In this document: in pieces, positions 1-64,000 of the stretch | Numbering within the stretch: the stretch's first letter is position 1 | Layout of the letters: every line of letters begins with the position of its first letter | DNA from: Rhizodiscina lignyota | Lineage: Eukaryota | Length of the DNA stretch: 64,000 nucleotides | Reading direction: 5' to 3' | Assembly: GCA_010015805.1 (NCBI GenBank) | Contig: ML978124.1 | Location: forward strand, 2,480,001 to 2,544,000 | The notes under the pieces: generated by a model | Databases searched by the model: none | The model's input: only the letters and a program-made list of their open reading frames with translations | What the model was told of the DNA's origin: nothing | Made by a program: the position numbers and the translations under genes

Positions 1-122
1 TGTAAGAACCGGATCTTATGTATATGAATTCCTCCGATACCTCAGTTCAGCCCCGTACTTAGTACGGTTCATTATTCCTACCTCCCTCTCGTCCGCTCTC
101 TCAAGCGCCTCTCGTTCCCAGA

Positions 123-676
123 ATGGCTCCACCAAAGCTCGAATACCTCTTCAAGATGAAGGGCTATCTCGCACCGGATCAAACAGTCGAGGTTGGTACC
201 GTGAAATCCGGTCCACAGCGAATCTTCGCACCTATTGTGAGCGGTTGGCTGGAGGGACCAAGTGTTGGAAGAGCAGAAGCAACTCCCGGAGGAGGTGACT
301 GGATGCTCGTATGTATCTCCTCTCCCGAAATCAGCTCTTACCAGCACTGATGATGTGCTCCCAGGTCGACCCACAGAGCCAAACAATCCACCTGGATGTC
401 CGATTCTGCGCTAAATGGGAAGACGGCAACGCAGCCTTCTTTCACTATCCGGGGATCATCCAAATAAACGAAAAGGTCATGAAGGCTATGACCTACGCAC
501 CAGACGCAAAGAGCACCGAGTTCGAGGATCTGGAGTTTTGGACGTCACCGATTGTTGAAATTAGCAACAAGGAGCTCAAGTGGTTGGAGCGAAGTATGCT
601 TGTCGCTCAAGGTAAGCTGATCCATGATGATGGAGGATATGGAGTTGAATATGAGGTCTATAAACTCGCGCATTAA
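123..676 (+). CDS. DUF3237 family beta-barrel protein (2 exons)
   Basis: Exons 123-308 and 365-676; intron 309-364 (GTATGT..CCAG) joins in frame. Motifs GPQRIFAPIVSGWLEG, GGGDWMLVD, HLDVR, Y-P-G-I and the C-terminal VEYEVYKL are typical of DUF3237. Confidence 0.8.
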
Positions 677-738
677 ACGATCAAATTTAGTTGTTGGGTA
701 TATAAGTCGCTAAATCAAAGAGAAATATGCTATAATCT

Positions 739-3700
739 CTATCTCTGCTTGCTCCTCCGGACCAGAATCAGGAGGAAGAATGCGATAACGCGATAGGTCG
801 TGCCTATCCCAAGTAGCACGACCATATCCAACCAAAATCTGCCAAACACTAATCCCAAAGCTTGTGCTGCATCATCGATCTGCCATAGATAACTGACTGG
901 CATAACGTTCTCGCTGTAGTATACCTCCGCGATCCAGACACCAGGACTAGCTCGCCAGAGCCAAGTCATGTGCCATTGTGCGACCTGGTTCAGCGTTGGA
1001 GCGAAGCCCGAGAGAATACCAACGATCAAAGATGCCATGGTGGCAAGAAGTGGGCCGTCTTCGCGACGGGTGAGCATCGAAACGCAAGATGCGAGGCCGT
1101 AAATGCAGTAATAATACAAGAGGTTGACGACGAATGCTTTCAGCCAGTCTATGCGAGGCGTAGCAAGGAGCATGAAAAAGACTGTGAAATGATAACAACC
1201 GAGGATGATGCGAGGAAGCGTAGCAATGACTTTGCCCATGTAGTACGAGAAGCGGTTGTGGCCGGAAGCCGCCTCCCGGCGGTAGGTAAGCTTCTCCTCA
1301 CCAAACACCTTCACACCTGGGGCAGAAGAGGTAAGACCAAGTGCGATGGCGACGAGGAGCGCCAGGATAGAGAGGGTTTGGTAATCGATAGATGAAGAGA
1401 GATATATGTAGTCGTCGTGATAAATGCCATGGAAGAGAGCGCCGTCTTCGCCATTAAGCGCTAGACCAATCAGGAAGCCGGCCAAAGAAGCAACACCAAT
1501 CTCGAACCAGAATGCTGCTTTGAGTCTGTATTGCTGCAAGAAGCTTCGAAGCATACAGAAGTAGAATTGGGTATAAAAAGGGGCGCCACGTCGTCTTATC
1601 GACTTCTTAAGAGAGTGTTGTTCTCCATATGCACCCTGCATTTGGGACGGTCCTCGTGAGTCTCGATTTGTGGAAATGTTCGCCCAATGCTCGATCAGAG
1701 ATTCCTTCGAAGTGTCACCAGCCCGCTTGTATGGCCGTCCTGCACCTGTTATGATATCCATCAGCGTGTCGGCGGGATTAGAGTGCTCTGGAAAGTCAAA
1801 GCCTGCACGTTCGAAGTAGCCTTGTACATCGCGCTCCTTGCCCTGGTAGATTAGCCTGCCGTTGGCGAGAAGAATCAAATCGTCAATGGCATGGAAAATC
1901 TCTTCTCGAGGCTGGTGGATAATGGTGACGACCGTTATGCCAAGTCGAGCAAGAGCTGAAAGGATTTTCATTATATGCGAGGCAGCTGTAGCATCGAGTC
2001 CAGATGTCGGTTCGTCCAGGAACAGAGCCATGGGTGCAGCGGCAAGTTCCATGCCAATGCTCACTCGCTTCCTTTGACCACCAGAAATAACAGGCTTGAC
2101 AGGGCTGCCAACGAGTGAGTCTTTTACATGGCCGAGCTGGAGGCAATCAATGAGAATGTCGACATGACGCTGAATTTCTCGGTCACCCCAGTTGGACGGC
2201 AGCCGTATGCGAGCTGAGTGCAGGATATTTTCGCGTACAGTCAATTCTGCTAGGACAATATCATCCTGGGGGACATAGCCAATAATTTTCTTGTAACTGC
2301 GCAAGTTAATTATTAATCGAGTTGGCCTGGAACGTCTGCTGGCAAACTTACTGTGACAGCTTATCGCGTACACCATTGACCTTCACAGATCCAGTGTGCT
2401 TCTGCTTGCCCATCAACACATTGACAAATGTTGATTTTCCGGCGCCAGAGCCTCCCAAAATACCCACCAGCGAGCCTCGAGATATCTCGCCGGTAATGTT
2501 GGACAATACAGGCTTTGGTGCACCTTTTGGCCAAAAGCCCAGATTATCGAATTCGAATGACAGACCGAATTGTGCACCCTCAATGCATTTGGAAAGCGAG
2601 CCTACGAATTCTCTCAAATCCGTATTGCCCTGGTCAATATCCTCCTTACTGCTAGCATCATAGGCGGCAGCGTGCATATCAAATTGGAAGTCGTCCATTG
2701 GGCCCAGAAAACCTGTTGGTGCACGTTGCATAGATCTCACACGAGGCTCGAGCTGAATTGAATCGTCGTCAAGCGTCTTGTAGCCGGTAGTTCGCTTTTG
2801 AGGCATAGAGCGTATTATCTTCGAGAATCTCGATGGTTTCCCACCCCCGGGATTCTTGCGTTTGTCATTTCGACGCTTGATTATCCAGGCGAAAAAGGTG
2901 GCCACGATGAGACCGATGTCGACGATGACTAGAAAACAGAGCGGCAGCCAAGTCTGATCTTTGATTGAACCTTCATGGCAAATGCTACCGGCACTGCATG
3001 AAACGGGTTGGTATGACCCTGCTGGACAATAGCTCCCATAGGGGCATGTAATAGGTTGTCCAGAACCCAAATCTCTGGGACAGTATTTGCCTGAAGGACA
3101 TTTTAGTGGCTCAAAGTACCCCATGGGAACACCGCAGTCGGCTCCTCCCAGCCTCCCATGCAAGCATTGTTCGACTGGCGTGCAGTATTGAGGGAGTATA
3201 TTGATTGTAGCATTCTGGCATTGGAAGCCTGGGTAACATCCTGTCTTGTTCCACGAGGTTGAATTTTGTATCGTCAGGGGAAGCGCTCCCGAGAAGCAAG
3301 TGGCCGCGGCGGTTGGTGTCTGCTTGTTTGCTATCTGCTGTTGTGCGCCGTAGTAGGATTGTGACAGTTCTGTGACATTGTGGCCGGTGCACGCTCGATC
3401 GAAGATCGAGAGAGGATCCTTTTTGACAGAGTTGAGGGCGACAAGACTCTGTCGGGAGCCTGGTTCGGCGACGAACGCTGTGTGGTTGTTCGGTCGTAAC
3501 GAGTCGTCGTTGACGGCTAGTGCGTGAGGGTCGATGGCAGAATTGTCTGTCTCAGGTTTGTACCACTTCCCAGACACTCCCTGATAGATGTTCTGATTCT
3601 TCTTATTGCTTCCAAGACATCGCCATGCTGTCGTCTGGTCGGCACCCTGGAACTCTTGAAGTGCACACAGACAATTTCCCGAGTCGATGAATTGAGGGCC

Positions 3701-3748
3701 TTCAGGAGGGCTTTCGGAGAGCGGAAGACCAAACGAGCTGAGTGACAT
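739..3748 (-). CDS. ABCG-type half transporter with N-terminal Cys-rich ectodomain and extra TM helix
   Basis: Two ORFs joined by intron 2297-2351 (GTAAGT..GCAG). Walker A GGSGAGKST, Q-loop GYVPQDD, signature ISGGQRKRVSIG, Walker B LFLDEPTSGLD, H-loop IIHQPR, then a C-terminal TM domain. The N-terminus has CPxGxYCP-type repeats and a TM helix (WLPLCFLVIVDIGLIVATFFAWII). Start is uncertain (ATG 3748, or a possible upstream exon from ATG 3869). Confidence 0.9.
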
Positions 3749-4815
3749 TATCGAATGCAATTGCCGCTCCTCGAGTCTTCCAGCGGTGCTGAGAGACGTC
3801 CAAGATCAAAGGTATAGGAGGGAGGGAAAACGCGAGCCCGGAGGACGCGAGGAGTGTAGCGAGAGCCATCGTGCAGCTGAAATTATATTTGAACTAAATG
3901 GGCGTAAGGCGGAGTCGAGTACAGGCCAGAAATTAGCTAAACGCAGCGCTGGCCAGTTCGCAAGCGTGTGGCTGAAGGGTCAAACTGGATGCGGCTGCAA
4001 CGATATGCGTCTTTTCGTCCTAACATCGACTAACGTTGTTCCGACCTTATGCCAAGCTTGGGAACGTGCGCATCTTTAGCCAGAAGCGGCATAGCGCGTC
4101 CGCGGGACTGGCTATATTTGGGGGCTGTACCAAACCCTACAACACTCCACATCTCCCTCCAACAGGCATCTTTGCCCTCCTTCGCAACAGACGGTCGCTC
4201 CATGGACTGACTTTGCGAGATCTGCAGCCGGGGCGCAGTCTGTGCCCCGCGAGCGTGCTGCATAAGTGACGTTCCTTGGTGTCTTCATCCCATCATTTGG
4301 CTCCTTCTACTCTTCATCCGCTCTTGTGCTCAAATGCCGTCAGTCGTGGATCAACCTTGCTCAGCCCTCAGTTCTTGCCCATCGCATTCCTTCGTCGAGG
4401 AGCTTGTGAACAGTCTCGTCATCGCACAGGGAAAGAAGTGCCTTTCCGCTGTTCACGCGGCCTTTACACAACATGATGCGTTTCAAAAGTAGAAGTCCCT
4501 GATGTGGGATGCCGTGAGCCCGTCCAAGATATTCCGATCGAAGTTCGCGTTTCACTTCTCTCCCTTTTTGGTCAGTCACGTTATTTACCAAGGTATGAGG
4601 TCCTTGTTTCACGAGTTATCCATTTGAAGCCGGTATGAAATTTTCTACGAACATTCTTCGTTGGCCCTTGCATAAGCGCGTCAAAGCCAGGCAAATCTAG
4701 AATGTTCAGATTCCCAGTCAGAAGACTTCTCCCTGAGATTCTCAGGAGAATATTTCACGACTCTTTTGGGAGTTAAAGCAGCTTTGGGATCGAGTTATTG
4801 TGACATACTGCCACC

Positions 4816-7331
4816 ATGCCTAGCTTCGGGACGACGAACTTTAGGACAGCGCCATTTCAGCACGCTCGAGACGGATCCGGTGGTTTCGAGCTTGGCCATG
4901 ATGCGCCGGTGTACGACATTGAAAATGGAGTGGCTCAATCATTGCCGGCCCTGGACATGCTCACGCTCAGTGCTGAACGACTTCAATCACGTTCACCTGC
5001 CGCCGCTCTCAGCAACGGTGCAGACTATCTGCAGACAGGCCAGAATGCTCTCAACATCATCATTCCGATGGGTGGAGTCGGTCAGAGATTTGCAAAGGAA
5101 GGATACCGTCATCCCAAGCCTCTGATCAATATTGTGGGCAAGCCAATGCTCTGTTGGTTGATTGAGCGGCTCTCAATCTCTCCGATCGATACTCTCTGGC
5201 TTGCAATCAATGAAGATATTGATGATGAGTTTCATATTGGGGACAGTGTCAGGATCTGGTTCCCGAAGTGCGATGTGCGGCTTGTGCGTCTGAAGTATCT
5301 CACCAAGGGAGCTGCCGAGACAGTAAGTTCGTCTGTTTGAGGTTGGATTGTCACGCGCTAATATGCATAGGTGTTTATTGTGACCCAAAGCATGCCTCTA
5401 GCCCATCGTACCAGACGAACTGTCTCCTTGGACTGCGATACGATCTACTTTGCTGATATTCTAGAGGACGTTCGCTGCATGAAGAGTGGTCATGGTGGTT
5501 GCTTCTACTTCGAAGATCAAGGAAACAAGCCCATCTTTTCATATATTCAACTATGCGAGGAGACGGGGCTCATCACAGCCATTAAAGAGAAAGAAGCGAT
5601 CTCCACCAAGGCAAACACAGGAGCGTACGTCTTCCCTTCTGCTGAAACCCTCGGCCTATGGGCAGCAAGAACTCTCGACGGCATCCTCGAATCAGAAAGC
5701 AAGCAAGTCGGCGAGTACTATACGAGTCAGTTAATTTCATCGATGATTGCGAGTAAAGAAGTCCCATTCTGCGCATTGCACGTTCGGAAAGAAGATTTCA
5801 GCTGCGTAGGAACGCCTATTCAGCTCGAAGACTTCCTTCTCAGGATCCAGAGTCAGGATGCCACCGTCAAGCCTTCAAGCCGGCGATTTTGCTTTGACCT
5901 GGACAAGACGCTCGTCGGCCCACCTCAAGTGCCCGGAGACTATTCGACGTGTCCGCCAATTTGGAGAAACATCAAGCTGGCCCGAGCTCTTCACAAAGCC
6001 GGCCATAAAATTTTGATTCACACGGCTCGCAGAATGAAAACTCACAATGGAAATGTGGGTGCAATAATTTCAGACATTGGTCTCGTCACTCTTCAGAGTC
6101 TGGAGAGGTACGGCATCCCACATGACGAGTGCAAGTTTGGCAAACCATACGCAGATGCGTATATTGACGGTAAAGATATTCAATGCTGCAAATTCTAGTC
6201 GTGATATAGCTAATGCATATTCCAGACCTTGCTGTTCACGCCAATTTGGATACATTCCGAGAGATTGGGTGGCTCGCGGAGCAAGATGCTGCGTCTGGCA
6301 GCAACCTTCTGGCAGAAGTCCATCACGCACGCAAACAGGGCATGGCCCCAAGCCGTGCTTTCAATATTGTTCAAGTCCGCGGAGAGCAGATCATCAAAAG
6401 CTCGCAGTCCGAAGCCCATATCTTAGGAGAGATGTACTTCTACAGCCATCTTCCTGACTCCATCTCAAACCTGTTCCCACAAGTGCACGAGTTGACTTAT
6501 CTCCCGGAAACAGCAACGTACTCAATCACTATGCAGAGACTTCGGGGTACAACATACTCTCATATGATCACTGGGCGATCCTTAACTCCAGGCCGGCTCG
6601 AAATCATGCTCGGCGCTCTCCACCAAATTCACAATGCGGATACAGCAACAACGAAGCAGCTGGAGGTGTGTGAGTACCTGAAGGAAAAGTTTGCCTCGGG
6701 ATCATCGAAGCCAGTGAACATTTACGCGAACTACAGCCGCAAGCTGAAGCAGCGCTTTCATCAGCACGAGGAAGTTTACGAGGAGCTCGACCTGAAGAAG
6801 GCTTCTGAGACCCTCAACATGTTGACCGCATTCCTGGAGCGTTACGAAGCTGCCAATCGAGCTCTAGAAGTACCAGTCATTCACGGCGATCCAGTCTTTT
6901 CGAACATCATACTCAACGAGTCTGAGCGGAAAGTCTATTTCTTCGACGTTCGATCTCAGCAGGGCGATGCCCTGACAATGGCTGGTGATGTCTGTTACGA
7001 TCTTGCCAAGGTGCTGCAGAGCATCCAAGGCTATGACCACGTCATGCTTACGGACGAAGAGACGTTGTCAATGCTGCCACAAACTCCTGAAGCAGATGGC
7101 CTTGCTACCATCGTCCCGGTCCAGGACCGCTTGTTAATGAAAGAGATGCAAGAAGTGTTCTGGCGATTCGTTGAACGCGAATACGGAGCGAAAATCAGCA
7201 AGCAGGACATCCTAGACATTCTGGCCAGCTTGTTGTTTTCCCTTATTCCGCTTCATCGGAAGGAAAGGCGACCACTGTTCTGGAAGATGTGCCGCAATGT
7301 CTTGGAATTCGGGTCTGCATGCCCAGTGTAA
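4816..7331 (+). CDS. Three-domain nucleotidyltransferase / HAD phosphatase / APH-choline-kinase-like enzyme (~803 aa)
   Basis: Exons 4816-5322, 5371-6169 and 6226-7331; introns GTAAGT..ATAG and GTAAAG..CCAG both keep frame. Domain 1: IIIPMGGVGQRF..PKPLINIVGKPML..GAAET..DCD. Domain 2: FCFDLDKTL, HTARRM..GNVG, FGKP, YIDDLAV (the DD is created by splicing intron 2). Domain 3: IHGDPVFSNII, FFDVR, GDVCYDLAKVLQS. Confidence 0.88.
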
Positions 7332-7534
7332 CACGTTGCAGAGAATTAATTTTCTTCCCTTATTCGGCTGTTTTTGCTCTAATTGCTAATCTTTCCTGTC
7401 GTTTCGTGAGGAATGTCGGCTACCTACGCGTTTCGCGCGTTCTGGAATGTAGAATTGTTGCCACAAAACCAATGGTCAACATGCTTGATTCGTATTCATC
7501 ATAGATAATATTTTCAATATCAAACAGTTTCAAT

Positions 7535-9933
7535 ATGCTGTCACTAGACCTGAGCCATTTCATGACGCCGGCGTATGCTGCCGCTCTTGGTCTGATTGTC
7601 ATACAAACAGGAATTGGTATTCTCTTCAAGGCAGCCCAGACAGGTGGAAAGTAAGCATCATATCATCTTCGAGTCTTATCAATGGACTAACCTTTGGATA
7701 GATATGCATTCTCGTCTGCATCCTCAGTTGCAATATCGGAAACGTTGAAGTTCGCCTTATCCACGGTGCGCTTTTACAGGGAGCTAAGAAGCCGGCCGAA
7801 TCCTTCTTGCAATGTAACAACCAATACCACGTCGGAGAAGCTGGAGAGCGGCGAGAAAGATGAAAGCAGCCGACGAAATTCCGAATCAAATGAATCGGAC
7901 GAAACTTTGCTTAGCGATGTCGAGGAACAGGCAGTTGCCTCAGATGACGATGCTCGACTACACTTGCGCGACTGGAAAGACTTCGGCGACTGGAGAGCCT
8001 TCTGGCAATGCTATCTTGCAGAAGTTCCGTTGGAAACACGATACGGCTTTGCGCATCTAGCACTATTATATGTGCTCATCAACAACCTGGTTTTTGTGCT
8101 CTACCGTCTCTCCGACCCTGGTACCATTTCGCTCATCAAGTCTGGCGGTACACTGATTACAGCGCTGGTCATGTATATGTGCTTGGGCACGAAGCTTGTC
8201 AAGGGGCAGTGGCTTTCTATCTTACTTCAGGTACGATTCAACTAATTTCGAGCGCAAGCTTGAATCTAGCGCTAATATAATGCAGGTATCTGGTCTCATA
8301 GTCACCCAGTACGATCCAAAGAATGGCTCATCATACCCTCTTTCCACATACAGTGTCCTGTGGTTCCATACTCTACTCAGCGCTGTCTCCGGAGTTTACA
8401 ATCAGACTCTCTGCCAGGGCTCCAAGGCATCGCTTCACGCTAACAACATGGCGCTGTACGGTCCTGGTGCTGTTACCAACGTTTGCTACTACTTCATCAT
8501 CCGCATCCTGAAGCCCGATGAGCCCGGATTCTTTTCTGGATACACCAGTATTGGTGCATTAATGGTTATATTATCGAATGTCTTCATCGGATTGGCGATG
8601 ACCGCCGTATACCAATGTATGGCTTCCTTCAATATCTCGACAGTTGGTACACTACGGGAGGACTGACTATTCTGCAGATGCGGACGCTGTGATTAAATGC
8701 TTTGCTACAGCAATTTCCACTGGTATCTTGTTATATCTTTCATACTTGATATTCGGGGCGACCTTCTCTGCTCTCGCCATACCCGGTACAGCGGTTGTTT
8801 TTATCTCAACGTATATATACATGGATTCAACACCTCCGAAGGATAGCACAGCAGCGTCTGGATCAGGCAAAGATGCGATGAATTCTGGCCTGGAGGACAA
8901 CACTGATGAAGAAAATTTACTACAGAGCTTGACTCCCAATGTATGTGTTGAAATTTCTTGGTTCACCCTGTCACTTACGCAATCACAGGGCCATCGTCGG
9001 AGTCTCGGCTTCAGTATCACCTTTACCCTTTCTGCTATGCTCATCGCCTTGCTCACACTCTGGAACTCCCATCCTCCATCTAACCCCTCTCCTTCCCCCA
9101 AGCAAGGACCCCTCCAATCGCCCTTCCGCAATACCCTCGCAATCGTCCGCTTTGAGGACCAGTACGAGACCAGTGTCGCGCCCATGGTGCTTCAAGGCTA
9201 CTCGCCGTACTTCCACAGCATGCATCTTAGCCAGGGTAACTGGGAGTCAGATGAGTCAAACGAGTTGAACATTAGTCACGACTACTTTGACACCAATACT
9301 GCGCCGTACGCACCAGTTGCAAAGATCGCACAGAAGCTTCTTGAAGAACCTGACTCTGGAATCGAAGGGATCTTGTTCTTCAAAGATACATCCTGGCTCC
9401 GACCGTTGGCTTTCGCAGAAGATACGGAGCGTATGTGGCTGCTTGACAGCCCTGACGGCCGATGCTTCAGCGGCATCAGCGCCATGGGAGGCATGTCCAA
9501 CGATGATGGAGCCAACGTCGCACCTCGCCTTGCCGTACAAGCTGCCAACACAGCGCGCGAGATGGATACCAACTATGCGATTAATCAGAATGCCTGGTGT
9601 AGTGGATGGAGCGACATGTTCTATCTTCCGCGACGGTTCTTCAAGGATTTCGTATTCCTGGGGGATATCTTTGCCAGTACTTCAGTTCCGGAGCACACTG
9701 CCATTCCGACGATATTCCACATCATTGATAATACGTATCGTCGACATCCAGCCATGTCGCTGATTGAGTTGATCGGAGACTGCTGGAATCCTAAGCATGC
9801 TGAGAGTGAAGGTGGACTGGCGGCGGAGGAGGTTGTGTGGAGACGTTGCGGCCAAGGATTTGACTATGAGAATGAGAGCGTGGTTATTGCGCATTATGAC
9901 CGGCTGGAGGAGGACGCAGCTGGTATGGAGTGA
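7535..9933 (+). CDS. Nucleotide-sugar transporter (SLC35A-like) fused to a C-terminal lumenal glycosyltransferase-like domain (~727 aa)
   Basis: Exons 7535-7650, 7702-8230, 8286-8616, 8678-8940 and 8989-9933. Splice phases are compatible, and the last intron is 48 nt, in frame and stop-free. Transporter motifs: SETLKF, ALLYVLINNL, DPGTISLIKS, SAVSGVYNQ, GFFSGY, AVYQYADAVIKCF. These are followed by one more TM helix, a P/S stem and a ~270-aa soluble domain. Confidence 0.85.
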
Positions 9934-10022
9934 GTATGCTGAAGACAGTGTTTCGAACGTAAGAACAATTCATTATTGTTTCTATATATCGGCGTTCGGT
10001 AAATATTGGGATAAAGAATGAT

Positions 10023-11174
10023 CTATTTCTCGTACACCGTCCCTTCCGCTGCTCTCACAAGCTTAAGCTCCTCGTCCAATCTTTTGAAATGCGCCTCAGC
10101 AATGTGCATCGAAGTGGCATAGTTGAGTCGATGGCCACATCGTCTCCATTCGACATCCTCCGGGATCGAAACATCGAAACAACAACTACCCCAGCAATCG
10201 GACAGACGATAGATGACAGACCGCCAGGGGGTCTTTCTTCTCCTTCGATCAATTATGTTAAATATCGTCGGCGTTGCCATCTCATGAAAGACCTCTGCCT
10301 CCGTGAAGTACCGGCTCAGAGCGATGAAGTCGCCGAAATACTGGCGCGGGATGTAGTACATGTCGCTCCATCCTGTACAGTATTCTGGACTTCCCACATC
10401 ATATCCTTCGATGCCATTTGCGATGGCCCTGAGAGCCTTCCACATGCGCCCCTCGTTATCCTCGGGCGTTTGCAACCAGTGCCATTGCGGGTAGCGGCTC
10501 TTGTCCTTCATGCATACGTAGTATGGTGCCCCGTCCCCGACACCCATACTCGCACTGTCGAGAACCCAGATGCGCGTGAAGTCCATATCAAAGAACTTCA
10601 TCGGGTCGACCCACGCATCGAAGTGCATGAACCAAACGCCTGTGATGTTTTGTACGTGGCGGTCGCCTACGAAACCTTCAGGCCCTGAATGGCCGTCGTG
10701 AGTTGCCTCGATAGGTCCTTCGGAACTGGAATTCAGAATGGAGGCCATGAGATTTGCAACGCCTTGGTAGCCCGTCCAGAAGCTCCAATAGTTGTCATGT
10801 GTGATATTGAGGAAGTATTGCTCGCCCGAATCGACGACGTTATTCGGGTGAGAGATGTGTATTGTGTGAAAGAACGGCTCGTATTGCATCAGTAGTGGTA
10901 TCCTCTCCGGGTGTGCGTCGCTATTCAATCTAATATATGCCACAGTATTCTTGAATGGCGAGACATCTCTCCTCTCGCCGGGATTGTTATGCAAGTCGGG
11001 CCCGGATGGTGAAGGAGAGAGGGTGGACGATTCCCATGTCCGCCATACTTCGTCGTACTGCTTCTTAATGTTCGAGGAATCTTGCAAATAGATCACGATT
11101 ATGAGAGTGACAAGCAGAACGTAGAGATAAATGTTGTTGCGGTGAAGGCCGGATCTGTGGAATAAGGAACCCAT
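10023..11174 (-). CDS. Type II membrane putative glycosyltransferase, paralogue of the domain fused to the adjacent transporter
   Basis: Intronless 383-aa ORF with a short N-tail, one TM (IYLYVLLVTLIIVIYL), a S/P stem and a soluble domain with WFMHFDAW, GWSDMYYIPRQYFGDF, VFHEMATPTIF, DCWGSCC and RCGH. It aligns colinearly by eye with 9118-9933. Confidence 0.8.
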   Translation of the reverse strand: MGSLFHRSGLHRNNIYLYVLLVTLIIVIYLQDSSNIKKQYDEVWRTWESSTLSPSPSGPDLHNNPGERRDVSPFKNTVAYIRLNSDAHPERIPLLMQYEPFFHTIHISHPNNVVDSGEQYFLNITHDNYWSFWTGYQGVANLMASILNSSSEGPIEATHDGHSGPEGFVGDRHVQNITGVWFMHFDAWVDPMKFFDMDFTRIWVLDSASMGVGDGAPYYVCMKDKSRYPQWHWLQTPEDNEGRMWKALRAIANGIEGYDVGSPEYCTGWSDMYYIPRQYFGDFIALSRYFTEAEVFHEMATPTIFNIIDRRRRKTPWRSVIYRLSDCWGSCCFDVSIPEDVEWRRCGHRLNYATSMHIAEAHFKRLDEELKLVRAAEGTVYEK

Positions 11175-13022
11175 GTTGGACTAGTTACAAAAAGAAAATC
11201 AAAAGGAGAATTAGAAAGATACCGAATTGCCGGTGGTGCGTCTAAGAATCGCGAAAGACGCGAGCATGGATGCTGTGGAATGCATCTGCAATCCCTCGTT
11301 CGAGACCAGGGAGCAAGGAGATTGAGGCTGGCATTTGTATCTCAGACAATGAAAAGGCTTCCACCGGAGTTGTACGTGGTTATCGGGATCAACTGGATTG
11401 CATAACTTCGCTTCTCGAGCCGTTTGCTACCGTAAGGGATCATTTACGGTGGCGATGGGGCCCATCTCATCGGTTGAAGCCGCGGCCTGCTTTGATCGTC
11501 AACAACACTCTCAGAAGGATGTCGAGTGCTTTTAGTAAACTCCAATTTCAGCATCAGCTCTATAGTCAAGGAGATTTTCCATGCACCGAATTCAAGTTGA
11601 TCGAGCATATGGCAAGCTGTTGGTCGACGGTATTCAGGTCTGAAGACATTGAAGTGAAGTGACTTTGTTAGAGTTTTAGTTCATCGCCACCCGAAGCTCC
11701 ATTAACCTTATCACCCGGGCGTTGTAGCGTGAGAGTGAGACTGATCCATCTTCAAAGTCCAACGTCAAGGACCGCTTGATGTGTCGCAATTTAGGACATT
11801 TGTGGTTCGACAAACAAGAGGATTTGTGAAACCCAGTCTCAAAGTACATATTTACAGAAACCCTTCCCTAAGAAGGAGCCCCACACTTCTGCAACCGCGG
11901 AATGGGTGCTCGGCCCGTTCTTTGCTTTTGTGCTCGAAGCATATCCATAGTCCAGCATCGATTGCCCTACATATAACAAGGTCTGCCAGAGATGCCTGTC
12001 AGCAACGCAAACATACGAAAATTGTCGTCGTGCAGACGGTGATGCTCATCATCTTCAAGCGGCGCCCAGCCGTTGCGCCGAATGCCATCTCCGAACTGGT
12101 CGCTGCAGCAGCTTTGGATCATGTCCTTTCAAAACACAGATGAGACGATTCTCGAAGCCAACCATGACCAGTGTCTCGTACAGGCTCTAGATGCAAATCT
12201 GAACCTGATATTGGTATTATCTTGTAGCGGTTCCACAATGGAATCGATGGAGAGCTAATGGCCAAACCCATATTCTCCCTTCGTGTCTGACAATGGATTG
12301 GTGGGACTCGTATTTATCTATCAGGCTCATAGAGCATAAATATCCGACAGCAATATAGGATACCCTCCTCATCACTGTTGAAGTCATTCGCTAAAATAAT
12401 CATCGACCAGCACGGTACACTAAATCCAAGGTCTCATAGCTGCCGAGTATTAAGTTGTTGAAGGCTTTAATGTAGGTCTCTTTGCTCAGGCCTAAAGGAG
12501 AAATTCTTGAAGAATGAAACTAATCTAGTGCAATGTTACTAAATAAGGGATTTTGCCGGACAGTCTTTATACGATATGACGACTTCGATCTGTAACGACG
12601 ATAGAGTTTCGATGTGACGTTGGGTCTTGCTGCATTGACCAGGCTCTTTCGTAGTTTCTAGAAGCTCATTTCGATCGTCAGCACCTTGCGGGTGGATGTT
12701 CACATCACAACTCCTTAAACCGAAGAGGTAAACTATCATTTATCGATAGTTACAAAATCAATTCTGGCCTTTCGCGGCCTGGTATCATCGTGTAAAAGTG
12801 AATAAAAGAGGCCTCCCTGTAAAATAAATCCAACCGCCGCTTTTCCGAATCCCGAATCGGCTGTTTAACTGAAGCCATAAGCCTTAGCTCGCCGACAATT
12901 GGAGTAGTAATATCGTTAGAATCCCGGAACATAGCCGAAAAATGTTCATGAGTAAATCATGGATAAGAAGTAAGATCCTCCACTGCACTCCGGACACCTG
13001 AAATCCTCATCCGTACTCCATA

Positions 13023-16000
13023 TCACTCCGAATCATCGCCCAAGTCGATGAAATCCGGCATTCTCTCCTTCGCAGGTGTCTCCTGCCTCGCCAAGACAGG
13101 CTCTTGCGCGCTAACGCTCCTCAGCCTCTCTGTGGCTGGAGTCCTACTCGACATCCGCGAGTCCTTCGCTACCTCCTCCTTCGGCTTCCACTGCCCGTCC
13201 ATTTCAACAACAATAGCCCTTGTGTCTAGCGCATTCCTGTCTGCAAGCGCCCTGCGCACATCTACCAGAAACCCATCAACCACCAAATTCTGTGGTCTTG
13301 CATCCTCCTTGCAGATTGGACACGCCCACACATCAGGCTGGCTCACGACCGCTTCATTCGTATCCGGATCGTGGATGGTCTTGCGCGTCGCCAGGAACGT
13401 CTCAAGGTCGAAGCAGTCGCGGTGCCGGCATTTCAAGCCACGCACTGGGACATCGTAGATCGAGCATGCGGAGAAGGGGTCGAAGAGAGTGATGCTGAGG
13501 TTCGAGTCGATGATCGCGATGTCGTCGTCATCTGTCGATGGCGTAAGCGAAATCTTGATCGCATCGATGGACTGCTGTGCAGGGATGACAGCGGCGTCGA
13601 CGCACAGGCGGATTACGTCATGGGGCAGTGTTCTGACCATCTCGACGGCGAAGAGATACTGGAGTGGGGTAAGGTCAGTGGGAGGATAGTTGGCAGAGAC
13701 TTCAATTGTGTTTTTGCCCTCTTTGACGAATGGGGTGATGTCGATGGGTATGTCCTTGCCGTACGTTGACTTTTTCTTCTGTTCTGTCAAGTGTCCGTTT
13801 ACTTCAAAGTAGAGGTACGGCGGCCAGACGTTCTCGCCCATTGCCCATATGCTCTCGTCGTTTAGCACACCTTGCACTTTCCTGACGCAGCGAATACGGT
13901 ACGTGACCGCGTCGGGGAACATGTTACGGATGGGTGGCTCGCCACCTTCGGAAGGCATGTCCTGTGGTACTTGGGCGAAGACTTTAGCCGAGATTTCGAA
14001 GTCGCATGTCTTGATATATACGTTCTGGGGGAAGGCAAACGGAGCAAAAGCAAGGCCTGCCATGAACTGGTAGAGTTTTGGTTTGGTTGGCGAAGTGTTG
14101 TTCGCAGATAGCTCTCTTCTCTTCAAAGTCGGGCTGCGAAGGTGGGCGAGATGTAGTCCGCTTTTGTGGGGCTCAGGGACAAGTCGAAGTGCCTTTAGAT
14201 GGCCGACAGGAGGAAGTAGAGAGTTAGGAACAGACGGAGGAGGTTGCTGCTGAGAGGGTGCCTGCTGGTGATATACATGCAACTCTTCAGCGAGGTTTCT
14301 TTGTGCTGCAGTTTCCAGTGGTGCAGGCCACGGTTGCGGCGCGATAACCATCGTGTTCCACTGCTGAGCCGAACCTACCTGCGTCTGCACTTGTGCTGGT
14401 CGGAACATCGCCGCCGGGCCAGGAAGGACATGTTGTTGCGCCTGCGAGTTCTGCACTGGACCTGGTATCACACGTCCACCTTGTGGCTGGGCCTGTACTA
14501 GACTGTATGTGGAACGCATCGCATTTGAAGGGATCGGATGCGGATTGATCGAGACCGTCCCAGGGGGGAACATCCCAGGCGGCAGTTGCTGTCCAGGATT
14601 GCCAGTTGGGCTTGCGGGTTGTGAGAAGTTGTTGACTGGCATAACAGGCCGAACTGGATAGTTTGGGTCAAGTAATGGAGCGAGAGGACTGGTCTTCGGT
14701 TCAGCATTCAGGAGTGGATGTTCCTGATTATCTTGGTGAGAGCGTTGCAGGATTTGGTACTGTCGGATGTACCAGTGGTGAAACTCATCCACTAATGGTA
14801 CACTCATGCGACGGTTCGAATGCGCAGCAAGTATACGGTTCCACTCCTCTTGATTCTTCATGAATAGCTGTTCGGCCCTCCTGGACCAGCGGGATATACC
14901 CATTCCCCAGATGCAGCGTAAGATGGACAGGAAGACAACATTCTGAAGCACTGCCGAAGTGGCGCCAAGGATCTGCATGATTTCGTTCACTAGCGGTGGA
15001 TACTTTCGTTTTTGACATTCTATTCTGAACTTGTGCCAATTGACAACGATAAGAGTAGTGAACTTTCTGAAAGTCGAAAACTTGCTTTCAAACAAGCTCG
15101 GAGCAGATCGGGCAATCTCATGGAGCGGAGCAGGAAAGATTGTGAACCATCCAAGCACTCCTGAAGTGAGACTTTGATTCGGGGTGAGCAGAAAGTCCAG
15201 CGTCTCGCAAAGGGCTTGAAGTTGGGGTAATTCATGGATATACTGCGGTAGGGCGAAGTGATCAAAGGCTGCGAGGCAATATATCTGATGAGTCAAGAGG
15301 TATGTGATGTCTTGACGTTCGCTTGCCTGTCTTAGAAGGTTAATCCTCTGCTTCTCGAATTCACTAAGGGGCCGGATTCGATTATTGCTGGGACGGAGGA
15401 ACGAATCAATCTGTGCGATAAGCCGTTCTCGGTTGAACACTGCGTTCTGCTCGTGCTGCTGGAGCTGAGCCGGGACTGGACTCAATTGTGGGCTCACTTG
15501 TACGCGTGTGGGTGGACCAGACTGTCGCCGAAGATGCTGCGGGGGTTGTATTGGAGGTGGTACAGTTGGGCGATTGCTGGATGCTTGAGAGGCATGCTGC
15601 AAGTTTTGAGTTGACATCTGAGGCGCACTTGGGCGTCTACTTGGTACTTGAGGGGCGGGCTGTAAAGTTTGTATCGGGGGCCGAGGACCACTTGAGTATC
15701 TGATTGGTACTTGTGCAGATCGTTGCGGCCCATGAGACGTGGTAGATGAGATAGAAGGCCCATTGCCATGAGTAGTGGTAAATCGGGATTGCTCGTGCGC
15801 TTCTGGCGGACCTGGCGGCATAGAGCCCAGTGCAGAGCCTGGCTGCTGTAGCATTGGTCGACTTAGTTGATGACATGTACTTGCAGTATCCATGCTGCGA
15901 GATGGTTCTTGACGATACGCGTTTCCGACAACCTGTGCGCTACTGGTGCCTTGCGAGTGTCTAGAGCCAACATCATCATTATTGCCGGGTTCTTGGTATG

Positions 16001-16799
16001 TTTCTTCAAGATCAATTAAGATGGGCTCGTGAGCAGGCTCGGAAACAGGCGCAGGTTCTACTGCATCAATGGTGATTTGGCCCACCTTGGCAACAGTAGT
16101 TGGAGCTTCGGTCTGCCCGTCAGAATCAGTACGGCCATGATTCTCGCCACCTGCTGGCCACACTTCCGCATCGCCTGTCTCTTCTGAAAGATTGTGTATA
16201 TGTTGCATTAAACGTTGCCCATCGAGTCGAATCTGCTTAGACGGGGAAGTGGCCGGGTGCTCTCCAGGAGAGGCTGCGCGTTTAGGAGCTTGAGAGAGCG
16301 ACTTGGTGCGGCGTGTGATGTCGACCTCACTGGCCACGGTGGACGCATGTGCAGCATCTTCGCTCGTGCTTGGTGCAGGAGAAGGCAGGATGCTGCCCAG
16401 CACATTGTCTGCCTCTGCACTGTGCCTGCTACTCATGGTAGGGTTGGATCGCGAGGGAGGAGGCGGACTCGATTTCCGAGGAGCAAAGGAGTTTGGAAGC
16501 TGAGGAGAAGTGGAAGTCGAGGGCGTCTCGCGCGGAGCGACTCTGATCGTGTCATCTTCAGTCGGAGCTTGCCGTGACGTAGTTGTGGGTGGATTGCGCT
16601 GCTCTTGTTGTCGCCGCGGAGCAGGAGCATCACGTATTGCTGCTCTCGACGAAGGTGAAGAAGATGCTGCTGCTGCTCCACTCATCCATGACCTCGACTT
16701 GCCACCCAGGAACATGTTCAGAGTGGCATTGGAGGAGGCCAAGTGGTGTGCCACGGCTTGGTCCGACATATTGACGCTGGAGCGGCGGTGAGGAGACAT
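13023..16799 (-). CDS. MIZ/SP-RING zinc-finger protein (Siz/PIAS/Zmiz-related)
   Basis: 1258-aa ORF with a long P/Q/S low-complexity N-terminus. C-terminal SP-RING: ITLFDPFS..PVRGLKCRHRDCFDLETFL..WACPIC..LVVDGFL. Ends in a SIM-like FIDLGDDSE. Confidence 0.88.
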   Translation of the reverse strand: MSPHRRSSVNMSDQAVAHHLASSNATLNMFLGGKSRSWMSGAAAASSSPSSRAAIRDAPAPRRQQEQRNPPTTTSRQAPTEDDTIRVAPRETPSTSTSPQLPNSFAPRKSSPPPPSRSNPTMSSRHSAEADNVLGSILPSPAPSTSEDAAHASTVASEVDITRRTKSLSQAPKRAASPGEHPATSPSKQIRLDGQRLMQHIHNLSEETGDAEVWPAGGENHGRTDSDGQTEAPTTVAKVGQITIDAVEPAPVSEPAHEPILIDLEETYQEPGNNDDVGSRHSQGTSSAQVVGNAYRQEPSRSMDTASTCHQLSRPMLQQPGSALGSMPPGPPEAHEQSRFTTTHGNGPSISSTTSHGPQRSAQVPIRYSSGPRPPIQTLQPAPQVPSRRPSAPQMSTQNLQHASQASSNRPTVPPPIQPPQHLRRQSGPPTRVQVSPQLSPVPAQLQQHEQNAVFNRERLIAQIDSFLRPSNNRIRPLSEFEKQRINLLRQASERQDITYLLTHQIYCLAAFDHFALPQYIHELPQLQALCETLDFLLTPNQSLTSGVLGWFTIFPAPLHEIARSAPSLFESKFSTFRKFTTLIVVNWHKFRIECQKRKYPPLVNEIMQILGATSAVLQNVVFLSILRCIWGMGISRWSRRAEQLFMKNQEEWNRILAAHSNRRMSVPLVDEFHHWYIRQYQILQRSHQDNQEHPLLNAEPKTSPLAPLLDPNYPVRPVMPVNNFSQPASPTGNPGQQLPPGMFPPGTVSINPHPIPSNAMRSTYSLVQAQPQGGRVIPGPVQNSQAQQHVLPGPAAMFRPAQVQTQVGSAQQWNTMVIAPQPWPAPLETAAQRNLAEELHVYHQQAPSQQQPPPSVPNSLLPPVGHLKALRLVPEPHKSGLHLAHLRSPTLKRRELSANNTSPTKPKLYQFMAGLAFAPFAFPQNVYIKTCDFEISAKVFAQVPQDMPSEGGEPPIRNMFPDAVTYRIRCVRKVQGVLNDESIWAMGENVWPPYLYFEVNGHLTEQKKKSTYGKDIPIDITPFVKEGKNTIEVSANYPPTDLTPLQYLFAVEMVRTLPHDVIRLCVDAAVIPAQQSIDAIKISLTPSTDDDDIAIIDSNLSITLFDPFSACSIYDVPVRGLKCRHRDCFDLETFLATRKTIHDPDTNEAVVSQPDVWACPICKEDARPQNLVVDGFLVDVRRALADRNALDTRAIVVEMDGQWKPKEEVAKDSRMSSRTPATERLRSVSAQEPVLARQETPAKERMPDFIDLGDDSE

Positions 16800-17980
16800 G
16801 ATGCGACTCGTGCAGCGCTAGCAGCACACTATAAGCGATACTCGCCACGCTCAGCAGTGAAGCTATCCAATCCCCAATAATTCAGGTGTATGAGCAAAGG
16901 ATTGTGTTCAAGTGCGGGTCGGAGAAGTCTCATGTCTTTCCTCTCCGCGGACGCGGCGTAATTGTTTCACTGCTACACCTAGAGTCCCTGCCGGGTCGCG
17001 TTTGGACGGCAACCGGCGGTGAAGAAGAGAGGGAAGCGGCGTCCATGGGCGAGAGAAGATGGAGGATTGCATCTGAGAGAGAGTTGGGGCAGCGCGAACT
17101 TCTTTGTTCCCGCGAAACCAGGAGCTTCGGCGGCGCTGTATCGACGAGGTGAGGTGAGGTTGCACGCGAGGGAAAAAGCAAGGAAAGCCGCCGAACGCCC
17201 ACGCTCATTGGACGCCGGCTCTCCCCACATACATAGATGGACAGATTGCTAAATACTGCTATTCCAGCCTCGCTTCTAGCGCCGGCCTCTCGAAGAATGG
17301 AAGCGTCCATGCTCGCAGTGCACGCACGTTGGCTGTGCCAAAAGTAGCGGGCCCCAAGATGAGGATATCCGGGTGTCTCCTCCATTGGGCATGGGGTAAT
17401 ACGGCGCACAATATCGATGATTTGCCTTACACGCTCGTAGAGTGAGCATTGGCCGGGATGTGGCTGATATTGTGGTGTTCGTAATAGATACACGCGCCGC
17501 ATGCGGGCTAGCGGCGATGCGGCGCTTCGCTTCCTTCCCTGTGCTGCTGCTGGCCCAACCCAACCTCTCGTGCTGCAGTGCCAGCAATTCACTCTCTTCA
17601 TCCTCGCCCTTCCACCGCGACCGCCTGCACTCCTCCTCTCCGCACTCTGCCTGCTGCTCGCCCTCTCTATTTCCTTCTTGCTGCTCCCTCCCGACCGCTC
17701 GTGCGACGCCCCGCTCCACGTCCCGCCGGCTCCTAATCCCTGCCGAATTAAATCATCACTCACTCTGCTGAGTCTGCCACGCTTTACTCTCCATCTGCCG
17801 CCCTCTCAACCGCGCGCTCCCGAGCGAACGATCGCATTCACACTCCTCTGCAGCTGCTCGAGCTCCTCAACTCTTCACCCCTTTCACATGCGCCCAATTA
17901 TGGAAATTCCGAACCAACCGAGTTGATCCAATTGAACATATCAAGCCTCAGGTAGCCACTGGCAGTGGAAGTTCTGAAGG

Positions 17981-20900
17981 ATGGCCGCCAACAAGTCGCA
18001 GACCGCCCAGGCGCGACCTGGCGACATACTTCTAGTCATCCGTAAGTTTGGTTCTGGCTCTCGGAAAGCACCGCTGGGACGGGAGAGCCATCTTCAACTT
18101 CTATCTTCAAACGGGCAGAGCATTTACTTACGAGCCCGAAACGGCAGATGACTTCACTGCCAGAAGTCCAGACGAGCTTACTCTCGCTCGAGGAGATCGT
18201 ATAGAGCTGATAGAGCGCGATGACGACTTTGGCGATGGATGGTTCTTGGGAAAGCACATGGGCACTGGCGCGACTGGACTCTTCCCGGAAGGTCGGTTTT
18301 GTGTGCCTATTGAAGGCGCCCGATTGGTAGGCTGACGATTCTTATAGTTTATACAACGACTGCGCCCAAAGGTATACTTTCTGCTTCCCAATCAAAACGA
18401 CCCGTGCAGAGCAGTGCTCCTGCTATTGCCACGACAAACGGTGCTGCGACCGCAACAGAAAAGAGTGAACAGCCTCATACACCAGAACCAGACACTTCAC
18501 AGACACCAAGTGAACCGAATAGCGCTGTATCCGTGCGAGCGTCCGACTCTGCACTTCCCTCACAGATGCAGAGCTCCGAACCTCGCGGCGCATCTGCGCA
18601 AAGATCCTCCCTCCCTACAAATGCGCAGCGCATCAATACCTCACATTTCACGCCGATCGATAACAATATCACCAGTCCCGTCATGAACGAAACTTTGAGC
18701 GTAATAGAGGAGCATATTTCGGACATGGGCACACCTCGACACAGCATAGTAGGAAGAAGCCACCGCGGCTTTAGTGAGCCTGGTGCCGAGTATACAGCGC
18801 GAAGACTGTCCCATATAAACGGTGAAGAGACAGACGAGGAAGAAAACAGCAAAGTGACAGAAGAGGAGGTCCTGGCGTGGTCTGCCGACAGAGTCGCAGA
18901 ATATCTCGAAGATGTTGGCGTCGAGAAGAAGCATTGCGATGTCTTCAAAGAGCAGGAGATCACTGGGGAAGTGCTTCTGGGAATGGATCAGAGCTCAGTA
19001 TTCCTAAAAGAGTTCGAGCTTGGGCCCGTTGGACGGAGATTAAAGACTTGGCATAAAATCAGGCAATTGCAGATGGACGTAGGAGACATCAAAGGAGCGT
19101 CAGGCCGTAGCCTCTCCGATTACTCTGGCGCTGGGGCGTCTGCAGACCCTGTACGAGACCGAAGTGCATCAGCAGCTGGAACGCTGCCCCGAATTCCAAG
19201 CTTGAACGAGCACGATGAGCATCCTGCTCACAGTCGCACAGAGACTTTCAACAGCCAGTCACCGCAACCGCTCTTCCAGAACGAAAATGATGCCTCTACT
19301 GGAGCACAAATGAACCAACCTCGCCCCTCCGCAGCATCGATAAGGAGTTTGAATCACAACAGGCGCCACTCCTCCATAGATTACGCACAGGCGAGCCCAT
19401 CAAAGACCACGTCTCCCCAAATGATTCAGTCCGCCTCTCCAACAGGCATGTCACACCAAAAACAAAGTTCGTTCGATCGCACGTGGACAATGGGGAGCCA
19501 CAGGCCGTCTGTGTCAACAGGCAGCGCAAGCGGCAGACCCGTATCAACGCTTCATGGACACTCGACTGGCTCGGAGATGACTGCTACAACTGGCTCTACT
19601 TTGGAAAGCAGCAATGTCACCGTAGTTAGCTCGATAGACCTCGACAGAGGATATTTTTCGGGCAACGAAGCCGACAACCGAAAGAATAATCGCAACGTAC
19701 TGCGAAAGGGCCAGAGTCCCAGCCATTCGAGAGCACCGAGTTTCTCTTCGTTTAGAAGACGCAGTGGGAGTACCACACACTTTCGTGGCAATAGCAACGA
19801 CTCTGTGCACGACTCTGTAGGTCCCATGACGAGTCCTGGGTCCAAATCGTACTATGGTAGTAAGTTTAAATATCCGAAGCGAGCTGCAAGCGGACCGGAA
19901 CCTACTAGAACAACAGCGGCGCAAGACTACCCTCCTACCGTCACGAAGCTTGAATACAACAACGCGGGAAGCATTGATGCAATTGCATCATCACCGCATC
20001 TCATCGAGAGTGAGACGTCCTCACTAGACAAACCATCGCCAGTCAACCCTTCTACATCGACTCGCTCCTTCCCCAAAATGAGAATAACCGGCCTTCGCGC
20101 AATATCTGATGCCGTCACATCTGGCGAGAAAGACATCGTTACATCACCGGCCGACATGCCTCAAAAAGATTCTCCAATGCAGTCGCCTGTCCGCACAGGT
20201 TCCAGCACGCCGTCTGGCACGTCCAAATCTCTTGACATGGAAGATGCTCCAGCACCTGGTCTTGGGAAGACTCCAACTACCAGCTCTGGTGGCACACATC
20301 TCGGTCCTACACCTTCAGTCGCAGTACGGCGCAAGACGAAGAAAGCGACGTCCGCCTACACCCGCGGCCTGGAAAAGAAGACTCCGCAGGAGCAGATGCT
20401 GGGTTGTGACTACTCTGGGTGGATGAAGAAGAAATCAAGTAATGTCATGGCAACATGGAAGAGTCGGTTATTCGTGCTGAGAGGCAGACGGCTGAGCTAC
20501 TATTACTCGGAGAACGATACTGAAGAGAAGGGTCTCATCGACATCTCTTCACATCGCGTCCTCCCAGCGAACGACGAAAAGATCATCGGTTTCCACGCTA
20601 CCATCACAGGCGCAAAATCCCCAACCTCGCCACAGAATGCAATCACGCCGACGACAGCAGCGACCCAAGCGGCTGCCATGGCTGATGAACCTAATAGCCC
20701 CACGTCTGGCATCTTCATCTTCAAGCTTGTCCCACCTCGTGAAGGCCTCTCAAAAGCAGTCAATTTCACGAAGCCAACAGTGCATTATTTCGCTGTCGAC
20801 AATATCAAGCAAGGCCGACTGTGGATGGCCGCGCTCATGAAAGCTACGATCGATCGCGACGACACCATGCGTGTCATAACGACGTATAACCAAAAGACGA

Positions 20901-21118
20901 TTAGTCTGGCCAAGGCACGGGCGATGATGACGAGACCGCCAGCGCTGATGGGCGACGATAGTCCCGTCCCTAGTGGTGAGGGGTCGAGAGAGGGGAGTCA
21001 GAAGGGCTTGGGGTTATTGGGGTTGGGTGAGGAGAGAGAAGTAGAGGAAAACGGCGATGGGAGTTTGAGCGGTAGCGTAAAGGCGTCTTTGGAGTATTTG
21101 ACGAAAGCGGAGGTATAA
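17981..21118 (+). CDS. BOI2: Boi1/Boi2/Pob1-like polarity scaffold (SH3-SAM-PH)
   Basis: Exons 17981-18041, 18148-18291 and 18348-21118. SH3: LVIHDFTARSPDELTL..DGWFLG..GLFPEVY. SAM: WSADRVAEYL..FKEQEITGEVLL..GRRLKTW. PH: YSGWMKKKSS..WKSRLFVLRG..LWMAALMKA. Confidence 0.88.
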
Positions 21119-21762
21119 TTCCTGCAGCGACGTTGCAGTGCACACACTTCAAAACACTGCAAATACGACGACAGCGTTGATACCCAGGAGGAGGTTCTGG
21201 CAGTAGAGATGCAGGAAATGTTCATTTGTCACGACCATACCACATACTGACGACCACGATACGGAGCGGTGGGGATCTGTGAGCGATCCGTCTTTTTCTT
21301 TAAATCGAGTTTTGCGGGAGTGCGAAACTGCTACTTAACTGATATCCCCCCGGCCTTCGGGTTTCCTTTAGTCGAAACTGATCATGTCGTCATGCAATAT
21401 ATATGTAATCGTATCTAATGCATTGCACACTGCCACTATGGTGCATAAACCGAGTTTTATGTGTGTTGAATGGTGAACAACAAAGTGGTTGTTTCTGTTT
21501 CGCTGCTTCGTGAGTGGCTAAAAGATCGGAAGTGCATCCCGCTAGCTCTAAGTCACTTGACGTGCCGTGCACGTGATCTGCGCCCAAATGGCGAATGTGA
21601 AGGAGTTGGGTGTGGGTTAAACGGTTGATACGATGGCGTTTGACGGGCCATCAGCTTTCTTCCGCCGCGAGTGGGACCACTAACTTGCAGTCTAGCAGTG
21701 TTCTCCCTTTTGCTTCCGGATAGCAATTCCGGCCAATCAGGCCGTGGTATTCAGGTGCTCTT

Positions 21763-21791
21763 GATTGGTCGGAAAGAACATCCGACCAATC
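21763..21791. promoter_or_regulatory. Perfect 11-bp inverted repeat containing two CCAAT boxes and a CGG-N9-CCG arrangement
   Basis: GATTGGTCGGA-aagaaca-TCCGACCAATC, about 170 bp upstream of the bZIP ATG, with another CCAAT at 21733. Confidence 0.4.
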
Positions 21792-33504: not shown

Positions 33505-35568
33505 ATGGAACGCGAGAGTAATTCGCAGTATCAACCTTCCCATGATCCGCCTCGCACAAGGACTAGACGTGAGTTCAACACCCAGAAACTTGAGACACAT
33601 CTTAGTCTACGCCTACTCCTGCTGCAGATTCTCTCAGATTTCTATACACGGGACATAACTTTTTGACGTGGGAGTCGGCAACAGGACCCGTTACGGACTA
33701 TAACTCGACGTTGCTACAGTGGGTGCGAAACAGAAGACCTGGCTACGCTGGGAGAGTACCACTAGAAGCCGAGCGTCCGAGTCCTAGTTATATTGTTGAT
33801 GTACCTTGTGCTTATTCCTCCATTCGTCATGAGGCTGACATGCTTAGCTTCTTCCTCCAATTGCTCGAGATGGCAACGCAGTTGACAGCATCCCTGCACG
33901 GTTCTTGCACTCTTCTTTGAACAAGATCAAACACCCAGTCAATGTCGTCGTATGGACCCCTGAGGGCCGTCGGCTACTCACAGCCTCGTCGAGTGGCGAG
34001 TTCACGCTATGGAATGGCATGGGGTTCAATTTCGAGACAATCATGCAGGTATGATCTAAGCATACTCCTTGGTGCGGCCATACTCCGGGCTCACTGGTCA
34101 ATAGGCGCATGAGAATGCAATTCGAGCCGCAGTCTACTCTCACAGCAACGACTGGCTTCTGTCTGCAGATCAAGATGGCGTACTGAAGTACTGGCAGCCG
34201 AACTTCAACAATGTCAAAGCGATACAGGCGCACAATGATGCGATACGTGGAATCGCATTTGCTCCAACAGACTCAAAATTCGTCACCGCCGCTGACGACT
34301 CAACTCTTAAGATCTTCGACTTTGCTGGGGGAGCTGAAGAGTTGACGCTCACAGGTCACCAATGGGAGCTCAGGTCTGTCGACTGGCATCCGACAAAGGG
34401 ACTCATTGCATCTGCATCCAAAGACCATTTGGTGAAACTCTGGGATCCAAGGAATGGTCGATGTCTGACGACGTTGAGCGGGCACAAGAATCACGTGCTC
34501 AAAGCAATCTTTGAGCCAACGCAAGGTCAACTACTCGCTTCAGGTGGCAAGGATCATATCATCCGAGTATTTGACTTGCGAATGATGCGAGATGTCTTCT
34601 TGTTGCGCGGCCATGAGAAGGATGTTAACACACTAGCGTGGCACCCAGTACACCGGAATCTACTCTCCTCCGGCGGTGCTGATGGCTCTATTAATCATTA
34701 TCTCCTTGATGAGCAGAATGCGCCAGCGGGCAGCTCTATAACAATATCCCCCTACGACAGTCCTGATCCTCAAAATGCGCCGGCACAAACCCTGTACCCT
34801 GCGCACACTATTCCATTTGCGCACGATTTTGCGATCTGGTCGCTCAACTGGCACCCGCTCGGACATATCTTCGTCTCGGGATCTAACGATCGTGTTACTC
34901 GATTCTGGACGCGACCTAGACCGGGAGACACTCACTGCTTCAATGATAGATATCACATTGGCCAAGCAGCTGCAGAGGCGCAAGGGACATATGATAGACG
35001 AGACATGCGCAGACAACAGCGTGAAGAAGAGGAAATGGAGGCAGAAGACGAAGCAGAGGGACTCGTGGACCAGAAGATGCCCGCCAAACAGCCCGGATTA
35101 CCTGGCTTGCCCGGCATATCGCTACCAAGCGACGGCACCGGTGCTGCTCAACTGCCGGGCATTGGTGCAGCTCCTCCGCTACCTGTACCACCAGCAATGC
35201 CACCCATTCCACCGCCCATAAATCCGGGACAGCTGCCAGACTTTGCGAAGCTTGCCGAAATGTTCGGAGGACAAGTCCCATTCCCACCGCCTGCAGGTGT
35301 ATCTGGACATTTCCCGCCTCCACCAATACCGGGAGCACCGGGACTGGTGGGTGCTCCTCCTCCGCCGCCGCCCAATCCTACAGTGCTGCCGCCAGGATTT
35401 CAATTTCCCCAGGGGTTCCCGATGCCTCTGCCGACAACGAACATTGCACTGCCTGAGGCCAACGGCGATGCGAACGCTAATGTGAGAAGACGAATACCAC
35501 TGCCTAGTCAGCAAGATAGTCTCAAGGAAGAGATGAGACAGGGCCGGTATAAGCGGCCTAGAGGATGA
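33505..35568 (+). CDS. PFS2: Polyadenylation factor subunit 2 (WDR33 orthologue), WD40
   Basis: [77 protein letters not shown] and [17 protein letters not shown], with a Pro-rich tail. Three introns. Confidence 0.95.
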
Positions 35569-36153
35569 TCCCTGTTTGTGGCGTGCGCTAGTGATGGTCG
35601 ACCGTCGTAGAGAACGAAGAAGCTGCTGTGGGGAAGGAAAAGCGCCGGGCGCTTACTCTAGGCGTTAATACGGTTTCACTAGCGATACCCAGATCCATGA
35701 ATACTCTTGATTGGGCTGTAACTTGTCCATACACGAGCTGCGAACTCTGCATGCGACGCCGCCATTGTGGTTGCTCAATACAGTCTAACATACGAAGAAC
35801 ATTTCAAATCGTCCCAGTAACTTGGTCGTTCAAATAAGCTCGCGCCTAACAGGCGAACGGTGCTAAGCTTTCGAGTATGTTGTACAGGTCCAGGCTACTG
35901 CACGATCTGAAGTTCATCCCCACAGCCAACAGCCTATGCGTCTTCCCACCCGTCGATTGGGCCACTGGACACCATCGAGCATCGTCCTACTTCAGCGGCA
36001 ATTCATCCATTGTCTTCTCTATGCCTCCACCATCTCACTTATTCTGTTCTTGCCCTTCTCTTTCTAAACTTCTAATGAAGCTGTCGAGCACTCTGTCAAA
36101 GCAAACCACTCTACCACGAAGTCGAACGCAGCACAACGATCTCATCTGCAGAA

Positions 36154-36879
36154 ATGGCTGAACAGGCACGCTCCTCTGCAATTACCATTCCTGCCACTAA
36201 GGAAGCGATGGGAGCAAAGCCCAAAGTCCCCCAACACAATATCTGCGGCTGCCTTCTCGCTTCTTGTGACGAAATTCACAAAGTACAGATCAAGATCAGC
36301 ATGTCGATATCTCCTCCTTCATCTCCTTCCGTGACTGGCTCGTTACGGCCGGCCCCGCCGCCGTCGCCATCGTTCCCGTCGCCATCTTTACCCACAGCTT
36401 CAAGTGCAGCGCCCCTCGAGACGCCAAGTGCAATCGACGTTCCAGAAGTGCCTCACAATTCTCTCACTTCTGACCATGAATCTGACTCCTCGATCTACGA
36501 CGCTCGAGCCGTTCCTATTATTCCCAAGAGGGACGAGACCAGTTTGATCGTTCTCGAGGGGGAGAGGCTCGACTGGATTGTTCTTCTGGGAGGAAATCAT
36601 GCGACTCCTACGAAGCATCGCCAACGCGAAACGATGGTATGCTCGCCACAGGGCTACGATACGGGCAGAGGGGGATACCAGAATGTCGAGTCTCTTAACC
36701 GTCGCGTCCTACCTCCGGAAGGACATGTCGATGCTGCCACGAAGCTTCGTCGTCGCAAGGCGAAGTTGTATGTGCCAGAGTGCGAGAATCGTGACGAGGA
36801 AGGAGAAAGGATCTTGTGGCTTGAATGTCCTGTGTGTGCAGTGAGTGTGCGACGACAACTCGCTGGCAGACGTGAGTGA
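36154..36879 (+). CDS. Hypothetical protein (241 aa, P/S-rich)
   Basis: ATG-initiated ORF in otherwise empty space, in good context (gaaATGg). No recognisable domain. Confidence 0.4.
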   Translation: MAEQARSSAITIPATKEAMGAKPKVPQHNICGCLLASCDEIHKVQIKISMSISPPSSPSVTGSLRPAPPPSPSFPSPSLPTASSAAPLETPSAIDVPEVPHNSLTSDHESDSSIYDARAVPIIPKRDETSLIVLEGERLDWIVLLGGNHATPTKHRQRETMVCSPQGYDTGRGGYQNVESLNRRVLPPEGHVDAATKLRRRKAKLYVPECENRDEEGERILWLECPVCAVSVRRQLAGRRE

Positions 36880-38076
36880 CGAGTGACTACAGTGACTACA
36901 GCCCTGAAGGGTGTAAGGCACAAGGCTGGTGATGGCGTAAATGGACATGAGGCATTATGGACACGGGCGTAAAACATGTATTGACGGAGTTGCGAGGTCA
37001 TTGTAGGCATTCTAACTTCGATCGAGCTGGAGTTAGAGCATTGTGTGGAAACCTCCTTCGCTATGGGCTTTTCTGTCTTGTGAATATCGTATTTGGATGT
37101 CGCACAAAACATATAGGGCTCCCAAGGGGAATCAAACAGGTGTGCGGCGACCACAGGCGCTTTGAGCGTTGGGCCTCTTCCCCTCTTGAGCTACGGAATT
37201 GCGCGAAGTGGAGACATAAACTATTGAAAGTGTTTTTAATTCTGCATTCCCTCGAAGTTGTGGAATGTTTGTGAAGACCCCTAGCCAAATCGAACCGCTC
37301 CTCGACTCCCCTGTGGGCGCTCCCGCAAATGCGGCCTATTCTTTAACTCTCTCCTTATCCACGAGCTCCTAGAACGATATTTCGGCTGTGCGGAAGCTAT
37401 GGCGATCGTATCTTCACTACTCGCACCTTGTTTAAACACTCGCCTCGCCTCAACCCCCTTTGTACATATCGTACGGGAGGTGGGCCGCTAATGGGGTTGG
37501 AGCTCAGTCATCATATTTCTGTCGATTTTGGGATCCAGCGACCGAAGTCCTGTACATATGGTACGACTTAATGCTGGGAATCTGATCTTCCCAAGCTTGC
37601 TGAGCTGACGCAAACCGCGCGAGTGGATGCTCTCTATAATTCAACGCAAGCTTGACGGCAAGGCGCAGCTGGTGCATCGATGGCACAGCGCACATACCCG
37701 TCCTCTTCTCCACACACTGCGCGTTCTGGGTCACAGAAAGATGAAGATTGATCGGTTCAGCTCTCCGCCTACATGGGCGACAAAGGACGACAACGAAGCG
37801 AAATACTAAGCCAACCCTCTCCTATTTGGACAAATAGTAAAGGTAGACATGACTTTTAATCGAACATATACTTAAGCGGCAACAGGATCATCCAGCTATA
37901 CGCGTAAAGCTGTGGAGAACAAAGCCTGCGCACGTCGAGCGGAGCTCACAAAGGTGCCTCCCTGTCACATCAAACCGCTGTGTCGCACTGCGTACAATAG
38001 GTTGCTAACTCCCTCTGACAGTTCCGCCTCATACTTTTGGCATCGTACATAAACATACCGAAAGGACACTTCTCTC

Positions 38077-39448
38077 TTACAGCCTCGCACGCGAACTTCC
38101 GCTGCCGCTCTCGCCCTTACCCTCGCCTTCGGAGCCGACCTCAATGCGCATTCCAGCATTCCGCAGCCGCTCAACATACTGCTCTCCAAGGGTTGCAGGC
38201 GTAAGGAATCCACCGCGCAGCTTCTGCGCCCAGTTCTCCTTGGAAGGATCAGGACGAAGCAAGACCATGGCCGCTTCCGACATCAGCAGACCAGTTAGGT
38301 AATACATATCTCCACTATAGGACATGGTGCATTCTGCCGTCTGGCGAGAGTTGGAGTCGGAGGTTGCGAGAGCCTTGACTTTGATAAAATGGGAGGAGTG
38401 TTGGCTGGGGAATGTGTCAGCGATGATGCGCATGAGTACATATCGGAAGGCAGTTGAAGATAGGGAAATATACGCACTCTTTCGGAGGGCCTTCTCCAGG
38501 CTGCTTTACTAGCTTCTTCAGCAGCCACCGCAGTGGTTTGAACAGAAGTGCTACCACCGCGGCTGCGAAGCCAAAATGGAAGACGAAGGCGGAAATTCTG
38601 CTCTTAGTGCGCATCCAGGACGAATAGGTGAACTTGGGGCCGTAAAAAGCTCCGCCGTCGAGTAGACTCCAAGTTCGATAGACAAGTTGCCGATCCTGCA
38701 CTCCGCAAAGTGAATCGGTGAGTAAGCCCAGGCCAGGAAAGCGGAAAGAACCGAATAGTCTGTAAGATAGGGGCTTCAAGGGCTTCGCGGCTTGTGGCCT
38801 AGAGAGAGCGAGCGAAAATGGACTCCTCGATTGTCGGAGCTGAGGGACAGAGTACGAATCCATGATAGTGAGCGCCGAGAGTAATGTCCCACCACTCGTG
38901 TCGCCTCTGAGAGCCTGGATCGAGTGCGTGAGCTGTGCCACTCCTGAAGAGTATTTGCTTCTCATGTGGCTCGCGAGTAAGTACGCTGTAACGTCTGCAG
39001 GCGCAGATTCGATGCCGCAGAGCGGAATGAGGATTGCTCCGCTCGCTTTGGCCGTCTCGTGATATTTCTGCACCGCATGGTAGACCCAAGGTGTTTCTCC
39101 AGTGCAGTCGATGTAGTGCGTGCCCGCCTTTGCGCAGGCTTCAACAACAGGTGTGCCATAGAGATGGTAGGGGCCGATGGTTGTGATTATGACGCGTGCT
39201 TTGCGGGCCAATTTATCTAGGTCCTGGCTTGACAGCTCCGCAATCTCGATTTCTGGAGACTTCCGATCTGCATTGAGAGACTTGAGATCATCGACGACAG
39301 CTGATAGCTTCTTCCAATTGCGTCCTGCAACTGCCCACTTGAGATCGGTGGGCAAATGCTGTGTGATGTACTCTGCGCAAAGTTTTCCCGTGAAGCCCGT
39401 GGCCCCCAGGAGAATGAGGTCATACTCTGGACTCGCGTTCACAGCCAT
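38077..39448 (-). CDS. Saccharopine dehydrogenase-like oxidoreductase (SCCPDH family)
   Basis: Rossmann motif YDLILLGATGFTG, then WAVAGRN, GPYHLYG, HYIDCTGE, CGIESAPAD, SGGT and PGEGP. One intron near 38404-38478. C-terminal GGFLTPATLG. Confidence 0.9.
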
Positions 39449-40095
39449 GACTTGAACAGATAAGCGTGAAGAAGGACAGTGCAGTCGAAGTCGAGGAAAG
39501 CAGTTGACTTAATAGGAGAAGAACTTGGAGAGCGTGAAGATGGACCAAAAAGGACGGGAGCACATGCGGCGGAGGCGAAGGCGAATGTAACGGGAACACC
39601 GAGCCATGGCTCATATTGGGCAGGAGCTCCGTGGTGGACTTACGGCCGTGTTAATAGAGCTTCCTACTTGGTGTTTATCGCTGGGAAGTGTGTGAAACAC
39701 TTGAAGAATCAACTCCTGAGAGACAAAAGCAGCGAATGAGGCGACAGCAGCTCGACTCGGTCGGCATTGCTCGCGTGCGTCAGGCTCGGCGTGAATATTC
39801 GCCTGCAGCTGGCCGTAGAAGCTTCTCGGTACCCGTCTGACTAACGCACGGGTACCCTCGCACCCAAGCCTTGCCGCCAGCCAACCACAGCGCTCGCTGG
39901 CGGCGGTGCCTGTCTGTGACTTCACTGAACCTCATGTTCTGTGGGGAGTGCCACTACACGCCGCAGCAACACCGACGCCGCGGGTGAATGCTTTCTTTGA
40001 ACAGAGGCTCCAACGTACATGACTTTCTTTCTTTAATCTTCCAGCCACCTCTCATCCTGATCCACAACCGCGACAGGCTGAGAATTCTGCGCACC

Positions 40096-43000
40096 ATGTC
40101 AGAGCCACTTTCAGACGCGGAAAAGGTACAATCAACACTGCACGAGATAGTAAGATATTGCCTAACATACAGTTTAGATCCGCAACAAGCGCCTTGCGAA
40201 GCTTGCTGCCAACCAGGATTCGACGCCTACACCTTCGCCTCAATCTCCAGCTCCAGATGCTTCATCCGTTGCTGAATCACCGAGCTCCGCGCCTGCTCAG
40301 CCCGTACCACAGCAACTATCCTCCGAACCTGTCAAAACAGACTCCACGCCATCACCGAACCCTTTCGCACAGCTCGGACTGAGGCCTGAATCTGCGCAAC
40401 CGGTGCAACAACAAGCTCCAGCTCCGCAGCGAGCGCAGATCACTATCACCCCTCTGAAGCGCGAAGCCGAACGTTCGAGCTCAAGGCCGAGATCGAGACA
40501 AGGTCGACCAGGAGAGACGTTGGAGGAGTGGGAGGATCGCACACTCGGCGCCATCTTCAGAGTGACTGTGAAGGAAGATCACACAAAGGATAGTCAAGGC
40601 AACAGGCTCTACTACCTGGAAGGATTGAAATCAGACCTGGAGGATGGCAGCGATGGGGCGCCTCCGAGACTTGCAGTGGCCTCGCTGGACTCTGCGATCC
40701 TGGAAGCTGCATCGAATGCGCCAGGTAGAAAGGTTCTCGACTATCTCTTGAGCTGCTGGAAGCGTGTGACGAGACTGGGGCGTACGTTGCGAAGCTCAAG
40801 CACAGATGCTGTAAAGCAGAACATTGTTAAGGAGGCAAAGCGACTATGCATGAGCTATTGCATTTTTGCTGTCACCGATCCGGACATGTTTGGAATCGAA
40901 TCCTCAGATGTCAACCCACTGGCGGAGCACCTACTGGTGGATCCCGAGGCCGACCATGGCGTCTGCTTCGAATTTCTCTCCGAAGCGGTGTCGCGACTAC
41001 CGGAAGACGAAGGTGCACGAGATGCTCTGGTCGAGGCGATGATTCAGTGCAGCCGACAGCTCTCAAAGATCAGCATGGATGGGGACTTTAGGCCGTATAT
41101 GATGGTAAATAAGTTTGAACGCTTTCTGGACAATGCTTATGCCTTCAGGCCCTTCGAAACTTTGTGCAACATCAACCATTGACAGACGCCCTCACGAAGC
41201 ACGAATATTTCTTGCCTCAAGATATAGCACCTCAGGACATCGAAACCAACTCGTTCCTTGGGCCTTTCTTCAGACTCTCGCCTTTGCAGAGTGAAGTGGC
41301 CAAGAGCTATTTCATGGGTACTCAGTCGCAGCCCGAGGGCGTTATTCGAAATGCGCAGAAGTCACTGCGGATGGCATTGTCTACCCACCAAGACGAGCTG
41401 ACTGACATTGTTAATTGCATTGTTAAATCGTCAAAAGAGCCGAGATTGAGACTCCTGGACTGGTTTGCGCTTGCCGTGAACTCGAATCACAAACGAAGGG
41501 CAATACAGGTTGATTGGAAATCTGTCTCTACCGACGGTTTCATGATCAATATTACGGTAGGAAAGCCTTTTCAAACGGTAAATTACAAATGCTAATCCTC
41601 AAAAGACAATTCTAGATCGTCTTTGTGAACCTTTCATGGATGCTACATTCGCAAAGGTCGATCGAATTGAAGTGGACTATCTGCGACGGTCGCCTCGTGT
41701 CAACATCAAGGACGAGACGAAGATCAACGCAGACCAGAAGACTTCAGACGAGTTTTACGCGCACGCCTTGGAAGGCACGAACAACTTTATATCTGAGGTC
41801 TTCTTTCTCACAGTGGCTGCACACCACTACGGCACCGAAGCTGCTAATTCTCAGCTGTCCACAAAGGAGCGACAGGTCAAGAATCTTGAAAAGGAGATTG
41901 TGAAAATGGAAGCGGATCGGCATAAGTTTGTTCAGGTATGTCAACACATCGATAAACTTTATGGACAGATCTTCTGATACAATAGGTTTCTAGAATCCGG
42001 CGCAGTTGCAGATGTTCGACCGAGCCGTCAAGAAATACAAGGACCAGGTTGAACAAAGCCGCTACGAGATACGAGCGACCCAAGGCGTTCTCCTTGACGA
42101 GGTCACGCAAGCTCGGTCTATGCAATTGATGCGATATGTCATTGTGTGGCTCTTGCGGATTGCTTCAGGCAAAAATTTGCCCAAGGAAACTCTAGAACTT
42201 CCGCTTCCTGAGAAACAGCCAGAAGTCTTTCGAAACCTGCCGGAGTATTTCATGGACGACATTGTGGACAACTTCAAATTCATCACGCGCCACATGCCCT
42301 GGATCATCACAAGCACTCAATGCGAGGAGCTTGTCATGATCTGCATCACGTTTCTGCGTAATAGCGAGTACATCAAGAATCCGTACCTCAAGTCTGGCCT
42401 GGTTACCATTCTCTTCCATGGCGTCTGGCCCATTCCAAATAGAGCGAAGGGTGTTCTCGGTGATCTACTGAATGCATCTCCATTCGCATACAAGCATCTG
42501 CTGCATGCGCTGATGAAATTCTACATCGAGGCTGAGAGCACTGGCACACATACGCAGTTCTTTGACAAGTTCAACATTCGTTACGAGATTTTTCAGGTGA
42601 TCCGGTGTATCTGGACAAATACGGTCTATCGGGATAATCTCGCAACGGAAGCGCGTGTCAATACTGAGTTCTTCGTCCGCTTCGTCAACCTCCTGCTGAA
42701 CGACGTGACATTCGTGCTCGACGAGTCATTTAGCGCTTTCAAGACCATCCACGACCTCACTGCTGAACTTGCTGCCGCGCCTGCGGACATGGATCAGACC
42801 GTGAAGCAGGAGAAGGAAGAAGCTCTTGCGGGTGCGAAGTCCAAGGCAAAGGGTTACATGCAGCTCACCAACGAGACCGTCTCCATGCTGAAGCTCTTCA
42901 CTGAAGCGCTTGCTGACTCGTTCACTAAAGCTGAAATCGTCCAGCGTCTCGCAGACATGCTGGATTATAACCTCGACGCCCTTGCCGGTCCGAAGCAGAA

Positions 43001-43583
43001 GGAGCTCAAAGTTGAGAATAAAGAAGAATATGGCTGGCGTCCGCAGGAAATGCTGAGCGACATTATGGACGTCTACCTCAACCTCCGTGAGAAGACGGCC
43101 TTCCATCTCGCTGTGGCGCGTGACGGCCGCTCCTACCGCGACGCAAACTTTACTAACGCGGGAAACATCATGCGTCGTTTCGCACTCAAGTCCCCCGAGG
43201 AGCTCCGCCAGTGGGAAGCGCTCGCGAGAATCATTGCCAAGACTAAAGAGGAGGATGACAAGGCCGAGGAAGATCTAGGCGAGATTCCGGACGAGTTCCT
43301 CGACCCGCTCATGTTCACGCTCATGGAGGACCCTGTCATCTTGCCCAAGAGCAAAGTTACTGTGGATAGAAGCACGATCAGGAGTCATCTGCTGAGTGAT
43401 CCGACCGATCCGTTCAATCGTGTGCCGATGACTATTGAGGATGTGATGGAGGATACTGAGATGAAGGCGAAGATCGATGCTTTCAAGGCGGAGAGGAGCG
43501 CGAAGAAGGAGCAGATTGTTGCGGAGAAGATGGAGGATGTTGTTACTGCGCAGCCTGGTGGCGATCCGATGGATACGTCGTAG
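40096..43583 (+). CDS. UFD2: Ubiquitin conjugation factor E4 (U-box)
   Basis: MSEPLSDAEK|IRNKRLAKL, FLGPFFRLSPLQ, STDGFMINIT, NFISEVFFLT, KNPYLK, FFDKFNIRYEI and FVNLLLND. U-box: IPDEFLDPLMFTLMEDPVILP..DPTDPFNR. Four introns. Confidence 0.96.
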
Positions 43584-43867
43584 AGACGCTGTCTTTGCGT
43601 GGTAAGCTTTTCAGTTGAGCAGCGTGAAAGGCATCTGCACCTGCATGCACGGCGCAAGGGCTTTGGATTTTCTTTTCGGGCGGATTAGATGAAGATTGCA
43701 TGAAATTGACGACGCATGGTGCGGCCAAGCGCTGTGTGAATGCATGCGCGTGCATGCAACTGGCTCTAGCGGATAGAATTTTTTTTTTTTTGAATATAAT
43801 GAACACTATCAGTTGTGCAAAAGCATCGTATTCAGTTCACAGTGAACTCATCATAGGGCGAACTTGA

Positions 43868-45670
43868 TCAGCCGTTCACCATAACAATACCCGCTGAACT
43901 CTCACCTCCATTTGCCGTTGTAGCTAGCCTCGGGGGCTTCCAATCAAACAAATCAAATGCTTCCGTGCTCCACGGTCCCATGTCAGTGTCTTTCTTGGGC
44001 TCTCCCTTTTTCTTCTTCCCGGTGCTGCTCGGTTGCTTCGACAACTTTGACTTCTTCGCAACGGGCGTGTTGCCCACATCGGTTGTGCTGAGTGATTTGT
44101 TCTTTGATAGCGGTGACTTCTTGGACCGTTTTGCGGGAGGTTCTGCATGCTGTGCGGGCGCATCCAAAATTTCGATATCCACGCCAGAGAGCATTTCCGA
44201 TTCAACAGATATTGCATCGTTGGTGGACTTTACACGGCGGAAGTTTCGCGCAGGCGGATGCGGCTTGCCATCAGGGGTTAAGGCAGCAGCCCCTTTCCCT
44301 TTCTTGCTCGTCAAATTGGGCTGCGTTGCGGGCCTCAGCCGGCTTTGACGGATCTCCGCCTCCATATTGGCAAATTCTTCGTCTAGATCAGCGAGAGTAA
44401 GCTTTTTTTTCTTTCTCGGTTTGTTGCTGGGTACGATCTCCGAAACCGTGTCGTGAGCGTCAAGCTCTAATGCCATTCCGCTCTTGCGTATGGGTGCATC
44501 AGCGCAGAGCAGCATCCGCCGTGGAGCTTGCTTGACGATACGAAGAGGTTTCGGTTGGGATTTCCTCTGGGCATCTGGCCTGTGCTGCTCATGAATCTTA
44601 CTCTGGGGCTCTGGATTCTGTGCTTCCTTTGTGATTCTCTGCGGTTCCAAACGTTCTTCCTGGGTCTTGTCCTGGATCTTCTCTCTCCGATTATTCTGTG
44701 TCTTTCGACGCGATTGTACCAAGTCATCGGGATTTTCTCTCTGTGGAATTAGTAGAGGATCGGGAGTTGGACTTTTATGATGTTCCTTGTGCGCCGGCGG
44801 AGAGACTGGAGCCGGTCGTTGTGGAGGATGCATGGGAGCTTTTCGTGAGAGCTTTGGCACCACTTCTTGGACAGCTGGAGGCGTTGGTGGGATCGTGATA
44901 TCTGAATGGAGCTCGTCGCAGTCAGAGGTAATGTCAACGAGGCCTTGAACTGGTGAGGAAACTCCATCGCGAGCTGGTTTTGCACGTCTTGTATCTGCTG
45001 CCTTGGCCCAGAGCGGCAAATGCTTCTTTTGCTTAGGTGTTAGGTTCGTTGTAACTGCATTATGACCCTTAGGGGGAGCATGAGTTTGCAGCTTCTGTCT
45101 CTTCGCAGCATGCTCCTCTGGTACGTTCTCTCTGTCTTCCTGCCTGAGTTCATACGGCGACTTTGTAGGTAGCACTGCCTTTCCATGTAGTCCCTTTCGC
45201 GGCCCTAACAGCGCATTTAATGACTTGTGACGCGGCTGTGCCGTCTGAACGCTTGCCGCGCTCGTTGCAGTCAGCGCCACCCTCGACGCCGTCGCGACGT
45301 CAGTCGGTGTCTTCTCTGGGGTCGCATTCCCCTGATTCTTCCGCTGGAACAATGGACTGATATCCGTCTGGAGTGTCAAAAGCGCCTCTCCGACTTCCAC
45401 GAGCGCTCCTCTGTCCAATGTCAACTCATCACCCTCCGCCACAAAGCCTTCTTGCTTCAAGTGTTTATCACCGATAAGGCCACCCGTGTCATCGTAGACC
45501 ATAATACGCCGATTGAAGGTATGGAAGCGAAGGACGCCATCCTGCCATCGTTTCTGCTTGCGTCGTATGTCGTGCGTGTAAAGGCAGCGGAATTCAAGGA
45601 CAGGCGCGGTATTCTGAGTTGGAGGGACCGTGTAAGCTGTGCTGCTACGTGCGATTGGTGCGCTCATCAT
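43868..45670 (-). CDS. DUF2439 domain protein (Mte1/Dbl2/ZGRF1 N-terminal-like)
   Basis: N-terminal EFRCLYTHDIRRKQKRWQDGVLRFHTFNRRIMVYDD..EGDELTLDRGALVEVGE, a long basic disordered region, and C-terminal GPWSTEAFDLFDW. Confidence 0.85.
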   Translation of the reverse strand: MMSAPIARSSTAYTVPPTQNTAPVLEFRCLYTHDIRRKQKRWQDGVLRFHTFNRRIMVYDDTGGLIGDKHLKQEGFVAEGDELTLDRGALVEVGEALLTLQTDISPLFQRKNQGNATPEKTPTDVATASRVALTATSAASVQTAQPRHKSLNALLGPRKGLHGKAVLPTKSPYELRQEDRENVPEEHAAKRQKLQTHAPPKGHNAVTTNLTPKQKKHLPLWAKAADTRRAKPARDGVSSPVQGLVDITSDCDELHSDITIPPTPPAVQEVVPKLSRKAPMHPPQRPAPVSPPAHKEHHKSPTPDPLLIPQRENPDDLVQSRRKTQNNRREKIQDKTQEERLEPQRITKEAQNPEPQSKIHEQHRPDAQRKSQPKPLRIVKQAPRRMLLCADAPIRKSGMALELDAHDTVSEIVPSNKPRKKKKLTLADLDEEFANMEAEIRQSRLRPATQPNLTSKKGKGAAALTPDGKPHPPARNFRRVKSTNDAISVESEMLSGVDIEILDAPAQHAEPPAKRSKKSPLSKNKSLSTTDVGNTPVAKKSKLSKQPSSTGKKKKGEPKKDTDMGPWSTEAFDLFDWKPPRLATTANGGESSAGIVMVNG

Positions 45671-46850
45671 CTCAGTATCATTGTTGGGCTTCTGGAAGAT
45701 TCAGTAGTATCGCCTTATTAAGTTGTGACGTGATTTCAAGGTGGAGGTGGAAGTTGTATGTGCGCGCGACGCGCCGCGAATACGAAGACGCACGCCATCA
45801 CGTGAGTGTGACTTGAAAGTTACTCAACTCCAACCTGATATTTCTTTAAAGAGTGATCTTGAGCAGAATTCTCATTTAGTAGCTCTGCATTACATGTTCT
45901 CATTGAATGCTCACTTGTAAATAAATTGCGGAGGATCTCTAGGTAGCGGATCATATCGGGCACCAGGCTGGCACTGATGAATATTCTGCACGTTCGCCTA
46001 CTGAATGTAACACTGCAGATATTACCTTCGTACTGCATACCGCACAGCCCATCAAGATGGTTCACGAGTCCATTGAGAAGGCTGGAGCGACAAAAGCACT
46101 GCTACGCCCTACAGCATTACAGAGGCGTTCGCATGGCCACCTTGTTCGCACAGTTCCCGCCTTCTGGCATTGAAACGGCACTTCATACTTTGGATTGCCG
46201 ACCGACCTTATGATCCATCAAAGAAAGAGCTTCGACGAGAAGACGCAAAGAGCTGCGTATGATGCGGTTCAGCCTCCTCCGTAACATGACGCCCCTTTTC
46301 ATAGCGTGCCAGTCCAAGTTCGTCTCGGTATATTTTTGGCCCCATTGCGGTGTCTCCGACGCTCAAATATTCAACATTCGCGGCGAGCATATCAAATGCG
46401 ACTTCTCAATTCCTGCTGTTTAATATTGGTTTTCGGGCTGTGCAGAACGCGATGTCCACCTCACGATCTCCCTGCAGGCTGCAGTTATCTCAGCCGTACG
46501 CCTTCTGCAGCACGTCGTGTCTTCGACCTCGCCTCTCATTGGAGGTGGTGGATATGCAGCTTTCGACACGCCCGCCCCATTCCGGGGAATCCGCTGATAT
46601 TGAGTTGTGCCTGTGGGAAGCACTTGATAGATGTTGCGCGTGCTTCTGCCACAGAGGTTTTGCCTTACAAGCCTCACTACGATCTACTAGTGTCTATCTA
46701 AGAAAGCTGCACGAGGCCAGCCTTCAATTCGAGAGATGTTAAGTATATTGCATGTTGGCCCTCACAGCATTAGCTCTTTCTTCTTAATTATAATGTCGAG
46801 TCTCGCCTACCAAAGGATTTATTTACGCAAGGATGGGTCGATCGAACTAC

Positions 46851-47724
46851 ATGTCGTTACCCTTCCTCTACGCGTTCTTCTTTTTCCCAGCCTTCCAATG
46901 CGGGGAGGTCCCGTCACAAATCATTACTAGCCCTTTAGATGCTTTCGTCGGATGGACGAGCGAGCCTAGTGACGGTGCCTGTAAGCCGATCTCGGCTAAA
47001 GATAATATTTTTTCACATGTGCTAATCTTTGAATGCAGGGAGTCAATACTATTGCAACGGCGGTAGTGTGGCACAGAGCGGCCAGACATATGCATGCAAA
47101 AACGGTGGCTTCTTCGGACTCACGTGTATTGGATCGAAGCAAGTTGTCGAGGAATATGTCGGCACTGCGACGCCGTTTTACGGTAGCACGACGCAATCCG
47201 TTTGGTAGTATTTCCCTGGTTATGTCCGGTTCAAGATCGCTAATAGGGTCATGAATAGCACAGGCTTATGCCAGACAGCGCTGCGATACTCCGATATAAA
47301 CGACCAGAGTCCGCTCAGCGCATACGGCTGCTGGAACGATGTGTTCAGCATAAGGTCTTACTACGTGAACATCCCCGCAGCAACTGCCAGCACAACATCT
47401 CCAATCACATCAAGTAGTACCTCTGCGTCGCCCTCGAGCATCATCTCAACGACATCAACGCCGCTCTCCACTTTCAGAACCTCAACGTCATCGAGCTCTT
47501 CGTCTCCGCTCAGCGTGTCGTCACAACCATTTTCCAAAAGCTCGTCAGGAAGCGCCACACCAACTATCCAAGCAAGTAGCTCTGGCTTGAGCTCCAACAA
47601 GTCGAATGATATCGCACTCGGTGTCGGTCTTGGGGTTGGCATACCTTCTTTCATCGTGGCGGTCATTGGGGTAGTGTTCACAATACGGAGAGCAAGATAT
47701 GACAGCAGCAGGAATCACGCTTAG
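46851..47724 (+). CDS. Type I membrane cell-surface protein (signal peptide, 6-Cys domain, Ser/Thr stalk, TM)
   Basis: Reconstructed exons 46851-46980, 47039-47204 and 47259-47724 are phase compatible: MSLPFLYAFFFFPAFQC..FVGW..WSQYYCNGG..YAC..TC..C..C..YGCW, then a S/T tract, then IALGVGLGVGIPSFIVAVIGVVFTI-RRAR. Confidence 0.72.
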
Positions 47725-48904
47725 GAGACGATCACGAGCGCACAATGACAGCAAGAGACTTCAGTAACGGTCACGAGTCTGAGATGACAATAGCAGGAGT
47801 TATAGCTTATTGGTGATCCTCACCCCCTCAATGAGGCAACCAGACAGTATGGCACCCCCGGTGAACAGTTCGAATCTCGCTAACGGCGATTCGTGGTTAT
47901 ATGCTCGGGCCTTCTAATGAGCGTTGCAAACCCTTCTGTATTTTTCCAACACAGTTGATATCCCGGCCTTCTTGCCTTAACATATGCTTTACTTTCGGTG
48001 GCATTTGTCTTGCTTCTCCGTTATATACCCTCAGCTTTCTCCTTGCATTTTCAGCTGCGTGTCTTTCCCAAAGTTGGTTTTCTTATTCAGCAATTTTGCG
48101 GTTTGCGGAAAGCGTTTCTCGTTCATCGCGCCGGCGTTCTGTTACCATCACGAGTGGCTTCTAGAATTACTGTCATGTTAAGGCTGTGGACCTCCATTAT
48201 GCATTAGACCGCTGAAAGTTTGAAATAGATGACTATTGAAACGGAGTTGGTCTGAACATCATAGCGATCGACGGGAAAGTAAATTTTGCAGTCACATCAT
48301 CACGTTTCATACATACACTACGAGAACTCGAAGATATCAAAAATTGCTTTCAGGGAAGATAGCAAGCAACAATTCTCGCAAGTCGCTCATCAAGCAGATG
48401 TTCTTCTCAACAGAGGGAGAAGAATAAATAGCAAAATACGTAAGGCCTCGTTGTGAGTGTCAAATATAAGATGATCGGCGTCGGGTTCTCGGCCATGAAG
48501 TTGGTGGATCTGGCAGAGCCAATCAGACGGCAAAGTTTCCGAGCAAGCGAGTGGCATTTCTCTCCTGAGTCGCGTTTATTGGACGCTAGTGAGACTTCAC
48601 CTCCAACCACAAAATACATCAAGACTGACAAAGCATCAATTCTCATCATCAATCTGAGAGCTCCAATATGGAAGCTAACTAGATGGGGGTGGCAGTAGCT
48701 TCAACAGTCGTAGTGTCCGGACGGACCAATCCGGAGCTCAAGATTGCGAGCGAAAGGATCTTTCCATAACATACTCGGTCATCTCGGGCTCCAGTAACCA
48801 GAGAAAGCGCAGAATTTGTGATTACAATCAGTCTGCGTTCTATCACAGTTTCCTTTGTCTGGTCGACGGAAGCGTATGCTGCTGTAGCCTTAGGTCGTGG
48901 CCAA

Positions 48905-50762
48905 ATGGACGCCGAACCTGAGAAGATCAAACTTTCCGGACGTAGAAAGGTCAAGTCTGGATGCAAGACCTGCAAGTAGGTTCCATCGAGCTTATCGAGA
49001 TTCGTTAATGCGGCGGCGATCTAATGTATGTCACAGAACCCGACGAGTCAAATGTGACGAAGGGAAGCCGGCGTGCCAGAGATGCCTGTCTACTAGACGG
49101 GTGTGTGATGGATATGGCATCTGGGGTGCTGGCGGAAATGAATACGGGAGCAAGATGCGGAGATATTCTCCGCTTGCACCTGTCAGCCTCTCTAAGTGCA
49201 ATACGCCGATTCCTCTCCTTTGCTCGAGCGGAGAAGAAAAGCTGTACTTTGACTTCTTTCGGCGACGAACGGCGACTAAACTTTCAAGCGTCTTTGAATC
49301 CCACTTTTGGGAGCAATTGGTATTCCAGGCCTGCACCTCCGAGCCGGCCGTTCTCCATGCTGCGCTTGCACTAGCTTCAGCTCACAAAGGCGGTGATGCC
49401 AGATGCGGAACATGCAGGTCCAGTCCCACTGGAATCATCAAAACGGAGCAGCGTGGAACAGACGACTATGAGTACTTTGCGCTTAATCAATACAACAAAG
49501 CCATATCTCACTTGAAGACTCATCTTTCAAATCACAAGATCTCTTCCCTGCGCATCGCGCTCATTTCGTGTATGATCTTCACCACGCTCGAACTGGTGCG
49601 AGGGCAGTACAAGTCAGCATTTACTCATCTGCGCAATGGCTGCAACCTTCTCGGTCAAATTCGCGATAAGGATGATGAAAAAACAGACCGAGGCAATTCA
49701 TTCCTCAGATCTCAGCCAAAGTCTATTGAGAATTGCTTGATCGAACCTTTCGCTCGCCTAAACGTCCAAATAGGACTCTTTGGTGAAATTCCCGACAACC
49801 TTTATCCCCTCACTCAACTGAGCAGTGTCGAACATCGTCTCAATGTACCGCCATTATTCGGGAGCATTTACGAAGCGCGCGAGTATATGGATAGCTTGCT
49901 CAACACGGTCCTTCACATATCTGGAAAATGTTTTCAGGACAGGTTGACGTCTACACCACATTCAAAGATGACTATTAAATCCCAACGATCACTGGAGCTG
50001 GCGGTATCTTCCTGGATCGAATCGTACAACGTAAGTATTCCAAAATTCTTCCAAAATACCGACCACCGCAACAAATTCTCGATTCCACTCCTCCGGCTCT
50101 TCCACACGATGACGACGATCATCATAAGCACAGCAGTGTCCTCCCGAGAGGCTCTCTTCGACTCGTACACACCGAAATTCACTTCTATCATCACCGAAAC
50201 GATCTCTCTTTGGGAGATGACTGGATTTGTCTCTCACAGTCCTTACAAGGGGGATTGCTGGATTCCCAACCTCCGGTTTACGTCCGAAATGGGGATTGTC
50301 CCAGCACTGTACTACACTGCTGTGAAATGCCGAGTTCCGTGGCTCCGACGACAAGCGATCAAGTTACTCTTAGCAGCTCCACACAGAGAAGGAGCCTGGG
50401 ATAGCGTGATTGTGGATCACATTGCAGAAAAAGTCATGATAATGGAGGAAGATGGATTCTACGTGAGCGCACAGGTCGATATTGACCCTCCAGCATTTCA
50501 ACGTCCCACGGAGAAATACATCCAAGATTGCAATGCAATGCCTAGTCTACCAGAAGCATTGAGATTCCACAACGTCAAGATCTTATTGAATGAGAATTCT
50601 GGACCAGCTGGATTCTTGGTCTGTCAGAAGCCCGATTACACTAGAAAGGGAGGTTGGGTGGAGACCAAGGTTCCATTTGACTTTACATCAGTGGAATCAG
50701 TCGACGTACTGCGGGCTCGAGAAGAGCAGGGATGTATACATCATCTGAATATTGACGACTGA
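48905..50762 (+). CDS. Zn(II)2Cys6 transcription factor (DUF3468/Fungal_trans_2 type)
   Basis: KVKSGCKTCK, intron (~48976-49036), then TRRVKCDEGKPACQRCLSTRRVCDGY. Also EPAVLHAALALAS, ALNQYNKAI and KCRVPWLRRQAIKLL..REGAWD. Confidence 0.9.
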
Positions 50763-50780
50763 AAGTTTTGCGCAAGTCCT

Positions 50781-52040
50781 TTAAGAGCTTCCGTATCTCA
50801 CCGGGTTGACAACAGTTTCCGCAAGGTCCACGCCAAAGATCCGATTGAACGCCAGAATCACAAGTTTGTCTCCCGCCAAAGCAAAATTCGCAAGCGGCGC
50901 TACGTCTCTTACGTTAACTGGGTTCTCTGTATTCTCCAATATGATATCCGCCGCGTTGAATAGCCCAAGCACCTTTCCAGTGGACCCATTACGCACGACC
51001 ACTCCTTCGTACTCAGCCGTCCAAACGCGACCTGCGTCACCAACCTTGATACCGTCTGCCAGACCTTGTCGCGCAAAGGAGAATAATCTCTTGTTCTGGG
51101 GCGTACATCCGTCTGGCCCTCCAAGGTCGAATTGATACACACCTGCGAAGCTCGGAAAAGTGTGGTTCGGTGGACGCTGGAAAACAGCCGATGAAGGTCC
51201 GTCCGTGACGTAGAGAATCGAGTTTGTCGAGTCGACAGCAATGCCGTTTGGTACTTGGACGTCCAATGGACCGATAACAGGCTTGAGATTGTTATCATGT
51301 GGTGTATAGCGCCAGACAAAATAAGGGAGTCCAGATGGCCCAGGAACTGTGCCGGGATGAAGGGTTTCGTCGCTGAAGAAGAAATCGGAGAAGAAGAAAC
51401 AGGGCTGTTGCGTTACATTCGAGACGGCCACCGTAATGTCGTCTGGACCCCCGAACGGCAGCCCGAAGAATGAGTTCACGACTTCAGTCGCATGATATGT
51501 GTGAGGATCAATGGCGACGATTGCAGGCGATGTTACGGTATCACCAAACGTGGTCATATACACCTTACCGTTGAAGTAATACCCGCCATTCGGATTCGGC
51601 AGTCGAGCACCAGTAATATTTGGTCGGATTACTGTCGAAGTGTTGAGATCGAGGATGGAAACATAGCCTGGTGTTGGGTTCAGGAAGGCAGTGAACCACA
51701 CTTGATTCAAGTTTGGGTCCCATACGCCGCCCTCAAAGGCGAACGAGTCGTTGGCATTCGCACTACTGACAAGCAGTTTGACAGAAGGGGAATCACCGAG
51801 GATGCTGCGAAAGCTTGCGTCGTACGAAATGAAGCTGGCCCTCCGGGCGGCTGTGATGGTCCGCTTGGTCGAAGAGTTACTTGAAAGGCCGGACGTGTTC
51901 ACGAACGGCTGATCGAATGTATTGTTGAAGGGTCGTGGGAGCAGCAAGGTATCTTCCGGAGGGATTTGGACTGTCAGATTCGATTGTGACAGTGCCGGAA
52001 CAGCCAGCATAGCCAATGCTACACTGAAGGCTTTCATCAT
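50781..52040 (-). CDS. Secreted SMP-30/gluconolactonase-family lactonohydrolase
   Basis: Signal peptide MMKAFSVALAMLAVPALS. Metal-ligand motifs AFEGGVW, PNPNGG, NSFFGLPFGGPDDI, VPNGIA, LYVTD and ADGIKV. Multiple N-glycosylation sequons. Confidence 0.88.
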   Translation of the reverse strand: MMKAFSVALAMLAVPALSQSNLTVQIPPEDTLLLPRPFNNTFDQPFVNTSGLSSNSSTKRTITAARRASFISYDASFRSILGDSPSVKLLVSSANANDSFAFEGGVWDPNLNQVWFTAFLNPTPGYVSILDLNTSTVIRPNITGARLPNPNGGYYFNGKVYMTTFGDTVTSPAIVAIDPHTYHATEVVNSFFGLPFGGPDDITVAVSNVTQQPCFFFSDFFFSDETLHPGTVPGPSGLPYFVWRYTPHDNNLKPVIGPLDVQVPNGIAVDSTNSILYVTDGPSSAVFQRPPNHTFPSFAGVYQFDLGGPDGCTPQNKRLFSFARQGLADGIKVGDAGRVWTAEYEGVVVRNGSTGKVLGLFNAADIILENTENPVNVRDVAPLANFALAGDKLVILAFNRIFGVDLAETVVNPVRYGSS

Positions 52041-52414
52041 TGCAGTTTGAGACAATGCGTATAATTGATCCGCATCAGAAAGAAAGATCTGTGTTCATCC
52101 CGGAATCTAATTTCTTGCTTGCCGCAGGCGCCCCTCTGTCGCACAAGGTGACATCATTGTGCACTCGACATCGCTTTTCTGTGATCTATTTTAGATACGT
52201 CTATAGCGCACCTGTGATATCTCTTGGCCAATATCAATTCCCTTTGATTTGATCAAGTCCAGAACAATCGAAAGAATATCTTTCGCAGATTCTATTCTTC
52301 GCCGTGCGGCAAAAGGGGGTTATTTCCCAGTTGAGACTAGATCAGGCCATTCAGTGGATTGAGACACAAATGGGAGTGGTCAGCTTTGAGATTCGAAAAA
52401 TACGGAAACATATA

Positions 52415-53581
52415 CTACACTGCTAGTATAGTTGCTAGGTTTGCTTTGAAGTGCTCAATCCGCGCCAGCAGCTCCATAGTTGATTCCATGGTTTGTTTTG
52501 CACCTCTCTCCCCTATGAAAAGATGATGGTTGCCGTGCACAACAAAGATCAAACTGTCGACTGTTTCTTGTATTACTTTCATTATCTTCTCAGCCTTGTC
52601 GCGGTTCTTAGACATCCAGAGTGTCTTCTCTCTTGCGGCCAGGCTTCGAAGCTCTTCCGCCGACAGTTTCAAATTTGCATCAGGAAGTGGTAATGGAAGA
52701 AGCTTGTCGACCGCTGCCATCAGTTGGTAAGTCATGATGAATCCCCAAGTAGCCTTATCTGCAACGCTGTGTCGAAAATCCAGAGGGCTGTCTCCAACGA
52801 TGGCTCCCAAGAATGGCAAATCAGCCGGACCAACCTCATCAGCGACTTCGAAGCCAATATCTCTGTCTTCAACTAGTTTGTCCTCTTGCTTCGAGTATCG
52901 TAGCCCAAAAGCGCCCATCGAGATGGGGAAATATCCCATGTACTCGCGGACATAGATGTCGTCCGGTATAATCTCTCTCCCATCATTAATCGAATTTTGT
53001 TCGTGCAGCTGACCCAAAAATAACGGCTTGTATGTTACACTGAAAGCATATCCACTTGCTGAGGCAACTGTATTTGGAGCTCGTTCACGCACTCCGCGTA
53101 GTGCAGGCGTTGCGACCAGAGAGACGGCCAATTCCAAATTCAATCCACGACTGCGAGCTTCCAATGCGTATGGGTGCAAGATCTTTCCGGCCATACTCCA
53201 GAACATCAACACGACGCGCTTGTTGGATAGACCCTTTTGTTCGATCGTTTGTCTTGTTGCTTCCGCCGCTTGCGCGCCCCATTCCCGCACTGCGAAGTCA
53301 GGCCGTGTCGTGGGCATGACCGGAGGAGAACATTCCAGGGGGTACGACACAGCGAGAAAGTTGTAGCCAGACTTTTGAAACCAGTGTGCGAGAAAGTCAG
53401 AAGATTTGCAATTTTGATGGCCTCCATATCCTATTCGACCGAGATGATAAGCGCCTGGAATGAAGACTACAAGAGGTTTGTTTGCGTCGCTGCCGCGGAT
53501 GAAATAAAGCAAGGTGGGAGCATTCTCTATCGTTTCGAGAATTTCTCCTTCATAGAGTGCAATTGGAGATGGAGAAGTCAT
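52415..53581 (-). CDS. Putative alpha/beta-hydrolase-fold protein
   Basis: Intronless 388 aa. PLVVFIPGAYHLGRIGYGGH (oxyanion region), NFLAVSYP, nucleophile-elbow-like LMFWSMAGK, and C-terminal VHGNHHLF. Confidence 0.65.
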   Translation of the reverse strand: MTSPSPIALYEGEILETIENAPTLLYFIRGSDANKPLVVFIPGAYHLGRIGYGGHQNCKSSDFLAHWFQKSGYNFLAVSYPLECSPPVMPTTRPDFAVREWGAQAAEATRQTIEQKGLSNKRVVLMFWSMAGKILHPYALEARSRGLNLELAVSLVATPALRGVRERAPNTVASASGYAFSVTYKPLFLGQLHEQNSINDGREIIPDDIYVREYMGYFPISMGAFGLRYSKQEDKLVEDRDIGFEVADEVGPADLPFLGAIVGDSPLDFRHSVADKATWGFIMTYQLMAAVDKLLPLPLPDANLKLSAEELRSLAAREKTLWMSKNRDKAEKIMKVIQETVDSLIFVVHGNHHLFIGERGAKQTMESTMELLARIEHFKANLATILAV

Positions 53582-54057
53582 ACTGACAGTTGAGGAGTCA
53601 GAGAGATAGACAGTGAAGGACAGGAGATCATAGAACGCTTATGCTTTTGATAGCAACAATGCTCGATAGAGGGGATAGAACACGCTTTAAAATTCCGCTA
53701 CAAATGCAAGATCCCAGGTTTGGCCTCCGAAGTCAGTATGAAGCTACTCGGGGAGATACAGTGGCCGATTTCGGCATTTTGGCCGATGCAGCTCATGCTG
53801 GGCGTTCAGCTCTCTCGCAGCTTGAAAGTCGGTTTTTTTGTGAGGCAGACCCTTTTCATCCGTCTCTTCTACAACATCCCATGACGACTCCGAACAAGCA
53901 GAATCCCGGGCACCGGGTACCCAGGGTTTCGGTCGAAACGCTTCAAAACCATGTACCAGGTCCACCGCTGCATCTGTGTTCTTCATAGTTTTCCATGCGC
54001 GGTTACTTGCTTCATGAGAAGAATGGAAATATCTCTTTACGCCTCTTCAGACGTTCA

Positions 54058-55473
54058 TCATACAATTTCCGTCTGCCGTTCTTCCAGTGGGGCGTATCGA
54101 AGATCATAGATTACGCTTAATTCCAGTCCTTGAGCTGTGAACATGCTCTCGAGTTTGTCCCACTCCGCTTCTGCGTCATTGTTCATAAAGTCTGGCAGTA
54201 TCACAGTTTTGAGATTGGGACAGATTTCTCTTCCATGTCGCAATAAATGGATCAAGTCCCTGCGTACCTCATAGCCCCAAACAGTGGTGAATGCATAGTT
54301 AAGAGATAGCACTTCGATTGCATCTGGGAGGATTGCGGACAGATCATGTTCTTCGCTTTCCAGCTTTCTGCTGATCAGGCGGGGGTAGTCCATATGAAGC
54401 CATGTGAGTTTCCAGAATTCCTTGAGTGACCCGAGCGAGTCCGAATCGAGTCCGTTCCCCAGATGAGAGTCCCGAAAATCCAAGGAAAGTGAGCGCAAAG
54501 AGTCCTTGTGAAGTGAGAGCGCTTCTCTGATCGATTCAGTTGTGGAGCACGATTCCGCAATCCAATGACGAACCCCGCCAATACAGGACATGCTCCAGAG
54601 CCTGACAAGCTCGAATGATGTGGTTCATCACTGCGATGCTGATATTGCAGTTATATAACCTTAGTGACGTGAGTGGAAGGCTTGCTGGCGCAAAGTTCCA
54701 GCGCTGAATATAATTGTTGATATTTACGAATTCGACGTGTAGCATGCGGAGGTAAGGGAGTTCGAAGAGAAACGAGAAGTCATCCATATCCCACTGGAAT
54801 ATCTCTGACCCCGTAGCATATTGACCGGCCTTGAATTCTATAAGCTTGCAAAACCCGTGTCTTATGCGTCCCAAGTACATCTCCCATTGTAGACATTTGA
54901 ATTTGCGGGCAGGAAATCCATGGAATGTGAGTTTCTCAAGATGGGGAAGGCAGGCTAGTAAGAGGATAACCTGCGCATCTTCATAATTGGCAGCGAGTCC
55001 ATCAAGGAAGAACTGGCCGGCAAGATCTTGATGAATGGGCTGGCCATCCGGCCTGATCACTCCTGTTTCCGTGGCAGCTTGGACAAAGAGGTTAAAGTCC
55101 TGTTCCCGTAAAGATCCTTGTGGATGGCATTCGCAGTCTACCTGATGATCTCTGTATGTGCGGAAGAAGGGCTTGCACCTCTTGCATTTGATTGAGTATC
55201 TCTCGGTGGAGAATTCGCGGATTTCGATGGCTTTGCAGTGTCTGGCGAGATGTGGACTGGCAGCGATGGTTCGGAGGAATGGTACGAAAGACCTGTCAGG
55301 GTTTGCTGCATCCTCAGATTGACATAACTGGCAAAAAGTACTGGTGTTACCAAGGCCCTGAATCCAGTTGATGTTGCTCTGAGACTGGCAAGGTCTGGCT
55401 TGGTGATCTGACGGAGGATGCAGTTGACAAACACGTCCTGCGGCAGATCGCCGAGGCCGGAGCGTGAGGCCAT
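54058..55473 (-). pseudogene. F-box/LRR-like gene interrupted by two frameshifts
   Basis: F-box-like start LGDLPQDVFVNCILRQITKPDLASLRATSTGFRALVTPVLF. The frame switches near 55315 (to ..FLRTIAASPHLARHCKAI..LLLACLPHLEKL..) and switches back near 54545 (TTESIREALSLHKDSLRSLSL..LGSLKEFWKLTWL..ILPDAIEVLSL..CPNLKTV). No credible intron at either junction. Confidence 0.7.
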
Positions 55474-56350
55474 GTCTGAGTTGGGCCAAATGAGAGGGCA
55501 ACGGAGTTGCGTACCTGAGCCCTTAGGACGTGCTGTAGAATAAGGCGGTTTGAAGCGCGATGTTAGGGAAGGAACTGGAAGTGCAGATACGCGTCGCGTC
55601 CGTGACGGAGGTTTTATCCTAAAACGCGACGGGACAGGGAAGAGTTTTCTTATCGTTACGGAGTAGACGCTGTTTACATGATATTCCGCAGTGATTAAAT
55701 GATGTTGATGTTATTGGTGAAGTTGGTAATAATAGGACGTGGTACTTCGTCATTCATTTACTCTCCACTTTTCATCCTTTGCTGTGTTGCGCTCTCCAAT
55801 TGTCTATCCATGCAGCTAAGCGATCTCACTGCATCCTCTATACTGGCACTAAGCCGACGGCGCGGTCCGCAAACGCAGAAAATCCGGGGTCTCCACTTCT
55901 CTTATGCCCCCCTTTCGCCGCTGTGTTTTCTTTTCATGTTTCAATGGCTGTTGGATCTGACCCCGGTGAGCACTTCGCCGGGAAAGGTAATGGTCATCTT
56001 CATTCATTTAAGCGGTTTGTGGAGAAACTCAACTCCGTATTATCCCATTTGTCAGATACCACCACGGCGGCATTCTCTATTCAGTCTTTTTGCGAGTCGA
56101 TAGTACTTTTATCAAACTGAAAGCCCACAGACGGGGTCGCTCATCTGACTGTGATTGTTTCATGCGGCACCGCAGCTCGAATTCAGGTCTCACAACAGCA
56201 CTTCAGTGATCGAAAGTCGCGTTTGTGCAAATCATCCACAAGGACAGACATGTTCTCAATTTCTAGTACAGATGACTGTTATTGATCAGGATCCCTTTCG
56301 TCCATTTCTTAACTCAGGAAACTCATCCATCGTTCCCACCTTGTTCCATC

Positions 56351-56630
56351 TTATTCTGGAACCCCGAACTGTCAAGTGTCTCGTTAGTCCCACAAACAAG
56401 CGCTTATTCCCAGGCAATGATTTACTTACACAGCCCTGAGGATTGCAACATTGACGACCATTGTTTTCAAGTGAGCATGACTGGCCCAATTGACAGTCCG
56501 GACAAGCGGTTCCTGAAGACCCGTCGCCGCAGAAGAGGAAACTAGAGCCCGAGGCGCTGAAACAGAAGCTCTGCGCGGAGGCAACAGAGAGGAACGAGAA
56601 GAGTAATACAGACACCGTAAAGTAGCGCAT
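56351..56630 (-). CDS. Small secreted cysteine-rich protein (72 aa, 8 Cys)
   Basis: Exons 56630-56430 and 56368-56351; intron 56369-56429 (GTAAGT..ACTAAC..CAG). Signal peptide MRYFTVSVLLFSFLSVASA. TATATAAA lies about 90 nt upstream. Confidence 0.82.
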
Positions 56631-57268
56631 TGTGACTGCTTCGAATTGAGTGATGTGGATTGCTGTGGGATCTGATATTGTTGGGATGCTTGCTCAGATG
56701 TCTTGTTTGCACGTCTGTTTATATAGACATTTTTCCGCTCGCTGATGAGTGATATTGCTCTTGGCTAAATGGAATAATTGTTGCTCTTGAATTTCCGATG
56801 TACCATTAATCTGTGAAATGTTACTGTCTCATCTAAATCGGGACCACCAAGCTCGAAGAGGAAAATGTAGACCCTGGGAATGGTGGAGATCCTGGGATAA
56901 TCGCGCTCCACGGCGGTCAAACGCGGGGAAATTCGTATTTCTTGCTGCATGTCGTCAACGATATTCGAAAGATGGGTGTGATTTGGTCGTAGTTCATGAG
57001 AAGCTCGCAGTTGCTTTTCTGGATTGCATTGCGGTGCGGAAGGTGACATTGCGACTTCAGGATTCTGCATCAGCATTAGCCAGTTGGATCAACGTGCGAT
57101 GACAGCGCGCTGGATTCACATGAATGCCGAACATGGTATCGCTGAGCCTGGTATGAATATTACTTGGATTCTGCTCGTAAAACAATCGCTAAATCGCATG
57201 CATGTTGAAGAGACATGCGGAGGTCAGCCAACGCCTGGCCAATGCAATTGATGCAAACACAATATCCA

Positions 57269-59186
57269 TCACATCTTGCCCATTACTGTGATATCATCTG
57301 ACTTCTCTTTCTCCACATCCACCTCCACCTCACTTCGCTTTTCGTCATCGTCATCCAGCGTCTCGTGTAATATCGACGGCGTATGTCTCTTCTCCGAATC
57401 TCGGCCACTGTCTCCTCTGACCCCTCCAGCAGCGTCTGCCATTCCGTTGTCCAACATTCCTTTCTCCAAGTCGGCCTCTTGTTGTCTTGTTGTCTCTTCT
57501 TCTTCCCTCATCTGCCGCTCCCGCTCTATTGCCTCGAGTTCTTCAGGTCTAATGAGCCCTCTATCTCTGACAAAAGCACAAGTGATGAGACATACTACCG
57601 CCAATGGAGTCAGCATTATGAACACGGCCCTCGACGCCTGGGCATAAGCAGATTTGATAGCCGCCGAATCCGTTGCAGTAAATTTTGAATAGTCTGGATG
57701 CGTGAATGTCGAAGCAGCTAGATACTTGAATTCAGCAGGTAAGCTCGCTTTCAGCACATTCTGCAATACAGCCGCGCTCAATGCAAGCCCGACTGCACCG
57801 CCGAGACAGCGCAGGAAATTTCGGACCGAAATGACGACCGCACGCTGCGATTTGCGGGCGTGGGCCTGCAATGCGACGATGGTGGGCTGGAAGACGTTGC
57901 CACAACCATACCCGAACACGACCATGATGGCAATGATATAGCGCAACTGGAAATTCTCGTCGAATAGGATTGTAAGGCCTGTACCCAGGGTGAAGAGGAA
58001 GAAGCCGATAATTATGATCTCGCCGTAGCGCTGGGTTCGCGTTATGTACTGGCCTGAGAGTATGGACGAGCAGGCCTGGGTGCCGACCATCGGGATGATG
58101 AGAATGGCAGATTTGAGCGGACTCCACTGGCGTACGTTCTGGAAGTAAATTGGAAAATAGTAGATGTAAGAGTAATAGACGGCGCCGAAGAAGAAGTTTT
58201 GGATCATGATGGCAGAGATGGCCATGTTCTTGAAAAGATCGACTGTACAGTGTCAGTCACACAGGCCGAATGAGTCGAAAACACATGCTTACATGGCATC
58301 ATTGGCAGGGCGCTGACTCGCCATTCAACATATCCAAAGAGAACAGCAAATATGGAGCCTATTGTGAGCATCGAGATCACCATCGGCCTTGGCCGTCAGC
58401 AAACACACATACAGCAGTATGCTTTTGAGGAACATACGAATTCCACGCAAAGTATGCTCCGCCTCCAGAGATTGGAATCAAGAGCAGAATTAAAGCGATG
58501 CTCGCGGTGATGACTCCCAGGTAGTCAATCTTCTTCACATTCTCTCTGAAGTCCTTCCTCGGCACAACAGTTGGCAGCATAAAATAGTGTACCACACCGC
58601 ACCCGGCAGCGGTCGGAGCAAGCATATAGAAAAGGCCTCGCCATCCTACTTTTGTCTTCTCGGCAAACGTCGAAGCCAAGAGTGGGCCAACGAGATTGCC
58701 AAGTCCAACACAAGATCCCAAGATGCCCTGGTATTTACCACGCTCTTGCAGAGTAACGATATCGCTCACGACAATCATCGTGAGGCTGGTAATGCCGCCA
58801 CCCGCAACGCCGGCAAGCCCACGGAACACGTAAAGCATCGCGGCATTCTGGCTAAGACCACAGAGCAGGTCGGAGAAGCAGAGCAGCGCAATGGCGCTCA
58901 GATAGACCAGCTTGCGGCCAAAGAGATCGGAGAGGCGGCCGTACAGGACTTGGAATACGGTGTTGCCAATCAGCGAAGATGTGCCTGCCCATGAGATCGT
59001 TTGTGTGGCGTTCAAATCTACGGCCATGATGGGCAGCAGTTGACCAATGCCATTTTGATCAATGAAATAGACGAGGAGAGTCAGAGCAAGGATGAGAAAG
59101 GTGAAGATGAGTTGTTTCTTTGGCAGAAGATTCTCCTGGTTTCGGAGTGCCTCCTCTGCTGCCCGCTGGCGTTCGAAATGGGACAT
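57269..59186 (-). CDS. MFS drug:H+ antiporter (DHA2-like, 14 TM)
   Basis: Motif A YGRLSDLFGRK, FRGLAGVAGGG, SDIVTLQERGKYQG, IDYLG, YYFPIYFQNVR and RNFLRCLGGAVGLA. Two introns in 58243-58435. Confidence 0.92.
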
Positions 59187-61269
59187 GACGTTGGTCAAGG
59201 TGGGTGTGCTGAACAGAGGGCCGCCGGGAACAAACGAAAATTGGATGTAACGGAAAACGCAGACATCGAGATTCGGATATGAAAGATGAAGAAAAGAAAT
59301 TGATGACATTTTCAACACCACAGAGTCCTCAATACATCAAATTTGCGCTATCAAAGCGTAAGTCTCGGCATCGACGTGCCGGCCAAACCTCGTCTTCGCA
59401 CATTCCCCAGAGTGGAGAATGTCCGGCCGTTCGTTACGTCTTGATCTGCTCTTGCGGGCGGTCTGCGCCCTTTGCCGCAAAAAGCTTTCTTGCAGGCGCC
59501 CAATTTTCGTGGAGACGTTAGCGAACTCGGCAACGAGATGCCGATTGAAGATCGAGCCGTCTCATCGTGTTTGCCATTGGCTGCCGGGGAGTTAGGGAGG
59601 GCGAAGCTGCGGTGCCTTGCAGACGAACGACTCCTTCGGCAGTATAACTGATGCCTTTGGACCGTCGTTATATCAGTAAACTGCGATATCAGAGCTGCCA
59701 TGGAGACCATATTAGTAGTGCCGTTCGTTACGGAAGTCATACAGAGTTTCTGGTTCGAATCTCGTTCGCAGCTCACATCATCCGATGATCTGACGATCTG
59801 CCGGGACGGAAACGGAACTACTTTATTCTCACCACTGCTTCCTGCTGAATTTTCTGATGTTGAAGACAGCCGGTCCTCGAAATTCGGACGCCCGGCAGAG
59901 CGCAGGTGCTGCTGGCGCGCAAACTCATGCTCTGGAACTTCCAATCAAGATCTGCCACACTCACCGTGTTTTTTGACTCACAGTTGCTATGTATGAATTA
60001 CGAGACTGAACCTTCACAGGCGATGTAGACCAATTCAGAGGCTTTGCAACCCGAACGACGCCGGTATGCCAGCATTCGTCTTCTCTCTCCACCTCAATCT
60101 CTCCAACCGAAAGCGCGTTTCCTCCCATATAGTCGATTCCCTTCTGCACATCAATTAGAATGGATGCTCATTGGCGTACACGCTCCGCAAGCCGATCTTC
60201 TCCATCTTGTTTTTCTCATGTGCCGTGTCCATAGTTGACTTGATATGTGGGAAGACAAGGCCATACCTGCAGTTCCGACCTCATCCGGACTACTCTCCAC
60301 CATCACACACCAAACTCGTCCCAATTCCGACGAGTCTTAAAACCCGCCGATTTCAGGACCAGATGCCGAGGCATTGCGACTGCCTCATTGCAAACTGTGG
60401 ATTCCCGAAGAAATCTCAAATCGAAGGACTGCCGAGGCTCCATTCAAAGTGACTTTGAGTCCCTTTTTGGATCACTAGCTGTCTTTGGATATCTGAACGC
60501 ATGGCGAGTGCTGTAAAGGGCCCGGAGAAGGCCACAGGCCGATATGGGCAATTCCAGTATATGACTCACACTGGTTGCAAACCGCCGAGTGAAATTGGTC
60601 TGGAGCATGTGAGATACTAGCTAGCCTATGCAGTGCTACTGATTCAGAATGTCCTGGAGTCTGGTATTGATGTGCCTCGGTAACCGGTCCCTGAGGTCAA
60701 TCGTCACTTGATCTATCCTATTATTATGTATGCGTCCGCATTTTGGTTAGGGGTTCTTGGAGGATGTCTCTTTCTGAACCCGTTGCTCTTTCAAAGGCTG
60801 CTAACTACTTCCCGCCCCAGCATCAGACAGGCATCGGAATACACACTCATCGCGTCTCGAGCGCCCTCCGTAATGTAGCAAAGGGAACCCGTAAGAATGA
60901 AGCAACTCCGCAGTTGCTCGGGGACTGCGAATGAGATGCGGAACTTCACTTTGTGGAAGCGCTTCAGTAGAGACGATGATTTATTCTGTGATTTCAACTA
61001 TCAGCAAAGCTGCGGTTTATTGCCGGCAACGTGAACAACGGTAGCCCATCACTGCCTTTCAGTCCCCGTGAAACTCGTAATTTTGTCATTCGTAAGCAGC
61101 AATCGAACGAGGTAGCCCATCGGCGTGCTGTCGTCCTGTGAAATCCCGAGCATATCATATTGAATCATCGTAAGTAATCATAATCATTCCTTCACGCCAA
61201 AGTTTCTGGTCGTGCTGTGTGCAGATATCACTGCGTTCGGTCATCGAATGCAGCGACCTCCGTAAATCC

Positions 61270-62103
61270 TCATACACCTCCCAAATCCTTAGCAGCGGAC
61301 TCCACCACTGCCAGCCATAGATCGTGAGACGCCTTAATATCCGCAATAAGCGCAGTCTGCAAAGCCCTCGTGATCACCTCCGCGCTCCTCTTGTAGCCCT
61401 GATTAACTGGAAAACGCTCTTCATTAAGCCATTCCTTGACCTGATCCTTCGGTGCTCTTCGGTCATTCGTGTCCGTGGAAGCATTGATACCGAACACGAG
61501 CGGGATGAAGCTCGACTCCAGCTGCGCAAACGCCGTGAATGCTTCAGACAACTTCGGACTACCAATCCCAACGCTCTCAAACTCTCTCCGCGCTCGGGTC
61601 TTGCCGATTGATCCAGCGTCGAGGTAATTATTCGGTGCGTCGTCCATGAGCATTTTAACAAGGCCCGGACTAACATCGATGGTAGAGCCCTGGATGAGAT
61701 CCAGCCTCGTGAGACTCGCATCATGCTCGGTGTGGTCATGTGCAGCAAAGTCCTCCAGGGTGAAACTTTTGCTGCTGTTCTTTGGGGAGCCGAGTTTCGC
61801 CACCATCGCGTTGGTCGTCGCCGATGCCAGATCCAAGTTGAAATTGAGCGCGGCTATCATTGCATCGTTGAAGTCGTCCTTCGTGATTTGACGCCCGTCA
61901 CGAGACAGAAAACCATGGTTTGCGAAAGTATTGAGCATCGGGCATGGACTTCGGGAGGAGTTGGTGACTAGAGCGGCAGGAATCCATGGGTGGTTGTCGA
62001 GGAAATTGAGTACAGAAGTTGATTTGGCCTCGGAGGCGTCGACACTGAAGAAAAGTGCCTGAAGACAAACAACGAACGCCAGCATATTGAGAGAGGCAAG
62101 CAT
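61270..62103 (-). CDS. Secreted heme-thiolate peroxidase / short unspecific peroxygenase (Peroxidase_2)
   Basis: Signal peptide from ATG 62103. Proximal motif SRSPCPMLNTFANHGFL, then HDHTEHDASLTRLD, distal ESS and WLNEERFP. Confidence 0.9.
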   Translation of the reverse strand: MLASLNMLAFVVCLQALFFSVDASEAKSTSVLNFLDNHPWIPAALVTNSSRSPCPMLNTFANHGFLSRDGRQITKDDFNDAMIAALNFNLDLASATTNAMVAKLGSPKNSSKSFTLEDFAAHDHTEHDASLTRLDLIQGSTIDVSPGLVKMLMDDAPNNYLDAGSIGKTRARREFESVGIGSPKLSEAFTAFAQLESSFIPLVFGINASTDTNDRRAPKDQVKEWLNEERFPVNQGYKRSAEVITRALQTALIADIKASHDLWLAVVESAAKDLGGV

Positions 62104-63558
62104 CTTGACTGTTGAGAGAAAGGTTCGATGGTGCTTTTGAATTCGGAGGTGCGCGTCAGCGTTCGGCGGTGTAGGCTGCACACGCTTGACGGACTGACAA
62201 ATCTTCCATGCGCGGTATATGCTGTTGTGGAAAAAGGGAAAGACTGTGAGAGGCGTATTTCAGCTATCTTACAATGCTGCGGCGTTTGGAGAGGAGAGAG
62301 TTGTAGCGAGTGAGAAGCTACTTAGATACCGCAGTGTGGTGACGATGTCGACTTCTTAGCGCCTTCTTGAAGGAGTGGCAAGAACGTAAAAACCAACAGA
62401 CGCAGGCACACAAATCCACCGAGTACGATAAATCTGAAACAGCTCGCCAGCTCACTACAAATATCGTCGGCTTCACGTCCGAATTCAAGATTCTCACCGT
62501 AATCGGGTTGCCCTGGCCCCCAACGTCATCTTACCTGACGAACCCTCCGCTGTGCCGCGTGGGTGCAGGCTTCAGCTGCAGGTGCTAACTTACTGAAGAG
62601 AGATGTGCCAGCCACAGCGGCAATCGAGCGGATCTCCGCTAGGAAGAAATTTATAAAAAGAATCCACTAACTTTTCATATCCCGCTTGATCTCGACTCCG
62701 GAGGGTCGGCTGTCGAGCTGGACTTGGCGAAGGTGACGAAAGACGAGAGTACCTATCGTAACGGACGCTGAGGCAAGATCTTATCTTATCTTCGGAGATC
62801 AGACGGAACATTGAAGACAGACGCCAGCCTGAAAGAATTTGAAGCCACCACGGACTACGCAAGATGCCTGCCGGAGTTGCAAGGAATGTAAATCAATCTC
62901 TTCTTTAACAAATGCCTGATCATCTTCAGCGGGCGAGATGTAGTTCACAGTGCGTTAAGTGAGATAGGCTGACAGATCTCGCAAGCTATGACAGATTATC
63001 ACAGCCATTTTTGCCGAAGGGTTGGATGACACTCTGCGGCAGAAAGACTGATGTCGTTCACGACACTTTGCTCGATTGCTTGTTTGATGAACACAGTGAC
63101 CGCGGGCCTCATTGTACTGGAGTCGAACTGAGGAGCATGAATGCGCCTCGTTGTTCACGAATACCATTTTACTCAGTGAGGCCGAGCCAGAAATGCCACA
63201 AGCTACACAGCATAGGATACAAGACAATAAAGGATTGAACCGGGTACGATATCTAGCCGAGACCTACTAATTAGCGACATAGATCTACCTAACCACTCAA
63301 TGAGACATCACCTCAGCCACCAGCTCAGCCCGCTTGCGAGGCAAAGTTACTGGCAACGGTGGGGAAGGTAGCTAACCTCAAAACGGAGGTGAGGACAGTT
63401 TCGAATCTACTGTGATTCCTCTTAGGGAGAATGCTTCGAGTGCTACGGCCGATTCCAGATCAATAGTCCCAGTTGACGTGAAGCCTAATAGATGTATTTG
63501 ATTTCTATACGAGTATTCCAAAAGAGATCGAGGTTCCATATCAGTTCTCAGCTACTGG

Positions 63559-63564
63559 TATAAA
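63559..63564 (+). promoter_or_regulatory. TATA box
   Basis: TATAAA 89 nt upstream of ATG 63653. Confidence 0.55.
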
Positions 63565-63652
63565 GGGCCTTTTCATTCCACGCGTCTCATTGTTCGTTGC
63601 TTCGTCGAATCGAAATTTCATTCACGCCTTCCAGCACTTTACAAGGTCCCAC

Positions 63653-64000
63653 ATGAAGTTGGCAGTTTTTCTAACCCTGGCTGCTTCGGCGGCCGCTGAT
63701 ATCATCTACCTAGCCAACTGTAACGCTGCAGGCTCGCCTTTCGGATTCCGAGCCGCGGTCTTCCACACCGGCGGTGGTGCAGGCAACGGGCAGCTCAATC
63801 CATCGACTGGGAACATTGGCATCGCCGGCTCGGAAGAGTTTTGGGGACAGTCGGAAGAGATAATTGTGATATACCCTGACACGCAGGAGGTTCTCGTCGT
63901 CCAGCCACTCAATGACGATGACGCCACTGTCGGATTTGTCGCCGGTACGGCAAGCAACAGGCAGGGGAAGTTTACGTGTAGGAGGGATACCGACACGCAG
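63653..64000 (+). CDS. Small secreted protein, 3'-truncated by the window end
   Basis: Open for 116 codons to the window edge: MKLAVFLTLAASAAA-DIIYLANCNAAG..FWGQ..VAGTASNRQGKFTCRRDTDTQ. Clear signal peptide and an upstream TATA. Confidence 0.8.
   Translation, partial: MKLAVFLTLAASAAADIIYLANCNAAGSPFGFRAAVFHTGGGAGNGQLNPSTGNIGIAGSEEFWGQSEEIIVIYPDTQEVLVVQPLNDDDATVGFVAGTASNRQGKFTCRRDTDTQ

Follow-up and report, generated by a model that had tools for sequence, protein, structure and literature searches.

Three closely spaced genes were modeled between positions 4816 and 11174 of the window, i.e., the 64,000-nucleotide stretch of Rhizodiscina lignyota contig ML978124.1 that was analyzed. Gene 1 (4816-7331, plus strand) consists of three exons (4816-5322, 5371-6169, and 6226-7331) separated by introns at 5323-5370 and 6170-6225, and encodes 803 amino acids. 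Gene 2 (7535-9933, plus strand) has five exons (7535-7650, 7702-8230, 8286-8616, 8678-8940, and 8989-9933) encoding 727 amino acids, and gene 3 (11174-10023, minus strand) is a single exon of 383 codons. In all three models the frame is kept throughout and the sole stop is terminal. The spacers read from the sequence measure 203 bp (7332-7534) and 89 bp (9934-10022), reproducing both figures on which an earlier sequence-only reading had based its description of the genes as tightly packed. Gene 1 is 100% identical to the source-annotated partial protein P0026 over 737 amino acids, and shares 54% identity (8 gaps in 742 columns) with an intronless orthologue at metagenome locus L013, whose contiguous reading frames also agree with the exon junctions of gene 2. 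The 48-nucleotide stretch 8941-8988 of gene 2, although in frame, was assigned as an intron, since each of the 18 homologues aligned to it has a gap there.

The product of gene 1 combines, in this order, the domains of a nucleotidyltransferase, a HAD phosphatase, and a kinase of apparent APH fold, and a hydropathy scan detected no membrane segment, which bears out its earlier description as a cytosolic kinase/phosphatase/nucleotidyltransferase fusion. The nucleotidyltransferase domain (5038-5860, plus strand; approximately residues 75-330, split by intron 1) displays the signature GGVGQRF...KPL. In P0026 it passes the gathering cut-off of PF00483 marginally (21.5 bits against 21.2, a surplus of 0.3) and also matches PF12804 (23.1 bits), and the L013 orthologue reaches 29.5 bits with PF00483. 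A profile built from homologues matches the NDP-sugar pyrophosphorylase structure 4evw over the whole domain (E 6e-16).

The HAD phosphatase domain (5869-6240, plus strand; approximately residues 336-440, its end crossing intron 2) possesses all four motifs of the superfamily (I-IV), starting with FDLDKT as motif I; FDLDKT, TARR, GKPY, and YIDD vary little or not at all among 22 homologues. Exon 2 matches TIGR01689, the EcbF-BcbF capsule biosynthesis phosphatase model, with an E value of 2e-12 and 47.1 bits. As the cut-off of that model is 162, the domain counts as a relative of the subfamily and not as a member; four eukaryotic orthologues score 54-64 bits and bacterial counterparts 59-77. 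Among solved structures the domain matches PDB 1xpj, with an E value of 1.2e-9 that improves to 4e-20 when a profile is used.

The kinase domain (6228-7328, plus strand, in exon 3) appears to have the APH/eukaryotic-like kinase fold. Its scores with PF01636 (APH), 21.8 bits for gene 1 and 20.0 for P0026, both lie under the cut-off of 23.2; across the family, APH is matched by 9 of 16 aligned members (best E 3e-8). Invariant columns in domain numbering include Lys57, Glu68, the HGD-N motif (HGDxxxxN, 219-226), and Asp240. No relative better than E 0.018 was found among solved structures, nor any characterized close relative, and homology therefore does not reveal the substrate. The gene 1 family is very widespread, with more than 1,000 proteins identified in fungi, other eukaryotes, prokaryotes (bacteria and archaea), and giant-virus contigs. 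The idea that the fused enzyme is specific to fungi was thus rejected.

Gene 2 had been described as a nucleotide-sugar transporter with a lumenal domain, and the PF04142 match, an extra helix, and a C-terminal domain all agree with this. The transporter part (7535-8830, plus strand) is of the SLC35A type: exon 3 alone scores 28.5 bits with PF04142 (Nuc_sug_transp; cut-off 27), exon 2 scores 20 bits, and the L013 orthologue 68.8 bits. When the orthologue P0155 was compared with solved chains, the nearest were CMP-sialic acid transporters (PDB 6oh4, 6oh2, and 6i1r; E 2e-15 to 1e-13). Whereas this part resembles SLC35A transporters, gene 2 also has a long acidic loop, a further (eleventh) helix, and some 300 amino acids that make up the lumenal domain. 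The additional helix was located by hydropathy scan at residues 419-437 (9004-9060, plus strand), after the basic segment GHRRS; a hydrophobic stretch occurs at this site in 18 of 18 aligned homologues, and such a helix would place the C-terminal domain in the lumen. Fusion to a transporter domain is the usual form of the lumenal-domain family, as 17 of 21 long members match PF04142 and 16 of 20 metagenome loci carry the fusion.

Gene 3 likewise proved to be what had been suggested, a type II membrane paralogue of the gene 2 domain. Its product starts with a basic tail followed by one N-terminal helix (approximately residues 14-34, 11073-11135; hydropathy scan), and it is 29% identical to the C terminus of gene 2 over 302 amino acids (E 7e-40). 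The two copies were compared at the 52 positions that are strongly conserved in 96 other family members. The lumenal domain of gene 3 (residues 68-383; 10026-10973, minus strand) retains all 52, whereas that of gene 2 (9112-9930, plus strand) keeps 34 and has lost 18, being without the HFD, HE, GxCC, and terminal His motifs. The fused copy thus looks degenerate in sequence and, given the loss of so many conserved residues, the functional transferase of this genome is probably gene 3.

The family motifs are HFDAW, CxGWSDxYYIPR, FHE, DCWGSCC, and RCGH; a canonical DxD is absent. None of 23 members, genes 2 and 3 included, matched a Pfam family over the lumenal domain, and PF03385 (STELLO) was matched by none of them at E values up to 1. 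An AlphaFold2 model of gene 3 (pLDDT 77.4) gave Foldseek probabilities of 0.9-0.99 to the GT-A glycosyltransferases UGGT, B3GNT2, and alpha-3-GalT at low TM scores (0.28-0.39), and the nearest ESM Atlas clusters to the domain are STELLO (feature score 0.97, TM 0.71-0.72). The models thus suggest a domain that is GT-A-like in fold and STELLO-like by structure only. The plant proteins STELLO1/2 (PF03385, formerly DUF288) are likewise type II or lumenal, with a GT-like fold, but their conserved motifs differ from those of the fungal domain, which moreover is usually fused to a transporter. STELLO are described as Golgi type II proteins that need their DxD motifs for function, bind cellulose synthases, have no known catalytic activity, and contain a GT region resembling GT75 mutases (PMC4906169).

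The association of genes 1 and 2 recurs in other fungi. A full gene 1 homologue lies 0.8-2.2 kb from a transporter-domain fusion at the metagenome loci L013 and L016/L018, which count as two independent cases as L016 and L018 are near-identical; six metagenome loci reach 4 kb or more upstream of the transporter, and the homologue is present in three of them. Gene 1 and fusion proteins are encoded on contigs of equal length in 12 named fungal species (13 pairs), and further pairs occur on two contigs of 7,692 and 62,252 bases; a shared contig is deduced here from the equal lengths, so that adjacency is not proven for the megabase contigs. In Oculimacula the two genes carry consecutive locus tags (13043 and 13044). 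Genes 1 and 2 stand in tandem in the window and divergently in L013 and L016, with the linkage kept. L010 and L014 have the fusion, yet the flanking 8-10 kb (approximately) on both sides contain no gene 1 homologue, and none was found within 4.3 kb upstream in L009. The co-localization that had been predicted for all three thus holds for genes 1 and 2, but not for gene 3, as a second, gene 3-like copy was found in 0 of 20 metagenome loci.

Counterparts of gene 1 were also surveyed in prokaryotes, where 94 relatives were found and 80 loci kept. The homology to the fungal-type protein spans residues ~73-773, with 22-34% identity to gene 1. Seven prokaryotic loci have the modules fused in the order seen in gene 1; mostly, the three modules, which include relatives of PDB 1xpj and 4evw, are separate genes, with the kinase often joined to a second nucleotidyltransferase-like domain. 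They stand beside glycosyltransferases and exporters, the neighbors comprising Wzm/Wzt, GT2, GT4, epimerases, and, in 23 of 80 loci, WavE, which is thus often the partner transferase. The location of these homologues in surface-polysaccharide loci fits a role of gene 1 in donor synthesis. Unlike the fungal cluster, the prokaryotic module needs no transporter step. No homologue of the lumenal domain was found beside bacterial or viral relatives of gene 1. A relationship of that domain to WavE (PF07507) was considered and rejected, given an hhalign probability of 0.2 against six WavE proteins and no Pfam match.

It is rather likely, judging from the sequences and their comparison, that the three genes belong to a single glycan-modification module, in which a nucleotide-activated donor is made, imported, and transferred. 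Linkage, recurrent fusion, and the homology to polysaccharide loci provide comparative support for such a self-contained module, as the sequence-only reading had envisaged it. In the cytosol, gene 1 would convert a sugar or sugar phosphate to the donor by three successive reactions of a single polypeptide: the kinase would add a phosphate to the sugar, the HAD domain would remove another so that the phosphate shifts to the position for activation, and the nucleotidyltransferase would join the product to an NMP. The transporter part of gene 2 would bring the donor into the Golgi or ER lumen, where the GT-A-like, STELLO-like domain may place the residue onto glycans of the secretory pathway. In most fungi the working lumenal domain would be the copy fused to the transporter; in this genome gene 3 would catalyze the transfer, possibly docked on the degenerate copy of gene 2. 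Domain composition, paralogy, topology signals, the kept linkage and fusion, and the relationship to prokaryotic polysaccharide-locus modules are directly seen in the data; the step order and the identities of donor and acceptor are the inferred parts of this model. A similar pairing of donor synthesis with Golgi import is found in Aspergillus, where the UDP-galactopyranose mutase gene glfA adjoins glfB for the UDP-galactofuranose transporter. These belong to other, characterized enzyme families, and neither a transporter-lumenal domain fusion nor a trifunctional enzyme is known there.

As to the donor, a nucleotide-activated ketose, most likely fructofuranose, is tentatively put forward. The lead comes from E. 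coli, whose counterparts are 22-32% identical to gene 1. Four loci were drawn from the nine genomes with a WavE match (of 5,426), and the O-antigen site of all four holds the three modules together with wzm/wzt, GT2, and WavE. At one of these loci wzm/wzt are labeled "O92 family" by RefSeq; the kinase gene there appears broken in that strain. The O92 O antigen is a linear homopolysaccharide made through the ABC-transporter route, and it is cited as a "new fructan" (PMC7685785). The E. coli relatives, the RefSeq product name, and this citation are together the reason for considering fructose. The route might then run from fructose 6-phosphate via the 2,6-bisphosphate and fructose 2-phosphate to NDP-fructofuranose. 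The wider proposal that the gene 1 family makes NDP-beta-D-fructofuranose and that many filamentous fungi import it and add acid-labile fructofuranose to secretory glycans by a new, transporter-fused family of STELLO-like transferases may hold, but is rather doubtful.

The same logic could also serve an aldose activated via a bisphosphate intermediate, for example a heptose. In the biosynthesis of GDP-D-glycero-alpha-D-manno-heptose by HddA/GmhB/HddC, a kinase, a HAD phosphatase, and a nucleotidyltransferase act in this established order, and gene 1 shares this reaction logic. The nucleotidyltransferase domain weakly matches HddC (NF049965, E 1.9e-4; PDB 5xhw/6jq8, E 4e-4 to 6e-4) and the HAD domain weakly matches the HAD-IIIA, GmhB subfamily. 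However, the HddC model yields 21 bits against a cut-off of 300, with mannose-1-phosphate, glucose-1-phosphate, and GlmU-type enzymes scoring equally, and HddA is a GHMP kinase, whereas the gene 1 kinase appears to have the APH fold. Unlike the heptose pathway, the fungal cluster contains no isomerase, and a sedoheptulose-7-phosphate isomerase was absent among the Pfam-annotated neighbors in the inspected bacterial loci. An aldose donor is thus judged unlikely, and the heptose enzymes, which had been invoked earlier, serve as a working analogy but not as a family label.

Quite unlikely as well is a CDP-alcohol donor, by which a phosphate or phospho-substituent of the ribitol phosphate, glycerol phosphate, or choline phosphate type would be transferred as by FKTN/FKRP or LicD. 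It would fit the LicA/LicC analogy drawn previously, the weak matches of the nucleotidyltransferase to MobA/IspD-type cytidylyltransferase models and of the kinase to the choline kinase model, and the proximity of the transporter to CMP-sialic acid transporters. The latter, however, are the only solved structures of their family, so that the nearest structure says little about the substrate. The score of the kinase with the choline/ethanolamine kinase model PF01633 (14.3 bits, with weak matches in 2 of 16 kinase members) is far under the cut-off of 29, and LicA/LicC was not retained as a family label. Furthermore, a LicA/LicC route has no role for a phosphatase step, and the lumenal domain resembles GT-A and STELLO folds, not LicD.

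Even if gene 1 and the transporter cooperate, the lumenal domain might be something other than a transferase, either a lumenal nucleotide-sugar converter or a non-catalytic partner or regulator. The precedent of STELLO with its mutase-like region, the conserved HFDAW in place of a canonical DxD, and the retention of the gene 2 copy despite its losses would suit this proposal. It is nevertheless improbable, as the 52 strongly conserved positions, which include His, Asp, Glu, and Cys across 96 members, speak for a catalytic role of the canonical copies, the folds matched best belong to active glycosyltransferases, and use of the imported donor is the simplest account of the transporter fusion. 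Mere coincidence of three genes from unrelated processes, for which L010 and L014 might be cited, is very improbable, since the linkage recurs in differing orientations and distant lineages, genes 2 and 3 are paralogous, and conservation between the window and related loci extends to no other gene.

No description of this fungal system was found in the literature searched. Donor synthesis, Golgi import, and transfer would each be filled by a protein family without a characterized member, and the linkage of the genes gives a direct handle on their function. A single biochemical assignment would provide annotation for thousands of genes, including those of bacterial O-antigen and capsule loci. 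A ketofuranose product would not have survived standard acid hydrolysis, which would account for the fact that fungi are not known to have such a glycan. Should the ketose proposal be true, the module would be the first eukaryotic route of glycosylation from a nucleotide-ketose and would supply the donor pathway that has long been missing for bacterial polysaccharides with fructose, namely the E. coli O92 fructan and perhaps those of K4 and of C. jejuni HS:1. Combined with other transferases, it would also reach into chytrids, rotifers, Capsaspora, and giant viruses. The fusion of a transporter to the enzyme that uses its cargo, here together with a degenerate copy and a free paralogue, may also be instructive for substrate channelling and for how pseudo-enzymes evolve in the Golgi. 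Among the carriers are many plant- and insect-associated fungi (Colletotrichum, Fusarium, Metarhizium, and Ophiocordyceps), whose surface glycans shape host recognition.

Comparative evidence supports, in a refined form, the proposal of the sequence-only reading that the three genes would act as one module, which makes an activated donor, imports it, and transfers it; we regard this general reading as moderately probable. Donor synthesis, import through an SLC35 transporter, and lumenal transfer make up the textbook Golgi scheme, and glfA/glfB provides a fungal precedent for clustered synthesis and import, in which donor synthesis is clustered with import as in the window. New here are the filling of all three places by uncharacterised families, the physical fusion of the transporter to its presumed user enzyme, and a donor enzyme that is a three-in-one fusion common to bacteria and giant viruses. 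A full-text search found no literature on the fungal genes, the "capsule biosynthesis phosphatase", or PF07507, most subscription journals lying outside its coverage, so that this is not proof of absence.

The gene models are based on homology. All three were drawn from stop-to-stop frames and bases. Gene 1 (plus strand, exons 4816-5322, 5371-6169, and 6226-7331) encodes 803 aa; gene 2 (plus strand, exons 7535-7650, 7702-8230, 8286-8616, 8678-8940, and 8989-9933) encodes 727 aa; and the intronless gene 3 (minus strand, 11174-10023) encodes 383 aa. All three models are in frame with a single terminal stop each, the introns of genes 1 and 2 are canonical (GT..AG, 48-61 nt), and the gaps between the genes measure 203 and 89 bp, exactly the tight packing noted earlier. 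Stretch 8941-8988 of gene 2 is taken as an intron because these 48 nt, although in frame, fall on gaps in 18/18 homologues. Gene 1 is identical over 737 aa (100%) to P0026, the partial protein that the source itself names as Rhizodiscina lignyota, and P0026 and the gene-3 product (P0001) lie on contigs of equal size (2,588,593 bases). Aligned with an intronless 797-aa orthologue in the metagenome locus L013, gene 1 shows 8 gaps in 742 columns.

Domain, paralogy, and hydropathy results bear out every element of the domain make-up that had been claimed for the three genes. Gene 1 reads nucleotidyltransferase, HAD phosphatase, and kinase in that order, and hydropathy reveals no hydrophobic segment in it. 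The nucleotidyltransferase matches PF00483 at 21.5 bits on P0026 (cut-off 21.2) and at 29.5 bits on the L013 orthologue, and a 22-sequence profile matches the NDP-sugar pyrophosphorylase of PDB 4evw over the whole domain (6e-16). The HAD domain carries 4/4 HAD motifs and resembles TIGR01689, "EcbF-BcbF capsule biosynthesis phosphatase" (E 2e-12; 47 bits, below the cut-off of 162), as well as PDB 1xpj (1e-9, or 4e-20 with the profile). The kinase has an APH/eukaryotic-like kinase fold at 20-22 bits, below the cut-off of 23.2, and 16 aligned members, both eukaryotic and prokaryotic, share its catalytic Lys, Glu, HGDxxxxN, and Asp without exception. Compared with PDB, the kinase profile gave generic kinase matches only (best solved chain E 0.018) and no close relative that has been characterised; in the ESM Atlas, the kinase lies nearest to clusters of bacterial and viral "hypothetical proteins", a minority of them with APH. 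For gene 1, homology reaches only the level of a sugar-phosphate nucleotidyltransferase, a small-cap HAD sugar phosphatase, and a small-molecule kinase. In gene 2, exon 3 matches PF04142 (28.5 bits), and the solved chains nearest to an orthologue are CMP-sialic acid transporters (2e-15). A linker and a further hydrophobic helix (residues 419-437, with GHRRS just before it) lead to a C-terminal domain of ~300 aa, which matched no Pfam or NCBIfam family. In gene 3, a basic N-terminal tail and a single helix precede the same domain (29% identity to the gene 2 C-terminus over 302 aa, E 7e-40).

With this lumenal domain as query, a word-indexed search returned no more than 14 proteins of comparable length; profile searching against 1.84 billion cluster representatives gave 750 matches at E ≤1e-3, and 122 at E ≤1e-30. 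PF04142 precedes the domain in 17/21 scanned members (18 longer than 600 aa and three shorter, more distant ones), and 16/20 metagenome loci have a transporter immediately upstream on the same strand, the remaining four being two cut at the contig end and two distant relatives. Fusion is therefore the rule, and free type II proteins such as gene 3 are the minority. The AlphaFold2 model of gene 3 (pLDDT 77.4, pTM 0.74) retrieved GT-A glycosyltransferases in Foldseek (the UGGT catalytic domain, B3GNT2, alpha-1,3-galactosyltransferase, and C2GnT; 9 matches at E ≤1e-3), with probabilities of 0.9-0.99 though TM is only 0.28-0.39. In the ESM Atlas, the nearest clusters are STELLO (PF03385; feature score 0.97, structural TM 0.71-0.72), and rotifer "hypothetical protein" clusters follow at TM 0.62-0.67. 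STELLO1/2, type II Golgi proteins with a GT-like domain on the lumenal side, are described as needing their DxD motifs for function, and their donor is given as not known (PMC4906169). Membership of STELLO proper would agree with this structural likeness and topology, but neither STELLO nor any other credible Pfam family was matched by sequence in 23 members at E ≤1. As the likeness is structural and comes without a sequence match, we set the lumenal domain apart from STELLO and treat it as a putative new family with a predicted GT-A/STELLO-like fold.

The two copies in the window differ in conservation. Relative to 96 other family members (45 of them >600 aa), in which 52 columns are ≥85% conserved, gene 3 keeps 52/52 of the conserved residues and the gene 2 domain 34/52. 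Lost in gene 2 are H184/F185/D186, H297/E298, G329/C331/C332, H348, R91, and others, the HFD triplet (H184/F185/D186) being located after a central strand in the model. By residue conservation, the free paralogue gene 3 would be the catalyst in this genome and the fused copy a non-catalytic remnant or docking module. Complex prediction for the two lumenal domains scored 0.38, against 0.01 for the best of three controls, a result graded as weak support. Runs agree in ≥67% of contacts with a partner pLDDT of ≥74. The mark applied is reached by 51/78 solved complexes and 2/108 mismatched pairs; passes at a score ≤0.60 comprise only 5 of those 78 solved complexes and all 4 passing mismatches (of 180). 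A gene 2-gene 3 complex is thus a lead only, and a passing score between paralogues may just mirror a tendency of the family to dimerise.

Conserved co-localisation, which had been put forward as a check on the module, was found for gene 1 and the fusion gene, both in metagenome loci and on equal-size contigs of 12 named species. Of the 20 metagenome loci, six extend ≥4 kb upstream from the transporter, and a complete gene-1 homologue occurs in 3/6 (L013 and the near-identical L016 and L018), divergently oriented and 0.8-2.2 kb from the transporter. It is absent in the other 3/6 (L009 and the near-identical L010 and L014), and L010/L014 also have none in 10 kb downstream. When the best 120 of 1,002 gene-1-family matches were compared with 68 fusion-family proteins, both occurred on equal-size contigs in at least 12 named species and on two more contigs (7,692 and 62,252 bases); about 18 other named species fall outside judgement, the gene-1 side being the best 120 of 1,002. 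The species are Sphaceloma murrayae (697,949 bases), Tothia fuscella (875,672), Xylogone sp. (8,210,761), Whalleya microplaca (319,828), Mollisia scopiformis (732,377), Ophiocordyceps camponoti-saundersi (410,415; tags 2439 and 2432), O. camponoti-leonardi (167,136), Hirsutella rhossiliensis (two pairs, 13,073,807 and 8,232,972), Oculimacula yallundae (2,623,305; adjacent tags 13043 and 13044), Purpureocillium lavendulum (3,798,281), Diplocarpon coronariae (4,351,934), and Emericellopsis cladophorae (166,691). Equal size probably means one contig, a reading that is strong only for small contigs and adjacent tags. Gene orientation varies (tandem in the window, divergent elsewhere), which argues for maintained clustering. 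None of the 20 metagenome loci holds a second, gene-3-like copy, which leaves gene 1 and the fusion gene as the conserved core. In three fusion gene calls, an extra C-terminal domain follows, namely an NAD-dependent epimerase/dehydratase in two Ophiocordyceps species (P0145 and P0317) and a methyltransferase in P. lavendulum (P0314); these calls may be merged neighbours and thus possible further cluster members in Hypocreales.

The gene-1 family counts >1,000 proteins, distributed over Ascomycota, Basidiomycota (Rhodotorula), chytrids, aphelids, Capsaspora, bdelloid rotifers, and marine protists. Prokaryotic genomes, when scanned, gave 94 relatives (80 loci were retained) from Legionella, Nitrospira, Pelagibacter, Prochlorococcus, Planctomycetota, Verrucomicrobiota, candidate phyla, and Thaumarchaeota. 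The same three-domain fusion occurs in 7 of these loci; most carry an operon of a nucleotidyltransferase-like domain joined to the kinase, a HAD gene, and a nucleotidyltransferase gene, or a HAD-nucleotidyltransferase fusion. Around them lie genes for surface polysaccharides (ABC-2 exporters, GT2, GT4, epimerases, aminotransferases, and flippases), and a gene for WavE (PF07507) directly adjoins in 23/80. In eight Nitrospira-type loci (L076:9606-10652, L086:10004-11170, and 6 others), the three-module operon is separated from the WavE gene by a conserved protein of ~350 aa with only a faint DUF7796 match (25.3 bits, cut-off 27). Viral contigs (IMG/VR) yielded 117 relatives, 79 loci (L108-L186; e.g., L111:8001-9959 and L122:8001-9881) being kept, among them 55 full-length fusions of 30-39% identity; many of the carriers are giant-virus MAGs. 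By local BLAST, ORFs near them resemble the bacterial GT4, epimerase, and aminotransferase neighbours, and the viral loci also hold several recurrent ORFs of no recognised family. In a quick tree of 29 rows with SH-aLRT support only, one branch (support 94) splits the 7 bacterial fusions from 22 eukaryotes, and the fungal order is roughly species-like, which fits, and does not prove, old vertical descent with losses. Local HMMs and the scan of viral contigs did not find the lumenal domain near bacterial or viral gene-1 homologues, and six viral neighbour families that recur, compared with it by profile, gave no match. Homology of the lumenal domain to WavE was ruled out (hhalign probability 0.2). 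With the domain missing beside the bacterial and viral genes and unrelated to WavE, the donor-making module is therefore conserved while the transferase differs between lineages.

A lead on the donor comes from E. coli. A DNA search from a Legionella operon matched two E. coli genomes, and a WavE DNA query gave matches in 9/5,426. Four loci of this rare family of O-antigen clusters were inspected (L104-L107, in NZ_CM184353.1, NZ_CP025842.1, NZ_CP101010.1, and NZ_CP116925.1), and 4/4 occupy the O-antigen site, following galF or wca genes and preceding gnd where shown. Each holds a nucleotidyltransferase, a two-domain kinase, a HAD gene, wzm/wzt, GT2, and a WavE protein. The RefSeq label of the nucleotidyltransferase, "glycosyltransferase family 2 protein", appears to be a misnomer. 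In NZ_CP116925.1, where the kinase gene is apparently broken, wzm/wzt is annotated as "O92 family O-antigen export". According to PMC7685785, O92 is a linear homopolysaccharide whose unit has two residues and whose synthesis follows the ABC-transporter pathway, and the title of a paper cited there reports its O antigen as a fructan. Assembly of a fructan in the cytoplasm needs an activated form of fructose, for which the three modules are the sole candidate donor-synthesis genes in the O92-family cluster; we infer that they make nucleotide-activated fructose there, and WavE and GT2 of the O92-family cluster would be the fructosyltransferases. KfoE of E. coli K4 and HS1.08 of C. jejuni are, presumably, candidates for a link to WavE or to the three modules. 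KfoE is termed a fructosyltransferase (PMC8858990), and HS1.08 of C. jejuni HS:1 (849 aa) is described as required for "activation and transfer" of fructose (PMC7901785, PMC11924219). D-Xylulofuranose, which likewise is a ketofuranose lacking a known donor pathway, occurs in the O95 and O97 antigens of E. coli; PMC7685785 calls the genes for its nucleotide precursor unknown.

By analogy to GmhB, a three-step route would be chemically sensible, in which the kinase would convert fructose 6-P to fructose 2,6-bisphosphate, the HAD enzyme would convert that to fructose 2-P, and the nucleotidyltransferase would yield NDP-fructofuranose. A fructose-2,6-bisphosphate 6-phosphatase activity has been reported before. 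For the fungal cluster, a fructose or other ketose donor is the best guess, though of low probability, an estimate kept low because the fungal gene-1 protein shares only 22-34% identity with its bacterial counterparts.

No other genes near the window cluster are conserved in related loci. To the left, divergent from gene 1, lies an ABC-type ATPase gene (minus strand; first exon 2348-3805, continuing left; PF00005, 33.4 bits), in which the ATPase follows a membrane helix and a Cys-rich N-terminal region that is apparently extracellular. On the other side, an open frame of 1,264 aa with abundant Pro, Ser, and Gln (13026-16817, minus strand) has a MIZ/SP-RING zinc finger near its C-terminus (32.8 bits, just below the cut-off of 33.5) and probably encodes a SUMO E3 ligase unrelated to the cluster. 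A link of either gene to the cluster is not evident in the window, and none was found for the ABC-type ATPase in related loci. No long open frame occurs in the ~1.8 kb upstream of gene 3 (11175-13022); G+C there is the lowest in the region (0.43-0.46), and the stretch is presumably a promoter or intergenic sequence.

Follow-up and report, generated by a model that had tools for sequence, protein, structure and literature searches.

A three-domain fungal gene related to the bacterial BcbE-BcbF-BcbG cassette and linked to a nucleotide-sugar transporter and STELLO-like transferases: a putative single-chain route to an NDP-sugar

The closest described system is the BcbE-BcbF-BcbG cassette, found in Pasteurella multocida types B/E and in Escherichia coli K4 region 2 around kfoE. 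The cassette and the tri-domain gene described here shared a small RmlA-like nucleotidyltransferase (NT), a capless HAD of about 130 aa (TIGR01689), and a divergent APH-fold kinase, together with the motifs HGDxxFSN, IDxRG, GDxxYDLAK, and (I/L)PLH. The bacterial genes were always found together in glycan loci, often overlapping, but they were three separate genes in variable order, and the bacterial kinase protein carried an extra N-terminal NT-like domain of about 220 aa (without the GGxGxR signature) that was missing from the fused form. BcbE, BcbG, and KfoE are putatively the NT and kinase-bearing genes, judging by gene order and the layout of the K4 locus; the names BcbE and BcbG were given by gene order only. 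The fusions of giant viruses, SAR11, and Prochlorococcus (613-665 aa) equaled the fungal protein in architecture and motifs, but they contained neither introns nor an N-terminal tail and were 31-39% identical to it, and no linked SLC35A transporter or STELLO-like transferase was found in their loci.

Several pathways of known chemistry resemble the scheme proposed below. The NDP-heptose pathway (HddA or HldE kinase, GmhB, and HddC or HldC) runs from an omega-phosphate through an anomeric kinase to a bisphosphate, and then through the HAD phosphatase GmhB to a nucleotidyltransferase. GmhB is likewise a capless HAD, and HddC was among the weak matches of the NT domain, but the heptose kinases belong to the GHMP or ribokinase superfamily, the pathway includes an isomerase step, and its enzymes are separate or differently paired; the likeness is thus one of mode of working and not of family membership. 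MupP/AmgK/MurU (UDP-MurNAc salvage) also places an HAD phosphatase, an APH-fold anomeric kinase, and an RmlA-like NT in series to give an NDP-sugar, but the phosphatase acts first, the proteins are separate, and no specific sequence relation was found beyond the superfamilies. LicA/LicC (and LicCA fusions) combine a kinase of APH/choline-kinase fold with a cytidylyltransferase of NTP-transferase fold, but they act on an amino alcohol, include no phosphatase, and yield a product passed on as a phosphodiester by LicD.

Genetic work, all of it on the bacterial genes, ties the cassette to fructose. The first-pass annotation had named fructose branches on the P. multocida type B/E capsules, and it was right: type B bcbE and bcbG mutants reportedly lost the side chain of fructose, and BcbE, BcbF, and BcbG have the predicted role of adding fructose (PMC13552107). 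Two E. coli papers report that fructose was removed from K4 chondroitin by deletion of kfoE (PMC7925653, PMC8858990), and in both capsules, K4 and P. multocida, the fructose is presented as a sugar side chain (PMC13552107, PMC7925653, PMC8858990). In Campylobacter jejuni HS:1, fructose addition is assigned to one 849-aa protein, HS1.08, and the table of the 11-gene locus includes no such cassette (PMC7901785, PMC11924219); the cassette is therefore not the sole route to fructosylation. The cassette also opened the galF-gnd cluster of E. coli O20, for which a review calls the published structure inconsistent with the gene cluster (PMC7685785), so that no sugar can be inferred from the O20 cassette. 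In the literature searched, no enzymatic activity was reported for any family member, split or fused; no NDP-fructose donor in glycan biosynthesis was found in the titles and abstract openings; and the activation of fructofuranose (or any ketofuranose) for glycan transfer was not worked out, the 2025-2026 P. multocida and C. jejuni capsule work included.

The window analyzed was a 64,000-nt stretch of Rhizodiscina lignyota DNA. The tri-domain gene occupied 4816..7331 on the + strand and, as read from the sequence, contained three exons with 803 codons: (i) exon 1 (4816..5322; residues 1-169), encoding a non-conserved N-terminal tail plus the start of the NT domain with GGVGQRF and PKP; (ii) exon 2 (5371..6169), encoding the remaining NT domain (LDCDT, EKE, and ANTGAYVF) plus most of the HAD domain (DLDKT, HTARR, FGKP, and YID); and (iii) exon 3 (6226..7331), encoding the last part of the HAD domain and, after a linker, the kinase domain, with stop codon TAA at 7329-7331. 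Intron 1 (5323..5370; 48 nt) displayed a GTAAGT donor, a CTAAT branch site, and an AG acceptor, and it preserved the frame by its length and enclosed a stop codon. Intron 2 (6170..6225; 56 nt, phase 1) displayed a GTAAAG donor, a GCTAAT branch site, and a CAG acceptor, and it divided the codon of the second Asp in the HAD 'DD' motif. The start codon was provisionally placed at the ATG at 4816, the first ATG downstream of an in-frame stop.

The gene model was compared with P0004, a public 737-aa entry named 'nucleotide-diphospho-sugar transferase, partial [Rhizodiscina lignyota]', whose numbering is used hereafter for domains and catalytic sites. P0004 lacked the first 59 and last 7 residues of the 803-aa model, was 100% identical over exon 2, and crossed both splice junctions (...GAAET/VFIVTQ... 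and ...AYID/D/LAVHANL..., slashes at the junctions). These junctions and the family alignment bore out the single spliced 803-aa three-domain protein with intact motifs that had been read from the letters: all motifs quoted at that stage (GGVGQRF, PKP, and LDCDT; DLDKT, the T in HTARR, GKP, and DD; HGDPVFSN, FDVR, and YDLAK) were found, and they corresponded to invariant or nearly invariant columns among 28 aligned sequences. With exon 2 as the query, 789 of 2312 candidate proteins reached E <= 0.001, and the whole protein recovered 499 cluster representatives at E <= 1e-30, so the tri-domain observation is not due to chance. One sequencing run was examined for splicing; it contained all sampled words, including those of the introns, and looks like the genome's own DNA.

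The NT domain (P0004 residues 18-275; 5044..5865, + strand, with intron 1 inside) was delimited by profile, Foldseek, and Pfam matches. Membership was judged by the Pfam gathering score, an N-terminal GGxGxR loop, and an EK pair before a (S/T)xxANxGxY strand, motifs assigned after RmlA. PF00483 passed marginally on P0004 (21.5 bits vs a 21.2 cut-off) and matched 17/28 family members at E <= 0.01; G27, G28, G30, R32, E183, and K184 were conserved in the 28-sequence alignment, with E183 and K184 invariant. The domain is thereby a predicted, if marginally scoring, RmlA/GlmU-like sugar-1-phosphate nucleotidyltransferase. Its nearest relatives were PDB 4EVW and the small NT proteins whose genes adjoin BcbF-like ones, in agreement with the BcbE-like label of the first-pass annotation: 4evw_A was matched by profile across the entire domain (E 2.8e-14) and was the top Foldseek match (TM 0.73 by target), followed by RmlA, GMPP, and GlmU. 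MurU, HddC, and the IspD and MobA-like cytidylyltransferase models were weak matches. 4EVW comes from Vibrio cholerae, whose LPS core carries fructose; one paper checked for this as a further correlate yielded nothing.

Identity as a GDP-mannose pyrophosphorylase was considered and rejected, since only profile positions 8-73 matched 7x8j_A and 8yre_D (E 3.7e-5 to 6.3e-5) and since the NT domain was followed by the HAD domain instead of a C-terminal left-handed beta-helix domain. The same comparison bears on the names given to UniRef/NCBI homologues. 'Mannose-1-phosphate guanyltransferase' is among them, as is 'protein phosphatase 2A A subunit', and taken at face value they would make the protein an ordinary mannose-1-phosphate guanylyltransferase or choline kinase, or else a 'protein phosphatase 2A subunit', carrying add-on domains. 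These names were automatic and mutually inconsistent; the best pyrophosphorylase match (E 3.7e-5 over those positions) fell far short of that to 4EVW, and no PDB choline kinase was matched by the kinase profile. The three parts could also be separate genes wrongly joined, but the junctions agreed with P0004 and 105 homologues from metagenome and viral contigs carried the three domains in one uninterrupted open frame. Both explanations are rated very improbable.

The capless HAD phosphatase domain (P0004 residues 280-395; 5878..6281, + strand, with intron 2 inside) was delimited by TIGR01689 and PDB profiles. D286-L-D288-x-T290, T328, K368, and D376-D377 were invariant in 28/28 aligned members; with all four motifs present (DxDxT, Thr/Ser, Lys, and the acidic pair), the domain is predicted to belong to the HAD superfamily phosphatases. 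The best PDB profile matches were 1xpj_A (7.2e-21) and 9iqw_A (5.7e-11). The first-pass annotation had likened this domain to the EcbF/BcbF phosphatase. TIGR01689 EcbF-BcbF was indeed its nearest family (E 2.9e-13), but at 49.8 bits against a cut-off of 162 bits the domain is related only distantly and lies outside the family; the fused forms of SAR11 and giant viruses scored 66.9 and 62.1 bits, respectively, and a standalone bacterial protein (L013) scored 216.9 bits. Nothing relevant to the TIGR01689/EcbF-BcbF/HAD-IIIC family or to PDB 9IQW was found in the literature searched.

The kinase domain (P0004 residues 415-737; 6339..7328, + strand) was judged by a bilobal fold, an N-lobe Lys-Glu pair, an HxDxxxxN catalytic loop, and a downstream metal-binding Asp. 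Its AF2 model (pLDDT 85.9) aligned with more than 40 APH/choline-kinase-like members at Z 15-18.5 (VIA-align), with Foldseek TM of 0.4-0.5; K434, E445, H596, and D617 were invariant and D598 and N603 nearly invariant in the 28-sequence alignment. PF01636 scored 20.0 bits, below its 23.2 cut-off, and matched 11/28 members, and the PDB sequence search with the kinase profile matched no solved kinase, choline kinases included. By modeled fold and motifs, the domain is nevertheless a predicted small-molecule kinase of the APH/choline-kinase-like group (PF01636 clan). Some 20 families, among them LxmK, LicA, maltokinase, glucosamine kinase, MTR kinase, APHs, and NahK, were nearly tied at Z 15.8-18.5, so the substrate cannot be read from the fold. 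Identity as a choline/ethanolamine kinase (PF01633) was rejected at 14.3 bits vs 29, the likeness to LicA and choline kinases being tied with that to many other families.

LicA ranked near the top of the fold comparison (4r77_B; Z 17.7, rmsd 3.3, 241 aligned), alongside several choline/ethanolamine kinases, which raises a different chemistry: a LicA/LicC-like pair would activate a phospho-alcohol, and the CDP-linked alcohol or omega-linked sugar so formed (from choline, ethanolamine, glycerol, or ribitol, or of a CDP-6-fructose type) would be passed on as a phosphodiester. The weak IspD and MobA-like matches point the same way, as does a SAR11 locus in which a LicD-family gene and the fused gene lie 4 kb apart. 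However, the best matches of the NT domain were sugar-1-phosphate enzymes (4EVW, RmlA, GlmU, and GDP-mannose pyrophosphorylase), a LicA/LicC scheme offers the phosphatase no evident task, the linked fungal partners (see below) were look-alikes of GT-A-type glycosyltransferases, unlike LicD/fukutin, and the K4 and P. multocida fructose is a sugar side chain in the papers cited above, all of which makes this chemistry quite unlikely.

The bacterial counterparts were surveyed in 401 sampled genomes, which gave eight proteobacterial loci with a standalone EcbF/BcbF-like HAD gene, and two annotated E. coli loci were added. The small HAD gene was adjoined or overlapped in 8/8 proteobacterial loci by an NT gene (238-268 aa, with one of 803) and by a kinase-bearing gene (519-613 aa), whose C-terminal half matched the kinase HMM at E 1e-14 to 1e-25. 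The same cassette was present in both annotated E. coli loci (one a kps capsule locus, the other the galF-gnd locus of O20), and adjacent genes were matched by the NT, HAD, and KIN HMMs in 10/10 bacterial loci. Profile-profile comparison (hhalign) aligned the bacterial KfoE-like family with the fungal kinase family at a probability of 99.65% and E 4.9e-25 over 297 columns. All three fungal domains matched the adjacent bacterial genes, which argues for BcbE/BcbF/BcbG-type homology; on these comparisons, the three domains, kinase included, come from one bacterial three-gene cassette.

Two further genes followed the tri-domain gene in the window. The first, beginning 204 nt downstream (7535..9933, + strand; proposed exons 7535-7650, 7702-8230, 8286-8616, and 8678-9933, with splice sites read), encoded a 743-aa fusion of an SLC35A-type nucleotide-sugar transporter (PF04142, in two exons) and a STELLO-like glycosyltransferase (GT); the transporter C-terminus and the GT domain shared one open frame in the window and in L023 and L024, and a 900-aa Ascomycota 'UDP-galactose transporter' cluster aligned structurally to the GT paralogue. 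This paralogue, the second gene (10023..11174, - strand), was a one-exon STELLO-like GT gene with an N-terminal membrane anchor, recognized by paralogy and ESM Atlas: it shared 29% identity (E 7e-40) with the GT part of 8602-9933, matched no Pfam family, and had PF03385 STELLO clusters from Rotifera and Cnidaria as its ESM Atlas look-alikes. Fourteen eukaryote-like loci from metagenomes were compared (identity of 40% or more, with one flank of 2 kb or longer); the transporter adjoined the tri-domain gene in seven by tblastn, and none lay in the flank present in the other seven; head-to-head, tail-to-tail, and tandem arrangements occurred, and the GT domain was detected by jackhmmer in four of the seven transporter-linked loci, which like the window carry the transporter in fused form. 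The fungal transferase partner was not found in bacterial or viral loci by phmmer, and the jackhmmer matches were limited to four eukaryote-like contigs. The linkage of the tri-domain gene to a transporter and STELLO-like GT is new here.

The protein is probably a cytosolic enzyme with three activities that converts a common sugar phosphate into an NDP-sugar for the adjacent transporter and transferases, and hence for Golgi glycans. The gene structure, the folds with their catalytic motifs, the homology to the cassette, the taxonomic spread, and the transporter-GT linkage are observed; that all three domains are active, in which sequence they work, and which nucleotide and sugar they use is inferred. 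The APH-fold kinase would place a phosphate on the anomeric hydroxyl, the capless HAD phosphatase would remove the other (omega) phosphate, and the RmlA-like NT would join the anomeric sugar phosphate to an NTP to give the NDP-sugar; the SLC35A-type transporter would then carry it into the Golgi, where the fused STELLO-like GT and its neighboring paralogue would add the sugar to glycans. Several anomeric sugar kinases have the APH fold, and MTR kinase and NahK were among the fold matches.

Both this order (kinase, bisphosphate, phosphatase, and NT) and a ketofuranose substrate are plausible. The same enzyme could reach the same end product in the order of salvage pathways, the HAD domain dephosphorylating a sugar 6-phosphate (or other omega-phosphate) before the kinase phosphorylates the anomeric carbon and the NT makes the NDP-sugar. 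Phosphatase-first logic operates with the identical three activities in MupP, AmgK, and MurU of Pseudomonas cell-wall recycling, AmgK and NahK are anomeric kinases of APH fold, NahK was matched here (4ocj_A; Z 15.8, rmsd 3.6, 267 aligned), and MurU was one of the weak matches to the NT domain. The sequence itself does not settle which activity comes first. A free ketohexose is mostly pyranose, so that on chemical reasoning a furanosyl donor is simpler to make from a furanose-locked omega-phosphate ester, and capless HADs such as GmhB use sugar bisphosphates. A salvage order is rated unlikely, though more probable than the phospho-alcohol scheme.

With the kinase-first order, a candidate route would start at fructose 6-phosphate, pass by way of fructose 2,6-bisphosphate to fructose 2-phosphate, and end at NDP-fructofuranose. 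The domains are a fused form of the BcbE/BcbF/BcbG, KfoE-type cassette tied to fructofuranose, so an NDP-ketofuranose is the favored product, and the product is possibly of this kind, e.g., NDP-fructofuranose. Fructofuranose is not known to occur in fungal glycans, and the fused clade shared only about 25-35% identity with its bacterial and viral relatives, so it may act on other substrates than the capsule cassettes do. The complete reading, namely a single-polypeptide route from fructose 6-phosphate to an NDP-beta-D-fructofuranose-type ketofuranose in fungi, many eukaryotes, and giant viruses, with the fungal transporter-GT delivering it to Golgi glycans, is put forward as a tentative and rather doubtful possibility. 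If true, it would reveal an unrecognized sugar in eukaryotic and viral glycans and supply the donor, long sought, with which bacterial capsules are fructosylated. The fused protein would hold the entire suspected activation pathway in one soluble chain, and the intron-free versions (chytrids, Capsaspora, SAR11, and giant viruses) should be easy to express, which makes the question directly testable. The conserved transporter-GT linkage suggests that many fungi, among them insect and plant pathogens such as Fusarium, Colletotrichum, and Metarhizium, modify Golgi glycans in a way not yet described, and it supplies three genes for knock-out.

The fusion did not arise in fungi: full-length NT-HAD-kinase fusions were also present in giant viruses, SAR11, Prochlorococcus, chytrids, aphelids, bdelloid rotifers, Capsaspora, and marine protists. 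In the tree, all fused forms made up one clade against the split cassettes (support 100/99), and the eukaryotes were a single clade within it; the fungal copies look vertically inherited. The tree and the varied placement of introns are compatible with an ancient transfer into eukaryotes and later intron turnover, with a direction that depends on rooting. A variant genetic code was considered for the in-frame stops of L025, L026, and L032, which more probably mark short introns that keep the frame, as intron 1 of the window does. The spread over bacteria, giant viruses, and eukaryotes is a clear case of a glycan module crossing the domains of life. The terms 'trifunctional' and 'nucleotidyltransferase' were absent from a giant-virus glycan review (PMC9614988). 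The fused genes of SAR11 and Prochlorococcus were surrounded by GT2, GT4, GT9, sulfotransferase, and UDP-glucose dehydrogenase genes, and those on giant-virus contigs neighbored Branch-type, GT90-type, and galactosyltransferase-like genes and sugar epimerases/dehydratases.

Three plus-strand open frames between 4804 and 7331 were read from the sequence as joined via two canonical fungal introns: intron 1 (5323-5370, +; 48 nt; GTAAGT...CTAAT...AG) and intron 2 (6170-6225, +; 56 nt, phase 1; GTAAAG...GCTAAT...CAG). The spliced reading frame ran from ATG 4816 to TAA 7329-7331 with 803 codons; its exon 2 was 100% identical to P0004, a 737-aa database protein from Rhizodiscina lignyota named 'nucleotide-diphospho-sugar transferase, partial', and P0004 read identically across both drawn splice junctions. 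The spliced protein of about 803 aa described in the first-pass annotation was correct. Because P0004 started at model residue 60 and stopped 7 residues before the model end, ATG 4816 is a putative start codon. Intron positions differed among relatives (residues ~110, ~326, ~360 or ~645, versus 110 and 376 in the window), and the close relatives in contigs L023 and L024 had no introns.

This single protein harbored three predicted catalytic domains with intact motifs, and the domain calls of the first-pass annotation proved largely right on profile and structure matches: (i) a nucleotidyltransferase (NT) domain at P0004 residues 18-275 (profile, Foldseek, and PF00483), (ii) a HAD phosphatase domain nearest to EcbF-BcbF at residues 280-395 (TIGR01689 and PDB profile matches), and (iii) a kinase domain at residues 415-737 (structure model and fold comparison). 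The motifs it had quoted were all found in the translation, on invariant or nearly invariant columns of the 28-member family alignment A1.

For the NT domain, the A1 profile covered the whole domain with PDB 4evw_A (255-aa 'nucleoside-diphosphate-sugar pyrophosphorylase'; E 2.8e-14), and GDP-mannose pyrophosphorylases matched at positions 8-73 only (E 3.7e-5). In the full-length AlphaFold model (pLDDT 82.9, pTM 0.79), 4evw_A (Vibrio cholerae RC9) was again the top Foldseek match of this domain (TM 0.73 by target), followed by RmlA, GMPP, and GlmU; PF00483 was narrowly passed (21.5 vs 21.2 bits cut-off) and was matched by 17 of the 28 family members (E <= 0.01). The closest curated family of the HAD domain was TIGR01689 EcbF-BcbF (E 2.9e-13), but with 49.8 bits, where the cut-off is 162, the domain is a distant relative of that family and not a member. 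Its PDB profile matches were 1xpj_A (126 aa; 7.2e-21) and 9iqw_A (5.7e-11), a 134-aa 'capsule biosynthesis protein', and all four HAD motifs were invariant in A1. The kinase domain scored under the Pfam APH cut-off and no solved kinase was found to match it by sequence; its predicted model (pLDDT 85.9) had an APH/choline-kinase fold, and the Lys-Glu pair, HGD...N, and metal-binding Asp were all conserved in A1. VIA-align placed about 20 families within Z 15.8-18.5 of this model, including LxmK (Z 18.5, rmsd 4.2, 273 aligned), LicA (17.7, 3.3, 241), MTR kinase (Z 16.9), and NahK (Z 15.8), and this near-tie means that the fold gives no substrate.

Bacterial counterparts were sought with TIGR01689 (E <= 1e-8) in 401 sampled Pseudomonadota genomes: nine had a match, four of them above the cut-off, and eight of the nine encoded a standalone protein of 132-157 aa. 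All open frames in about 19 kb around each of these eight genes were scanned with NT, HAD, and kinase HMMs cut from A1, and at every locus the HAD gene adjoined, and often overlapped, one gene matching the NT HMM (E 1e-15 to 1e-29) and another for a 519-613-aa protein whose C-terminal half matched the kinase HMM (E 1e-14 to 1e-25). The profile of this kinase-bearing family (at least 2145 members of 7997 candidates scored) matched the fungal kinase domain at probability 99.65% and E 4.9e-25. The N-terminal ~220 residues of the kinase-bearing family formed an additional NT-like domain, which lacked the GGxGxR signature and matched thymidylyltransferases only weakly; the fused proteins had no such domain. 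The three domains of the fungal protein thus derive from one bacterial cassette. The tri-domain family is already in databases without an assigned function, under automatic and mutually inconsistent names. In E. coli, PGAP annotates the cassette NT protein as 'glycosyltransferase family 2'. The split form was also seen, with adjacent genes, in IMG/VR contigs classified as viral (L151, L152, L153, L156, and L157), with an NT of ~476 aa or 265 aa, a kinase of ~325 aa that lacks the additional N-terminal domain, and a HAD of ~121 aa.

When one cassette was used as query in a distant blastn search, 125 of the 5426 complete E. coli genomes had a match, with query coverage of 55-58% among the matches listed. 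The same trio lay in two annotated E. coli loci, a kps group-2 capsule locus (L021) and the O20 galF-gnd locus (L022). The gene order of the former is presumably that of K4 region 2, whereby its 522-aa kinase-bearing protein would be KfoE. In this K4-like locus (strain TUM14697; 5149-10352 of L021), galE was annotated as frameshifted and the expected polymerase region was broken up, with a number of short genes called 'glycosyltransferase' or hypothetical; this strain may therefore make no capsule. In L022 (E. coli O20:H12; 8863-11575), the O20/O137 O-antigen cluster opened with the HAD, kinase, and NT genes; because a review notes a mismatch between this cluster and the published structure of O20 (PMC7685785), the cluster may make an uncharacterised glycan carrying the cassette's sugar.

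The tri-domain protein has a common ancestry with a cassette on which a fructose side chain depends. The Pasteurella multocida type B capsule is described as a GlcNAc-ManNAcA backbone that carries fructose and glycine as side groups, and bcbABCDI is sufficient for the main chain; bcbE and bcbG mutants made polymer without fructose, and a bcbF mutant was reported as not obtainable (PMC13552107). Likewise, kfoE deletion in E. coli K4 is reported to yield unfructosylated chondroitin, and KfoE was named fructosyltransferase on the strength of this phenotype (PMC7925653, PMC8858990). No biochemical study of BcbE/BcbF/BcbG- or KfoE-type proteins was found in the literature searched. If bcbABCDI accounts for the main chain and BcbH for the glycine, BcbE, BcbF, and BcbG together must also transfer fructose, and so the additional NT-like domain on the kinase protein could, speculatively, be a transferase; its absence from fused forms would fit separately encoded transferases, equally as speculation. 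Counting against a plain equation of cassette with fructose, fructose addition in Campylobacter jejuni HS:1 was assigned to one 849-aa protein, HS1.08, and the 11-gene HS:1 locus as given in these sources has no cassette (PMC7901785, PMC11924219). The C. jejuni IA3902 capsule locus has adjacent CJSA_1353-1355 (240, 507, and 132 aa), listed without assigned function in Table 4 of PMC7901785, which match the cassette NT, kinase-bearing, and HAD proteins in size.

A search with exon 2 gave 789 longer relatives, spanning many Ascomycota, chytrids, aphelids, Catenaria, Rhodosporidiobolus, Capsaspora, bdelloid rotifers, and marine protist transcriptomes; with exhaustive searching, 499 cluster representatives were recovered (E <= 1e-30). 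In a prokaryote genome collection, three of 26 pattern matches were full-length fused proteins (two Pelagibacteraceae and one Prochlorococcus) with all motifs intact, encoded at loci of 23-28% G+C within glycan islands. In addition, 65 loci were retrieved from a viral collection and 228 relatives from a metagenome collection, 80 of the latter being kept, and 105 genes (60 metagenome, 45 viral contigs) had the three domains in one uninterrupted frame. Counts from the two scans overlap, with some contigs present in both collections (L073 = L120 and L092 = L148). In the contigs examined that the collection itself classified as viral, one of them AT-rich and 617,453 bp long, the fused gene adjoined PCNA, a capping-enzyme-like gene, or MutS, plus glycosyltransferases; a glycan context accompanied the gene in each lineage examined.

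For the phylogeny, the three domain alignments were set side by side and split cassettes were entered with the three genes of one locus together (quick tree of 97 rows; careful tree of 69 rows after dropping 28 near-duplicates and one long row). Under LG+G4 without mixture, with many rows of skewed composition, Prochlorococcus on a long branch, and a root dependent on the split cassettes, fused and split forms parted at 100/99 (ultrafast bootstrap/SH-aLRT), L151 and L156 grouping with the bacterial split cassettes. All eukaryotes formed one clade (100/99), which lay inside a set of viral, SAR11, and metagenome rows and had a single giant-virus MAG as its sister (100/100); within this clade, Catenaria, chytrids, Rhodosporidiobolus, and monophyletic Ascomycota (100/100) grouped together (99/94), joined by aphelids (90/66). 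We read this as a single fusion event predating fungi, followed by vertical inheritance within them. The first-pass annotation had proposed a fusion of bacterial genes in a fungus: the bacterial origin stands, but the last step is wrong, given fused forms in SAR11, Prochlorococcus, and viral contigs, together with the split/fused division.

Another gene (7535-7650, 7702-8230, 8286-8616, and 8678-9933, +; four exons, ~743 aa) began 204 nt downstream of the tri-domain gene, in tandem with it. Its first three exons matched PF04142 (SLC35A-type nucleotide-sugar transporter family), and its last exon encoded in one frame the transporter's final helices, a linker, a membrane span, and a ~300-aa domain without a Pfam family. 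A single-exon paralogue of this domain (10023-11174, -; 29% identity, E 7e-40) had an N-terminal membrane anchor and likewise no Pfam family; the ESM Atlas placed it next to STELLO (PF03385) glycosyltransferase clusters of Rotifera and Cnidaria, and its best structural match was a 900-aa Ascomycota 'UDP-galactose transporters' cluster, which is the same transporter-transferase fusion. L023 and L024 also encoded transporter and STELLO-like transferase as one protein; we know of no description of such a fusion. Rotifers contain both the tri-domain enzyme and the paralogue's Atlas look-alikes (mostly Rotifera and Cnidaria). Fourteen metagenome loci were at least 40% identical to P0004 and had flanking sequence of at least 2 kb on one side. 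By tblastn, seven of them (L023, L024, L025, L026, L027, L037, and L087) had the transporter next to the tri-domain gene, in arrangements including head-to-head and tail-to-tail, and it was not found in the available flank of the other seven (L031, L032, L033, L035, L064, L083, and L088). The transferase domain was present in four of the seven linked loci and was not found where sought in viral and bacterial loci. The fungal gene is thus linked to a UDP-/CMP-sugar-family transporter and GT-A-type transferases.

We infer that the protein would turn a sugar omega-phosphate into an NDP-sugar, with kinase, phosphatase, and nucleotidyltransferase probably acting in that order. The heptose pathway likewise proceeds from a kinase via the capless HAD GmhB to a nucleotidyltransferase; this precedent, and the locking of an omega-phosphorylated ketose as furanose, favour a kinase-first order, and the reverse order, for which MupP/AmgK/MurU is the model, is the less likely alternative. 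Fructose is the leading candidate sugar on the bacterial genetics alone. A whole unexplained sugar-activation pathway putatively packed in a single chain, and a conserved fungal cluster with a likely transporter and transferases, make the system worth following.

Upstream of the tri-domain gene, a gene for an ABCG-type transporter with ABC_tran and ABC2_membrane matches (739-3805, -; at least two exons) lay on the opposite strand, without a counterpart by tblastn in related contigs. Further downstream, 13023-16817 (-) was a Pro/Ser/Gln-rich open frame of 1264 aa, whose C-terminal part had by eye a Cys/His pattern (CRHRDCFD...CPIC) resembling an SP-RING/MIZ zinc finger.

Follow-up and report, generated by a model that had tools for sequence, protein, structure and literature searches.

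Closest described systems

MupP, AmgK and MurU, which are a HAD phosphatase, an APH-family anomeric kinase and a sugar-1-phosphate nucleotidyltransferase, form a route to UDP-MurNAc, and CHPF is an inactive partner with CHSY3. For the core of GT-A glycosyltransferases (GTs), the part of PMC7185993 used here describes a DxD motif after the fourth strand that binds metal and nucleotide sugar, an xED motif where helix alphaF begins and a C-terminal His (C-His) in the C-terminal tail. Both DxD and xED are gone from COSMC, which serves as a scaffold or chaperone according to the same part, and GT14 and bacterial GT6 enzymes are described there as active after the loss of DxD. STELLO proteins, according to the sections of PMC4906169 drawn on here, face the Golgi lumen, need their DXD aspartates and have distant fungal relatives. 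The portion of PMC10013753 that we used concerns TPT-type transporters, which are unrelated to the fusions described below. In the literature searched, we found no description of a trifunctional phosphatase-kinase-nucleotidyltransferase, of a transporter-glycosyltransferase fusion, of entry 9IQW or of a characterised member of the domain family treated here.

Three neighbouring genes in Rhizodiscina lignyota

We analysed a window of 64,000 nucleotides from R. lignyota (contig ML978124.1, positions 2,480,001 to 2,544,000), and the coordinates below count from its first letter. The upstream gene (4816..7331, plus strand; exons 4816-5322, 5371-6169 and 6226-7331, with an open spliced frame) is modelled as 803 aa and carries sugar-phosphate nucleotidyltransferase, HAD phosphatase and APH-like kinase parts by Pfam and NCBIfam (NTP_transf_3 1.8e-4, TIGR01689 6.3e-13 and APH 1.7e-4). 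Its nucleotidyltransferase part also has weak matches to MobA-like and IspD models, and MurU is among the weak NCBIfam matches of the gene (E 0.004). The likeness to MupP, AmgK and MurU thus lies in the three kinds of activity, but here all three would reside in one eukaryotic polypeptide, and all of the matches are weak.

The second gene (7535..9933, plus strand) is modelled as 743 aa from exons 7535-7650, 7702-8230, 8286-8616 and 8678-9933, whose GT..AG introns of 51, 55 and 61 nt leave one open frame. The model is colinear with full-length homologues by tblastn, and the 429-aa ORF at 8644-9933 (plus strand) is the last exon of this spliced gene. A further in-frame intron of 48 nt is possible at 8941-8988. 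The N-terminal half (7535..8850, plus strand) matched PF04142 with E-values of 1e-4 and 1.5e-6 in a scan of exon ORFs, not of the whole spliced protein; ORF 8196-8666 reached 28.0 bits, with the cut-off at 27, and ORF 7694-8245 reached 22 bits. The gene is also colinear with residues 20-380 of the homologue P0015, which has a PF04142 E-value of 8.4e-29 of its own, and the transporter parts of the two are 43-61% identical. From these sequence matches, we assign the N-terminal half to the PF04142 nucleotide-sugar transporter family.

An extra transmembrane helix (8995..9063, plus strand; hydrophobic score 2.04, helix 118-141 in the AF2 model) separates the transporter half of this fused protein from a C-terminal domain (9118..9933, plus strand), position 9118 being the exact first codon of SPFRNT. 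PF04142-type transporters have a cytosolic C-terminus. Since the extra helix follows that terminus, the fused domain would lie in the lumen.

The third gene (10023..11174, minus strand) is a single uninterrupted ORF of 383 aa that encodes a standalone copy of the domain. A protein identical to it is present in the database (P0001), where P0002 is its orthologue and the fragment P0114 is the orthologue of the fused protein. One N-terminal hydrophobic helix is predicted in the standalone protein, as a signal anchor at residues 13-31 (11082..11138, minus strand; hydrophobic segment score 1.96), and the AF2 model has a long N-terminal helix at 9-51. An N-x-S/T sequon predicted at N123 is retained in 75/105 and 17/31 of the homologues in two sets, and conservation extends to the cysteines. 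We therefore predict that the protein sits in the membrane in type II orientation and that its canonical GT-A-like domain is lumenal.

The fused and standalone genes lie tail to tail with their stop codons 89 bp apart, and BLASTP aligned the two proteins at 131 bits with 29% identity (89/302; E 6e-39 as a single comparison), a similarity far beyond chance. The convergent paralogue pair of the preliminary description is therefore real; the alignment holds all eight of the colinear motif pairs listed there, and it diverges at HFDAW/KDTSW, VFHEMA/VPEHTA, DCWGSCC/DCWNPKH and CGH/CGQ (standalone/fused). In a tree from a quick search with SH-aLRT support, the standalone protein falls with P0048 and P0053, which are likewise standalone and of type II (SH-aLRT 89), and the fused protein, which is a long branch (1.61 vs a median of 0.71), falls with P0070 and P0075, both of them degenerate as well (SH-aLRT 91). 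The two are old paralogues of different subclades. A recent tandem duplication as the origin of the pair is ruled out by the 29% identity and the different subclades.

Both domains are predicted to have a GT-A-like fold

We found that the models of both domains adopt a glycosyltransferase-like fold of the GT-A type. A VIA search with the AF2 model of the standalone protein (pLDDT 76.5) gave Z 12.7 to AfGfsA (8yrl; rmsd 3.6, 205 aligned), 12.2 to 6ej8 and 11.8 to 2gak and 2j0b, and its nine best structural matches are all glycosyltransferases. For the fused domain, whose AF2 model has a pLDDT mostly above 90, the VIA search gave Z 14.6 to 9q8z_B (rmsd 3.7, 205 aligned), 13.5 to 8yrl and 12.8 to 2j0b. 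Foldseek returned 61 matches for the fused domain at E<=1e-3, those listed being GT-A enzymes, and no match at that threshold for the standalone protein (best 1.1e-3), whose model is shallower than that of the fused domain.

The best structural matches of both models are to GT31 (Fringe, B3GalT5/6, B3GNT2, C1GalT1 and AfGfsA) and GT14 (C2GnT-L and XT1), with Z 11-14.6 and rmsd 3.6-4.4 over about 200-235 aligned residues and a sequence identity of 5-11%. These enzymes have the same order of DxD place, G-loop, xED place and C-terminal His as the present family, but the family has HxD instead of DxD and, in addition, a conserved Cys cluster. None of 65 family members matched the Pfam Galactosyl_T, Fringe or Branch models. 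Pfam and NCBIfam scans returned nothing for the domain, and phmmer and a 60-sequence profile run against PDB sequences gave chance-level matches only, with no solved GT chain. The initial impression of a GT-like domain outside the classified families agrees with these results, both in fold (VIA for both copies, Foldseek for the fused one) and in the lack of a Pfam, NCBIfam or PDB sequence match.

The structural matches also bear on the kind of reaction. A GT-A-like fold is common to nucleotidyltransferases, of which UAP, GlmU, ISPD and IspD reach Z 9-10.5 to the two models, and the Foldseek matches include the phosphotransferases CpsY (8.8e-5) and GNPTAB (3.9e-4). Together with a transporter of the CMP-sialic acid/UDP-sugar family and the MobA-like and IspD resemblance of the neighbouring nucleotidyltransferase, these matches would suit a phospho-sugar or phospho-alcohol transferase, or a nucleotidyltransferase-like enzyme, with a CDP- or NDP-linked donor in place of a classical GT. 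We consider such an activity improbable, since the best structural matches are GT31/GT14-type glycosyltransferases, 2-4 Z units above the nucleotidyltransferases, and the order of HxD, G-loop, HE and C-His fits the GT-A transferase core as set out in the part of PMC7185993 used here.

The preliminary description was also reminded of STELLO/DUF288. With PF03385, 0/15 and 0/65 family members matched at E<=10, in scans whose HMMER filters discard the majority of matches beyond about 0.1, and three database searches, including one with a profile from the most divergent members, returned no protein labelled PF03385. Among the ESM Atlas look-alikes of the standalone protein, we found a cluster with PF03385 on 49% of its members (feature score 0.97), and STELLO clusters match the protein structurally with TM 0.60/0.56 and 0.59/0.72; these values come with no alignment or E-value. 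The reminder thus finds no echo in the PF03385 HMM but does find one among the nearest ESM Atlas look-alikes, and we treat STELLO as a lead, not as membership. Type II or lumenal Golgi GT-like domains, as predicted for the present proteins, would be common to both groups, but STELLO proteins are not known to be transporter fusions and the present family has its own signature, HFDxW / GWSD / HE / CWGxCC / CGH.

The transporter fusion is common and normally canonical

An exhaustive profile search, counted in cluster representatives, gave 735 family members at E<=1e-3, of which 122 pass E<=1e-30. PF04142 lies upstream of the domain in 25/29 long or selected representatives, in 15/17 further fungal homologues and at 11 of 13 metagenome loci, where the remaining two begin at a contig end. 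Fungal records label the fused members "UDP-galactose transporter". In one relative, there is linkage to a GT90 gene.

An alignment of homologues, proposed earlier as a check on HFD, HE, CC and H, found them near-invariant. D186 (numbering of the standalone protein) is conserved in 110/112 sequences of the first set and 32/32 of the second, which has 28-32 sequences per position; the corresponding counts are 99/115 and 32/32 for H184, 103/103 and 29/29 for D271, 95/114 and 18/29 for H297, and 108/114 and 29/29 for E298, with a distant protist branch included. C331 (97/106), C332 (94/105), C346 (103/105) and H348 (101/105) are each kept in 28/28 of the second set. At eight key positions, 56 of 66 full-coverage sequences read D-D-E-C-C-C-C-H and the fused copy reads T-D-H-C-K-H-C-Q. 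In all, 10/66 deviate from the canonical pattern, so degeneration is not peculiar to this fused copy. All 17 further fungal homologues are canonical at the motifs, as are the metagenome loci that cover them (HFD 12/12; HE, CC and CGH 10/10 each).

Fusion to the transporter is thus the usual arrangement in this family, and fused domains normally keep the canonical motifs. Hence, the family in general needs no standalone partner. At this locus, the fused copy may be a docking subunit, as proposed earlier.

The standalone copy is canonical and the fused copy is degenerate

The standalone protein keeps HxD, GWSD, HE, the Cys cluster and the C-terminal His, as first described. Its MHFDAWVDP segment (10602..10628, minus strand), with H184-x-D186, directly follows strand 179-184 in the DSSP assignment of the model; judged by position only, HxD would occupy the DxD place of GT-A folds as given in the part of PMC7185993 used. 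GWSDMYYIPR (10344..10373, minus strand) holds a G-loop-like glycine and the invariant D271. VFHEMA (10275..10292, minus strand) places H297-E298 in the first turn of helix 297-312 (DSSP of the model), which makes HE a candidate for the xED catalytic base, again by position relative to the core described in that part of PMC7185993. DCWGSCC...RCGH (10131..10199, minus strand) contributes the Cys cluster and H348, a candidate for the C-terminal His, with CGH 50 residues beyond HE in the C-terminal tail. Since order and secondary-structure position are the grounds for the roles of D186, E298 and H348, we infer the catalytic assignment of HxD, HE and H348 from the models.

In the fused copy, FKDTSWLRP (9379..9405, plus strand) has H184->K, D186->T and D190->R, with an Asp one residue before the D186 position. 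VPEHTA (9685..9702, plus strand) has F296->P, H297->E and E298->H, so that the order of His and Glu is swapped, and helix 350-365 of the fused model begins at this Glu. DCWNPKH...RCGQ (9778..9855, plus strand) has C331->K, C332->H and H348->Q. Five of eight near-invariant positions (D186, E298, C331, C332 and H348) are therefore lost, in line with the preliminary choice of positions, except that the Asp of GWSD is kept: the fused copy retains the invariant D271 and the whole GWSD..PR motif. The same nine residues, FKDTSWLRP, recur in P0114, a database fragment from elsewhere that is 70% identical to the fused domain; hence, the derived motif is no sequencing artefact. Because the standalone copy is intact and the fused copy is without residues that almost all relatives keep, the pair probably combines an enzyme with a copy that is inactive or rewired.

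Divergence is uneven within the fused protein. Against 26 other fusions, its mean identity is 44.7% for the transporter half and 30.9% for the domain, and the resulting gap of -13.8 is the largest of the 27 fusions. This disproportionate divergence, the long branch and the loss of conserved positions would all be expected of a functionless relic, in which case the transporter half alone matters and the standalone protein has simply replaced the domain. We doubt this strongly, as truncation would be the expected fate of a dispensable domain, and here about 270 codons remain open without a stop, many family motifs are retained, the model is confident and the 70% identity to the orthologous fragment includes the same derived motif. 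Since the domain is well folded in its model and conserved with its orthologue, it would have some function, possibly an enzymatic one.

Such a function could be that of an active, rewired transferase, metal-independent or with another donor or acceptor, so that the pair acts sequentially on one glycan. Residual or altered activity is possible, because D271 and GWSD..PR are kept, an Asp directly precedes the place of D186 and a Glu directly precedes that of E298. Basic residues, K and R, stand at the H184 and D190 positions, the fold prediction is confident, and the relatives P0070 and P0075 keep D186 and have the VPH change in common with the fused copy. The best Foldseek matches of the fused domain include the metal-independent BoGT6a and C2GnT, and GT14 and bacterial GT6 enzymes without DxD work metal-free, as stated in the part of PMC7185993 used here. 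Against this, five of the eight near-invariant positions have changed together, one of them being the xED-place Glu that is kept in 29/29 sequences of the protist branch, and the domain has diverged far beyond its transporter half. We therefore hold a rewired transferase to be unlikely, although clearly less so than a relic.

With the Asp of the DxD place, the Glu of the xED place, both vicinal Cys and the C-terminal His gone, the fused domain is best read as a pseudo-glycosyltransferase. One parallel is COSMC with C1GALT1, a folded paralogue without DxD and xED in the part of PMC7185993 used here, and the fused domain has this kind of sequence feature (D186->T, E298->H, C331K, C332H and H348Q) in a confidently modelled fold. 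A second parallel is CHSY3-CHPF, in that the best structural match of the fused domain is chain B of the complex 9q8z. The degenerate copy described here differs from both COSMC and CHPF in being covalently joined to a transporter. A complex prediction for residues 68-383 of the standalone protein with residues 150-429 of the fused one scored 0.05 vs a mark of 0.34 in a run with no controls, and it is evidence neither way.

A putative activate-import-transfer cassette

We favour, with a probability of about one half, a three-gene cassette for activation, import and transfer, in which the standalone protein is the active transferase and the fused domain is a pseudo-GT, or a rewired one, on the transporter. 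The cytosolic trifunctional enzyme, with phosphatase, anomeric-type kinase and nucleotidyltransferase activities, would make an activated sugar or related nucleotide-linked donor. The PF04142 half of the fused protein would bring this donor into the Golgi, and a lumenal transferase of GT-A fold, from a new family distantly like STELLO, would use it. In most species, this transferase would be the canonical C-terminal domain of the transporter itself. In R. lignyota, a filamentous ascomycete, catalysis would most likely fall to the adjacent standalone type II protein, and the fused domain would most likely be a folded pseudo-glycosyltransferase, or at least would have ceased to work as the metal-dependent enzyme that its ancestor was. 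The lumenal topology, the inactivity of the fused domain and the physical pairing of the two proteins are all inferred.

More speculatively, and in our judgement improbably as a whole, this would be a new GT family of Pezizomycotina and a protist branch, in which the usual transporter-transferase fusion is a hard-wired channel for Golgi donors and the trifunctional enzyme feeds an unusual nucleotide sugar into an undescribed fungal glycan. At the present locus, the pseudo-enzyme fusion would then recruit the standalone protein to the mouth of the transporter.

Several hundred proteins whose annotation names only a "UDP-galactose", "CMP-sialic acid" or "UDP-GlcNAc transporter" also have a GT-A-like domain as a second part, for which there is no Pfam model and for which we found no description in the literature. 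A transporter-transferase fusion that occurs in nature would be direct genetic evidence that donor import into the Golgi is coupled to transfer. Since a canonical and a degenerate copy stand side by side, this locus allows direct tests of what the conserved residues do and of whether the fused domain is a pseudo-enzyme. The linkage to a phosphatase-kinase-nucleotidyltransferase gene, with the GT90 gene of one relative, points to a new fungal glycan and donor. On an independent contig (L011), a single ORF of 855 aa contains all three parts (phosphatase, kinase and nucleotidyltransferase) and lies beside a transporter-domain fusion.

The paralogue pair

Two paralogous genes lie in the window with their stop codons facing each other and 89 bp between them. 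The first, STAND, is the ORF at 10023-11174 on the minus strand and encodes a standalone 383-aa protein with a single hydrophobic helix, located at its N-terminus; residue numbers below are those of this protein. The second, FUSED, is a spliced gene on the plus strand whose last exon was seen as the ORF at 8644-9933. In the best model, its exons are 7535-7650, 7702-8230, 8286-8616 and 8678-9933 (+), which give 743 aa in one open frame and are colinear with full-length homologues. In its N-terminal half, FUSED has a match to PF04142 (nucleotide-sugar transporter family); next come a disordered linker, an extra hydrophobic helix (8995-9063) and then the domain shared with STAND. The DNA of the window is fungal: short GT..AG introns were seen in it, as were Fungal_trans and Fungal_trans_2 domains at other places. 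The linker of FUSED also holds an in-frame stretch of 48 nt with GTATGT...CAG ends (8941-8988, +), which may be an optional intron; the frame is preserved whether it is spliced or not.

STAND and FUSED share 29% identity over 302 columns (BLASTP, E 6e-39). The colinear motif pairs and the divergent spots listed in the preliminary description are all present in this alignment, which confirms that observation. The start given there for the FUSED domain, 9118, coincides with the codon that opens SPFRNT.

Fold and topology

Neither Pfam nor NCBIfam recognized the shared domain. Scanning 15 and then 65 family members with hmmscan returned transporter families only, and neither PF03385 nor any glycosyltransferase model was among them; by this HMM measure, the members scanned do not belong to GT31, GT14 or DUF288. 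Similarly, no related solved chain was found by phmmer or by a 60-sequence profile.

The AF2 model of STAND (15-row alignment, pLDDT 76.5) had only weak Foldseek matches, all of them to GT-A enzymes (best 1.1e-3). In an all-against-representatives structural search, its matches were the galactofuranosyltransferase AfGfsA (Z 12.7, rmsd 3.6, 205 aligned), xylosyltransferase 1 (Z 12.2), C2GnT-L and Manic Fringe (11.8) and B3GalT5 (11.6), with nucleotidyltransferases ranking after the glycosyltransferases (Z about 8-10.5). For the FUSED model (65-row alignment, pLDDT 81.6, domain mostly >90), the structural matches included chain B of the CHSY3-CHPF complex (Z 14.6), AfGfsA (13.5) and Fringe (12.8), and Foldseek gave 61 matches at E<=1e-3, among them BoGT6a, CHSY3, CpsY, A64R and C2GnT. 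Hence, both domains adopt the GT-A fold, which bears out the earlier reading of a GT-like domain. GT31/GT14-type enzymes are the nearest by fold, but without a sequence-level relationship, and the domain resembles a GT-A Golgi transferase in fold and probably in mode of working.

The preliminary description had also pointed to STELLO/DUF288 proteins. The ESM Atlas look-alikes give this comparison a lead, as they include a cluster where PF03385 is found in 49% of the members (feature score 0.97); STELLO clusters have a TM of about 0.6 to the Atlas's own STAND model, and an Ascomycota "UDP-galactose transporter" cluster of about 900 aa has a TM of 0.67. However, the comparison found no backing from HMM matches in the 65 members. 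According to excerpts from PMC4906169, STELLO proteins lie in the lumen and require their own DXD aspartates, and distant relatives are said to occur in fungi.

We found that the N-x-S/T sequon at N123 of STAND is kept in 75/105 and 17/31 homologues (first and second conservation set, respectively) and that six cysteines are conserved. The C-terminus of this transporter family is cytosolic, and if that holds for FUSED, its domain and that of STAND would both face the Golgi lumen; the kept sequon and the six cysteines agree with this placement.

Loss of near-invariant positions in the fused copy

Conservation was counted in an alignment of 157 homologue proteins and the two window proteins to the family profile, using for each column the covering sequences only, and in a second set of 28-32 further sequences. 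Five near-invariant residues of STAND are replaced in FUSED together with neighbouring ones: H184 (99/115 in the first set and 32/32 in the second) by K, D186 (110/112 and 32/32) by T, H297 (95/114 and 18/29) by E, E298 (108/114 and 29/29) by H, C331 (97/106 and 28/28) by K, C332 (94/105 and 28/28) by H and H348 (101/105 and 28/28) by Q. FUSED keeps D271 (103/103 and 29/29), C327 (103/106 and 28/28) and C346 (103/105 and 28/28).

At eight key positions (186, 271, 298, 327, 331, 332, 346 and 348), 56 of the 66 covering sequences read D-D-E-C-C-C-C-H, and 10/66 deviate at one to five of them. STAND is fully canonical; FUSED reads T-D-H-C-K-H-C-Q, with five changes. All 17 further fungal homologues (17/17) are canonical, as are the metagenome loci where the motifs are covered (HFD 12/12; HE, CC and CGH each 10/10). 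Thus, the candidate positions named earlier are near-invariant, lost in FUSED and kept in STAND, but the loss is not confined to FUSED, since 10/66 deviate. What is exceptional is that FUSED has lost near-invariant positions while its neighbour STAND keeps them. Outside FUSED, Thr186 occurs only in P0114, a 168-aa database fragment that is 70% identical to FUSED and has the identical FKDTSWLRP. Because of this match, the derived state of FUSED is real and extends to one or more further genomes or samples.

Excerpts from PMC7185993 describe a GT-A core in which the DxD comes behind the Rossmann strands and the flexible G-loop contains a glycine. An xED acid stands where helix alphaF begins and is the catalytic base in inverting enzymes, and part of the families have a C-terminal His that coordinates the metal (PMC7185993). 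In the STAND model, H184-F-D186 directly follows strand 179-184, G268-W-S-D271 lies ahead of strand 272-276, H297-E298 opens helix 297-312, and C346-G-H348 is in the C-terminal part. Because these positions match the core as described, the HxD would be the metal/donor site at the DxD place, H348 would be the C-terminal His, and E298 is likely the catalytic base.

If these assignments hold, FUSED would have neither metal binding nor a base. A paralogue of this kind is described in the same excerpts: COSMC, of GT31, has lost DxD and xED and serves as a scaffold/chaperone (PMC7185993). Alternatively, the FUSED domain could be a rewired enzyme instead of a dead one, as D271 and GWSD..PR are intact, an Asp stands one residue ahead of the lost D186, and the HE pair is swapped to EH, not deleted. 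We keep this alternative alive because GT14 and bacterial GT6 enzymes have lost DxD and are still active (PMC7185993, in excerpt). Overall, the earlier interpretation of the pair is supported in part, and the FUSED domain may be inactive, rewired or a docking module.

Evolutionary position

We built a quick maximum-likelihood tree from 65 domain sequences (fragmentary rows excluded, support by SH-aLRT only, root for drawing). FUSED clusters with the homologues P0070 and P0075 (SH-aLRT 91), which are also altered at H184 and the HE positions; P0070 is also transporter-fused. The placement of FUSED is unsure because its end branch is long (1.61 vs a median of 0.71). STAND clusters with the standalone homologues P0048 and P0053 and the fused P0058 (SH-aLRT 89). 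The two genes are old paralogues; a recent inverted duplication was rejected, since the copies fall in different tree groups.

When the two halves were compared across 27 full-length fusions, FUSED had an ordinary mean identity to the others in its transporter half (44.7%) and a mean of 30.9% in its domain; no other fusion of the set has a gap as extreme as this one (-13.8 points). Constraint has changed specifically on the FUSED domain.

The family and its usual architecture

A word-index search found 14 proteins, including the window's own, and an exhaustive search with a profile recovered 735 cluster representatives at E<=1e-3, of which 320 reach E<=1e-10 and 122 reach E<=1e-30; the best 150 were looked at. 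PF04142 lies upstream of the domain in 25/29 long or selected representatives, with no Pfam family in the other 4/29, and is present in 15/17 new homologues of a later search. In 11 of 13 metagenome loci the transporter is directly upstream on the same strand, and the other 2 start at a contig end. Hence, transporter fusion is the usual architecture of the family, and the standalone type II forms (STAND, P0048 and P0053) are a minority clade.

Named homologues of the later search come from Colletotrichum, Verticillium, Fusarium, Xylogone, Paramyrothecium, Cadophora, Ophiocordyceps, Hirsutella, Exophiala and others, and are annotated as UDP-galactose, CMP-sialic acid or UDP-GlcNAc transporters or as hypothetical. 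A divergent non-fused branch (P0176-P0186) includes a Prymnesium parvum protein in which N-A-E replaces F-H-E and HFD, GWxD, CWGxCC and CGH are kept; therefore, the family either predates the fungi or has passed from one lineage to another. Literature searches found no paper describing a transporter-transferase fusion like that of FUSED. The domain defines a real, undescribed GT-A-like family.

One homologue, P0025 (1080 aa), has an NAD-dependent epimerase/dehydratase domain at its C-terminus, after the transporter and the GT-like domain, which may reflect a genuine triple fusion or the merging of gene models. Many fragments (P0002, P0064, P0065, P0072, P0079, P0084, P0087, P0088, P0090, P0095, P0097, P0114, P0115 and others) stop at one point, just past a conserved C-x-G before WSD, which points to an intron conserved at this place in other species; STAND and FUSED are both uninterrupted across it.

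Neighbouring genes

Upstream of FUSED is a trifunctional gene (4816-7331, +; three exons, 803-aa model). It combines an N-terminal sugar-phosphate nucleotidyltransferase (NTP_transf_3, 1.8e-4; GxGxR-type motif visible), a HAD phosphatase (TIGR01689 capsule biosynthesis phosphatase, 6.3e-13; DxDxT visible) and an APH/choline-kinase-like kinase (1.7e-4; HGD..N visible). Its PDB sequence matches were limited to 1xpj (126-aa HAD-like protein, 5e-15), 9iqw ("capsule biosynthesis protein") and weak nucleotidyltransferases, and Atlas look-alikes with this domain mix come from Ascomycota, bacterial capsule loci, phages and giant viruses. The trio of activities presumably resembles the MupP/AmgK/MurU route, and by analogy suggests conversion of a sugar phosphate to a nucleotide sugar.

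On a 120-kb metagenome contig (L011), a single ORF of 855 aa unites the same three parts; it shares 46-62% identity with the gene of the window, and a canonical transporter-domain fusion is found some 2 kb away. The opposite flank of this ORF is occupied by a GT90 gene (1270-3186, -; Glyco_transf_90, E 3.4e-10), a hint that this contig may hold a larger glycan cluster; the window ORFs that were scanned showed no GT90.

Two ORFs on the minus strand (739-3760, -), immediately upstream of the trifunctional gene, together encode an ABC transporter that has an ABC2_membrane_7 domain. The gene at 13023-16799 (-) encodes a low-complexity protein of 1258 aa whose MIZ/SP-RING zinc finger falls narrowly short of the Pfam cut-off (E 5.9e-8); it is probably SUMO-ligase-like and unrelated to the STAND/FUSED pair.
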